The translations under genes and the position numbers were made by a program. Source: a virus (Duplodnaviria > Caudoviricetes). Taken from it: 42,056 nucleotides of DNA. A model generated the notes under the pieces. It searched no databases, was not told the DNA's origin, and worked only from the letters and a program-made list of their open reading frames with translations. Below are positions 1 to 42,056 of this stretch, one piece after another (the stretch's first letter is position 1; every line of letters starts with the position of its first letter). The DNA lies in the IMG/VR virus record IMGVR_UViG_3300037722_000331, positions 1-42,056 of that record. One strand, given 5' to 3'.

Positions 1-127
1 TGCCCCAAGTGCGGCGGGTCCGACTGTCTTAGCGTAAGAGAGGATGGTACTGCTTTCTGCTTTTCTAACTGCGGAAACATTTCCGATTATAACGCTGCCC
101 CCGCCGCTCCGCTTCCTCCGCGAATTA
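1..127. repeat. Terminal direct repeat, copy 1 (probable assembly overlap)
   Basis: Identical to 41930-42056. It lies inside the primase gene, and 127 is a common assembler k-mer length. Confidence 0.95.
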
Positions 128-1704
128 AAGGCCCCGCCTCTATGCAATATCAAGAGATGCTGGATGCCTATGAAGCCGCTTCAACGCTCGCCCTCCCTTC
201 CCGGAAGATCACTCGTGAAACCTGCGAGGCTTGGGGATATAAAGTCAGGCAGATGCCTAACGGGGAGTGGCATCATCTCTGCCCTTACAGGGATGAACGC
301 GGTCGGATCATCGACATTAAAGTACGGAACGTAGGGACTGACGGCACAAAGAAAGACTTCTTCTGGATGCTCGGTTCCAAAGGCCGCGAGGCCGAACCCC
401 CGATCCTTGGGCTCCACCGATGGGAACGCTCTGGAAAGATGCTGATCCTCACTGAGGGTGAGATCGATCTTCTGACGGTATCCCAGGCGTTCGGCAATCA
501 GTTCTCGCAAGGGTCTCTTCCTAATGGGGCAGGCAATGCAGCCGCTGCCGTGGCAAAGCACATCGAACGTATTAGCGATTTCGAGCGCATAGTCATCTGG
601 TTCGATAATGACGAACCGGGTCAGAAAGCCGCTGAAGAGGTTGCAAGATTGCTACCTCCGGGCAAGGGCTGTATCGTTCATAGCGCCCACAAGGATGCGA
701 GTGAGATGCTTCAATCGGGAGCGTTCTACCTCGATCTAACCCGCCTGTGCTGGAATGCGCCAACATTCAGGCCGGATGGGATCACCAGTCTCTCAGCCCT
801 TCGAGCGCAAATCCTCTCAAAGCCCGAGATGGGGTTGCCGTGGGCGTGGCCGACTCTAACCGAATGGACTTACGGCCGCCGCTATGGGGAACTCATCGGC
901 ATCGGGGCAGGCACGGGACAGGGCAAGTCTGACTTTCTCGCCGAAGAGGTTGCTCATACCGTGTTCGATCTCAAGGAAAAGGTCGGCGTATTCGCCTGGG
1001 AGTCCGGCCCCGCCGGCTACGCCAAACAGGTTCTGGGCAAGCGTGCCGGGCTGCGCTTTCATATCCCCAATCTTTATCCTGAGAACCCGGAATGGACGCA
1101 GGAGCACCTCGAAGAGGCTCTTCTTGAATATGACAATCTTGCCAAAGAGCTTCTCTTTCTTAACGATCATAGGGGTGCCACAGATTGGGATAGCGTCAAG
1201 GACCGTATCCGGTTCTTGGTGCATAGCGAGGGTGTACGTCACATCGTTCTTGATCCCCTGACGGCCTTGTCCGCTCTTGCGGCTGACGAACGAAGAGAGA
1301 TGGAGCGTTTGATGGCCGAGGCTTCGGCGCTCACGGCGGAACTCAATATCTGCACCTACTTCACGTCACACCTTGCCACCCCGGAAGGGAAGAGTCACGA
1401 AGAGGGAGGCCGCGTCGAGATGCGACACTTCAAGGGATCGAGAGCAGTGGGGTTCTGGTGTAATTTCGCATTTGGCATGGAGCGCAACCAGCAGGCTGAG
1501 ACCGAAGAGGAGGGGTGCAAGACGACGCTGCGGTGCCTCAAGGATCGCTACACGGGGAATGCTCTGGGGAAAACGATGGCGCTCCACTATAATAGGCTGA
1601 ACGGCCGTCTGGAAGAAGCTATGGACAAGCGACACGCCTCAGATGCGCCGGCCGATATGACTGTCGAAGACGCCAAGATATTGGCTGATCTCAATGGCGA
1701 CTAG
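1..1704 (+). CDS. T7 gp4-like primase/helicase, 3' part (gene starts at 41864 and crosses the join, ~589 aa)
   Basis: Frame open from base 1: CPKCGGSD...FCFSNC zinc ribbon, TOPRIM motifs (LTEGEID, WFDNDEPG), Walker A GAGTGQGKS, IVLDPL, FKGSRA, LKDRYTG. Confidence 0.96.
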   Translation, partial: CPKCGGSDCLSVREDGTAFCFSNCGNISDYNAAPAAPLPPRIKGPASMQYQEMLDAYEAASTLALPSRKITRETCEAWGYKVRQMPNGEWHHLCPYRDERGRIIDIKVRNVGTDGTKKDFFWMLGSKGREAEPPILGLHRWERSGKMLILTEGEIDLLTVSQAFGNQFSQGSLPNGAGNAAAAVAKHIERISDFERIVIWFDNDEPGQKAAEEVARLLPPGKGCIVHSAHKDASEMLQSGAFYLDLTRLCWNAPTFRPDGITSLSALRAQILSKPEMGLPWAWPTLTEWTYGRRYGELIGIGAGTGQGKSDFLAEEVAHTVFDLKEKVGVFAWESGPAGYAKQVLGKRAGLRFHIPNLYPENPEWTQEHLEEALLEYDNLAKELLFLNDHRGATDWDSVKDRIRFLVHSEGVRHIVLDPLTALSALAADERREMERLMAEASALTAELNICTYFTSHLATPEGKSHEEGGRVEMRHFKGSRAVGFWCNFAFGMERNQQAETEEEGCKTTLRCLKDRYTGNALGKTMALHYNRLNGRLEEAMDKRHASDAPADMTVEDAKILADLNGD

Positions 1705-3805
1705 TCCCCTGATAGCGTGGTACGATCTGGAGACCAACGGCCTTCTTCCCGAGGTTTCCTGTATCCACAGTCTGTGCATTGCTTTCAGCGATGGACGCAC
1801 GATGTCATGCTGTAACCAGAAAGGGTATCCGACGATTGACGCCGGCTTGAGGGAACTTGCAAAGGCTGACATTCGCGTAGCGCACAACGGGATCGGATAC
1901 GATGAGCCGGTGATTGTGAAACTTGAAGGCCCGCACACCTTGTCGCAGGACCGGATCATTGACACCCTCATCCTGGCCCGCCTGGTCTTCCCTGAGCTTC
2001 ATATTCATGGGCCTAACCCCCACAAGGTATACGCCAAGAAATCGCATAAGCTAGAAGATTGGGGCAGACGCCTAGGCGTTCTCAAAGACGGGTATAAAGG
2101 CGGCTGGACTTCATGGAGTCCTGAGATGCAGAGTTATTGCGCTCAGGATGTTCAGGTCCTGAAGACGGTTTATCAATATCTCATGCATCCGTCCCGCCGC
2201 CCGCCCTCTCTCGCAGTCTCAATAGAAATGGCCTTTGCAAAGATCATCTCCAGACAGGAACGTAGGGGCGTCACCTTCGACATGGACGCCGCCTTGGACA
2301 TTGCAGCGATACTGCATGAGAGGATCGCCAAAATCGAGACCACGTTGATTGAAACATTCGGATCGTGGTGGGCATACAAGACACGCTCTTCGGATGCCTC
2401 CGATGAGAAAGACGAAGACGACACAGAGGAGGTCGATGAGGATGAAGCAAACCGGCGGCTTGCCCCCATCGTCAAGACCGTAGCGAAAACACGCTATACC
2501 GCCCTTAAAGATTTCCCGAATGTACGCACTATTCGCTATAGCCCTAAGACGGGTAAGCGGCTGAAGGACCACGTAGGCCCGCCTAAGTGTTTGTATGAAG
2601 TCGGGGCTTCTTATGTCGAGATCAAGCGTGTCCAGTTTAATCCCGGATCGCGAGAACACGTAAGACGTATCCTGAAAGATCGCTACGGATGGCTTCCCAA
2701 GAGGTTCACAAAGGCGACGACACGCAACCCAAATGGCTCGCCTATTGTCGATGATGGAGTGCTTCAAGACCTTGCAGACCAGATACCGGAATGTCGGATG
2801 CTAGCCGACTACTTCCTGCTGAAGAAGCGAGTGGGCATGTTGGCAGACGGTCGGCAAGCCTGGATCAAAAAGGCTGTGTTAGACCCGTCAACGAATGAGT
2901 ATCGCATACACGGCCGGGTCAACACGGGTGGGGCTCTTGGTGGAAGATGCACACACTCCTCACCTAACCTTGCTCAGGTCCCTTCTCACAAGAAAGAATA
3001 TGCGGGCACGCCAGACGAACTTGAGAAGAAACAGGGCCTCCAGGTTCTGGAAGGTATCCCTCCGCTGCGCTCCCTCTTTGTTCCCCGCCGTGGATATAAG
3101 ATGGCAGGTTTCGACGCAAGCAGCGGTGAGTTGCGGATGCTTGGCAGTTACCTCGCCCAGTACGATGAGGGACTCTATGCCTCGATTGTTTCCGATCCCG
3201 ATGGCGATCCCCATGCCTGGACAAGAGACACAATAGGGGTCGATGTTATTGGACCCGGATCGGACGGCCGTGAGAAGGCTAAGACCGTGATCTACGCCAA
3301 GATTTACGGAGGAGGCAAGGAGAAGATCGGCTCCATCATCAGCCCAAAGGCCGGTAGAGAGGAGAAGATAAGGATTGGAAATGCCGTCGATGAGGCGATA
3401 GGGTCGCGCTTTCAAGCCTTATACTCTTTACAGCAAAGCCTCATGCAGACCGTGCAGGAGACGGGACAGATACTCGGACTAGACGGGAGACGTATACCGA
3501 TCCGCAAAGCCTTCGCAGCCCTTAATACCCTCTTGCAATCCGCCCTTGCCATAGTGATGAAGATGGCGCTGATTATACTGGATGGGAGACTGCAAGCTCG
3601 CGGACTAAAGCCGGGGCTCGATTATGAATTTGTTCTCAACGTTCACGATGAGGCTCAAGCCGAAGTGAGGGATGATCCCGGTGTCCTGACAATTTTCCGC
3701 GAAGAGGCTCAGGACTGTATCGTCGCTGCGGGCAGGAAATTCAAGCTTAAGTGTGCGCTGGCCGGAAGCGTGAAGATAGGAAATGCCTGGAGTGAGACAC
3801 ACTGA
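1694..3805 (+). CDS. Family A DNA polymerase (T7 gp5-like) with 3'-5' exonuclease
   Basis: Exo motifs YDLETNG, HNGIGYD, YCAQDV; motif A FDASSGELR; motif B REKAKTVIYAKIYG; motif C VHDEAQ. Confidence 0.97.
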   Translation: MATSPLIAWYDLETNGLLPEVSCIHSLCIAFSDGRTMSCCNQKGYPTIDAGLRELAKADIRVAHNGIGYDEPVIVKLEGPHTLSQDRIIDTLILARLVFPELHIHGPNPHKVYAKKSHKLEDWGRRLGVLKDGYKGGWTSWSPEMQSYCAQDVQVLKTVYQYLMHPSRRPPSLAVSIEMAFAKIISRQERRGVTFDMDAALDIAAILHERIAKIETTLIETFGSWWAYKTRSSDASDEKDEDDTEEVDEDEANRRLAPIVKTVAKTRYTALKDFPNVRTIRYSPKTGKRLKDHVGPPKCLYEVGASYVEIKRVQFNPGSREHVRRILKDRYGWLPKRFTKATTRNPNGSPIVDDGVLQDLADQIPECRMLADYFLLKKRVGMLADGRQAWIKKAVLDPSTNEYRIHGRVNTGGALGGRCTHSSPNLAQVPSHKKEYAGTPDELEKKQGLQVLEGIPPLRSLFVPRRGYKMAGFDASSGELRMLGSYLAQYDEGLYASIVSDPDGDPHAWTRDTIGVDVIGPGSDGREKAKTVIYAKIYGGGKEKIGSIISPKAGREEKIRIGNAVDEAIGSRFQALYSLQQSLMQTVQETGQILGLDGRRIPIRKAFAALNTLLQSALAIVMKMALIILDGRLQARGLKPGLDYEFVLNVHDEAQAEVRDDPGVLTIFREEAQDCIVAAGRKFKLKCALAGSVKIGNAWSETH

Positions 3806-3806
3806 C

Positions 3807-4025
3807 ATGCGACATAAAGCTCTAATTGATTTGCTGAGGGACTTGTGGTTATATCCCATGACGACTAAATCTGACTATGCCCGCCTCCATGCCGACATCA
3901 TATCAGAAGCGGCTGTAAAGGGCCTGATCACCACACAAGCAAAGCCCGGAGTTTCTCCTATGGTATACGGGAGAGAGTGGCGAGTTACTCCGGCTGGTTT
4001 AATCATGCTCTGGGAGCTTAATTAG
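3807..4025 (+). CDS. T7 gp5.7-like protein (host RNAP inhibitor family)
   Basis: KSDYAR...ISEAAVKGLITT...EWRVTPAG resembles T7 gp5.7 as I recall it, and it sits between polymerase and exonuclease. ATG 3807 preferred as start. Confidence 0.75.
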   Translation: MRHKALIDLLRDLWLYPMTTKSDYARLHADIISEAAVKGLITTQAKPGVSPMVYGREWRVTPAGLIMLWELN

Positions 4026-4838
4026 ATGACTAAGCGACGTACTGCAATCATCGATGCCGATAGTGTCCTCTATTCTATTGCGGCCATGGCGGAAGTCAGG
4101 GTCGATGAGAATGAATGGCTGCCATTGATACCGCCCGAAAAGGCGTTGGATCAGGTAGTCTTTATGATTGAGTCTCTGACGAACGAAGCGGGATGTGATC
4201 GAGCCCTTGTCGTGCTTTCAGACCATCGCAACTTTCGCAAAGTTCTTTATCCCGCTTATAAGAGCAACAGGAAAGACGCCAGACGGCCGACCATTCTTGG
4301 GGAATTGAGAGCACTCGTAATGGGGGCTGATAAAGGCTATGGAAAATTAATCATTCCCTGGCTTGAAGCCGACGATGTGTGTGGTATTTCCTATGGCCTT
4401 CTCGCGGAAAAGGGTATGGAGTCTGTGATCGTTTCGCAAGACAAGGATATGTGTTCGATCCCTTGTCTGCTGTACAATCCCAGGCCCAATGCATTCACAG
4501 GGAGCAGACGCCCCGTCGAGACTATTAGCGAAGCATCTGCGGACAGATTTCATCTCATGCAGACGCTTTCGGGAGACGCTGTAGATGGCTATCCTGGGTG
4601 CCCCGGAATAGGCTTTGTGAAGGCGAATAAAATACTCGAAGGATATAATAATGCAGAGGCCGTGGATGCTGGAGTCACTGGCGCTGAAGCCTGGAAAAGG
4701 GTGGTTGCTGCCTATGTGGAGAAGGGCCTCACCGAGCAGGATGCCCTGTTGCAGGCCCGCGTGGCTCGGATATTGAGATCGAAAGATTGGGATGCGGTCA
4801 ACAAGAAAGTCAAGCAATGGGAGCCTGAGCGTGACTGA
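4026..4838 (+). CDS. 5'-3' exonuclease (T7 gp6-like)
   Basis: IIDADS, NFRK..YPAYKSNRK, LEADD, SQDKD, GDAVDGYPGCPGIG. Confidence 0.95.
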   Translation: MTKRRTAIIDADSVLYSIAAMAEVRVDENEWLPLIPPEKALDQVVFMIESLTNEAGCDRALVVLSDHRNFRKVLYPAYKSNRKDARRPTILGELRALVMGADKGYGKLIIPWLEADDVCGISYGLLAEKGMESVIVSQDKDMCSIPCLLYNPRPNAFTGSRRPVETISEASADRFHLMQTLSGDAVDGYPGCPGIGFVKANKILEGYNNAEAVDAGVTGAEAWKRVVAAYVEKGLTEQDALLQARVARILRSKDWDAVNKKVKQWEPERD

Positions 4839-5238
4839 GGAGCTTAAAGACACCAATCCAAAAACCCGCTTCGGTAAAGCTAAACCCCCCTTGGAGCTTA
4901 CCCTATCGACAGCGCTTCTTCATATGGCAAAGGCTCAGCAATCCGGCGATTTGAGATATGGGCGCATGAACTGGCGCACTGATCCAGTCACTGCCTCGAT
5001 CTATGTGGGAGCGCTTCTGCGCCATACCCTGAAGTGGTGGTCAGGCGGTATCGATTTCGATCCTGAGTCCGGTGCGCACGAACTTGGACACGTGATGAAT
5101 AACGCGGCGATTTTACTTGACGCGAGGGACAATCATACGTTAATAGATGATAGACCTCCTCCCAATCCGCGTATCCTGGAATTGATCGCACAGCTAACAG
5201 AGGCTTTGGAAGCAGATGACAATCAACCGAAGAGATAA
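4831..5238 (+). CDS. dATP/dGTP diphosphohydrolase-like (DUF5664-type) protein
   Basis: TNPK..FG..KPPL, G..RYGRMNWR, ALLRH, DPESGAHELGH, LIDDRP pattern. GTG 4831 follows a GGAG. Confidence 0.7.
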   Translation: MTEELKDTNPKTRFGKAKPPLELTLSTALLHMAKAQQSGDLRYGRMNWRTDPVTASIYVGALLRHTLKWWSGGIDFDPESGAHELGHVMNNAAILLDARDNHTLIDDRPPPNPRILELIAQLTEALEADDNQPKR

Positions 5239-5503
5239 CTTTTCCGAGTTCCGGCAGCGTACCGTGCCCGAGGGAACCTCAGAAGGTCCACTCGATTGGC
5301 GACCTGAGAACCTCATCTCGCCGGCCTTGATCGAATATCTGGAGAGAACATTCCCTGATCGCATGGGGCCGTTCCCTTCCGCAATGCCAACGCCTGAGGT
5401 AATGGTGCATGTGCGCCTTCATCAGGGTCGTCAGGAAGTCATCTCCCATCTTCGAAACCTGTTAAAGAAAGGCTACCCAAATGTGCCTCTTGAAGCGTCC
5501 TAA
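5216..5503 (+). CDS. Conserved small protein upstream of portal
   Basis: LIEYLERTFPD...GRQEVISHL pattern and position are typical of T7-like phages. Confidence 0.6.
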   Translation: MTINRRDNFSEFRQRTVPEGTSEGPLDWRPENLISPALIEYLERTFPDRMGPFPSAMPTPEVMVHVRLHQGRQEVISHLRNLLKKGYPNVPLEAS

Positions 5504-5810
5504 AGTTCAGACTCCCGCCGCCCCTCCGGGACCCGCAGAAGAGGCTGCACAGAACATCGCTATCGGACAGGGAGGTCTTATCGATCCCCGGTTTCGTTTG
5601 GGAGGCCGGTCTCTACTGAGGATTGGAGGCCAACGTGCTCCTGTTGCTCGACCCGCTATTGGGGGAACTTCTGCTGGCGGAGGCGTATCGCCGGCGACAG
5701 GCGGAGGCGCTGCGCCCACTGCTCCTTCAACAGGCGGTGGCGGAGGACTCAGCATCGGCGGGGGCGGCTCAAGTGACAGTCGCAGAGGCCGTGGTGGCTT
5801 CAGGCTTTAA
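5481..5810 (+). CDS. Small Gly/Pro-rich virion assembly protein (gp6.7/gp7.3-like)
   Basis: MC...PKVQTP start, low complexity, directly before the portal. Confidence 0.6.
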   Translation: MCLLKRPKVQTPAAPPGPAEEAAQNIAIGQGGLIDPRFRLGGRSLLRIGGQRAPVARPAIGGTSAGGGVSPATGGGAAPTAPSTGGGGGLSIGGGGSSDSRRGRGGFRL

Positions 5811-5821
5811 GGGACAATTCA

Positions 5822-7429
5822 ATGACTGACCACCTTCTAACAGGCGCGTCCACCGCCGCCGGCCGATATAAAAAGCTGTCCTCTGATCGAGAGCCGTTTC
5901 TTCAGCGCGCCCGTAGGCAGGCTTCATTGACGCTCACTTCGCTATTCCGTAACATCGGAGACAACGGATTTACGGATCATGCTGTCGCCTGGAATAGTTT
6001 TGGCGCGTATGCCGTCAATAACCTATCGAACAAAGTCATCCTGTCCCTGTTCCCTGCCGGCGTGCCCTGGATAAAGCTTCGGCAATCCCGACAGGGGCTG
6101 GCGGATTTAGCTGAGTTGCCCCCTGAGATAGCCGGACAATTAAGGGCTGAGATCGCCGCTGCTCTGTCGATTGTGGAGCAGGATTTCACTGAGGAGGTAG
6201 AAGTCGATGGTGATAGGTTCCGTCTATTCACGGCCGTGAAGCGCCTTCTTGTCGGGGGCAATCACGCTCTCAGGTTCTTGAAGAATGGCAAGGTAGCGGG
6301 TATTCCTCTGGAGCGTTATGTGACGCTTCGAGCCCCCGATGGCACACTCGTAGAATGGGTGATTGAGTCGGCTATTGACTTTGAACATCTTCCAGAGGAC
6401 GTGCAACGGGTAGCTCAGGAAAAGGGACACAAGGGTCGCAGTCAGTTCAAGCCGGCCGACATCATCAAGGTCTACACACACGGCTATTTCAATGACGGTC
6501 AGTGGATAGTGTACGATGAGGTCGAAGGCGAGAAGGTTGCTGACTCTGAAGCGAAGTTCGATCCCGATACCCTGCCTTGGATGTTCTTGCGCTGGACCGG
6601 GCTCGAAGAAGAGCACTATGGTCGCTCCTATGCAGAAGACTATGAAGCCGACCTACAGACTGTGGACGGTATCACACAGATCGTTCAGGAAGGCTCTGCG
6701 GCGGCTGCGCTGTTCATTAGGCTGGTCAGTCCCAATGGCGTCACGAACAAGCGGGCTATTGAACAGGCTCAGAATGGGGCCGTTATCACGGGCGAGCAGC
6801 AAGATGTCTCCACTCTACAGGGAGATAAGGGTTCCGATTTCCAGGGGGCTCTCACTGTAGAGGATCGTGCCCTCGCCCGGCTTTCCCGCGCCTTCCTACT
6901 AAACTCGGCTGTCCAGCGCTCCGGCGAACGGGTCACTGCCGAAGAGATCAGGTTCGTTGCTCGCGAGCTTGAGGATCAGCTAGGTGGGGCTTACTCAAAC
7001 CAGGTTGTAGAGTTTCAGCAGCCTTACGCCCGCCTCAAGCTACAAGCTCTTCAACGCCTGGATCGCATCACGCGAATGCCCAAGAATGCCGTCGATCTCG
7101 TGATTATCACCGGGTCGGCCGCTCTAGGGCGTCAGGCGGAAATTCAGCTTCTCGATGCGTTCCTTCTCGGGGGCGCTCAGGTGATCCAGGCTATCGGGCC
7201 TAACATCATCGATGAGAACGTGTACATGAAACGCCGCGCCGCCGCTTTGGGCGTTGATACCGAAGGATTGGTATTGACACCCGAACAAAGAGACGCTAGA
7301 CAACAAGAGCTGGCCCAAAGTCAGCTTAGCCAACAAATTGCGCCAGAGGTTACGAGGCAGGCTGGACAGCTTATTCAACAGCAACGCCAGCAAGCCGCAG
7401 ATCAGGCACAGACGCAAGATCAACAATAG
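5822..7429 (+). CDS. Portal / head-tail connector (gp8-like)
   Basis: 535 aa; GAYAVNNLSNK..LSLFP, EHYGRSY, QRSGERVTAEEIR, ALGR. Confidence 0.96.
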   Translation: MTDHLLTGASTAAGRYKKLSSDREPFLQRARRQASLTLTSLFRNIGDNGFTDHAVAWNSFGAYAVNNLSNKVILSLFPAGVPWIKLRQSRQGLADLAELPPEIAGQLRAEIAAALSIVEQDFTEEVEVDGDRFRLFTAVKRLLVGGNHALRFLKNGKVAGIPLERYVTLRAPDGTLVEWVIESAIDFEHLPEDVQRVAQEKGHKGRSQFKPADIIKVYTHGYFNDGQWIVYDEVEGEKVADSEAKFDPDTLPWMFLRWTGLEEEHYGRSYAEDYEADLQTVDGITQIVQEGSAAAALFIRLVSPNGVTNKRAIEQAQNGAVITGEQQDVSTLQGDKGSDFQGALTVEDRALARLSRAFLLNSAVQRSGERVTAEEIRFVARELEDQLGGAYSNQVVEFQQPYARLKLQALQRLDRITRMPKNAVDLVIITGSAALGRQAEIQLLDAFLLGGAQVIQAIGPNIIDENVYMKRRAAALGVDTEGLVLTPEQRDARQQELAQSQLSQQIAPEVTRQAGQLIQQQRQQAADQAQTQDQQ

Positions 7430-7444
7430 AGGAGTTTCAGGATC

Positions 7445-8233
7445 ATGGTTCTTAGAGTCACTTCTTCTGAAGAAGGCGGTATCCAGGCCACTGAGCAATC
7501 TGGCACCACTAGCGTCACAGGTGGCGAAGGTGGAATTACAACCAATCAACAGCCCGGATTTCAGCGCATTGAAGCTGAGCGTCCTGCCGCAGAGTCTGCC
7601 AAGGAAGCCGAGACCAAACCGGCAACTGAAGACACCAAGGCCGCACCCGCCAAAGAAGAGGCCACGAAAACAGAACCGGCTAAGGAGGCGGCCACAGAAA
7701 AGAAGGTCGCTGAACCTTCTGCTTTTGAGAAGGCCCGGCTCGATCTGGCCGATGACTTCCTTAACAACAACGGCAGCCTCACCGACGATGCTGTCAAGAA
7801 GGCTGTCGAGGCGTTCAAGGACACGGGGTTCACTGAACAGGACATTCGCATCTATGAGGCCGGGCTCAAGGCCCAAATGGCGGAGACCTATAAGGACTTC
7901 GGAGGGTTTGACCAGTTCAAGCAGTTCCTGTCGTGGGCCGAAGCGGGGATGGCGAAGAACGATCAAGACCTCTACAATGACTTCCTCAATCGCGCGGAGT
8001 TCGGCAAGGCGGGTGCTCTTGCTAACACCTACCGGCAGAAGTGGCAGGCGGCTACTGGCGATGTTCAACGCCGCGACATCACCGAGAAAGCTAATGCGTC
8101 CAATACTGCGCCGTCGGGAGCGGTTCAGGGCTATGCTTCACAGGCTGAGATGAAGAAGGACATGGGCGATCCACGTTACGCTAAAGACTCGGCGTTTCGT
8201 GCAATGGTCGCCAAAAGAATGGCGGCATCCTGA
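7445..8233 (+). CDS. Capsid scaffolding protein (gp9-like)
   Basis: Acidic; follows the portal; C-terminal GYASQAEM..DM.DPRY..D.AFR..V..R. Confidence 0.92.
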   Translation: MVLRVTSSEEGGIQATEQSGTTSVTGGEGGITTNQQPGFQRIEAERPAAESAKEAETKPATEDTKAAPAKEEATKTEPAKEAATEKKVAEPSAFEKARLDLADDFLNNNGSLTDDAVKKAVEAFKDTGFTEQDIRIYEAGLKAQMAETYKDFGGFDQFKQFLSWAEAGMAKNDQDLYNDFLNRAEFGKAGALANTYRQKWQAATGDVQRRDITEKANASNTAPSGAVQGYASQAEMKKDMGDPRYAKDSAFRAMVAKRMAAS

Positions 8234-8367
8234 TGGAATGGGTTCTGTTCGTTTCTCTGTTCACGATTATCTCGCTTTTGGTGCGCATCAAAATCGAGCT
8301 TGCGCAAATTCGCGCCGATACGAAACTTATCGCTGCGGTAGTGTTCAGCCGTTCTAAAGGTGACTAA
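8233..8367 (+). CDS. 44-aa single-pass membrane protein (not in ORF track)
   Basis: TGATG coupling to the scaffold stop; MEWVLFVSLFTIISLLVRIKIELAQ...; ends just before the next ATG at 8369. Confidence 0.65.
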   Translation: MEWVLFVSLFTIISLLVRIKIELAQIRADTKLIAAVVFSRSKGD

Positions 8368-8368
8368 A

Positions 8369-8875
8369 ATGCTCAGTGCGATTTTAGGCGGCATAGGCAC
8401 GCTCATCTCTCCTCTCTTCAAGTGGCTTGATGCTAAATCACAGCGCAAGCTCCTGGAAATTGAAGGCAGGACGCGAGCCCTCACAGCCGCTGCCGAGGCT
8501 CAGGCTGAAGTCGCTATTGCAAAGGCCAAGGCTGAAGCCAAGGTCTACGAGATGAAAGCTACCCATGAGATCGCGTGGGAGATGGCGCGAGTTCAGGATG
8601 CTTCCAAATCATGGGTTGACGAATACTGGACAGTCGTTATATCCTTTCCTCTGATTATCGGATTTATTCCTGCACAGGTTGTACAAGACGCTGTTCGTCA
8701 AGGGTTTGCAAACATGGAGACTGCCCCCGACTGGTATGTCGCTGCGGTTGGAGCCTCCATCGCTTTCGCTTTTGGCATCCGCAAGGTTGCCAATATCATG
8801 TCCAAGCCCCGTGCCCCGGCAAGCGTGGTAAGGACCGTTTCAATCGACCGGGATAAACTAACCAGCAAGGAGTAA
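8369..8875 (+). CDS. Holin-like membrane protein (3TM-holin-like)
   Basis: Amphipathic N-terminus, coiled coil, SWVDEYW, hydrophobic segments, PDWY...AFGIRK. Confidence 0.6.
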   Translation: MLSAILGGIGTLISPLFKWLDAKSQRKLLEIEGRTRALTAAAEAQAEVAIAKAKAEAKVYEMKATHEIAWEMARVQDASKSWVDEYWTVVISFPLIIGFIPAQVVQDAVRQGFANMETAPDWYVAAVGASIAFAFGIRKVANIMSKPRAPASVVRTVSIDRDKLTSKE

Positions 8876-8877
8876 CC

Positions 8878-9819
8878 ATGGCAGACGCCACCCCGAGCCG
8901 GGTTGGGCAGATTAACTTGGCAGGCGACCAGCTTGCCCTGTTTCTCAAGCTTTTCGCCGGCGAAGTTCTGACCGCGTTTGACCGCAAGACTGACTACCGT
9001 TCCCGACACCGTGTTCGTACCATTCCTCACGGCAAGTCGGCGCAGTTCCCGGTTGTCGGCCTCGCTGCGGCGCAGTTTCATACCCCTGGCACTGAGATCA
9101 CAGGCCAGCAAATCCGGCACGGCGAGCGGATCATCAACGTCGAAGACATTCTCTTGGCCCCGGTCTTTATTGCCGGTTTTGACGAACTGATGAACCACTA
9201 CGATGTGCGGTCGATCTACAGCAATGAGATTGCCCAAGCGTTGGCGAAGACGTTCGACAAGGACGTGTCTCGCACTATCTCCCGCGCCGCCCGCGCCGCT
9301 GCGAACCTGACAGACCTTCAGCCGGGTACAGTCCTCAGCCACGCCGACGCTGCAACCGATGGTCCGACGCTCTTCGGGCTGATCTTCGATGCCGGCGTTG
9401 AACTTGACAAGAAAGACATTCCGGCCGACGGTCGGCATGTGGCAATGAAGCCGGTGCAATATGCGCTGGTGGTCCGTTCCGAGAAGCCGATCAATACCGA
9501 CCTTAACCCGGACGGCAATGGCTCCCTCGCCTCTGGCCTCGTTTTCCGCATCAATGGTATGCCGCTGTTCAAGACGAACAACATGGCACAGGAAGACGAT
9601 ACGCTCAATACGGCGATCCCCGCTCTCCGCCGGCTGAACTACGCTCCGCAGATGGCTCAGGTTTTCCACGAGTCGGCTGCCGGGACCGTTCAGTTGCAAG
9701 ACATGACGATGGAGTCCGAATATGACATCCGCCGTCAGGGCACGCTCGTCCTCGGTAAATATCTTGTCGGCCACGACTATCTGCGGCCGGAAGCTGCCGT
9801 CGAGATTGACGACATTTAA
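8878..9819 (+). CDS. Major capsid protein (gp10-like)
   Basis: ALFLKLFAGEVLTAF, VRTI..GKSAQFP, HYDVRS.YS, LRPEAAVEI; strong AAGGAG SD. Confidence 0.97.
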   Translation: MADATPSRVGQINLAGDQLALFLKLFAGEVLTAFDRKTDYRSRHRVRTIPHGKSAQFPVVGLAAAQFHTPGTEITGQQIRHGERIINVEDILLAPVFIAGFDELMNHYDVRSIYSNEIAQALAKTFDKDVSRTISRAARAAANLTDLQPGTVLSHADAATDGPTLFGLIFDAGVELDKKDIPADGRHVAMKPVQYALVVRSEKPINTDLNPDGNGSLASGLVFRINGMPLFKTNNMAQEDDTLNTAIPALRRLNYAPQMAQVFHESAAGTVQLQDMTMESEYDIRRQGTLVLGKYLVGHDYLRPEAAVEIDDI

Positions 9820-9850
9820 TCCTGTAGGCTGAGTATTCGTCTACAGATAA

Positions 9851-9891
9851 ACTCCAGGGAGGGCCTTATCCTTTCCTGCTCTCCCTGGGGT
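9851..9891 (+). terminator. Stem-loop after capsid gene (T-phi position)
   Basis: ACTCCAGGGAGGGC pairs with GCTCTCCCTGGGGT. There is no strong U-tract, so it may be a processing or stability hairpin. Confidence 0.5.
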
Positions 9892-9925
9892 CCCTGCCTT
9901 CTCGCATGACACATAAGAGGTCACA

Positions 9926-10567
9926 ATGGCCGGCCTTCCCTTCTCCCTTCCCGCCTCATTGAGCACACTTCTCGATGCAGTAAATGCCTGTCTCTTCTCA
10001 ATAGGAGAGGCCCCTGTATCGGATATTCTTGCCAATGAAGCCGTGGACGTTAACACAGCCATCGGCATCATCAATGCCATCGACCTCTCTGTGCAGTCCG
10101 TCGGGTGGTCCTGGAATAGAGAGACCTCTCTGCTCCTCAATCCTGACGCCAGCAAATTCATTCAACTTCCCGGACTTACCTTGCGCGTCTCCAATGCCTA
10201 TTGGGCATCTACGGGCTCGATTGCGCGGGTCGTTCAAAGGGGAACCCGGCTCTACAACACAGAAGATCACACCTTCGAGTTCACTGACGGGATAGAGGTT
10301 GACATGCTAACTCGGATGGATTTCGATCAACTCCCTGAGCCCGCCCGGCGGTACATTACAGCGCTTTCAGTAGATCGCTTCCAGGCGACACAACAGAATA
10401 ATTCGGGAGTCAAGCGCGTCACCGAGCAAGATATTGTTCTCGCCAAAGCCGCACTTGAACAGCACGAAGACGAAGTAGCGAGAACCAACGGCGTGAATTG
10501 TAATAAGTCTGTGCTGTCTGCGCTTTACGGACAGGGTGGATTGCGTAGACTTCGCAGGGGACAATAG
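9926..10567 (+). CDS. Tail tubular protein A (gp11-like)
   Basis: LDAVN..L.SIGEAPV, VQS.GWSWNRE, FDQLPEPARRYI. Confidence 0.93.
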   Translation: MAGLPFSLPASLSTLLDAVNACLFSIGEAPVSDILANEAVDVNTAIGIINAIDLSVQSVGWSWNRETSLLLNPDASKFIQLPGLTLRVSNAYWASTGSIARVVQRGTRLYNTEDHTFEFTDGIEVDMLTRMDFDQLPEPARRYITALSVDRFQATQQNNSGVKRVTEQDIVLAKAALEQHEDEVARTNGVNCNKSVLSALYGQGGLRRLRRGQ

Positions 10568-13080
10568 TGGTAAAGGTTTCTCGTTTCATTGATGCTCCCT
10601 TTCAAGGGATCAGTCAGGCACCCAACACCAGTCGCCTTGACGAACAGGTCGAGCGGGCGATCAACGGTATTGTCCTGCTGCCCGACGGGCTCACGAAACG
10701 CCCACCGCTAGATCGTATCGCTCGCTTGGACCTCACCAAGATATGGAGAGCGGATGGCTTGTTTGAGCTTATTGCCGGAAAGAATTTCGCTCTTCATATT
10801 CAATTGGAAGGCGGTACGGCATTCGTGCCCAGGGTCTTCGATCTTGCTACATTCACCGAGCAAACGCTGAACATCTCAGCGGCGGCTCAAACCTACCTGA
10901 ATACCGGAGTAGGGGGAACAATCGGAGTCCGGGATTTCAGGATCGTTACTATTGCGGATACCACCTTCATCGCCAACAAGCAGGTGACGGTTGCAAATGG
11001 CACAGCCACGCAAGCCACTCGGCCATTCGAAGCGCTGGTATGGGTTCGCCAATCCGAGTTCGCCAGAAAGTACAAGCTGACCGTGACCAAGACGGCCGGC
11101 ACTCCAAGGACAGGTGAGTACAAGACCCCGACCGGGGCCACCCAGGCTTCGAATGAGTTCATCGATACCGATAAGATCGTTTCCATTCTACTCAGCGCCA
11201 CGGCAGGCGGCGTTATTCCAGATGGAGGCGTAGCCATTGGCGAACTGAAAACAGACCTTGAGACTGACGGCTTCACTGTCACGGTTCTCGGGTCGGTCAT
11301 TCATCTTTCTCATCCGACCGTGGACTTTACCGTGGTAGGCCAGGACGGCCAGGGTGGGGCCGCGATGGAGGTCATCAAGAGCAAAGTTCCCTCCTTCGGC
11401 CGCCTTCCTCAGAGAGCCGTGGAAGGGTTCACTGTCAAGATCGTTCAGGACTCTGCATCGGAGCTTGATGACTTCTTCGTAAAATTCGAGACATCCGCCG
11501 GAAGCACAGAAGGGACATGGAAAGAGACCATAGCTCCCGGTGCCAATCTTGGTGTGAACCCCAACACACTGCCTCTGGTGCTTACTCAAAATCCGGGCAC
11601 AGGCGTATGGTCCCTTGATGTGGGTGCATGGAAAGGGAGACAAACAGGCGATGAGTTTCTCGACCTGGACCCGGAGTTCATCGGTGAGAAACTTGAGGAC
11701 GTTACCTTCTGGAAGGGCCGCCTGGTTTTCATTTTCCGTGAGAGCATTGCCTTATCGGCTAGTGACGATCCCTTCCTGTTCTATCGCAAGACCCTCGCCA
11801 CATTCCTCGCCAGCGATACCTTCGGGCTAACCTCCCCATTCGAGAAGATTTCTCTGTTCCGTTACGGCCTTACATTCGACACGCAACTCCTCATATTCTC
11901 TGACTTGGCCCAATTGAAGGTTATCTCCAAGGACGGCCTGACCTCGGCTGAAACTACGTCAATCGACACAACGAGTCAGTACGCCTTTGAGCCCCGCATC
12001 CGACCGCAGGCCGCAAACAGCCGTGTCTATTTCGTCACCCCCAAGGGCCTCACACAGACCTCCGTGTTTGAGCTTTCTATTGATGCTATCACGGATATAG
12101 ACGAGGCCGATGACCTCTCCCTGGCAATCCCTACGCTGCTGCCTAGTCAGATGGATCGCGTGACAACACTGGCCGCTTCATATCTGGCGATCTACGGTAA
12201 ATCAGGCACTAGTGCGTTGTTCGCCCACGTGTTCCGATATGCCGAACGCCAGCGTGTGCAGAATGGGTGGTTTCAATGGCAATTGCCCGAAGGTCTCGTG
12301 ACCGGCGGCATGTTCTTTGGGCAGGACTCCAAGCTGTATATCATGGCAATTGAAGCCGTGGCGGGGAACGATGTAGGGCACGTCTTCTCGATGGACATCT
12401 CGCCAGCCCGCCTCGATCCCGATCCTGCCTCCAGATACCTGACGCTGCTCGATGATCGGCGCACCGAAGCTGTTGCCACGCCTGTTTACACAGCGGTTAC
12501 AGATACCACTGCGATCCCCCTTCTGATGGATGGCACTGTGACAGGACGTGAGGTTGTTGTCGTCGCTCGGGCTCCTGGCGGTACCGGGGGCATCAAGCTG
12601 GGCGGGACGCTTCAACCTATCGCAGAGGGCACTCCGGCTACGATCTCTTCAGTGACGCCTAGCTCAGTTATTGTGAAGGGCGACTGGACAGCGGTGCCTT
12701 TCTGGGTAGGGTTCGAGTACACTCTGGAAGTGATCCTGAACAGGTTCTTTATGAGGGGCCAGGACGGGAAGCCTTTCAGAGGCGCAGGTCGCGTATCCAT
12801 GCGGCAGTTTATCGTCGATCTCTCAGACTCTGGCTTCATAGAGGTCAAGGTCAAACGGGGAAATCGGAAGGCCACTATCCATCAATTCCAGGGGTATATC
12901 TGGGGAGACTCCGAGTCTCTCTATGGCGTAAGTCCTTCCACTAGCACGGATTTCCGCGTAGCTCTCGGGGCGAAAGCAGAAGAAACCGAGGTCAGTCTTC
13001 TCAATAGTAGCTGGTTCCCTTCACGAGTGACCGGCTATACGTGGGTTGCCGAGTTCAATCCTAAAACCAGGAACGCCTGA
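10567..13080 (+). CDS. Tail tubular protein B (gp12-like)
   Basis: GISQAP, GLTKRPP, WKETIAPG, R..GD...P.F.G, Q.GW..W; 837 aa. Confidence 0.93.
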   Translation: MVKVSRFIDAPFQGISQAPNTSRLDEQVERAINGIVLLPDGLTKRPPLDRIARLDLTKIWRADGLFELIAGKNFALHIQLEGGTAFVPRVFDLATFTEQTLNISAAAQTYLNTGVGGTIGVRDFRIVTIADTTFIANKQVTVANGTATQATRPFEALVWVRQSEFARKYKLTVTKTAGTPRTGEYKTPTGATQASNEFIDTDKIVSILLSATAGGVIPDGGVAIGELKTDLETDGFTVTVLGSVIHLSHPTVDFTVVGQDGQGGAAMEVIKSKVPSFGRLPQRAVEGFTVKIVQDSASELDDFFVKFETSAGSTEGTWKETIAPGANLGVNPNTLPLVLTQNPGTGVWSLDVGAWKGRQTGDEFLDLDPEFIGEKLEDVTFWKGRLVFIFRESIALSASDDPFLFYRKTLATFLASDTFGLTSPFEKISLFRYGLTFDTQLLIFSDLAQLKVISKDGLTSAETTSIDTTSQYAFEPRIRPQAANSRVYFVTPKGLTQTSVFELSIDAITDIDEADDLSLAIPTLLPSQMDRVTTLAASYLAIYGKSGTSALFAHVFRYAERQRVQNGWFQWQLPEGLVTGGMFFGQDSKLYIMAIEAVAGNDVGHVFSMDISPARLDPDPASRYLTLLDDRRTEAVATPVYTAVTDTTAIPLLMDGTVTGREVVVVARAPGGTGGIKLGGTLQPIAEGTPATISSVTPSSVIVKGDWTAVPFWVGFEYTLEVILNRFFMRGQDGKPFRGAGRVSMRQFIVDLSDSGFIEVKVKRGNRKATIHQFQGYIWGDSESLYGVSPSTSTDFRVALGAKAEETEVSLLNSSWFPSRVTGYTWVAEFNPKTRNA

Positions 13081-13610
13081 TGTTGAAAGAATACTACATC
13101 CGCCGCCCTCAGCTTGTGGATTGTAACAGGCTGGCGAAGTGTATGCGCCAAGAGGATCGACAGGAATGTTGGGATAATGGTCATAGCCCTTTCAGGGCTC
13201 TCACCAAGGCCCTAAACAATGCCGAGTCCTCGACCTACATGCTCGTATGCGTTACCTCTCCGCAAGATGGCGTCATAGATGAGCGTGTCGTAGGGATGTG
13301 GGGTGCTGGCCTTATAAAGGGGGAGGGCATCATATGGTCCCTCTGGAGCACACTTGAACTCTCCGACAAGCGGTTCATCTGGAAGTGGATGACGCCGTGG
13401 ATCAGGCGGTGCATGAAGGACGTGGGTATAAAGCAGGCGCACAACGTGGTATGGTCCGATAACAGGATCGCGATGGAGTGGATTGAGCGTTCCGGCTGTT
13501 TCGAGCTTGACCTCAAGGACGCCACCATGCTAAACGGGCGGATGTACTTTCGGTTTCATACCAAGCCTGATCTGATTGAAAGAGTGTTGTCTAAAGAGGA
13601 CCCATCATAA
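13080..13610 (+). CDS. gp13-like protein
   Basis: MRQEDRQEC, NVVWSDN...WIERSG; position after gp12. Confidence 0.7.
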   Translation: MLKEYYIRRPQLVDCNRLAKCMRQEDRQECWDNGHSPFRALTKALNNAESSTYMLVCVTSPQDGVIDERVVGMWGAGLIKGEGIIWSLWSTLELSDKRFIWKWMTPWIRRCMKDVGIKQAHNVVWSDNRIAMEWIERSGCFELDLKDATMLNGRMYFRFHTKPDLIERVLSKEDPS

Positions 13611-14116
13611 TGTGTGATCCTGTATCACTTGGTGTCGCCACGGCTGCATTAAGCATAGGCGGAGCGGTTTCGAAATTTGCCGGCGAGCGGTCCCAAGCCA
13701 AATCAACCAGGGGCGCGGCTATCTCTAACTTTCAGGCCACCTTCTCAGCGCTGGAGGCTCGGTCTGCTGAGGTTAGCGAGTCTCAATCCGAAGGATCATT
13801 TGATAGGGCCATTGAGGCCGCCAGCAAACAGGGTCTCATTGCCGCAAGAGCTAGCGATGCCGGCCTGTCAGGATCGACTGTTGGTGCACAAATACAGGCC
13901 AGCGGATTTGAGACTGGCAGGGAACAAAGTCTTACAGCCCGCCAAGCAGAACTCCAGCGCCGCCAAATCGCCAGAGAAATCGAGAATGAGAACCGTGCAA
14001 AGGTGTCCACATTGAACGCTAATCGCGGCCCCGGCCTTCTCTCTTTAGTGCTTGGTATAGGTCAAGGCGCTCTTTCGGGAGCTTCGGCATTTACTGGGGC
14101 AGGAGGGAAAATTTAA
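13610..14116 (+). CDS. Internal virion / ejection protein (gp14-like)
   Basis: MCDPVS start, AGLSG motif, hydrophobic ends, synteny. Confidence 0.8.
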   Translation: MCDPVSLGVATAALSIGGAVSKFAGERSQAKSTRGAAISNFQATFSALEARSAEVSESQSEGSFDRAIEAASKQGLIAARASDAGLSGSTVGAQIQASGFETGREQSLTARQAELQRRQIAREIENENRAKVSTLNANRGPGLLSLVLGIGQGALSGASAFTGAGGKI

Positions 14117-14119
14117 GCC

Positions 14120-15754
14120 ATGAGCCAAACACGCCTCATTCCTGTTGCCGCACCCACAGGGCCCGTAGCACAGGCCGAACGGTCCAATACTGCCCTTGAT
14201 CTCGCCCAGTCGCTCAGCGGCGTCAATGCGGCCTTGCAACAATTCTCAGGACCTTTGATCGCTCAGAAGCAACAAGAACAAGCAACCAAGGGGCGAGCCG
14301 CCGCTCAGTCCGCACAGGGATTGGCGTTTGCCGATGCAGTACGGGACGGCAGGATTAAACCTACCCAAAACCCCTTCTTCATTAGCGCCTTCGATAGGGA
14401 GAGCGCGGCTATCAACGGCCGGCAATCTCTCACGCAATTGCAGATAGACTCTCTGAATTGGCCCGAGAGAAGCGATCCTGTCGCCTTTCAGCAGCGGTGG
14501 AATAAAGAGGTTTCTCAGTTATCGGCGCAGTTTACGAATGCCGATCAGATTGAGGGCTTTCAGGCTGTCAATGCAGAGGTCAGTTCTCAGGTCATCAACG
14601 GCAACACGGCTCAGGAGGCCAAGAGGATCGTTGACGCCCGTACTGCGAATGCAGGCGCGTTGATCGCTCAAAAAGTGGGAGACATCAACAGGTCTTTCGG
14701 AGGTAGCGCGCCTACGGCTGCCTTCTCGGAAGGGGTCGCGGAGCTTCGCGAAGACTTCATAAATACGGGAGGCAGCGTAGAGGAGTTCGATCAGCTATTC
14801 CTCGCTGGCGTGACCACCGCCGCGTTCTCTACGCAAAATCCCGACCTGTTCAATGCCCTCAAAGCTCCTCTTGAAGAGGGGGCCACTCCGATCTTCAATC
14901 GGCCGGGTGTTGCCGATCAGGTAGATAATGACGTGTTCAGGATCGAAAGCAATCATCGTCGCAAACTTACTGAGGGAGAGGAACTGGACAACATTCAATT
15001 ACGCCAAAGGGGCAGACAGGCCAAGGATACAATATTGACTTCCTTTGGCAAGCGCTTCCTCATCGGAGAAATCGGCCCAGACCAGGTTATCGCTGACCTC
15101 GAAAGCAAGGGGTTTTCTGCCCCCGAGATTGGCGTTGCTCTCCAGGAACTACAGAATATCTTCGCGGCAAGCAATGCGTGGTCCCGAGCTATCACGGGGA
15201 CAGGCGACGGAGGCGATGCTCAAAGCTTTGATCTGTTCCTCGACGCCTCTCAAAATGGGAGCAGCGATGCGCTTACGGAGAGCGTGAGGAGAGAACTTGC
15301 CGCTGGCACAATAGCGGCCACAGACGCGAGAACCATCATCAACGAGGCCCAGCAGGCTGATGAACGGCTTGGAAAAGCGCCTACGTTGAACGGGGCTACT
15401 GTGATCGACTCGCAGACTACGCTCAATAATCGATTAAAAGATATATCCGTGCTAGGTCTGAGAGAGACAGATGAGATACGCGAGAGATTTGCAGGGGTTG
15501 CTACACAAAAGGGGATAACCATACCATTCTTTGACGACGCGCTACTCCAAGATCGTATTCAAGCCTCAGCGGCTGCTGTGATGGCAGGAGATAAGCCTTC
15601 GTTCACGGACGCATTCAATGCCGCAAGGGCTGAAGAAGCTGTGGCCGTGAAGGAATACATTGACCAGTTGATAGCTTTGGGTATAGTAGCTCCAAGACAG
15701 CCTTCCTCGCTTTCACCTGTTGCTCCAGTTAGCACCCGATTGAGGCCCAGATAA
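14120..15754 (+). CDS. Internal virion protein (gp15-like)
   Basis: Synteny; LAQSLSGVN..L N-terminus; helical composition. Confidence 0.7.
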   Translation: MSQTRLIPVAAPTGPVAQAERSNTALDLAQSLSGVNAALQQFSGPLIAQKQQEQATKGRAAAQSAQGLAFADAVRDGRIKPTQNPFFISAFDRESAAINGRQSLTQLQIDSLNWPERSDPVAFQQRWNKEVSQLSAQFTNADQIEGFQAVNAEVSSQVINGNTAQEAKRIVDARTANAGALIAQKVGDINRSFGGSAPTAAFSEGVAELREDFINTGGSVEEFDQLFLAGVTTAAFSTQNPDLFNALKAPLEEGATPIFNRPGVADQVDNDVFRIESNHRRKLTEGEELDNIQLRQRGRQAKDTILTSFGKRFLIGEIGPDQVIADLESKGFSAPEIGVALQELQNIFAASNAWSRAITGTGDGGDAQSFDLFLDASQNGSSDALTESVRRELAAGTIAATDARTIINEAQQADERLGKAPTLNGATVIDSQTTLNNRLKDISVLGLRETDEIRERFAGVATQKGITIPFFDDALLQDRIQASAAAVMAGDKPSFTDAFNAARAEEAVAVKEYIDQLIALGIVAPRQPSSLSPVAPVSTRLRPR

Positions 15755-18700
15755 TGGCAGACGATCTAGATAGGGCGCTTCGCGATCTCGCATCGCTTAC
15801 GCCAGCACAAGCTCCCCAGCCGGAAGATGACGCTGATGCAGCTACGGGAGGTGTGGCCTCTTCGCCTTCTGTTGCTCCGGCTACAGCACCGGCTGGGGGG
15901 ACAGGGTCCCTTGGGGAGACTAAGAAAAAGGGCAGTTTGCTAACAGGCATCTCCAGGGCCGGAGAAGCGGCGCTGGCTCTCGTAAGCGGTACTCCTTCTG
16001 CTTTGAGGGGGCCTGGCGGGGATGTTGCCAAGGGGATCGCGATAGGCGTGGTAAGAGTGCCCGCTGTAGCTATCGGAAATACTCTCGATACTGCCGCCGA
16101 CATCGGAGCATACGGTGGTGAGTTTCTGTCGGATCAACTGCGAGGGACATCTCTTGAGAAACCCATCAGAAAAGGCGCTCGCGCAATCCTCAATGCTCCA
16201 GGCTTCAAACAAGCCGAGCAACTCATTAATTCATTCGACGCTGATGATAGTGGCGATCCTGACTTTGGGTTCGTACTTGGCGGGAGTGATTTTGGCTTTG
16301 ACCGTGTTGGAAATGACCTCGCGAATGACTTTACAGCACAGGCAGGAGCTTTTCTCACCGGATACGGCGCAGTTCGTTCTCTTGCGACCCGAGGCGTTCC
16401 TATCGCACGTAACGTGTTCAAGTCCCCCAGCCTCATTAAGAGAGTAGGCGCTGAAGTTGTCGCTGGTGGTATTGCCGATCTCACTGTGGTCACGGCTCAG
16501 GAGCGCAACCTCTCTGGGGTGCTTAAAGATCATGGCGTGTTGCCTGAGTTCCTGGACTTCATGGCAATTGATGACGATGATGGGCGGCTTGAGCAGAAAT
16601 TCAAGGGAGCCCTTGAGGGGGCCTTCATTGGGGCGGGATTGGAGTTCGTTGGAGACGGCCTTCTGCTAGCCTCCAAGGCGTACAAAAAGCTGCGGCAAGG
16701 TAAGGTAGTAGAGGCCGACTCGCTGATCGCACAGGCCAAAGAGAAATTAGGGGCTCCCGCCGATACGGGCACGAAAAAGATCAAGACCTCGGCCGTAGAT
16801 GGAGGCAAGGCTAATCCTGACCAGGCTCTGAAGGACAAGCTGGATCGCTCCTTCGCCCGGCAGAGAACGCTCGCCAAGGCTGCCCTCAATCGTAGAGCAC
16901 GTGCTGCTGGCGTAGCCTTGCCCACGGAAGAGGTTCCTGGAGCGGCGGCTACCAAGGTGCCAAAAGAAGGAGAGCCCACCAGGACCCTTCCCAGGGCTGC
17001 CAAGGAGGCTGAGACGGCGGCAAAGAATATCCGCCCTGTCTCCAAGGAGACTCTCGTTACGGATGCCAATAATGCTCTTCAAGTCGCGGGCGTTAACGAG
17101 CGGCTGACCGTGGAGGGGCTTTCTGTTTCGGCCGACGGTAAGTTCATCGTGTCCATCGATGCCCAACACAAGCTTCAGGATATGGGGATGGCGGATGCGT
17201 TCACTACGGCGAGAGAGGGAGTGACCGGGCCGAATACTATCGTATTCAGGGGTCAGGACAGCAAAGGCGAGGTCCGCGTTGCCGGTGCCATGACCAGAGA
17301 AAATTTCGCTGAGTTTGGGGCTCGCGTGAAGGCACTCGCCACGCTGGCGAAAGAGGCTGAGGGATTTGACGACGCGGGAAGAGTTCTGAAGAATGTCGTA
17401 GATATTAAGAAGGGGAAGAAGGGCCAGTTCACGTTCTCTCACGCCGGGTCCACCGTAGATGCCGCTGTTGCGATGCGCGCCATTGTGGACAGTCTGCCAG
17501 ATAGCATCAAGTCTGTGGTCTCAGATAAGGCCATGTCGAACGCTGTGGCGCAGTTGCGTCGGAGCATTGGCGGAGATGACGAGACTATCCTGGCATTCGC
17601 TCAATCTATTGCAGCTAGTCCTGACCAGCAGGCGGTTGCGATGCTGGTCACTCGGGTTTTCTTTGAAGACGCCAGCGCTGCGGTTGACGATGTTGCGAAG
17701 CTCGACTGGTTTACGGCTTCTCCAGAGGCTGTAGAGCAGGCCCTTGAACAGGTGCATCAATACACTGTGCTTGCTGCGCTCTTCTCTCAGCATAAGTCGG
17801 CCGCTGGACGTACCCTGCGTGCTCTACAAATTCCCAATAGGGACATCTACAAAGCGACTTTTGGCTTGGACAAGTCCGTGAGGGCTGGCCCTGATGAGTT
17901 TCCTCTTCCGCGTAATCGCCAAGAGCTGGCCGATTGGACCCGCATTTGGAAAGCCCTGGGAAATAACCCCGAAGGACGCCTCGATTGGGTATTCAGAAAG
18001 ACATTCAAATTGCAGAGTGGCTTTGGACGTACTCGTAATGCAATAGCGAACTTCTGGACCATGTCTATCTTAATGGCAGTAAGAACAGTTGACTTAAACG
18101 TCATTGGTCCTGCGCTTGTGGGCGGTCTCAGGACCTTTGAAAAGTCATCGGGCGCTGTGTTGCAGGCCATCGCTCCGGTAGCGAAATCTACAGGGCAGCG
18201 TATAGAGTTGCTTAATGAGGCAAGGGATGCAGCCCGTTCTTACGCTTCGTTAGGCTTTCAGACTACTTCTTTCTTTTCCAAAGCACTCTTCAATGCCTTA
18301 TCCGGTAATCCGATGTTAGCCGGACTAGATGATAATCTTGCAGCGACGGCAGGGAGATTTGCATCAAGGTCGTTCAAAGAGAACAAAGTTCTCACAGGGG
18401 CGCGAAATTCAGCCTTTGACTTTGAGAACAGGTTTCAAGCGGTCAATGAGGATGTCCTGGAGGCAAGTGGGCAAACAGGAGCATTTAATAAAGGGCTTCA
18501 CATTCTTGCCAACTATATCAACGTGCTGCCTAGAGTATTCTCTAGAGTCAATGCTAGCCTCGATGATTTTACGTCTCGGTTATCCGCTATAGGGGAGGCT
18601 CAGGCCGATGGTTATAGGCTGGCTCGTGAGCAGGATATTCCTGATGGACAAGTCCATCGTTTTGTAATGGACCACATAGGTTCTCAATTCGATGAACTTG

Positions 18701-20130
18701 GAGGGATCAGCGATAGAGAGTTCAAGAGGCGGGCGCTTCGTACTACACTGACGGATCAAGTCGGCACTACGTTAAAAAGCGGTGATGAGAGTTTGGGCAA
18801 GACAGCCGGTAACACCATCAATAAAATCCGCCGTAATTTCCCAGAGACTCGTTTCATAATCCCCATCTTTTCCATCACGGCCAACGGCCTCGGAGAAGGA
18901 CTACGACGCATCCCCGGTGCCAACCTCTTGCTTCAAAGGCATATGAGAGAATTGTCTGGAGAGTTCGGTAAGACGGCGGAGAATGAGGCTTATGGAAGGA
19001 TGCTTTCCGGGGCGGCGCTCACTCTGATTGGGCTTCAAATGGCAAGAAGCGGCAGACTTACGGGATCGGGGCCTGATGATCCTGCCGATCAAGCGGCATG
19101 GCAGGCGAAGTATCGCAAATGGTCGATGCGTATTGGAGATCAATGGGTTGACTATTCGCGATTTGACATCCTCAACGTAACCCTTGCTGTCCCGGCCGCG
19201 ATCTACGATAGCACTGTCTACCGCGCCCAGGATAAAGAGGCAGGCGAAAAGGCCATTCTAGGGGTAGCTGCAATTGCGGAGATGATGAGAGATCGTTCTG
19301 CTTTGCAGACCTTATCGGACTTTGCGTCAATCGGCGATCAGGGAGAGGGACGTACTATATCTAACGTGAACCGTTTCTTTAACGGTCTGGTTTCAGGCTT
19401 TGTGCCTAACTTCATTCCCACGCTTTTCACTGATCCATTGGACCCTGTTTTACGAGAGGCATCAAACCCGTGGGAAGCTGTGCTCAAAAAGCTGCCTTTC
19501 GCAAGCACTACTCTTGATCCGATTTTCGACACGTTCGGCAATCCAGTCTACAAGCCTCGCGATACTCTTCTGGAAGGTGTGCTTCCGATTACGCTTACCG
19601 ATGATGTTTCGTGGCAAGAGAACCCGGTTAGCAACGAAATTCACAGGCTGTATGAATCGACCGGATATGGTGCAGGATTGCGGCGGGCTGACCATCTTGA
19701 TGATGGCGAGTTCAAATCCGAACAGGTGAACCTCGAAGATGGGTCTTCAATGTTCTCAACCTACATGAGAATGCGCAGAACGACACGCATTAAAGGTAGA
19801 ACCCTTGAAGAGAGCGTAGGAGCCCTGATCGCCTCTCCCCGCTATGCCCGTGCTGTGGATGCGGGACCGGATGCGCGGCCACAGGGAAGGCAAGAAAGCA
19901 GAGGAAAGCTGATTGGTGATATATTCACGGATTTCAACAGCGAGATCAGAACGCAGCTTGCACGACAAAGCCCTATCGCTCGTAGACGGCTTGCATTGAC
20001 GCGAGCGAAGAGAGATGATACAGGGTCTCTTGCGACGCACTCTGTCGATGAACTGGCTGAGAACGAAGACCTGCTCAATGCCCTCGGTATCAATATCCAG
20101 GCATATGAGCGTAAAGTGACAGGACGGTAA
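15754..20130 (+). CDS. Large internal virion protein (gp16-like)
   Basis: 1458 aa before the fibre gene; LTGSGP, W.DYSRFD motifs. No transglycosylase motif recognised. Confidence 0.75.
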   Translation: MADDLDRALRDLASLTPAQAPQPEDDADAATGGVASSPSVAPATAPAGGTGSLGETKKKGSLLTGISRAGEAALALVSGTPSALRGPGGDVAKGIAIGVVRVPAVAIGNTLDTAADIGAYGGEFLSDQLRGTSLEKPIRKGARAILNAPGFKQAEQLINSFDADDSGDPDFGFVLGGSDFGFDRVGNDLANDFTAQAGAFLTGYGAVRSLATRGVPIARNVFKSPSLIKRVGAEVVAGGIADLTVVTAQERNLSGVLKDHGVLPEFLDFMAIDDDDGRLEQKFKGALEGAFIGAGLEFVGDGLLLASKAYKKLRQGKVVEADSLIAQAKEKLGAPADTGTKKIKTSAVDGGKANPDQALKDKLDRSFARQRTLAKAALNRRARAAGVALPTEEVPGAAATKVPKEGEPTRTLPRAAKEAETAAKNIRPVSKETLVTDANNALQVAGVNERLTVEGLSVSADGKFIVSIDAQHKLQDMGMADAFTTAREGVTGPNTIVFRGQDSKGEVRVAGAMTRENFAEFGARVKALATLAKEAEGFDDAGRVLKNVVDIKKGKKGQFTFSHAGSTVDAAVAMRAIVDSLPDSIKSVVSDKAMSNAVAQLRRSIGGDDETILAFAQSIAASPDQQAVAMLVTRVFFEDASAAVDDVAKLDWFTASPEAVEQALEQVHQYTVLAALFSQHKSAAGRTLRALQIPNRDIYKATFGLDKSVRAGPDEFPLPRNRQELADWTRIWKALGNNPEGRLDWVFRKTFKLQSGFGRTRNAIANFWTMSILMAVRTVDLNVIGPALVGGLRTFEKSSGAVLQAIAPVAKSTGQRIELLNEARDAARSYASLGFQTTSFFSKALFNALSGNPMLAGLDDNLAATAGRFASRSFKENKVLTGARNSAFDFENRFQAVNEDVLEASGQTGAFNKGLHILANYINVLPRVFSRVNASLDDFTSRLSAIGEAQADGYRLAREQDIPDGQVHRFVMDHIGSQFDELGGISDREFKRRALRTTLTDQVGTTLKSGDESLGKTAGNTINKIRRNFPETRFIIPIFSITANGLGEGLRRIPGANLLLQRHMRELSGEFGKTAENEAYGRMLSGAALTLIGLQMARSGRLTGSGPDDPADQAAWQAKYRKWSMRIGDQWVDYSRFDILNVTLAVPAAIYDSTVYRAQDKEAGEKAILGVAAIAEMMRDRSALQTLSDFASIGDQGEGRTISNVNRFFNGLVSGFVPNFIPTLFTDPLDPVLREASNPWEAVLKKLPFASTTLDPIFDTFGNPVYKPRDTLLEGVLPITLTDDVSWQENPVSNEIHRLYESTGYGAGLRRADHLDDGEFKSEQVNLEDGSSMFSTYMRMRRTTRIKGRTLEESVGALIASPRYARAVDAGPDARPQGRQESRGKLIGDIFTDFNSEIRTQLARQSPIARRRLALTRAKRDDTGSLATHSVDELAENEDLLNALGINIQAYERKVTGR

Positions 20131-20137
20131 CACAATC

Positions 20138-22003
20138 ATGGCATTCCTTTCAAGAACTGAAACAGTCAGCGATGGCGTCACGGCAACCTTCTCTGTTGGG
20201 TTCCCGTTTCTGGATAGAACGCATGTCCAGGTCTTCACTACTCCGGCCGGCGGCACAATTGCTGTGGCGTATACGGGCGTAGTGACTTTCGTCAGCGATG
20301 CCCTTGTGAGTCTCAATCCGATCCCTGCAAACGGTGTCCTGGTCTCTGTACGTAGGGCTACTCCAAACACAGGGCTGGTCATCACCCTCACCGCACCTAG
20401 CACGTTCTCTGCCGCTGAGAACAATCTCGTGTTCACCCAGCTTCTATACCTCGCTCAGGAGGCGACTGACGCGGGCACAGACCTCACAGCCGCCGGCATC
20501 GTGATCGTCCCTACTGGCAGCTTTGGGCTAGGGTCTGCGGCGTCGCCTAGCATGACATTCATAGGAGATACCGATACTGGTATCTTCTCACCATTAGCTG
20601 GCAAAATTGCAATTACTGCTGATGGGCTGGAGAATTTCAGGTTTCAACGGAACGGCGTGAATAGAGAGTTCGGTTCAGCCAATCTGATTGACAACCTGAT
20701 CGGCGGCCAGCACGCGGCCGACTTCATGCACAATGGGGACAAGACCTACCTGCGTTCCTTGATTATCACTGAGTCTGGCGACACTGCCGATCTTGCAATT
20801 CGCCGTGTTAACGGGACTTTGTCAGCACCAACGCCACTGCTCCTCGATGAGCTTGAAGGGGTCTTCTACTGGCAACCGTGGCTAGGCGATCCTCGCGGAT
20901 GGGGAACTGGTATATCGCCGGCAGAGGGGCGCTCTGCGATGCTGTTTTCCAGGTCTACCGAGCCCAACGCCACAAGGGGAGCCCCTGACTATTTCTCCGG
21001 TGGAAACTTCGTGATGGGCGTGACGCGACACGGTCAACATACTATTCAGGAGCGCGTCTGGGTTAATCACGATGGCTCTATGGTCATCGCCGGCAATGCT
21101 CGCGAACCAAACGGATTGGTGGACTCCACCAGTGTAAACGGCTTGGCTAACCAGAAGGCTTTCGTGGATATTTACGTCCCGGATGAAACATCGCGGCCAT
21201 TCCTAGGGTTCCGGCACGATGATGACATTTCGGAGGGTTTCTATCTCCGAATGAACCAGGGAAACAACGAGCTTTCAGTAGCCCGCAGCATAGAGGACGT
21301 GCTGACAGAAATCGCACGGCTTACTGGCGACGGGCTGCGTATAAAGCAGGACATCTATATCCTGAATAACAGCGCTGCGATTGCCGGGCTGGGTAATGTG
21401 TCCATCTTGAGGCGAAGCACCGCAACGGGAGACCTTGAAATTGTCGCCTCTGGCAATGTGGCCGGACGGCGGGTCATCATTGAGAAGAAGGCCGGCGATG
21501 GGGACATTATTGTCGGGACGAACGGTACAGAGATTAAAGGATGGGTGACCAAACCCGGCAATCCAGCGGCCCAGGCTGTCAAGACAGCGACACAGACCGA
21601 TGTCACTGGCGCGGGTGCCGTTGTCACAGTGCTGTTCGAGACAGAGACCTATGACCAGTCCGCCAATTACGATCCGGTTACAGGTATCTTCACGGCTCCG
21701 GTGACAGGCAAGTACAGGTTCTCCTCGACAGTAACGCTAGGAGGGCTAACCGCTGCGGCCAGTCGAGCAGTGATAAGTGCGGTCGGCACACCAAAGACGT
21801 TTTCCGCTGAGGGCGGCGATCCTCAGCCGGACGTTAACAGTCGCTTCACGCTGGAGATTTCAGGAACGATCCTGCTGGCTGCCGCACAGACGCTGAAAAT
21901 CCAGGTGGCGGTCGAGGGAGAAGCCACTGACGTAGTGGACATTCTGGGTGAGACGGCGATAGGTAACGCCGGCACCGCATTCAGCGTGGAGCTTATAGCA
22001 TGA
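20138..22003 (+). CDS. Tail fibre (gp17-like N-terminal anchor, C1q-like C-terminal domain)
   Basis: DG.T.TF...FPFL...HV.V, RRATP, N..FTQLLYLAQE; C-terminal YD..TGIFTAPVTGKY.F. Confidence 0.88.
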   Translation: MAFLSRTETVSDGVTATFSVGFPFLDRTHVQVFTTPAGGTIAVAYTGVVTFVSDALVSLNPIPANGVLVSVRRATPNTGLVITLTAPSTFSAAENNLVFTQLLYLAQEATDAGTDLTAAGIVIVPTGSFGLGSAASPSMTFIGDTDTGIFSPLAGKIAITADGLENFRFQRNGVNREFGSANLIDNLIGGQHAADFMHNGDKTYLRSLIITESGDTADLAIRRVNGTLSAPTPLLLDELEGVFYWQPWLGDPRGWGTGISPAEGRSAMLFSRSTEPNATRGAPDYFSGGNFVMGVTRHGQHTIQERVWVNHDGSMVIAGNAREPNGLVDSTSVNGLANQKAFVDIYVPDETSRPFLGFRHDDDISEGFYLRMNQGNNELSVARSIEDVLTEIARLTGDGLRIKQDIYILNNSAAIAGLGNVSILRRSTATGDLEIVASGNVAGRRVIIEKKAGDGDIIVGTNGTEIKGWVTKPGNPAAQAVKTATQTDVTGAGAVVTVLFETETYDQSANYDPVTGIFTAPVTGKYRFSSTVTLGGLTAAASRAVISAVGTPKTFSAEGGDPQPDVNSRFTLEISGTILLAAAQTLKIQVAVEGEATDVVDILGETAIGNAGTAFSVELIA

Positions 22004-22329
22004 TCGATATCATCGCCAAAAAGGAAAGTAGCGACGCATTCGACTACTTCAGCCGCATGGAAAGCAGGCTTACCTCTCTGGAAACGTCTCAAACGGCCGT
22101 GCGTGAAGACTTCAGGCGGCTTGAGGCCACGTTCAATGAGGGACTCAGAACGCTTGCGGCCTCGATTGAGAGCAGACGCCTGAGTGTATTCCAGGTATGG
22201 GCTCCCGTCATCGCCACGTTGGCCTTGATTGTCACTGTAGGGGGCTATATGATGGAGAGTGTCAAGACCGACATCGCAGCGGAGGCGGCTGCACGTATCC
22301 GCCTTGAAGACAGGCTACTGGCTGATTAG
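22000..22329 (+). CDS. Coiled-coil single-TM protein (possible lysis accessory)
   Basis: ATGA overlap; hydrophobic segment VWAPVIATLALIVTVGGY. Confidence 0.55.
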   Translation: MIDIIAKKESSDAFDYFSRMESRLTSLETSQTAVREDFRRLEATFNEGLRTLAASIESRRLSVFQVWAPVIATLALIVTVGGYMMESVKTDIAAEAAARIRLEDRLLAD

Positions 22330-22377
22330 CGCCAGCGAAGACAGGCTACTGATTGAAACACAAAGGACCGCAGACAA

Positions 22378-22752
22378 ATGACAGCCTTTACCCGTAAAAG
22401 CCCCGTGCTCAGAGAGGTGGATGTTCTTGAGTCCGCCCTGACTCCCGTGGCCACAGTGATTGAACTTCTCAACGATTTCAGACCGTGGGCTCCTCACGTG
22501 TTCGTTGGCGTTAGGTTCTTCGATGGCGCTGGTGCTGAAGTCGTACCTTCGGCCGGCACTGTCACCTACAACGTCAAGCCGATCACGACAGGCCAATACG
22601 AACCCCTCTCCGCAGGCAACGTCGCACAGGCGGCCACCCCAGAGACCAAGACGGTATCGGCTCCCCCTATTCTTGGGATCAAAGCTACCCCGTCCGGGAT
22701 CGTCGGCGCAGTCAATTATATTCTGACTGTCGCCATGTTCCTGCAAGCATAG
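22378..22752 (+). CDS. Hypothetical beta-rich, probably structural protein
   Basis: AAAGGA upstream; within the fibre cluster. Confidence 0.55.
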   Translation: MTAFTRKSPVLREVDVLESALTPVATVIELLNDFRPWAPHVFVGVRFFDGAGAEVVPSAGTVTYNVKPITTGQYEPLSAGNVAQAATPETKTVSAPPILGIKATPSGIVGAVNYILTVAMFLQA

Positions 22753-22764
22753 GAGTGCACAATA

Positions 22765-23205
22765 ATGGCCCTTCCTTCAGCGTTCCGAACCTCTCAATCC
22801 GATCCAGGTCCGGCAGAGTTCAACATCTTGGCGCAGGATACCACCGTAAAACCGGCCTTGTCCTTTCGTCAAGCAAATGACTCTTCGTTCGGCTACGACG
22901 TAGACCTTGAAGTCGCCAGTGTCGGAAGAATGGATTGGTTTCGGGTGGTCAGCGGCGCTCGGACGCTATTCATGTCGATCCTGCGAGCCTCTGGTAACGT
23001 GGGGATCGGAAAGACGCCGGACGCGGCGGCGAAGTTCGATGTCGAGGGCAGCATCAAGATCAAATCGTTTGCTAAGGCGGCTCTTCCATCGGCTGCGGCG
23101 GTAGGTCAAATGATCTACGTCTCCGATGATATTGGAGGGGCAGTCATTGCGTTCTCCGACGGAACAAACTGGCGGAGAGTAACCGACAGGGCAATCATAG
23201 CATGA
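22765..23205 (+). CDS. Short fibre-like protein
   Basis: AGGAG SD; GNVGIG fibre repeat; LPSA...G.MIYVSD...AFSDGTNWRR tip. Confidence 0.65.
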   Translation: MALPSAFRTSQSDPGPAEFNILAQDTTVKPALSFRQANDSSFGYDVDLEVASVGRMDWFRVVSGARTLFMSILRASGNVGIGKTPDAAAKFDVEGSIKIKSFAKAALPSAAAVGQMIYVSDDIGGAVIAFSDGTNWRRVTDRAIIA

Positions 23206-23609
23206 CCCTTCCTTCAGCGTTCCGCAGCGGGATCGAGGAAGTGCAGTGGCCGCCCGAGGCCGTTGGCATCGCTGTCTCTGACGAAACAACAGCACTGACA
23301 ACAGGGGTCGCCAAAATAACTTTTCGGATGCCCTATGCCTTCGATCTTTTAGGTGTACGTGCTTCATTGACGACGGCGCAAGCTACAGGGGCTATCCTTA
23401 CTGTCGATCTAAACGAGGGAGGGCTGTCTATCCTCTCGACCAAGCTAACCATCGACAACACCGAAAAGACCTCAGTCACAGCCCTGACTCCCGCTGCTAT
23501 CTCAGATACTGCTCTTGTTGATGATGCGGAAATCACCGTCGATGTTGACCAGATTGGTGATGGGACGGCTAAAGGTTTGAAGATTTGGTTGATTGGCAAC
23601 CGCACATGA
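23202..23609 (+). CDS. Fibre / decoration beta-sandwich protein
   Basis: SDETTALTTG..K.TFRMPYA...ITVDVDQIG...GLK pattern recalled from phage fibre modules. Confidence 0.6.
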   Translation: MTLPSAFRSGIEEVQWPPEAVGIAVSDETTALTTGVAKITFRMPYAFDLLGVRASLTTAQATGAILTVDLNEGGLSILSTKLTIDNTEKTSVTALTPAAISDTALVDDAEITVDVDQIGDGTAKGLKIWLIGNRT

Positions 23610-24301
23610 CTTTCATCCTAAATCCATTCCGTTTTTCGGCAGCAGCCCCAGGATTTCCGTCCGTTGAAGGAACGCAAACCACGCTCATTGAGTCGGGCGC
23701 AGGATCACATCTTGTCAATTTGCCGGCGGGAGTTGTTACCGGCGAGCTACTTATCGGGATCATAAGCCACAGCGGCGGCAGCGGAGACATTTTAACCACA
23801 CCTGCGGGATGGAGTCGGATAGTTTTCGGGAACAGTAACGGTGTCACACAAGCGGCTTACGCTCGCGTCGCTGATGGAGCTGAAGGGGCGCAGATCGATT
23901 TCGTGACGGCGACATTTACCCGTATCAATGCAATTGTTTACCGAATTAGCGGGCACAACGGCCTTACCGGCGTGGAGGCTGTGGCAACAACCGTTGGTTC
24001 TCCCAGTGAGTTTCCCGATCCCGCTCAACTCTCTGCCTCCTGGGGCGCGGCGGACACGTTGTGGATCGCATCGTGTGCGATTAACTTTGGGCAGCGACTT
24101 ACGCCGGGCGCTCCAGCGAATTACACCAACCTGATCGCGATGACCGCGCAGGCGAGCATTTCGTCGCGCCATTCTGCGGCTGTCGCGCAAAGGGCTTTCA
24201 ACGCCGCGTCCGAAAATCCAGGCTCGTTCGACTGGTCGCTCGACGCCAAGACGGCCAATGCCTGGATCGCGATGACAGTCGCCATCCGACCGGCCGCGTG
24301 A
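23606..24301 (+). CDS. Putative receptor-binding / fibre accessory protein
   Basis: ATGA coupling at 23606; FILNPFRF N-terminal motif, TPAGW, Ala/Gly/Thr-rich. Confidence 0.6.
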   Translation: MTFILNPFRFSAAAPGFPSVEGTQTTLIESGAGSHLVNLPAGVVTGELLIGIISHSGGSGDILTTPAGWSRIVFGNSNGVTQAAYARVADGAEGAQIDFVTATFTRINAIVYRISGHNGLTGVEAVATTVGSPSEFPDPAQLSASWGAADTLWIASCAINFGQRLTPGAPANYTNLIAMTAQASISSRHSAAVAQRAFNAASENPGSFDWSLDAKTANAWIAMTVAIRPAA

Positions 24302-24326
24302 AGTCCAAGAAAGGACCTATTTAGAC

Positions 24327-24575
24327 ATGACCACCCAACAAGACGATAATCCCGGCCACCAATTGATGAACCTTCTGGTGACGGCCATGATCCAGAAACT
24401 CAGCGATAAGGGCAGCGAAGTCGATGCTTCGACCCTCAATGTCATTCGCCTGTTCCTCAGCGACAATTCCATCACGCTGGCACACGTCAAGAAGGGCAAC
24501 TTTGGTCTGTTCGCCAAGGAGGTTGCTGAGGAGTTGCCTTTTGACGAAGACGACAACCGTGTGTTCCTTCAGTAA
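24327..24575 (+). CDS. Terminase small subunit (gp18-like)
   Basis: AS.LNVIR.FL.DN.I...ELPF pattern; near TerL. Confidence 0.85.
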   Translation: MTTQQDDNPGHQLMNLLVTAMIQKLSDKGSEVDASTLNVIRLFLSDNSITLAHVKKGNFGLFAKEVAEELPFDEDDNRVFLQ

Positions 24576-24595
24576 CCGATAAGGAGTAGCCTACC

Positions 24596-24799
24596 ATGAT
24601 CCCCTTTGAGTTCTATCTGCTTGTACTGCTGGCCTGGTCTCCCCTCGATCAGAAAGTTGTGGTGGACGCCGTGCCTGTCATCGATCTGGAGACCTGCCAA
24701 CAAGCTTCTGAGGCCGTCACAGCCTTTGCCAAGGAGAAGGGTCTCGAAGACATTCGCGTCTCGTGCGTCTCCTCCGCGAAGGTCGGCAAGACCGTTTAG
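24596..24799 (+). CDS. Hypothetical protein with hydrophobic N-terminus and two Cys
   Basis: TAAGGAG SD. Confidence 0.6.
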   Translation: MIPFEFYLLVLLAWSPLDQKVVVDAVPVIDLETCQQASEAVTAFAKEKGLEDIRVSCVSSAKVGKTV

Positions 24800-24820
24800 C
24801 TCAGCAAAGGTGTTCTGCCC

Positions 24821-25219
24821 GTGTCTAGGAACGATAGAGGCTGGATAGGTGTCGATTTCGATGGCACACTGGCGCGGCACTCTCCCGCCAAGAGAACCGT
24901 ATCTGAATACGCTCCTTATGAGCTAGGCGAGCCTGTGCCTATCATGCTGGAGCGTGTAAAAGAGTGGGTACGGCAGGGTAAAAAGGTGAGGATCGTCACT
25001 GCCAGGGTAGCGCCTCCCTACTATGGGGGCACCAAGAGGGAGGTCATTCGTGCTATCCACGAATGGTGTGCCGAGAATGGTCTTCCTTTCCTGCCAGTGC
25101 AGGCTCACAAGGATCAGGATATGGTCGCCTTGTGGGATGATCGCGCCATACAGGTTCAAGTGAACACAGGCCGGCGGCGCACTGAAGGGTGGGAACCCTG
25201 GCCTACCGGGGATGCTTGA
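24821..25219 (+). CDS. HAD-superfamily phosphatase-like protein
   Basis: WIGVDFDGTLA (DxD), IVTAR, K...LWDDRA. Confidence 0.8.
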   Translation: MSRNDRGWIGVDFDGTLARHSPAKRTVSEYAPYELGEPVPIMLERVKEWVRQGKKVRIVTARVAPPYYGGTKREVIRAIHEWCAENGLPFLPVQAHKDQDMVALWDDRAIQVQVNTGRRRTEGWEPWPTGDA

Positions 25220-25222
25220 CAA

Positions 25223-27031
25223 GTGAGCCGCAATCCGCGTATCGCCGGGTCTTTCAGGAACTTCCTCACCAAGACGTGGAGGTCTCTTGGCTTTGCTGAC
25301 CCTACACTCCTTCAGATGGACATGGCCGAGTGGATGCAATACGGCGGGGACCGCATCATCACTATGGGCTTCAGGGGGGCATCCAAAACCTACATCGCTA
25401 TTCCTTTCTGTCTGTGGACCCTCTACAGGGATGAGCAGCTAAAGGTTCTTAACACCTCCGCGACCGGCCGCTTCGCCTCTTCAAACGCGGCTTTCGCGTG
25501 GAAGATGATCAATACCTTCCCGTGGCTCTCCCACATGAAGCCCATGAAGGACCAGAAACAGTCAGCCCTTGAGTTCGATGTGGCGGGTGCCGAGCCCTCT
25601 AAGGACGCTTCCTTCGCATCGGAGGGCATCTTTGGACAGCTAACTGGGCGACGGGCCGATGTTATCCTTGCAGATGACGTGGAGACCCCTAATACCTCGG
25701 CTACGGAGGGCGCAAGAGAGGACTTGAGGGCTCGCATCAAAGAGTTCTCTGCGATCATCAAGCCGAATGGCAAGATTTTGTTCCTGGGGACCGCACAGCA
25801 TGAAGAAACTGTCTACCTGGAGAGGGAGTCGGTCGGGTTCTCCGTGCGCATCTGGCCCATCCTATATCCGGGGAAAGACGACAAGGGAGCCGAGGAAGCT
25901 CTGCGGTACGGTCACAGGCTAGCGCCGATGATCGGTAACGCCCTCAAAGACAACCCACTACTGGCCCATACTTCGACGGAACCTTCGCGGTTCACCGAAG
26001 AGGACATCGCACAGCGGCAAATCGAGTGGGGAAACACGGAATTTGATCGCCAGTTCCGTATGTTCCTCGATGCCGGGAAGACGACAGACAAGCCTCTTAA
26101 GCTGCGAGACCTCATGGTCATGGACATATCGCAGCCCGAGCCCGGTGAGAAGATCAAGCTACCTGCGTCCACTCAGTGGGTAACGCTTAAAGATCAACTT
26201 ATAAGTCCGCAGATTTCTACCGACTCCCTGACAGGCGACTCTCAGTTATTCGAGCCCGTTATCCCGACAGTGGAGCAGGCTGGCGGCCCTGTCTGGGTTC
26301 CTCCCGACTCTGTGTTCATGTGGATCGATCCCTCGGGAGAAGGCTCGGATGAAACCACGTGGACGATCACTGCGTTGCTGAGAGGCAAGGTCTTCATGCT
26401 GTGGCAGGGAGGAGACCGCAGGGGGTCATCCGAGCCGGTCCTCAAGCAGATCGCCGTCGATGCGAAGGCGTGGGGAGTGAACCTTGTGCAGGTAGAGTCC
26501 AACTTCGGGCAGGATATGATGGCGAACCTGCTCCAGCCTTATATGAAAGACATAGGGCATCCCTGCAAGGTGGAGCCTGTCTCTGCCGGGCGCGTTCAGA
26601 AAGAGGTCAGGATCATCGCCACGCTGGAGCCTGTCATGAGCACGCACAGGCTGATCGTCAATGCGGAAGTCCTGAGGCGGGATTTCAATATCGGATATTC
26701 GGACATAGAGGATGCCAGGAAGCGCTTCTACAGGCTCACCTATCAGTTGACGCGAGTGAGCAAGGTGCGGGGGTGCATCGCTCACGATGACCGCCTGGAC
26801 GGGCTATCAAGGGCTGTGGCGTACTACTCGGATGCCCTGCGGAAGTCCACCAAGGACGCTGAGGCGCAAATCAAGGCGGACGCCATGCAGGGGGAGATTG
26901 ACAAGCTGATCGAAACGCGAATAAAGCAAGGTCTCTATAGGCCGGAGAAGAGTTCGTTGGTGAAGAGAAAGAGTGTCGGCAACAGGCTGACTTCCTTGAT
27001 GTTTGCGAATAGAGGGAAAAAGGGGAAATGA
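25223..27031 (+). CDS. Terminase large subunit (gp19-like)
   Basis: GFRGASKT, GQLTGRRADVILADDVE, FLGT, IDPSGEGSDET, ESNFGQ, HDDRLD. Confidence 0.97.
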   Translation: MSRNPRIAGSFRNFLTKTWRSLGFADPTLLQMDMAEWMQYGGDRIITMGFRGASKTYIAIPFCLWTLYRDEQLKVLNTSATGRFASSNAAFAWKMINTFPWLSHMKPMKDQKQSALEFDVAGAEPSKDASFASEGIFGQLTGRRADVILADDVETPNTSATEGAREDLRARIKEFSAIIKPNGKILFLGTAQHEETVYLERESVGFSVRIWPILYPGKDDKGAEEALRYGHRLAPMIGNALKDNPLLAHTSTEPSRFTEEDIAQRQIEWGNTEFDRQFRMFLDAGKTTDKPLKLRDLMVMDISQPEPGEKIKLPASTQWVTLKDQLISPQISTDSLTGDSQLFEPVIPTVEQAGGPVWVPPDSVFMWIDPSGEGSDETTWTITALLRGKVFMLWQGGDRRGSSEPVLKQIAVDAKAWGVNLVQVESNFGQDMMANLLQPYMKDIGHPCKVEPVSAGRVQKEVRIIATLEPVMSTHRLIVNAEVLRRDFNIGYSDIEDARKRFYRLTYQLTRVSKVRGCIAHDDRLDGLSRAVAYYSDALRKSTKDAEAQIKADAMQGEIDKLIETRIKQGLYRPEKSSLVKRKSVGNRLTSLMFANRGKKGK

Positions 27032-27207
27032 ACATACACTGGACACTAGTTAGAAATGTATCCAAAGAACACACAACATGGGTGGCATATTATAAAGGCA
27101 TGGTCTGTCCTATTGACGCTTCTCATCCCGAGTGGTTGACAAGGAGGGGAAGGGCGCTTGCCAGGAGGTTGGCGAAGAACGCCTTTAAGAGTGGATGCAG
27201 AACGTAA
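27028..27207 (+). CDS. 59-aa hypothetical protein (not in ORF track)
   Basis: ATGA overlap with the terL stop and TAATG overlap with the next gene; MNIHWTLVRN... Confidence 0.55.
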   Translation: MNIHWTLVRNVSKEHTTWVAYYKGMVCPIDASHPEWLTRRGRALARRLAKNAFKSGCRT

Positions 27208-27413
27208 TGCCAAGCGGCAAATATGGCAGCATTTCGTGGTCAATTCACGGGGTGCCGAAGGGTTCTGCATTCAAGCAGACTCTGCGGGCCAGGGTAAGAA
27301 ATCGTGAAGTGACGATCCCTTTGCTCGATCCGTGGGCTTTGATGTCGGATGAGCAACGCATCCACACCCTTGAGGCTGTAAAGGCCAGTCTATGCCCACG
27401 CGAACCGCGATAA
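27207..27413 (+). CDS. Hypothetical protein
   Basis: TAATG coupling at 27207. Confidence 0.5.
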   Translation: MPSGKYGSISWSIHGVPKGSAFKQTLRARVRNREVTIPLLDPWALMSDEQRIHTLEAVKASLCPREPR

Positions 27414-27853
27414 CCATCAAGAGAACCGATAATGCGGCGCTTGTTCATCATCTCCACGAGAAGATATTCAAGATGGGGGCGGATTGGGAGACCGCCGATG
27501 CTTACTGGCTGGCGCTGGATCGCAGCAGAGAGGATAGCGCCGAGATCGGCTTTGCGGCTGCCCAGTATCTGCCACTGAGCCTGGAGACGGATTATGACCA
27601 ACCTGCGGTGTTCCTGCACAGGGTTGGAGTCTTTCCTGAGTACGCCGGCAAGGGTATACAGAGGCGGTTGATCCTGGCGAGGGAACGGTGGGCGATGAGG
27701 CAGGGTGCTACACTTGTAGTAACCTATGCGAGCCGTCATAACGAGCCCTCTATTGCGAACCTCTTAAGGATGGGCTATAGGTTTGCGGAGCCGTGGATAG
27801 GCTACTCGGCCAAGGAATGGGTGTTCTTTACGAAGGAGTTGGAGCATGTGTAA
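27392..27853 (+). CDS. GNAT acetyltransferase
   Basis: FLHRVGVFPEYAGKGIQRRL (motif A); N.PSIANLLRMGY (motif B). Confidence 0.88.
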   Translation: MPTRTAITIKRTDNAALVHHLHEKIFKMGADWETADAYWLALDRSREDSAEIGFAAAQYLPLSLETDYDQPAVFLHRVGVFPEYAGKGIQRRLILARERWAMRQGATLVVTYASRHNEPSIANLLRMGYRFAEPWIGYSAKEWVFFTKELEHV

Positions 27854-27998
27854 GAACGCTGTTAGAAGGCTGCTGGATGCGCTGCGGATATTCGTCGTGG
27901 TGCCGGTGGGCGTGATCCTCATTGCGGTGGCGTTCAGGTTTACCGCTGAAGTGTTGTATTTCGGGATACAACTTGCCGGGGTTGTAGGGCTGCTCTGA
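27846..27998 (+). CDS. 50-aa membrane protein (not in ORF track)
   Basis: AAGGAG upstream; MCKNAVRRLLDALRIFVVVPVGVILIAVAF...; very hydrophobic. Confidence 0.6.
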   Translation: MCKNAVRRLLDALRIFVVVPVGVILIAVAFRFTAEVLYFGIQLAGVVGLL

Positions 27999-28358
27999 CC
28001 TGAACAGCAAATTTTCTGGCCCATATCTCACACCCTGATATGTAGGGAGGAGGCAGCCCCCGCCCCCCTCGCCCCCTCGCGATCCTTATAGGGGGCCAGA
28101 TACGGCCTATTTCGCAGCGAGCGAGGCCGAGCTATCCCTAAGCCATTGATCTTGCTCATACATTCTAGCATTAGCGCTTAATCCTTATTAAACGCGGGGC
28201 GCTTAGTCTCTCTTTTTCAAAACCCTAGTTGGCGACTAGGGTATGCTACACTTGTAATACGTCCATCACTGCGTGGGCGTTTGTATTTTTTCTTTTGAGC
28301 CTATTGACAACGCCTAAGCGGGCCTATATATCAGGCGGGAAGCAAGAGGAAACCGACC
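27999..28358. other. Inferred physical genome end / terminal repeat region
   Basis: Non-coding gap between the post-terL genes and the early promoter; C-runs, palindrome ACCCTAGT-5-ACTAGGGT (28222-28242), T-rich tract. Confidence 0.65.
28304..28332 (+). promoter_or_regulatory. Sigma70-type early promoter
   Basis: TTGACA-N17-TATATC, T-rich UP-like tract upstream, GAGGA SD and ATG 28359 downstream. Confidence 0.75.
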
Positions 28359-28577
28359 ATGACCAAGTACGACATTCACTTTGCAGACGGGCGTGACGGC
28401 GAAACCAGCCTAAAACCTCTTTCGCGCGCCGCCGATGAATGGTTAAATGAACGCTTTGCGGTCATCACGTATGACCTAACGCGGGATCAAATGCTGGCGA
28501 TTGCGGCCGAAGCTTATAAAGCGGGTTTTAGAGTTAGAGGCGCGGGTCTCGCGATCCGCCGTTGCAGAAACCACTAG
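28359..28577 (+). CDS. First early gene, hypothetical
   Basis: GAGGA SD; ends 4 nt before repeat R1. Confidence 0.7.
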   Translation: MTKYDIHFADGRDGETSLKPLSRAADEWLNERFAVITYDLTRDQMLAIAAEAYKAGFRVRGAGLAIRRCRNH

Positions 28578-28581
28578 CCAA

Positions 28582-28630
28582 GTGACCGACTTACAGGGGA
28601 TCAATCATAGGTCCCTTGTTTGGCGATCAC
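28582..28630 (+). repeat. Structured intergenic repeat R1
   Basis: GTGA CCGA CTT ACAGGGGATC aatcata GGTCCCTTGT TTGG CGA TCAC. Confidence 0.95.
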
Positions 28631-28666
28631 GCCACAAAGAGCCACAAAGAAAGGAACACACGCGCA

Positions 28667-29140
28667 ATGAAAATCACCAATGATCTATTGCAAGCTAAGA
28701 ACCCTTGGAACCCTTGTGAAAGCGGGCTTGCCGCGTTTAATGCGGAATACCCAGACGGATTAGAATTGTCGGATTGGACCCTTGAACGCCAACTTACTCT
28801 TTTGAAAACGTCAAAGGTCTGCCGTCTCTATTTTGGGTGGGCGGTAAAGGTAGGCATAATTCCGGCATGGTCAATGGCTAGAGTAGACCTTAGCAATATT
28901 GACCTTAGCGGTGCGAACCTTAGCAGGGCGGACCTTAGCGGGGCGGACCTTAACATGGCGAACCTTAGCGGTGCGAACCTTAGCAGGGCGGACCTTAGCG
29001 ATGCGAACCTTATCGGGGCGAACCTTAGCGATGCGAACCTTATCGGGGCAAACCTTATCGAGGCGGACCTTAGCAGGGCGAACCTTAGCGGTGTGCGCCT
29101 TAGCGATGCGAACCTTATCGGGGCGGACCTTAGCGCTTAG
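28667..29140 (+). CDS. Pentapeptide repeat protein
   Basis: About 17 A(N/D)L(S/I)x repeats after an N-terminal domain; AAAGGA SD before ATG 28667. Confidence 0.93.
28884..29137 (+). repeat. 15-bp degenerate tandem repeats coding the pentapeptides
   Basis: Unit gcg(a/g)acctta(g/t)cnnn repeated. Confidence 0.9.
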
Positions 29141-29185
29141 TGACCAATTTTCAGGGGATCATCAGGTCCCCTGCTTGGTGTTCAC
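29140..29185 (+). repeat. Structured intergenic repeat R2 (most diverged)
   Basis: GTGA CCAA TTTT CAGGGGATC atca GGTCCCCTG C TTGG TGT TCAC. Confidence 0.92.
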
Positions 29186-29205
29186 ACGAAAAAAGGAGAC
29201 AAGAT

Positions 29206-29427
29206 ATGACAACCTTCGGTAAAAGAGTAGCGCGCCTCGCCCGCGATGCCAGACGTGACGCAATGTCGGATATTGCAGAAATTGAGCGGCGGGTTTATAT
29301 GGACGCCTTCGCGCGCTGCAAGCCTATCTCAATCGTGCCTTATGATCTTGCAAAAGCCGCCGCGCAAGTGACACCTAGGCATGATGTAGCGCAGCGGGCC
29401 GTCGTCGCAATACGCAAATCAAAGTGA
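29206..29427 (+). CDS. Early hypothetical protein (73 aa)
   Basis: AAGGAG SD; its TGA stop is supplied by R3. Confidence 0.75.
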   Translation: MTTFGKRVARLARDARRDAMSDIAEIERRVYMDAFARCKPISIVPYDLAKAAAQVTPRHDVAQRAVVAIRKSK

Positions 29428-29473
29428 CCGGCTTACAGGGGATCAATAGCATGGTCCCTTGTTTGGTGCTCAC
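29424..29473 (+). repeat. Structured intergenic repeat R3
   Basis: GTGA CCGG CTT ACAGGGGATC aatagcat GGTCCCTTGT TTGG TGC TCAC. Confidence 0.95.
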
Positions 29474-29484
29474 AAGAGAGGATA

Positions 29485-29739
29485 ATGACCATGACAACGC
29501 GAACACAAGATCAAGAAGAGGCGGATTTTTACGAGGCGCACGCACTCCTGACCAGTCTGTCGAAAGAGCAATTAGTCGCCTTAGCGATTGTAAAATGGGG
29601 CGAGAAACATGGGCCAGAAGGCACGGCCCCGCGCGACCACGCCGACAAAATTAACAGACAACTAGCGCGCGAGTGCTCTAAAAACGAATTGATTTTAGAA
29701 TTGTCAGCCTATTTAGCGCATGGCGAACTCATAAAGTGA
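29485..29739 (+). CDS. Early hypothetical protein
   Basis: GAGGA SD (start 29485 or 29491); its TGA stop is supplied by R4. Confidence 0.75.
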   Translation: MTMTTRTQDQEEADFYEAHALLTSLSKEQLVALAIVKWGEKHGPEGTAPRDHADKINRQLARECSKNELILELSAYLAHGELIK

Positions 29740-29783
29740 CCGGCTTACAGGGGATCATTCAAGGTCCCTTGTTTGGCGATCAT
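29736..29783 (+). repeat. Structured intergenic repeat R4
   Basis: GTGA CCGG CTT ACAGGGGATC attcaa GGTCCCTTGT TTGG CGA TCAT. Confidence 0.95.
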
Positions 29784-29806
29784 GCCACGAAGAAAGGGAC
29801 TATACC

Positions 29807-30163
29807 ATGATAGAGAAGCCTGTCTTAGACCTTATCATCGCCCGCGCCGTCCTTCCAGAAGTATTCGGAAAAAGCGAGGGAGATGATCCACACCTTTTAC
29901 TGCAAACCCGCTTAGCTAAGCACTTTAATGGGTGGACCGGGTGGCCTTCCGTTGGCGGGTGGCGGAACGGCGAAGGGGAAATTGAGACGGAACAAAGCCG
30001 CACCTACGAGGTGGCCATTTCCATACACGACAGAAACGTCTTCCGGGATATTATCGCCCAATGGGGACACGCCTACGGACAAGAAAGCGTTTATGTCGTG
30101 GTGGACGGCAAGGCTAATCTCCTCCCTACGAAAGACCGGGACTACTCAGTGGTCCGTGACTAA
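29807..30163 (+). CDS. DUF3574 / SAM-lyase-like (PII-fold) early protein
   Basis: F.GWT....GGW...GE...E.S...V...YGQESVYV pattern. Confidence 0.5.
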   Translation: MIEKPVLDLIIARAVLPEVFGKSEGDDPHLLLQTRLAKHFNGWTGWPSVGGWRNGEGEIETEQSRTYEVAISIHDRNVFRDIIAQWGHAYGQESVYVVVDGKANLLPTKDRDYSVVRD

Positions 30164-30213
30164 GTGACCGGCTTACAGGGGATCGATAACATGGTCCCCT
30201 GTTTGGTGATCAC
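30164..30213 (+). repeat. Structured intergenic repeat R5
   Basis: GTGA CCGG CTT ACAGGGGATC gataacat GGTCCCCTGT TTGG TGA TCAC. Confidence 0.95.
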
Positions 30214-30237
30214 GCCATAAAGAAAGGAAGCTAAGCT

Positions 30238-30624
30238 ATGTCACACTTTTATGCACGTATCCCGGTATCCGACCGGGTTAACGCTCCTACGGCTTGCGGA
30301 TCGAAAGCCGGCGGTATAGCTGTCCAAGCGCAAACTTGGTTAGGCCGCATCGTGGTGGACCTGTCACACGATAAGGAAACGGGCCTCGATAATTTCATCA
30401 TCGGGAGTTACAGTAACCCCGAGGGCTATGGCGGTCCTGAATTTATTCAATATATCGCGAAGGGGGTAGTTGGCCAACGTATCCCTTCCGTGTTAGACGC
30501 GGCGAGCATAATCAATGACGCTTTAATCTATCTGGAAAGCGCCAGCGAACCCGGAACACCCGCCGAGGGCGTGCTAAAACGCGCCAAAGAATTTATGGGA
30601 GCGTTCACCAATGACAAGGCTTGA
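30238..30624 (+). CDS. Early hypothetical protein
   Basis: AAAGGA SD; MSHFY start. Confidence 0.75.
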   Translation: MSHFYARIPVSDRVNAPTACGSKAGGIAVQAQTWLGRIVVDLSHDKETGLDNFIIGSYSNPEGYGGPEFIQYIAKGVVGQRIPSVLDAASIINDALIYLESASEPGTPAEGVLKRAKEFMGAFTNDKA

Positions 30625-30967
30625 GATTAAAAAATGCGAAGACATGGTGCATCTGGTATATACGGGGCCGGGTGCTAGGTGCGCTATGATCGCAAAAGGC
30701 CCGGCCAAGGTGCGCCCCTTCATGGAGAACGCCGTCAGGGAGTTCTCAAAGCAACAGCCCTCTCGCGACAAAGGGGGCTATATCACTCGGCGAGTATTCG
30801 AAGAGGCGATAGCATGGGTTCTGGTATTCGGCGGTTCGTCCCTTAAGGCCAAACAATTGCAGGATGTTCAGGCGGGGCGGGAGATTAATTTGACGCGAAC
30901 CTGTCAAGGCGATAAGGTCGGCGATAGAGTTCGCGCAACATGGAGAAAGGCGCATGGCTATGAATAG
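30611..30967 (+). CDS. Hypothetical protein
   Basis: GGGAG SD; overlapping gene chain. Confidence 0.6.
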   Translation: MTRLEIKKCEDMVHLVYTGPGARCAMIAKGPAKVRPFMENAVREFSKQQPSRDKGGYITRRVFEEAIAWVLVFGGSSLKAKQLQDVQAGREINLTRTCQGDKVGDRVRATWRKAHGYE

Positions 30968-31196
30968 GGAATTGAAAGCTAACTTGTGTTTCTTCGGAGC
31001 GCTAGGGCTATTCCTTTTAGCGGGCGAGCTGTGGAGCGACCATCATCAGGATGTCGCGCTGGTTGCGGGGTTCTTTGCATGGGGACTGGGGCGAAAGGCG
31101 TGGGAGCTAATGCCGGAGCTGCCAGAAGAGCACTACGATGATGCTTGCAGCGCTAAAGAGATTGCAGAGGCTTTCAGGAAAAGGTGGCAGAGATGA
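30954..31196 (+). CDS. Small two-TM membrane protein
   Basis: Two hydrophobic segments; overlapping gene chain. Confidence 0.6.
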   Translation: MAMNRELKANLCFFGALGLFLLAGELWSDHHQDVALVAGFFAWGLGRKAWELMPELPEEHYDDACSAKEIAEAFRKRWQR

Positions 31197-31459
31197 AAAC
31201 GTTTAGAAACAGAGAAGGCCGGACTTTACAGCCTGGCACTTGGTATAATTTTGGCGGTAATATATCGCTTATGCTATTTGCCAAGCGGAAGAACTCAAAG
31301 CGCTGGAGCTATGCGATGCGCTGTGACACGACAGGAGAGATCACACATACGAAAGGACCTGCCAGCGAAGATGCGGTCTCTATGGGGCTGTATCGCTCGG
31401 CAACGCCCGTAGGCTATGCGTCTTTCTGCTTTGGGAGGGATTTCCATGAAGAAGAGTAA
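31193..31459 (+). CDS. Hypothetical protein
   Basis: ATGA coupling at 31193. Confidence 0.6.
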   Translation: MKTFRNREGRTLQPGTWYNFGGNISLMLFAKRKNSKRWSYAMRCDTTGEITHTKGPASEDAVSMGLYRSATPVGYASFCFGRDFHEEE

Positions 31460-31637
31460 TCTGGAGCCACGCGTCTATAAAACGGCGCGCGGGGCCGAAC
31501 GGCGATACGCGGTCCTGTCTGCACAGTGGCCGGATAGGCGTTTCTGCATCGCGGCGGCCGGCAAGGGCCTCTACCCTTGGAGATGGGCGGTTCACTGCTT
31601 CGATGAGAAAGCCCAACGGTGGGTAATATGTACGTGA
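31446..31637 (+). CDS. Hypothetical protein (63 aa)
   Basis: GGAGG SD before ATG 31446. Confidence 0.55.
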   Translation: MKKSNLEPRVYKTARGAERRYAVLSAQWPDRRFCIAAAGKGLYPWRWAVHCFDEKAQRWVICT

Positions 31638-31855
31638 CATCGGCGCACTGGACCATAAACGGATACACAATCACGTCATGGGGCAATGGGCTATCCTATG
31701 GCATAGTGGCCCCAGACGGGCGATCCTGCTATCTAGACGGCGATGATGCAAGTCTATGGCGCGCTGCTTATGATGCGGCGGATGAGACGGTGGAGGGAGC
31801 GGGGCGGTTTCTGGCGGAAACTGTGGCGGATTATCAACTGGAAGGGAGGGGATAA
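31628..31855 (+). CDS. Hypothetical protein
   Basis: Overlapping gene chain; start 31619 or 31628. Confidence 0.55.
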   Translation: MYVTSAHWTINGYTITSWGNGLSYGIVAPDGRSCYLDGDDASLWRAAYDAADETVEGAGRFLAETVADYQLEGRG

Positions 31856-31856
31856 T

Positions 31857-31943
31857 ATGTCAGTAACCTATGAGGAATTAGACGCGATCCGCGCCCGGTA
31901 CGGTAGTACCAAATGCTGGAGGAGAATGGACGATGAAGAATGA
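31857..31943 (+). CDS. 28-aa peptide
   Basis: GGAGG SD; fills the gap up to the recombinase. Confidence 0.45.
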   Translation: MSVTYEELDAIRARYGSTKCWRRMDDEE

Positions 31944-32763
31944 CACCCTATCCCCTTGGTTAGCCTTTGGGCTTGACTTTTATCAAGATAGCCCTACAAG
32001 GCTCGCAGCGCTTCACTGGTGCGCGTCTTCTGGCGAGCTACCTGCCTACCTAGAAACCCTAAGACCGCACCACGGGGCTAGGTTGCGCCATGCTATGGGC
32101 TATCTATCGCCGGCAACTCAACGGCTCTACTATCAAACCTTCCTAGGCGTTCTGAAGGCGGCGCGGATCGACTTGCAAGGTTGGCCTAAAGCTCCCAGAG
32201 TCCCCAACATCAAGCGCCGTGATCCGCTCGAAGAGGACGATCTACAAAATGTCCTTAATTGGCTCAGGGGGCGAAAATGGCATAGGACGGCGGCGCTAGG
32301 CTATTTGCTCAGACATACAGGTATGCGGGCTGACAAGGAAGCCCTCCACTCGGCCCTTCACATATCGAGGATCACGCCCGCAGAGGGCAAGCCCTACGTG
32401 CTGCTTGAGATTGACAAGGGCAAAGGGGACGATTATAGGGCCGTGCCTGTCACAGACCCTACGGCGGCAAGCATCCTGGCAAATTCCGAGGTGATGCACC
32501 ATATCAGGCAGACACCTTATTCGACGCATCGGCAGCGTTGGAAGATGGCGGTTGACACGCTTGGAATTAAGTCTAAGCTGCCAACGCTTCATTCGCTACG
32601 GCACGCTTATGCCACTGACTGTTATCGCAAGACGGGAGACCTCACCGCAGTGCAGCACCTTCTGGGACACAAAGACGTGAACACGACGACGCGGTATCTG
32701 GCAGTCAGAACGCATCAGGACCTCGCTGACGCTTTATCAGCTACCATACAGGCGATAGCATGA
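31933..32763 (+). CDS. Tyrosine recombinase / integrase (compact, Xer-like)
   Basis: Full catalytic set: TGMR, GKG..R.VP, HSLRH, LLGH....TTRY. Confidence 0.95.
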   Translation: MKNDTLSPWLAFGLDFYQDSPTRLAALHWCASSGELPAYLETLRPHHGARLRHAMGYLSPATQRLYYQTFLGVLKAARIDLQGWPKAPRVPNIKRRDPLEEDDLQNVLNWLRGRKWHRTAALGYLLRHTGMRADKEALHSALHISRITPAEGKPYVLLEIDKGKGDDYRAVPVTDPTAASILANSEVMHHIRQTPYSTHRQRWKMAVDTLGIKSKLPTLHSLRHAYATDCYRKTGDLTAVQHLLGHKDVNTTTRYLAVRTHQDLADALSATIQAIA

Positions 32764-32987
32764 GCATCCGGGCTATACTCAATATCAGAGGGTTTTCACA
32801 TGACTTCTGGTTTGATGAGAAGAGCGAGAGCGATCTCATAAGCAGGCTTAATTCTACGGGCTTTACGAGGGTGTATAAGCAAGACCCTTCGGAAGTTAAG
32901 CTGACAAACTGGCCGCTTTATACAGCACCGTGGCATTACATTCGCTGTGAGGAAGTCTCTATTATCCAGATCACTGAGATCAAATAA
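32760..32987 (+). CDS. Hypothetical protein
   Basis: ATGA coupling to the recombinase. Confidence 0.6.
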   Translation: MSIRAILNIRGFSHDFWFDEKSESDLISRLNSTGFTRVYKQDPSEVKLTNWPLYTAPWHYIRCEEVSIIQITEIK

Positions 32988-32998
32988 GGAACCGTGCA

Positions 32999-33949
32999 AT
33001 GGGCGAATGCTATATAACATACCCCAATGGAGCCACCCGTGACATCAGAGACCATGTCGCCGAGAACCTTGCAATGTCAGCGGGAAGCGGATCAAAGGGA
33101 TTGTGCGATAGGAAGGAGGATGAAGAGCCTTCAGTCGGGAAATGCAAATCCGATCTTGCAGCGGTGGGTGGGAAAGTCAGTAGAGCCCTGCGCGCGAAGG
33201 ATGCGAGACGTAGCAAGGGCGTGGGCGGAAAAGGAGTGGATTACGGTTGGGGAGCTTTTGACGACGGATGTATTCGGCTTGGCATCGGCGTCTCAACATT
33301 CCCATTCGCTGACACCGTTGCTGCTCTGGTGTTTGCAGGGCTCATCAAGAGCAACTATGCAACCAGGCTCCTCTACTCCAATGTCCTTCTCGAACGACTT
33401 AATGCTTACGGCAGTGGGGTCTCTGATCTCAGGTATCGTGCTAAAGAGCGCGCGGGGGGCGGAGAGTGTAACCCTGAACTCCTGTCTATCCTCTATGAGT
33501 ATCTCACTGCGAGAAACTTTGATTGGGCAGTGGTTGACCGAGTTTCAGGGGCAGGAAACGCTGCTCGGCCTGAAAAGAGAAACCTACGCCTGGAAAAAGC
33601 TGCGACAATTATCGCATCCGAGTCGTTTGTTGATCGCACAAGTAAAGCCTCAGCTAGAGTCACAGTCCCGAGGCGAGATCGATTTGGAAGCCCTTGGACA
33701 CCGTACCATCCTCAAGGTGTTTCAGCAGGTACGGGGCGAGGAGCAGCCGCGCCAGATCAGCATGAAGGCAATACCCACAGAGAACGACTGGAAGGTCCTT
33801 TCTATCGCCCAAATGACCTTAGGCGAGGACCAGCAAAACCATGCCTTGTGGACTACGTTTTCCCTGCTCATGCTCTGTATTATTCAGAGGGAGTTGGGAT
33901 GGATCGACATCGTTTCGGGGCGGCCAACTGGGAAGCGCGCGAAGAATAA
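32999..33949 (+). CDS. Candidate overprinted gene in the RNAP N-terminal region
   Basis: 316 stop-free codons in the -1 frame; TAAGGA SD 8 nt upstream of ATG. Confidence 0.45.
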   Translation: MGECYITYPNGATRDIRDHVAENLAMSAGSGSKGLCDRKEDEEPSVGKCKSDLAAVGGKVSRALRAKDARRSKGVGGKGVDYGWGAFDDGCIRLGIGVSTFPFADTVAALVFAGLIKSNYATRLLYSNVLLERLNAYGSGVSDLRYRAKERAGGGECNPELLSILYEYLTARNFDWAVVDRVSGAGNAARPEKRNLRLEKAATIIASESFVDRTSKASARVTVPRRDRFGSPWTPYHPQGVSAGTGRGAAAPDQHEGNTHRERLEGPFYRPNDLRRGPAKPCLVDYVFPAHALYYSEGVGMDRHRFGAANWEAREE

Positions 33950-35756
33950 AGGACGGCAGCGCTATGTTATCCTGACAGAGGAAGCGGCCGTGGCAATCGG
34001 TAAAGATGCTCATGCGTGGGCTCAGATGGGATGGTATGATCAGCCTATGCTGACACCCCCTGAAAAAGGAGACTACCTGACTGTGAAACACCGCCCTATC
34101 TCCAATAGAGCCGCCCCCTCAAAGCACTCCATCACGAAAGCCGAGGAGTCGTGGCAATGGGAGACTGCTTGCGATGTTCTCGCGAGCACACCGTGGCGCG
34201 TGAACTCCTGGGCCGTGCAAGAAGCAATGGCAAACGATAGCCTTACTCCTCGGGAGCGTGTCATCGTCGCGGATCATGCTCGCCTGGGAAATGCGCCCTT
34301 CTGGTTGCCTATAATGATGGACTTCCGGGGTCGGGTCTATCCGAGGACAGCGACGGTCAGCTATCAAGGGTCCGATCTCCAGAAATCCCTTCTTATGTTC
34401 AATCCCTTGAAGGGAGACGGTAGCCTTGCGCAGGCTCCTCTTGACGTGCAGTGGGCTGTAAAGCGTCACATGATATGCTTAGAAGGAAAATGGGATAAGA
34501 GTATAAAACAAGAACAGATACACGCGCAACATGGTATTATTTGGGAAGAGCCTCATCAGTTTTGGGCGCATAGGCGGCTTATACAGGAAGGGCTCTGGAA
34601 TAGCATCCCCATTCAAATCGATGGCACATGCAATGGCCTTCAGCACATTTCAGCGATGTTCGCCGACGAAGTAGCCGCTCCCTGCGTGAACCTTTGCAAC
34701 CACGACGCTCCTCAGGATATTTATGGCAAGGTCGCGAAAGAGGTGGAGTTCCGGCTGAATGACATCGCTTTCTGCGCCGATGCTGAAGACGGGTGGGCCG
34801 GGCGCTTGCTGCACTGTGGGGCTGACCTCGGCAGGAAGCTGATGAAGAAGCCGGTTATGACTCTGCCTTACGGGGCCACCATGAGGGGAGTCGCCGACTT
34901 TCTGCTTGAAGGACTTATTGAGCAAAAGCCGTCTCCTACGCCTTGGCGGGAATGTCTGACCTGGGACACACTGGAATGTCGGTGGGTCAGAGATAGTGTG
35001 GAGATATCCCACGATGCCCTTGCCTTCGCCGACCGCGAGCTTGCACGGCATCCACTATTCCGGGCCGATGTCAATCGCCTGTCCGCAGTGGTATGGAAAG
35101 CCATAGAGGCTACCCTGCCCCGTGCAATGGCCGCCATGAGCACTTTCAGGAAGCTGGCCGGCGGGGTCGGGGAACACGTTCTCGCGTGGGAGACGGGGCC
35201 TGAGAGCAGAAGCCTAGTTGTCAGGCAGGCCAAAGCACAGGCGTATATCAAACGGATGCGCTTGATGAGCTTGCATCTGCCCAACAGCATTAGGACATTG
35301 CAAACCCTGGTAGGCCGCGATGAGGTGGACGCGAGGTATCACCGCAACGGGATCATCGCCAACTTCATTCACTCGCAGGATGCCGACCATATGGCGAGGA
35401 CCATGCGTCTGTTCCGTAAGCATGGGGGCACCTGCTTTGGGGCCGCGCACGACTGCTTCTCTGCAAGGGCCATGGAGATACCCATCCTGCATTGGGCTAC
35501 CCGTATGGCGTTCCTGGAGAAGTACGCTGGCGAACCGACTAAGGGGGATCGTAGAGACGCCGCTCTCCTTGGCGAACCGGCCAATCCCAATCATCCTCTT
35601 AACCAGAGAATTTCCATCCTCGATCACCGCACGGGGGCCATAGTCTCCGAATACGACAACTGGTACCGCTTCGCGGACGCCATGAAGGTATCCTTCCCGG
35701 ACAGGGGGAGCTTCGATCTCAAGGAGGTGCTCGGCAGTGAGTGGTTCTTCTCATAA
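33027..35756 (+). CDS. Single-subunit DNA-dependent RNA polymerase (T7 gp1-like)
   Basis: PMLTPP, DFRGRVYP, motif A DGTCNGLQH, motif B RKLMKKPVMTLPYG, NFIHSQD, motif C HDCF, C-terminal WFFS. Start codon uncertain. Confidence 0.96.
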   Translation: MEPPVTSETMSPRTLQCQREADQRDCAIGRRMKSLQSGNANPILQRWVGKSVEPCARRMRDVARAWAEKEWITVGELLTTDVFGLASASQHSHSLTPLLLWCLQGSSRATMQPGSSTPMSFSNDLMLTAVGSLISGIVLKSARGAESVTLNSCLSSMSISLRETLIGQWLTEFQGQETLLGLKRETYAWKKLRQLSHPSRLLIAQVKPQLESQSRGEIDLEALGHRTILKVFQQVRGEEQPRQISMKAIPTENDWKVLSIAQMTLGEDQQNHALWTTFSLLMLCIIQRELGWIDIVSGRPTGKRAKNKGRQRYVILTEEAAVAIGKDAHAWAQMGWYDQPMLTPPEKGDYLTVKHRPISNRAAPSKHSITKAEESWQWETACDVLASTPWRVNSWAVQEAMANDSLTPRERVIVADHARLGNAPFWLPIMMDFRGRVYPRTATVSYQGSDLQKSLLMFNPLKGDGSLAQAPLDVQWAVKRHMICLEGKWDKSIKQEQIHAQHGIIWEEPHQFWAHRRLIQEGLWNSIPIQIDGTCNGLQHISAMFADEVAAPCVNLCNHDAPQDIYGKVAKEVEFRLNDIAFCADAEDGWAGRLLHCGADLGRKLMKKPVMTLPYGATMRGVADFLLEGLIEQKPSPTPWRECLTWDTLECRWVRDSVEISHDALAFADRELARHPLFRADVNRLSAVVWKAIEATLPRAMAAMSTFRKLAGGVGEHVLAWETGPESRSLVVRQAKAQAYIKRMRLMSLHLPNSIRTLQTLVGRDEVDARYHRNGIIANFIHSQDADHMARTMRLFRKHGGTCFGAAHDCFSARAMEIPILHWATRMAFLEKYAGEPTKGDRRDAALLGEPANPNHPLNQRISILDHRTGAIVSEYDNWYRFADAMKVSFPDRGSFDLKEVLGSEWFFS

Positions 35757-36045
35757 TAACGACGGCGATGGGGGCTCAGCTATTACGGACTACTTCGAGG
35801 TATTCGAGCAGGTTGCCGAGGCGGTGGTGGATACGCTCTCAGTGATCGTCACCGAGGAGACACGTTCGCCGGAACTCCGCGATGTAGTCCAGCAGGTGCT
35901 CACTCAGATACTCATCAACTTCATCACCAACACGACAGACAATGAGTTCACGGCTCACTTCCGCAGCAAGATGGCAATCGATCATATCAAGGCTGAGATC
36001 GCGAAGGCTATCGGCGCAGATGAACTCGGTATGTGGGAAGATTAG
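35737..36045 (+). CDS. Acidic hypothetical protein
   Basis: AAGGAGG SD before GTG 35737. Confidence 0.6.
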   Translation: MSGSSHNNDGDGGSAITDYFEVFEQVAEAVVDTLSVIVTEETRSPELRDVVQQVLTQILINFITNTTDNEFTAHFRSKMAIDHIKAEIAKAIGADELGMWED

Positions 36046-36109
36046 CCATAGCGGGAGGATTAATAGGGTACGATCCCTCTTGAGGAGAGCGATGGCTCTT
36101 CGATCCCCC

Positions 36110-36138
36110 TTGACACCCGCCTATTTAACGATTAGGTT
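36110..36138 (+). promoter_or_regulatory. Sigma70-type promoter
   Basis: TTGACA-N17-TAGGTT, then GAGGAGG SD and ATG 36177. Confidence 0.7.
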
Positions 36139-36176
36139 ACTTAGGCAACAACACAGCAATAGAGGAGGCCCGCCAG

Positions 36177-36587
36177 ATGGGCAGACACAGCGACGAAACG
36201 ATTGAGGGGACAGAGTCCCTTGAAAGCGAACTTGAGGTTATTGAGGTTATTGAGGGGGATTGCGTTGAAATCCTCAATGAGCCCTCCACGAGAGCCCGCC
36301 CTGCCAGACACTGCGCGGAGTGCGGTCTGGAGTTCACCCCCATCGCCAACAATGGCCGGTTCTGCTGCGCTCAGCACCGCCGGGACTATGGCAATAGGGA
36401 GCAGCTTCGAGGGGCTCAGCTATTGCGGGTCGCCTACCATCACCGGCGGCTGGCCTCGGGCTCGACTCCCGAAGACCGGAAAGACTCAGGAGCATACCTG
36501 AGCGCCATGTCCAGGATGATCGACGGGTGGATCAGGGAGGACCTTCGCGAGAGCCGGATGCCTCCGCTGCGGCCGGGCGATCTTTAA
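36177..36587 (+). CDS. Zinc-ribbon protein, possible regulator
   Basis: CAECG..F.P.....FCC..HR; own promoter. Confidence 0.7.
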   Translation: MGRHSDETIEGTESLESELEVIEVIEGDCVEILNEPSTRARPARHCAECGLEFTPIANNGRFCCAQHRRDYGNREQLRGAQLLRVAYHHRRLASGSTPEDRKDSGAYLSAMSRMIDGWIREDLRESRMPPLRPGDL

Positions 36588-36588
36588 G

Positions 36589-36807
36589 ATGGGCAAAGCG
36601 ATCAGGCTCCTCAAGGGGATCGCTCTCCTCAAGGCGATTATCGCGCTTCCTCTGCTCCTTCTTGGATGGCTCCTCTACTGGCCCACGGTTGGGGTGATCT
36701 GGCTCGTGGACCGGGCAGGGTTTATCCTGGTGCCTGTCATCATGGTGGGGATGGGACTGGGAGCGTGGTATGTCATCATCCGCGCCATCCTTCACGTGCT
36801 CTCATGA
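36589..36807 (+). CDS. Small membrane protein
   Basis: 72 aa, almost entirely hydrophobic. Confidence 0.6.
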   Translation: MGKAIRLLKGIALLKAIIALPLLLLGWLLYWPTVGVIWLVDRAGFILVPVIMVGMGLGAWYVIIRAILHVLS

Positions 36808-36995
36808 ATGGGAGTGGGAAATAGTGGTTGTGGTGGCCCTACTATTCTCCTGGCTTGAACTTGTGGGTCTTGATGGCTGTCCTCCTGAAGAAGCTACCAG
36901 ATATGGTATGCCCTAGGAAGATGGGTTTGAGATAAATCAAGGACTTATCCTTCTAGACCTACCAGATGTAGTAGGTCACCTCATAGATGACCCCA

Positions 36996-37028
36996 CTTTG
37001 TTACCATAATAGAGGACTAGGAAGCGAT
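36996..37028 (+). promoter_or_regulatory. Candidate phage RNAP promoter, copy 1
   Basis: CTTTGTTACCATAATAGAGGACTAGGAAGCGAT; 32/33 identical to 38496-38528. Confidence 0.65.
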
Positions 37029-37542
37029 CATGTGAGTGGCAAGCGAAAGCTTTCCCATTGACCTGCTTCCAACCCCTGCCCAATCTCCTGTGATGAGCAT
37101 AACGATCACGCCTCTACGGATACCTCAGGTGCACTCAAGCATGTGCGGCACGGCCTTAATCTACGGATACAGGGCTGTGCACCGAGGACAACGGCGAAGG
37201 CCCCAAGGTTACAAGCTCAGGTTTGTGAATGAAGGATGAAGATGTCTAGGTACGCGATACCCCTATACACTCCGATATGATCCCCACCCTCATTAGCGCT
37301 AGCCCTGTAATAGGACCCCACTGTAAGATACACAACGTAAGTATGCACTGATTTGCTGGTTACTGGCTGCTACCTAATAGGGGAGGGGGTTAGGGGGAGA
37401 ACAATGGGTTAGCTATCGTTCTTAAGGTAATCCATGACCACCATTCCTCCCGCAGCGTTTGAGCATTGCAAAGCCCCCTTTCCCGTGCTATATAAGCGCA
37501 GACCTTCCTCATTCCCATACATAGCAAGGAGTATTCCTCATC

Positions 37543-38328
37543 ATGGTCGCCCCCGTAAAGAAACCCTCAGCCGTCATTCTTCTAAGGCCCCGCAACTCCA
37601 ACGTCGTCCTGGCCCCGTGCAAGCTGGGGTGGGCAAACCTCATCGAGCCCGATGACAAGTATGGCAAGCCCCGGTTCAACGCCAAGTTTCACTTCTCCGA
37701 TGCCGTCTATGCCCGTAACCTCTCTCTGATCGAAGAGGCTGTGGAAGCCCTGATGCCGGAGTTCGTCAAGGAGTGTGCCGCCTTCAAGGACCTGAAGACC
37801 GGCAAGCCCAGGCCGTATGAGCTTCCTACCGATAAGATCGACGTGGAAGCCTGGATGCAGAACAAGATCAAGGAGCCGGGTGAGAACTCCCCGATCAAGG
37901 ACCCCACCTTCCTGATCTCTCTCAAGCACCGCAAAGGTGTGTCCAAGAAGGACGGCTCCTCATGGGAAGTCCGGCCCCGCGCGTGGTCCGGCTCCAATGA
38001 GCTTCTCAATCTGAGGACTCTCAAGATGGGCTCGGGATCGGTGGTTCAGCCGGTGGTCAACATCGGCTTGTTCGTGGCCCCCAATCAACCTGACCCTGCC
38101 ATTGCTCTGGAGCTTGTTGGCGTCAGGGTTCTCAAGCTGGTCCAGTATCAGGGCGGTCAAGGTCCGAAGCTCGACAAGATGACAGATGAAGACCTTGCCA
38201 TGCTCGGCGATGATGAGGACATTGACGATCTGTCCTCGTTCCTGGGTAACAGCCTAACTACTCCCGAAGCCGCCCCTGAAGGAGCTAGTGGCTCTGCCGC
38301 CGAAGAAGGAGATGAGCCTCCCCTCTAG
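37543..38328 (+). CDS. Single-stranded DNA-binding protein (gp2.5-like)
   Basis: W..L.EPD.KYG, KMGSGS, L.GVRVLKLV.Y.G, acidic tail; AAGGAG SD. Confidence 0.88.
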   Translation: MVAPVKKPSAVILLRPRNSNVVLAPCKLGWANLIEPDDKYGKPRFNAKFHFSDAVYARNLSLIEEAVEALMPEFVKECAAFKDLKTGKPRPYELPTDKIDVEAWMQNKIKEPGENSPIKDPTFLISLKHRKGVSKKDGSSWEVRPRAWSGSNELLNLRTLKMGSGSVVQPVVNIGLFVAPNQPDPAIALELVGVRVLKLVQYQGGQGPKLDKMTDEDLAMLGDDEDIDDLSSFLGNSLTTPEAAPEGASGSAAEEGDEPPL

Positions 38329-38340
38329 CGAAAGCTAGTT
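38325..38340 (+). terminator. Short GAAA-tetraloop hairpin at SSB stop
   Basis: CTAGC GAAA GCTAG TT, followed by CTAG-rich short repeats. Confidence 0.35.
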
Positions 38341-38495
38341 AGCCTAGCCTCTAGCCATCTGTTAAGAGCAACGCAGCCCGCTGGTGAGTTCTTACCCCTT
38401 TAGGCCACCTAGGTAGCCCAAAGAAAAGTACTCACTGGCGAGGCTCCTAGGGGCTCCTGCGTGCATATAGCCTTCTTCCCCAATAAGCAATCCAT

Positions 38496-38528
38496 CTTTG
38501 TTACCATAATAGAGGACCAGGAAGCGAT
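38496..38528 (+). promoter_or_regulatory. Candidate phage RNAP promoter, copy 2
   Basis: CTTTGTTACCATAATAGAGGACCAGGAAGCGAT; intergenic, upstream of the endonuclease cluster. Confidence 0.65.
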
Positions 38529-38631
38529 TAGTTGCTAACTGGTCTGTTTTGTCTATTATCGCAGCAAGGAGTCCCCGATAGTCACCACCGATAAGACTAA
38601 CCCCAAGGTCCTTATTGATAGGGACCGCCTG

Positions 38632-38883
38632 ATGAATGCCGACTCCACCGAAGTTGCCCGCCTCTGTGCCCGCATCTTCCATATCGTCCAGAGCAAACGC
38701 CCCGAGCTTCAACTCCTGGGCCTTGCTTCTGCATTCATCATTCTGTCCGAGACCACAGGCATTCCCGCCCAGGATGTGTTCTCGGCAGTTCGCAATCTGA
38801 TGTACGATCCGATCCACTCTTCGGGCCGTAAACACCAATTTGACGCCATGCGATTTTACATGAAGGAGGATGTTCTTGTTTAG
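38632..38883 (+). CDS. Hypothetical protein
   Basis: AGGGA SD; helical, protein-like composition. Confidence 0.7.
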   Translation: MNADSTEVARLCARIFHIVQSKRPELQLLGLASAFIILSETTGIPAQDVFSAVRNLMYDPIHSSGRKHQFDAMRFYMKEDVLV

Positions 38884-39190
38884 TTCTCTTTTGAGCGCCG
38901 CCAAGACGGCCATGACCATCCTCGCCTTTCTCTGTGGCATCCCTCTCGTTTCCCGAAAAGTATCCGCATTCAAGGCGAAGTACTTGGCTTCGCTCAGGGC
39001 GAAGTTCAGGAAGCAAATCTCCCGGCCTGACGAAGGCGCAATCCATAGGGGCGACCTGATCGTCGATCCCATGAACCCCGAAGACTGTGCCCATCGTGGA
39101 GGCTTCTGCGGTGCCTGCCCCTTCAATAGCGAATGCAAGAACCCGGACCAGATGCAAGCATCCTACTGGCCCGCTATGTGGGAGCTTTAA
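38870..39190 (+). CDS. Hypothetical protein with Cys cluster
   Basis: C......C..C.....C near the C-terminus; fills the gap. Confidence 0.5.
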   Translation: MFLFSSLLSAAKTAMTILAFLCGIPLVSRKVSAFKAKYLASLRAKFRKQISRPDEGAIHRGDLIVDPMNPEDCAHRGGFCGACPFNSECKNPDQMQASYWPAMWEL

Positions 39191-39660
39191 TAGCCACCCG
39201 GTTCAAGCGGTATAACGCCTACGCTCGCCAACATTCCGTAGCCTCATACAGGTCCGGCCTTGAAGACAGGGTCGCGAGCCAGATCGCCGCTGCTGGCCTC
39301 CCTGTCCTGTACGAGACGCTGCCCCTGCCTTATCGACAGCCCTCAAAAGTCCATAAATACACCCCGGACTTCATTCTGCCCAATGGCATCGTGATCGAGT
39401 CTAAAGGCATGTTCACAGTCGAAGATCGCAACAAGATGGTGCTCGTTAAACAGCAGCATCCCAACCTCGATATTCGGCTGGTCTTCTCTAATCCCCAATC
39501 CCGCCTCTATAAGAGGTCCCCGACAAGTTACGCCCTGTGGTGTGACAGGATGGGGTTCCCCTGGGCCAGGAAGGAAATTCCCGCCCCCTGGTTCACTGAA
39601 GCGCCCAACCATAAGAGTCTCGCCGCCCTCAAAGCGTTAGGATATATCGAGGCGGCATAG
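39190..39660 (+). CDS. Endonuclease I / Holliday junction resolvase (gp3-like)
   Basis: YRSGLE, YTPDFILPNG..IESKG.F..EDR.K, DIRLVFSN. Start uncertain (ATA 39190, GTG 39178 or ATG 39133). Confidence 0.95.
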   Translation: MATRFKRYNAYARQHSVASYRSGLEDRVASQIAAAGLPVLYETLPLPYRQPSKVHKYTPDFILPNGIVIESKGMFTVEDRNKMVLVKQQHPNLDIRLVFSNPQSRLYKRSPTSYALWCDRMGFPWARKEIPAPWFTEAPNHKSLAALKALGYIEAA

Positions 39661-39663
39661 CTA

Positions 39664-39692
39664 TTGACAATCTCTGGCTGGCTTGCTAGGTA
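39664..39692 (+). promoter_or_regulatory. Sigma70-type promoter
   Basis: TTGACA-N17-TAGGTA with extended TG; same CTATTGACAA context as the early promoter. Confidence 0.55.
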
Positions 39693-39746
39693 GGATCATC
39701 ATCAGTTCGATGACCAACTTAACAAGTCACGCCAGAGAGGCTCATC

Positions 39747-40229
39747 ATGTCTGAACAATCCGTGAACAAACAGTCGCACCCCTATCCGTCCAACGCTAAC
39801 GGAGACCCCGAGTTCGCCTCCGTCTTGGTCACGCTCGATCCCAAATTCATCAGCCGGGGGGATCATCACGTCGTCCAGAAGATGGTCTATTCGACACAGA
39901 TGCCCGAGGAGACCGTTCTCTCGCTCTTCAAATACTACGGGGAAGCTGAGTTCGCCCAACGCCCGGACATCGTGGAAATCCTTGGCAACGGGTTCCTGAA
40001 GCCGGCGGTCTATGTGTACACAACCCGGCTAGGCGTCATGGAAATCTGCCTTGGCACGGGTGTCCTGAGAACAATCATTGAGCGCATCGGCAGGGGTTCA
40101 GCGCTTCTGGGGATCGCCGGTTTGATCGAGCAGATTGTCAGCCCTATGCTGGAGCAGACCAAGGCGGCGCGCGGCGGTGAAATCCCTCCGCTGTTCATGG
40201 CGCAGCTTAGTGAAGAAGCTATTCGCTAG
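39747..40229 (+). CDS. Hypothetical protein
   Basis: GAGG SD; 160 aa. Confidence 0.7.
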   Translation: MSEQSVNKQSHPYPSNANGDPEFASVLVTLDPKFISRGDHHVVQKMVYSTQMPEETVLSLFKYYGEAEFAQRPDIVEILGNGFLKPAVYVYTTRLGVMEICLGTGVLRTIIERIGRGSALLGIAGLIEQIVSPMLEQTKAARGGEIPPLFMAQLSEEAIR

Positions 40230-40242
40230 GGGGCTTTGTCAC

Positions 40243-40872
40243 ATGGAAGCCGATTTCACAAAAGCATTCGACAATCTCATGCTCAATGAGGGTGGGGAGC
40301 GTTTCGTCAACGATCCTGACGATCCGGGCGGCGCAACCAAATGGGGCGTATCACTCCGGTTTCTTGAACAGCTTTGGGAAGCGACTGATCCCGTCTACAC
40401 AGCGGTTATAGGAGCTAAGCCCCCTACAGAGTATACCATCAAAGCCCTCTATCGGTCTCAAGCCGAGAGGCTGGCTCACGCGAAGTTTTGGATGCCGTGC
40501 TTCTGCTATAGCATGTCACAGGATGTCGCAGAGGCCGTGTTCGATTTCGCATATAACGCGGGTGTGAGAACCTCAGTCCGTACATTGCAGCGGGCCATGA
40601 ACAACATCACGCTTTCGTGGGTTGATAAAGCTGCCATAAAAGTGGATGGCTTTGCAGGCCCCCAGACCATTGAGATGCTTGACAACATTTTCAAAGAAGA
40701 AGGCGATGATGCAATTCTTTCTGAGTTCAGCATCTTACGAGGAAATTTCTACAAGGCGCTGGCCGCTCAGAGGCCGGCTCTGACAAAGTACTTGCGTGGT
40801 TGGGCAAAACGCGCTATCGCCAAGGACACATCTGATCTGCCCACAGAACTTGAACAGGAAATAAAGGAGTAA
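40243..40872 (+). CDS. Endolysin, glycoside hydrolase family 108 with PG-binding domain
   Basis: EGG..VNDPDDPGGATKWGVS, FDFAYNAG, VDG..GPQT, YLRGW..R. Confidence 0.93.
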   Translation: MEADFTKAFDNLMLNEGGERFVNDPDDPGGATKWGVSLRFLEQLWEATDPVYTAVIGAKPPTEYTIKALYRSQAERLAHAKFWMPCFCYSMSQDVAEAVFDFAYNAGVRTSVRTLQRAMNNITLSWVDKAAIKVDGFAGPQTIEMLDNIFKEEGDDAILSEFSILRGNFYKALAAQRPALTKYLRGWAKRAIAKDTSDLPTELEQEIKE

Positions 40873-40878
40873 TTTCTC

Positions 40879-41481
40879 ATGGCTTCACAGACTCGCAGAT
40901 ACGCCGTTGTGGCGACAGTACCGTGGATCGGTAACGGTCAGCCCTTCACGAAGACGTTTGCCTATACTTATGACGACGCCATTCAGGCCCAGGTTCCGAC
41001 TGAAGCCGTGATCTCAGCCGAAGCAAAGCGACTGATCTCCTTCAACGACGACGCGGCGGCTACATGGGATGCTGCGAAACTTGGCTCTATTCTTGAAGCC
41101 GGCGATATTCGGATCGACTTCATTCAGGAACTTCAAACCCTCCTCAGTCCCTATGCGACAGCCTACCTTGTTGCTGGTGGCGCTTCCGTCGTAACGCCTC
41201 CCCAGTTCGCCTCTCTAAAGGGCGTCGCTGTTGCTGCCGACGCGGTGAGCATCACCGGCGGCACTGCGGCAAACGTAGTCGGTGCTGGAGCTGTTGCCAA
41301 TGCGGTCATCGACGTGCTGATCGGCGGCGCGGTGTGGGCTCAAGGCGTGGCAGACGGTACAGGAGCATACGACATCGCTATTCCCGGTGTTGTCGTCACC
41401 GCTGCTTCCATGTCTACAAGGCAACGAGTTGGCGCGGCGATCTCTGCGGCCGGTACTGCCGTCACCGTTACTGTTACCTAA
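40879..41481 (+). CDS. Ala/Val/Thr-rich protein with Ig-like C-terminal domain
   Basis: AAGGAG SD; ADGTGAY...TAVTVTVT beta pattern. Confidence 0.6.
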   Translation: MASQTRRYAVVATVPWIGNGQPFTKTFAYTYDDAIQAQVPTEAVISAEAKRLISFNDDAAATWDAAKLGSILEAGDIRIDFIQELQTLLSPYATAYLVAGGASVVTPPQFASLKGVAVAADAVSITGGTAANVVGAGAVANAVIDVLIGGAVWAQGVADGTGAYDIAIPGVVVTAASMSTRQRVGAAISAAGTAVTVTVT

Positions 41482-41577
41482 TCGATTTGCGCACATCTTC
41501 CTCCCCCGGATAGTGCGCGAAGGTCCTGGGCATGACCTAAAAAGGCTCACTTTTCATAACAGAAGGTCTCCTTGCAC

Positions 41578-41895
41578 ATGGACTACTGCCGCGAATGCCA
41601 CCTGGTTCTTCCTCTCAGTTGCGGCCGGCAAGTGTTGCCCTGTCCGCCTCCTCTTGCGGTTGACCCCGCGAAGGATGTCCTGATACACTGCACCACGTGC
41701 AAGAAGACCTGGGCTATGCCCGTCTCCAAGGTGGTCAGCGGCAAGACACCTCGCCTCAAGATGTGCCCGACTTCGAAGTGCGATGCTGTGCTTCTCCATC
41801 CCAAGGATGATGCAATCGCCCCCCGACAATCAGAGGTCACCAAGAAACCGCGAGTAACCAAAAATGGCGCAGCCCCGAAACAAGAAGGAGAATAG
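41578..41895 (+). CDS. Cys-rich zinc-finger-like protein
   Basis: CREC, CTTC, CPTSKC. Confidence 0.6.
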   Translation: MDYCRECHLVLPLSCGRQVLPCPPPLAVDPAKDVLIHCTTCKKTWAMPVSKVVSGKTPRLKMCPTSKCDAVLLHPKDDAIAPRQSEVTKKPRVTKNGAAPKQEGE

Positions 41896-42056
41896 AGAGT
41901 CCTCTCCCTTCATAGACACTCATCTACCTTGCCCCAAGTGCGGCGGGTCCGACTGTCTTAGCGTAAGAGAGGATGGTACTGCTTTCTGCTTTTCTAACTG
42001 CGGAAACATTTCCGATTATAACGCTGCCCCCGCCGCTCCGCTTCCTCCGCGAATTA
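41864..42056 (+). CDS. Primase/helicase, 5' part
   Basis: MAQPRNKKENRESSPFIDTHLPCPKCGGSD... is in frame with 1-1704 across the join. Confidence 0.88.
   Translation, partial: MAQPRNKKENRESSPFIDTHLPCPKCGGSDCLSVREDGTAFCFSNCGNISDYNAAPAAPLPPRI
41930..42056. repeat. Terminal direct repeat, copy 2
   Basis: Identical to 1-127. Confidence 0.95.

What the first reader, a model, noticed from the sequence alone, without database searches (positions are those of the whole stretch)
28582..30213. Repeats fold with bulge-helix-bulge (BHB) geometry
Seen: GUGA/UCAC outer helix, a 4-bp central helix CCRR/UUGG, a 3-nt bulge 3' of that helix on each strand (CUU and YGN), then a 10-bp inner stem (R2 is relaxed by one mismatch). 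Substitutions keep pairing (CCGG, CCGA, CCAA against UUGG; CCUU or CCCU; UCAC or UCAU) and rely on G-U wobble, so the fold works on the + strand, probably as RNA. Known: 3-4-3 BHB is the archaeal tRNA splicing endonuclease substrate, and bacteria lack that enzyme. Inference: either an atypical RNase III site or the target of an unidentified host or phage protein.
Basis: partly seen in the sequence, partly recalled or inferred. Interest (0 to 1): 0.75.

Follow-up and report, generated by a model that had tools for sequence, protein, structure and literature searches.

The report
T7-type RNase III sites, not BHB
Five near-identical hairpins sit between the early genes of an uncultured T7-like bacterial virus and closely resemble the signals at which the host enzyme RNase III cuts phage T7's early message, so they likely do the same familiar job, and the archaeal-looking bulge-helix-bulge drawing is likely a side effect of their sequence.

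Summary
The five repeats are real, and each can be drawn as a 3-4-3 bulge-helix-bulge (BHB; R2 relaxed). BHB is not the lowest-energy fold of any copy; a symmetric irregular helix wins by 2-6 kcal/mol in four, and R2 is mixed. The window is a complete T7-like phage; a syntenic relative is a prophage in a Novosphingobium genome that has RNase III and no match to the splicing endonuclease. Each hairpin lies between a stop codon and the next ribosome-binding site of the early operon. In register, four copies match the T7/T3 RNase III site R1 at 11 of 13 bases on the 5' arm and carry its proximal- and distal-box pairs, apart from G-U for G-C at one pair. Hairpins at the same kind of position in related phages, including a second five-copy array, keep symmetric pairing and reach only 0-3 of 4 BHB pairs. 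Verdict: likely T7-type RNase III processing signals, a new member of a known kind; cleavage is untested (no RNA data). This scan reported similar arrays on other phage DNA. A minor BHB conformer that lets RNase III bind without cutting is not excluded (about 10%).

The parts
28259..28280 (+). Terminator-like hairpin with U-tract that would separate the late genes from the early operon
   Evidence: consensus scan, (11 found against 5.4 in shuffles; function inferred)
28304..28332 (+). Likely host sigma-70-type promoter: TTGACA, 17 nt, TATATC
   Evidence: read from sequence; not listed by the scanner, which demands T at the last -10 position; inferred
28359..28577 (+). Early ORF, 72 aa, no family; stop TAG 4 nt before repeat 1
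28582..28630 (+). Repeat R1, RNA stem-loop; predicted RNase III cuts 28592|28593 and 28621|28622
   Evidence: cut positions inferred from the T7 R1.1 register
28667..29140 (+). Pentapeptide-repeat protein gene, 157 aa; its stop overlaps the first base of R2
   Evidence: Pfam PF00805 E 7e-39
29140..29185 (+). Repeat R2, most divergent copy and the only one where BHB-type central pairs are competitive under all four energy sets; predicted cuts 29150|29151 and 29176|29177
29206..29427 (+). Early ORF, 73 aa, no family; stop TGA lies inside the outer helix of R3
29424..29473 (+). Repeat R3; predicted cuts 29434|29435 and 29464|29465
29485..29739 (+). Early ORF, 84 aa, no family; stop TGA lies inside the outer helix of R4
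29736..29783 (+). Repeat R4; predicted cuts 29746|29747 and 29774|29775
29807..30163 (+). Early ORF, 118 aa (weak DUF3574 hit below cut-off); stop TAA abuts R5
30164..30213 (+). Repeat R5; predicted cuts 30174|30175 and 30204|30205; followed by an SD-like AGAAAGGA and ATG 30238
31933..32763 (+). Tyrosine recombinase (context; far below the integron-integrase cut-off)
33027..35756 (+). T7-type single-subunit RNA polymerase that follows the early region (context)

Best explanation
The five repeats are RNA stem-loops between the early genes of a T7-like bacteriophage and are likely processing signals for the host's RNase III, as in T7/T3 (R0.3-R1.3). Host RNA polymerase would read from the promoter at 28304-28332 through the small genes towards the phage RNA polymerase. 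After each stop codon the RNA is predicted to fold into a 21-position helix: a 10-bp upper stem carrying the RNase III proximal and distal boxes, two U.U mismatches at the predicted scissile positions, and an irregular lower stem. RNase III would cut at CUU|ACAG and/or UGUUU|GG. The mismatches suggest a single nick on the 3' side, which would leave a protective 3' hairpin on the upstream message and a new 5' end 29-45 nt before the next start codon. Shown: sequence, position, likeness to T7/T3 sites, symmetric pairing in relatives. Inferred: the fold, cleavage, which strand is cut, and the effect on stability or translation.
For: (1) Context: complete phage with T7-type RNA polymerase, DNA polymerase, primase-helicase, portal, capsid and tail; 5 of 5 repeats lie stop-hairpin-SD-ATG. 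T7 has five RNase III signals in its early polycistronic RNA (PMC3867540, passage); T3 has five annotated early sites of 40-54 nt. (2) Sequence: 11 of 13 identity to the 5' arm of T7 and T3 R1 for R1, R3, R4, R5 (9 of 13 for R2) and 6-7 of 10 on the 3' arm; the main differences are two swapped pairs that stay paired. These four are the only 13-mers on the window's + strand that reach 11 of 13; rough post hoc chance 3e-4. (3) Box rules of PMC1540722 (Discussion part 1): pb2 A-U in 5 of 5, db2 U-G in 5 of 5, pb4 A-U in 4 of 5, pb1 G-C in 2 and G-U in 3; the departures at pb3 and db1 are the ones T7/T3 R1 also have. (4) Fold: same architecture as T7 R1.1 and R0.3. (5) Relatives: stop-hairpin-SD stems in L170, L009, L011, L018 and a five-copy array of different sequence in L172. 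In alignment A3 the three symmetric central pairs hold in 27 of 27 cells with 9 both-sides changes; the BHB helix holds in 23 of 36 with none. (6) A syntenic relative is a prophage beside tRNA-Trp in a Novosphingobium chromosome whose genome has RNase III.
Against: No RNA data, so no cut is shown. The lower half-site departs from E. coli preferences: pb2 is U-A only in R2, and pb4 is G-C in 4 of 5 copies, a pair that blocked catalysis in a model substrate (PMC1540722, passage). In vivo double-cut E. coli sites are paired between the cuts in about 90% of cases (PMC6212723, passage), whereas these have U.U. With 150 nt of flank each side the outer helix has only 0.10-0.83 probability, though the upper stem stays at 0.86-1.0. 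The four non-window rows of A3 were chosen partly for symmetric pairing, so their covariation is partly by construction, and a tight symmetric descriptor found 3 non-window hits against 5 in resampled DNA: context, not count, supports them. The closest relative (L170) has one such hairpin, not five. The actual host is unknown and its RNase III preferences are untested.
Confidence: 0.8

Rival explanations
1. Two-state RNase III site: the lower stem slides between the symmetric register (cleavable) and the BHB register (bound but not cut), which tunes how often each junction is processed.
For: BHB pairing is kept in 5 of 5 copies. R2 holds BHB-type pairs at 0.19-0.79 under all four energy sets at two temperatures, and R3 and R5 reach 0.28-0.44 with Andronescu 2007. 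PMC1540722 (passage) reports a bulge-helix-bulge motif, selected in vitro from T7 R1.1, that lets E. coli RNase III bind but not cut.
Against: R1 and R4 stay at 0.02 or less under every set. No relative's stop-hairpin-SD stem allows 4 of 4 BHB pairs. Given the symmetric motif with tandem U.U, a drawable BHB arises by chance in 8-18% of simulated sites, and five near-identical copies count as about one observation. The geometry of the published motif could not be read.
Confidence: 0.08
2. Uncleaved structural punctuation: the hairpins act as weak terminators, 3' stabilisers or translational insulators without being cut.
For: Strong G-C-rich upper stem right after each stop codon and followed by UUU; R2 is listed as terminator-like. 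The mismatches at the scissile positions could block cutting.
Against: Only 1 of 5 passes the terminator scan. It does not explain the match to T7/T3 R1 at the box positions or the 21-position length.
Confidence: 0.08
3. True BHB substrate of an EndA-like nuclease from host or phage, giving spliced or circular products.
For: Geometry matches the definition, a 4-bp helix with two 3-nt bulges (PMC4090602, passage), in 4 of 5 copies strictly.
Against: No PF01974 match in the phage or in the two bacterial genomes holding clade members (both may be incomplete; 4 of 4 archaeal controls positive). No splicing-endonuclease or RtcB family among 39 mostly unassigned ORFs. BHB is not the preferred fold and is not conserved.
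Confidence: 0.01
4. DNA-level recombination cassettes: attC-like or homology-driven exchange of single early genes between the repeats, helped by the nearby tyrosine recombinase.
For: Direct repeats flank single small genes and begin at their stops; a recombinase lies 1.7 kb downstream; the three non-repetitive genes between repeats have no match in the fetched loci.
Against: The fold needs G-U pairs and is weak as DNA (-7 to -10 kcal/mol). The recombinase scores 43 bits against a 265-bit integron-integrase cut-off. No attC-type core box is visible (box motif recalled). This could still be a side effect that homogenises the copies.
Confidence: 0.03

Closest known systems
RNase III processing signals of the T7/T3 early transcript (R0.3, R0.5, R1, R1.1, R1.3), closest to R1
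   Same: Five sites between early genes of a T7-like phage; about 50 nt; 10-bp upper stem with the same proximal- and distal-box pairs as R1; small loop at the scissile position, then one pair, a purine.purine mismatch and a lower stem as in R1.1 and R0.3.
   Different: Loop at the cut is symmetric 2x2 U.U rather than asymmetric; the five copies are nearly identical to each other; all lie upstream of the recombinase and RNA polymerase genes; the lower stem can also be drawn as BHB, which none of the 9 T7, T3 and phiYeO3-12 sites scored allows.
Archaeal bulge-helix-bulge splice site (EndA substrate)
   Same: The sequence permits a 4-bp helix with a 3-nt bulge 3' of it on each strand, flanked by helices.
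   Different: Bacterial virus with no EndA found; register disfavoured by 2-6 kcal/mol in four copies; two G-U pairs in the central helix of three copies; not kept in relatives.
R1.1[CL3B], the in vitro-selected cleavage-resistant bulge-helix-bulge variant of T7 R1.1
   Same: A BHB-type motif within an RNase III substrate stem (PMC1540722, passages).
   Different: Artificial; its exact geometry could not be read; here BHB would be a minor conformer of a natural site.

Membership tests
T7-type early RNase III processing signal | Intergenic position in the early polycistronic region of a T7-like phage | tested here: met
   5 of 5 between stop codon and SD-ATG, upstream of the RNA polymerase gene
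T7-type early RNase III processing signal | Stem-loop of about two helical turns on the mRNA strand with irregularity at the cut | tested here: met
   21 positions (4+7+10); z -3.8 to -5.0; + strand preferred; predicted, not probed
T7-type early RNase III processing signal | Proximal- and distal-box pairs in register | tested here: met
   upper half-site: pb2 A-U 5 of 5, db2 U-G 5 of 5, same departures as T7/T3 R1; lower half-site only partly fits
T7-type early RNase III processing signal | Host encodes RNase III | tested here: inconclusive
   present in the Novosphingobium genome carrying a related prophage; the window's own host is unknown
T7-type early RNase III processing signal | rnc-dependent cleavage leaving 5'-phosphate and 3'-OH ends | not testable with these tools
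   no RNA run holds the region
Archaeal BHB splice site | 3-4-3 geometry can be drawn | tested here: met
   4 of 5 strict, R2 relaxed
Archaeal BHB splice site | BHB is the fold the RNA adopts | tested here: not met
   minimum-energy fold in 0 of 5; pair probability 0.02 or less in 4 of 5 with Turner 2004, higher for R2 and, with one energy set, R3 and R5; prediction only
Archaeal BHB splice site | BHB pairing conserved in related elements | tested here: not met
   central helix 23 of 36 cells in A3, only 3 of 16 in the four non-window rows, no both-sides change; L172 array 2-3 of 4
Archaeal BHB splice site | Splicing endonuclease available | tested here: not met
   no PF01974 in the phage or in two bacterial genomes with clade members; true host not in hand
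Integron attC cassette array | Cognate integron integrase and ssDNA hairpin | tested here: not met
   TIGR02249 43 bits against cut-off 265; DNA fold weak

The most novel reading that the evidence does not exclude
The lower stem is a natural register switch: it slides between a symmetric, RNase III-cleavable helix and a bulge-helix-bulge form that binds RNase III without being cut. Single-base differences among the five copies (R2 most BHB-prone) set how much each early junction is processed or how much RNase III the phage sequesters.
Probability: 0.1. Interest if true: 0.6.

Novelty: new member of a known kind. Interest (0 to 1): 0.2.

Why it matters
As it stands it extends the T7 way of cutting up early mRNA to an uncultured, distant clade of T7-like phages (RNA polymerase about 24-30% identical to cultured phages) with at least one alphaproteobacterial host. 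It offers a neat natural set of near-identical RNase III substrates, and shows that R1-like box sequence recurs across that distance. That is useful annotation rather than a surprise. Only if the BHB conformer proved functional would it give a natural case of RNase III binding without cleavage.

Tried and rejected
Rfam (gathering) and ARAGORN on the window: nothing. Exact repeat pattern in viral contigs: 3 hits, single copies that do not form the hairpin, two of them checked and inside coding ORFs; rejected. Covariance model of the five copies on 13 other loci, including T7: no hit outside the window, so relatives share shape and box letters rather than full sequence. Upper-stem pattern in viral contigs: 17 single hits, of which one (L270) has the same lower pattern; L270 was not shown to be T7-like. 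blastn of the region against cultured phages: only the pentapeptide gene and short chance matches. Loose descriptor over 241 loci: 66 plus-strand and 68 minus-strand hits against 38 in resampled DNA, BHB in 5 of 134 against 2 of 38; too unspecific to use as evidence. Tight descriptor: 3 non-window hits against 5 null. Register-neutral scan: 0 of 24 hairpins in 10 related regions give 4 of 4 BHB pairs, weak alone because the base rate is 2%. Energy-set comparison did not switch parameters and was redone. No RNA holder listed. Contigs of the likely source run show no joints across the repeats, which proves nothing about rare variants. Three primary papers on RNase III specificity (Calin-Jageman 2003, Krinke 1990, Zhang 1997) were not held. 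Literature searches listed no paper on BHB elements in phage mRNA or on this clade; the library lacks most subscription journals. No supplements were read.

Full report
What the window is. The 42,056 bases are a complete virus record with direct terminal repeats. PHROG matches give a T7-like gene set: primase-helicase, family A DNA polymerase, exonuclease, portal, capsid, tail tubes, terminase, and a single-subunit RNA polymerase at 33027-35756 preceded by a tyrosine recombinase at 31933-32763. Cultured phages match the polymerase at only about 24-30%, but about 110 environmental polymerases match at 32-55%. One of them lies in a full syntenic prophage that starts beside a tRNA-Trp gene in a 4.1-Mb Novosphingobium contig. 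That genome has RNase III and no match to the tRNA splicing endonuclease family; the phage has none either. The host of this clade is therefore bacterial in at least one case; the window's own host is not known.

The observation. Five repeats of 46-50 nt start at 28582, 29140, 29424, 29736 and 30164. They are far beyond chance as repeats (5 matches against 0.03) and as folds (z -3.8 to -5.0), and they fold better on the + strand as RNA in 5 of 5 cases. Every copy begins at or within 4 nt of a stop codon and ends 11-36 nt before a start codon with an SD-like sequence between. A promoter-like TTGACA-17-TATATC lies at 28304-28332, behind a terminator-like hairpin. The BHB drawing is correct as a drawing: 20 of 20 central cells pair.

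BHB or symmetric helix. The 7-by-7 region between the outer helix and the upper stem has a second reading: mismatch, two pairs, purine.G mismatch, one pair, two U.U. The five copies keep it equally well (84 of 85 cells, one both-sides change, against 89 of 90 and none), so they cannot decide alone. Folding favours the symmetric form by 2.3, 4.0, 5.9 and 4.0 kcal/mol in R1, R3, R4 and R5; R2 is within 0.4. Over four energy sets and two temperatures, R1 and R4 stay at 0.02 or less for BHB pairs, R2 ranges 0.19-0.79, and R3 and R5 are 0.06 or less except 0.28-0.44 under Andronescu 2007. With 150 nt of flank the upper stem stays firm (0.86-1.0) but the outer helix is only 0.10-0.83. A drawable BHB occurs in 2% of random 7-by-7 loops and in 8-18% of loops built to the symmetric motif with tandem U.U; the five copies amount to about one observation.

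Relatives. No near copy of the repeat exists in the viral contigs or in 13 loci searched with a covariance model. Related phages with the terminase-early-recombinase-polymerase order do carry stems in the same stop-hairpin-SD position. L170, the closest (polymerase 55%), has one at 7376-7440, and L009 one at 14612; both turned up in an unfiltered hairpin scan. L011 has one at 1529 and the more distant L018 one at 2164. A scan that placed no rule on the 7-by-7 region found 24 hairpins in 10 related regions (L018 added after it had been spotted), none with 4 of 4 BHB pairs, and revealed that L172 has its own five-copy array of different sequence, directly after stop codons, with symmetric mismatches and 2-3 of 4 BHB pairs. 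In alignment A3 (five window copies plus L009, L011, L018 and L270) the three symmetric central pairs hold in 27 of 27 cells with 9 both-sides changes, the BHB helix in 23 of 36 with none, and RNAalifold returns the symmetric structure. Caveats: L170 and L172 were left out of A3 because their mismatch pattern differs; the four rows were picked partly for symmetric pairing; and the tight descriptor is not enriched by count (3 hits against 5 null). The safe statement is that none of these positionally equivalent stems can form the BHB.

Comparison with T7 and T3. The T3 record annotates five early RNase III sites of 40-54 nt; the T7 record does not annotate them, so I took the hairpins at the matching positions. 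T7 R1.1 and R0.3 fold as upper stem, small loop, one pair, A.A mismatch, lower stem, like the window's repeats. In register, R1, R3, R4 and R5 match the 5' arm of T7 and T3 R1 at 11 of 13 bases (R2 at 9) and the 3' arm at 6-7 of 10, with the two central differences swapped as pairs. No other 13-mer on the window's + strand reaches 11 of 13; a rough post hoc chance is 3e-4. Pertzev and Nicholson (PMC1540722; passages and Discussion part 1) give the E. coli determinants as distal box UA, UG and proximal box GC, AU/UA, AU, AU/UA. I fixed the register on T7 R1.1, where it reproduces their U.C pair at pb4 and their 28-nt product; the T7 cut positions it gives also agree with those I recall from Dunn and Studier. 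The window copies have pb2 A-U and db2 U-G in 5 of 5, pb4 A-U in 4 of 5, pb1 G-C in 2 and G-U in 3, and deviate at pb3 and db1 exactly as T7/T3 R1 does. The lower half-site fits less well. None of the 9 T7, T3 and phiYeO3-12 sites that the descriptor found, out of 15 early sites, allows a full BHB.

Mechanism. Shown: position, sequence and likeness. Inferred: host polymerase makes one early transcript; each junction folds into a two-turn helix; host RNase III cuts at CUU|ACAG and/or UGUUU|GG. Loops or mismatches at the target can limit cutting to one strand and leave a stabilising 3' hairpin (PMC3867540 and PMC1540722, passages), and double-cut E. coli sites are usually paired between the cuts (PMC6212723, passages), so a single 3'-side nick is my best guess. 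T7 early RNA has five such signals (PMC3867540), and T7 grows without RNase III (PMC6938266, passage), so the benefit is probably tuning of stability and translation.

Rivals. A true EndA substrate lacks an enzyme, a preferred fold and conservation (0.01). Uncut terminators or stabilisers do not explain the box match (0.08). DNA cassettes fit poorly with G-U-dependent folding and a non-integron recombinase (0.03). The interesting remainder is a register switch: a selected bulge-helix-bulge variant of R1.1 binds E. coli RNase III without being cut (PMC1540722, passage; the primary paper was not held), and R2 is predicted to sample BHB pairs. I give that about 0.1.

Verdict. Real repeats; BHB drawable but likely incidental; likely T7-type RNase III processing signals; new member of a known kind; interest 0.2. 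Earlier notes of this scan describe similar arrays in other phages; they were read after this analysis and are not independent support. Papers seen: PMC1540722 (passages, Discussion part 1), PMC3867540, PMC6212723, PMC8708148, PMC3276506, PMC4090602, PMC6938266 (passages only).

Noticed in passing
L172:3586-5590: A related phage has its own five-copy early array of about 49-nt stem-loops of different sequence, directly after stop codons, with periodic single mismatches.
   Followed up: partly
window 31933-32763; L091:8144-8722 and 14570-14788; L013:8015-8593 and 14284-14514: The clade keeps a small tyrosine recombinase just before the RNA polymerase gene. The Novosphingobium prophage is not split at this gene but ends near a second recombinase-like gene after the polymerase, so the upstream recombinase may do something other than integration.
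   Followed up: partly
G001:C2 about 634300-676100 (L273, L271, L091): Full T7-like prophage beside tRNA-Trp in a Novosphingobium chromosome, which gives a host lead for this uncultured polymerase clade.
   Followed up: partly
window 28667-29140: Pentapeptide-repeat protein as an early gene; similar genes occur in Ralstonia phages and in L010. Possibly a DNA mimic; hits to Qnr, MfpA and PipB models are far below cut-off.
   Followed up: no
window 27392-27853: GNAT acetyltransferase after the terminase, shared only with L170 among the fetched loci.
   Followed up: no
window 4792-5238: dATP/dGTP diphosphohydrolase domain (PF18909), a hint of nucleotide-pool editing or modified DNA.
   Followed up: no
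window 28304-28332; L170:6335-6362: Early promoters lack the last T of the -10 box (TTGACA-17-TATATC; CTTGAC-17-CTATCT), as recalled for alphaproteobacterial housekeeping promoters.
   Followed up: no
window 30635-30695: A further long stable hairpin (-31.6 kcal/mol) inside the 118-aa early ORF, unrelated to the repeats.
   Followed up: no
L090:3919-3990, 4747-4810, 6498-6550: Three similar long hairpins in the early region of another clade member.
   Followed up: no
L270:2488-2539 (- strand): Single hairpin with the window's upper stem and the same symmetric lower pattern between small genes of a phage not shown to be T7-like.
   Followed up: partly

Follow-up and report, generated by a model that had tools for sequence, protein, structure and literature searches.

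The RNA polymerase (RNAP) gene of this phage raises the question of whether its first 307 codons also carry a second gene, as a reading frame of 316 codons runs across them without interruption in the -1 (= +2) frame. The window analysed here is a complete virus record of 42,056 bp with a 127-nt direct terminal repeat. Its gene set is that of a T7-like (Autographiviridae-type) phage, with profile matches to an RNAP, a T7 primase-helicase, a family A DNA polymerase, a Gp10A capsid protein, a nozzle protein, a T7 tail fibre and a T7 terminase. A tyrosine integrase is encoded upstream of the RNAP gene, as in a temperate T7-like phage; an integrase was found in 10/12 clade loci examined, and one distant clade member, L163, sits within a 4.1-Mb Novosphingobium contig. 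Few phage genes are as well studied as those for T7-like RNAPs, and their annotations give a single coding frame. The coordinates of the relevant features are given in Table 1.

Table 1. Features of the integrase-RNAP region of the window
Feature	Position	Strand	Remarks
Tyrosine integrase	31933..32763	+	PF00589; position matches L082
75-aa ORF	32760..32987	+	Directly upstream of the -1 ORF; common to L082, 32% identical
SD TAAGGA of the -1 ORF	32985..32990	+	8 nt before ATG 32999; -6.2 kcal/mol
-1 ORF, 316 codons, -1 (= +2) frame of the RNAP gene	32999..33949	+	Likely overprinted gene; counterpart L082:3952-4905
RNAP-frame stop codon	33015..33017	+	Downstream of the -1 ORF start, ahead of the RNAP starts
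T7-like single-subunit RNAP	33027..35756	+	909 aa from ATG 33027; PF00940, phrog_414
GGAG SD and GTG 33039, likely RNAP start	33029..33041	+	6-nt spacing, -5.6 kcal/mol
Stop codon TAA of the -1 ORF	33947..33949	+	RNAP codons 307/308, loop of a predicted beta-hairpin

The original prediction, a dual-coding region, started from the length of this frame and from its translation signals, and both read as claimed: an ATG preceded at 8 nt by a TAAGGA Shine-Dalgarno (SD) sequence opens a frame that is -1 relative to the RNAP gene and continues to its TAA. The TAA of the SD sequence doubles as the stop codon of the upstream 75-aa ORF, which has no family match in Pfam or PHROGs, and the -1 start occupies the natural next-gene position of the operon. 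At the other end, the stop codon aligns with about residue 237 of T7 RNAP, some 30 residues ahead of the PCVVPP motif of the T7 enzyme, within a hairpin that we take to be T7's promoter-opening hairpin; the claim that the ORF ends near the end of the N-terminal domain thus holds roughly.

The other frame of the overlap belongs to a T7-like RNAP. The predicted model (pLDDT 82.9) matches T7 RNAP 8dh5 (Z 34.4, rmsd 4.3, 611 aligned). From residue ~11 onwards, frame 0 of the overlap adopts the fold of a T7-like N-terminal domain in this model, so frame 0 must be translated from near its start. The RNAP frame had been described as oddly Ser-rich, which is borne out by a Ser content of 10.3% in residues 16-307 and 5.1% downstream; clade rows outside the window's four-member subclade range from 3.9 to 9.3%. 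The public gene call for the window RNAP (P0001) is truncated, starting only at residue 157 (753 aa), as are the calls for several relatives; the mixed codon signal in the overlap may be misleading gene callers.

The -1 frame contains no stop codon over RNAP codons 1-306 but 25 over the remaining ~600 codons. DNA-level motif avoidance was ruled out as the cause of the open frame, as the same stretch is full of stops in its other frames (22 in the +1 frame and 9-13 in the antisense frames). Within the overlap, T is found at 0/38 of the junctions where it would make a stop and at 46/167 of the other T-capable third positions (Fisher p 2.5e-5), while downstream of the overlap the same gene has T at 24/105 stop-capable junctions. 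In the codon-permutation test proposed with the original prediction, only 2 (codon) and 3 (synonymous) per 100,000 whole-gene shuffles matched the window ORF, rising to 34 per 100,000 when synonymous shuffling was confined to the overlap. None of 19 other window genes reached the level of the RNAP overlap, the lowest counts being 12 and 18 per 1,000 shuffles. A 271-codon +1 frame ORF (7338-8153) also lies over the gene before the capsid gene (7445-8233), and its length is explained by composition (319/1,000 shuffles as long).

The same shuffle test was applied to 214 distinct T7-like RNAP ORFs, and a count of at most 5/500 was obtained for 5 of these in the -1 frame and for 12 in the +1 frame. 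The shuffle null is therefore liberal and a test on a single genome is insufficient. The five -1 frame cases are the window, its relative L082 and mid-gene stretches of L187, L218 and L222. These three stretches, in unrelated RNAP genes, are open for 442 (RNAP codons 80-522), 177 (260-437) and 315 codons (516-831), respectively, with at most 1/500 shuffles as good.

Relatives of the window were sought with a 29-row RNAP alignment, which, in addition to the window, provided 14 clade loci with DNA; as the metagenome scan spanned 47/64 parts, further carriers may have been missed. The protein collection contains 29 close environmental relatives of the window RNAP (34-54% identity), and the identity of this RNAP to named phages is at most 30% among the best 30 of 2,293 matches. 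The closest relative with DNA is L082, a locus cut at RNAP residue ~707, whose RNAP is 55% identical to that of the window. It carries a -1 ORF of 317 codons (3952-4905) whose ATG lies 1 nt past the stop codon of its own 75-aa ORF, and the order integrase, 75-aa ORF and -1 ORF/RNAP overlap is found in both genomes. Both -1 ORFs start with Met-Gly-Glu behind an AGGA-type SD sequence, directly behind the 75-aa gene and before the conserved RNAP sequence sets in, and the L082 ORF ends two codons beyond the window's position with a different stop codon (TAG).

The L082 frame also avoids stops, with T at 0/38 stop-capable junctions and 44/192 elsewhere, and on its own it was matched by 14, 36 and 8 per 100,000 codon, synonymous and overlap-confined synonymous shuffles, respectively. 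Pooled over both carriers, the counts by stop type are 0/20 (AA), 0/16 (AG) and 0/40 (GA), and the avoided stops are evenly distributed along the overlap. On the RNAP tree the carriers lie 1.02 changes per column apart, and their third positions are saturated: 4-fold sites are identical at 23/78 positions in the overlap and 45/119 downstream. Only 15 stop-capable junctions are common to both genomes, 11 of which differ at the third base, and the 23 unshared junctions of L082 alone give p = 0.0025. With so few 4-fold sites and junctions shared, and with most of the shared junctions differing, the open frame in L082 is not a simple carry-over.

The 13 more distant loci (34-37% RNAP identity) all lack the ORF and have -1 stops in this region; L006 and L088 are identical here and L087 has no 5' end. 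Accordingly, 12/12 distinct distant relatives have T at such junctions, from 2/42 to 18/49. Among non-carriers, L002 comes nearest, its -1 frame being open for 199 codons in a stretch that does not begin with Met. Stops in close relatives had been named beforehand as evidence against dual coding, and they occur only at this distance; the one close relative with DNA has kept the ORF despite its saturated third positions. No additional carrier was found among viral contigs, whether the query was the RNAP of the window or an alignment of the subclade or of the integrase, or in a search of shorter proteins. The sequencing runs listed included no RNA data set with this locus, and the second run yielded only short pieces, none of which covered the overlap informatively. 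In a quick IQ-TREE analysis of 19 of 49 RNAP rows, the window and P0002, a near-copy of the L082 RNAP, are sisters (99 SH-aLRT), followed by P0003 and P0028 (98), which are represented by protein only. The N-terminal domains of these two proteins are Ser-rich (10.5% and 8.7%), a resemblance to the carriers that offers no more than a hint. In many non-carriers, another -1 frame ORF comes in from upstream and terminates near the RNAP start; translation in the -1 frame across that start would thus be an old feature of the clade, from which the long ORF may have grown.

An alternative frame thus stays open for longer than chance predicts on an ancestral gene that is itself functional, and its range, 2/15 clade loci with DNA, is narrower than that of the ancestral frame, as is characteristic of overprinted genes. 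Together, the permutation tests and the retention of the ORF in L082 across saturated third positions support dual coding. On this sequence evidence, the -1 frame over the first 307 RNAP codons is likely a lineage-restricted overprinted gene, which likely originated in one sub-lineage of integrase-bearing T7-like phages, and we are confident, short of certainty, that it is translated and under selection.

The codon and amino-acid usage of the -1 frame points the same way. Against a synonymous null with stops excluded, resemblance to the window's genes in codon and amino-acid use gave z 2.74 and 2.55 for the window and 3.67 and 2.29 for L082, a level of gene-likeness seen in 0/11 non-carriers (highest z 0.9; the duplicate L006 and the truncated L087 were left out). 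Inside the overlap, the gene-likeness score of the window's -1 frame (-4.09) is close to that of the RNAP frame (-4.13), compared with -4.44 for the -1 frame outside it.

The sequence of the product is far less constrained than its length. The two -1 products are 25-28% identical, which is no excess over the null (221/2,000 nulls as high by identity and 68/2,000 by BLOSUM) and not above control stretches downstream; an apparent BLOSUM excess came from stops in the null, and without these the score was at the control level. Constraint at synonymous sites, suggested as a signature of dual coding, was not detected between the carriers either, at the 4-fold sites given above or at free synonymous sites (identical at 32/72 in the overlap and 65/136 downstream), and the RNAP N-terminal domain shows no extra conservation between them, ranking near the bottom of 79 pairs. 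The pair therefore does not look like an old, sequence-constrained overlapping gene. Both products are rich in Gly, Ala and Arg, with one moderately hydrophobic stretch near residues 98-117 (KD 1.7 and 1.5). Structure prediction had been proposed for both frames: the RNAP frame folds, while the -1 product, modelled from a two-row alignment, has a pLDDT of 32.7 and no confident fold, with helices weakly predicted at 82-208. A complex prediction for RNAP 16-880 and residues 82-215 of the -1 product scored 0.00, which is evidence neither way.

No homologue of the -1 product was found in Pfam, PHROGs, a word-indexed protein search, the ESM Atlas, viral contigs or five related genomes, and HMMER with the two-row alignment had no match over 1.84 billion representatives. 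Gene callers rarely call overlapped frames, so these blank searches say little.

The most durable alternative to start competition is that the -1 product is an independently acting accessory factor, for host takeover, anti-defence or RNAP binding, whose start overlap barely affects RNAP. T7 lysozyme, for comparison, binds the phage RNAP directly. The full length kept in both carriers, the gene-like amino-acid use and the weakly predicted helices are what such a factor would display. An identity of 28% is also not out of range for one, because neighbouring accessory proteins of the two carriers are only 32-48% identical. Set against this are the lack of excess sequence conservation, the low pLDDT and the blank searches for a homologue or family, and we regard an independent factor as unlikely, although it is the rival that we take most seriously.

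A second alternative is that translation matters and the product does not: ribosomes in the -1 frame would shield the RNAP mRNA, itself poorly translated, over its first 950 nt from Rho or nucleases. This would account for a frame in which stops are avoided and codons are gene-like while the amino-acid sequence is free to drift. Rho loading sites are C-rich, however, and the overlap is G-rich (GC skew +0.08 to +0.17); the remaining 1,800 nt would be left uncovered and RNAP has a fair SD sequence of its own. We consider this explanation improbable.

It is slightly more improbable still that the frame is a chance or relict one, inherited open from a common ancestor and untranslated. The product is not conserved, the shuffle null yields more low p-values than nominal, and long open -1 stretches do occur in GC3-rich RNAP genes: stretches of at least 290 codons are present in 13/214 T7-like RNAP genes, 11 of which have a GC3 of at least 0.75. 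The carriers, however, have a GC3 of only 0.64 and 0.69, and the start, SD sequence and end of the ORF match in both. Moreover, given the turnover of third positions between the carriers, 7-10 stops would be expected in each if the frame were neutral.

How RNAP itself is initiated bears on the remaining alternative. It had been noted that RNAP has no SD sequence, which is correct for ATG 33027 (0 kcal/mol) and incorrect for the gene, as GTG 33039 is preceded by GGAG. This GTG follows the -1 ORF start by 40 nt and precedes the conserved R24 of the first conserved helix by 19 codons. The corresponding candidate in L082 is TTG 3968 (-3.4), 22 codons before the conserved helix and 16 nt after the -1 start, with a second in-frame TTG at 3920 (-5.6) upstream of the -1 start; SD-bearing candidate RNAP starts of relatives are mostly 14-30 codons before this helix. 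Pairing with the anti-SD slightly favours the -1 start over the RNAP start in both the window (-6.2 vs -5.6) and L082 (AGGA, -4.3 vs -3.4), these energies (kcal/mol) being scored with the E. coli anti-SD. RNA structure at the starts and at the -1 stop does not exceed that of shuffles (starts z -0.8 to +0.2). Re-initiation past the -1 stop was discarded, as the GTG found just downstream of it in the window is absent from L082.

It had also been proposed that RNAP is made by a +1 frameshift or by re-initiation, and a shift from the -1 start near the 5' end (or a fusion by a shift near the stop), with the 316-aa protein made by ribosomes that do not shift, is very improbable and unnecessary: although the -1 start is the best placed in the operon, ATG 33027 has no SD sequence and the nearest RNAP start of L082 is only a TTG with a weak one, GTG 33039 and TTG 3968 give RNAP its own in-frame, SD-bearing starts at the distance seen in relatives, unlike the downstream frame of a programmed +1 frameshift, which has no start of its own, there is no RNA structure signal, no slippery motif common to both 5' regions or both stop regions was seen on reading the two sequences, and any such route would have to shift downstream of the RNAP-frame stop at 33015..33017.

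We thus return to an overprinted gene whose start competes with that of RNAP. By analogy with T7-like phages, the host polymerase would transcribe an early mRNA that contains both frames, on which the -1 start would take ribosomes ahead of the RNAP start 16-40 nt downstream. This competition would lower RNAP initiation, and hence polymerase output, while the same mRNA yields a 316-aa, loosely folded accessory protein; a low level of RNAP could then serve the choice between lysis and lysogeny. Competition alone would require no more than a short upstream ORF, yet 316-317 codons have been kept, so selection likely also acts on the product or on the passage of ribosomes along the full stretch. 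This reading has weak points: the starts are 40 nt apart in the window and their initiation sites may overlap little, the SD differences between the -1 and RNAP starts are small, and the carriers number only two. We therefore give the full mechanism, namely an overprinted gene, start competition damping RNAP and a loosely folded accessory protein, an even chance. A more specific version, in which a dedicated RNAP regulator is overprinted in the promoter-binding domain, with a ratio set by competing starts and a lysis/lysogeny switch that replaces a classical repressor, is doubtful, a shade more so than an independently acting factor.

A brake on RNAP would suit an integrase-bearing T7-like phage. 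For Pseudomonas phage LUZ100, which has a tyrosine integrase upstream of its single-subunit RNAP as in the window, control of RNAP is proposed as the lysis/lysogeny switch, and RNAP silencing in integrase-bearing T7-like phages is treated as an open question (PMC10134795). LUZ100 has a terminator downstream of its integrase gene, a phage promoter ahead of RNAP and a MarR-like regulator, and the text consulted makes no mention of an overprinted ORF (PMC10134795). These LUZ100 elements have no counterpart found between the integrase and RNAP of the window: the early ORFs scanned have no MarR-like or other repressor match in Pfam or PHROGs, although small divergent repressors escape easily, there is no terminator-like site on the + strand between the two genes, and no copy of the candidate phage promoter lies there. 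No sigma-70-like promoter excess, tRNA or Rfam match was detected either. Five relatives (L002, L004, L006, L085 and L163) encode a ~180-200-aa protein with a signal-peptide-like start between integrase and RNAP, and all of these except L006 also have a ~50-aa protein with a common motif in this interval; the window and L082 have neither.

The layout resembles that of POLGARF, without any claim of homology. POLGARF is a 260-codon -1 frame ORF on mammalian POLG that starts 52 nt upstream, and it likewise covers the 5' part of a polymerase gene, has a conserved end, is limited to one lineage and shares an mRNA with the polymerase in a set ratio (bioRxiv 10.1101/2020.03.06.980391). It differs in relying on eukaryotic scanning and a CUG start with a uORF on a DNA polymerase gene, and in that its translation and product have been demonstrated and a synonymous-site signal reported (bioRxiv 10.1101/2020.03.06.980391). 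The window, in contrast, has a bacterial SD sequence and an ATG on a phage RNA polymerase gene, with 316 putatively translated codons and no synonymous signal.

Familiar examples of overprinting in phages are the E, B and K genes of phiX174 and the Rz1-type genes of lambda and T7. Same-strand and nested overlaps are described as common in annotated viral genomes (PMC7017920), young overprinted genes as evolving fast under weak selection (Sabath et al., PMC3494269), and products of +2 overlaps as more disordered, this being the minority class with 75% of overlaps in +1 (PMC8227390). The -1 ORF resembles overprinted viral accessory genes in these accounts in its restriction to a sub-lineage, lack of homologues, disorder-prone composition and fast evolution (PMC8227390, PMC3494269), but an overlap of ~920 nt, on the same strand as a central transcription enzyme of a 42-kb tailed phage and in the +2 frame, is not typical of them. 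The pattern fits a young gene, without proving a function.

Literature searches, in which subscription journals were thinly covered, brought up no earlier description of overprinting on a T7-like RNAP gene. A same-strand overlap of ~920 nt kept across saturated divergence would mean that core genes of tailed phages can hide long genes that callers miss, and with non-carrier relatives as outgroup it would provide a dated case of gene birth by overprinting. How such phages keep RNAP quiet could be probed directly at this locus, where the -1 ORF can be abolished by altering one base without any effect on the RNAP sequence.

Several other features of the window were recorded. A 33-nt direct repeat (97%) at 36996-37028 and 38496-38528, upstream of middle genes, is a candidate phage RNAP promoter, and its 16-base core has only those two window copies with at most 3 mismatches. 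An intergenic repeat of ~55-60 nt occurs in five copies among the early genes (28580, 29138, 29422, 29734 and 30162); it has no Rfam match, and three short motifs from it are absent from the L082 early region. All five copies adopt a common hairpin with a bulge (z -2.2 to -3.9), which presumably resembles the RNase III processing sites of T7 early mRNA. The early or terminal genes also include a pentapeptide-repeat protein (28616-29140) and a GNAT acetyltransferase (27392-27853).
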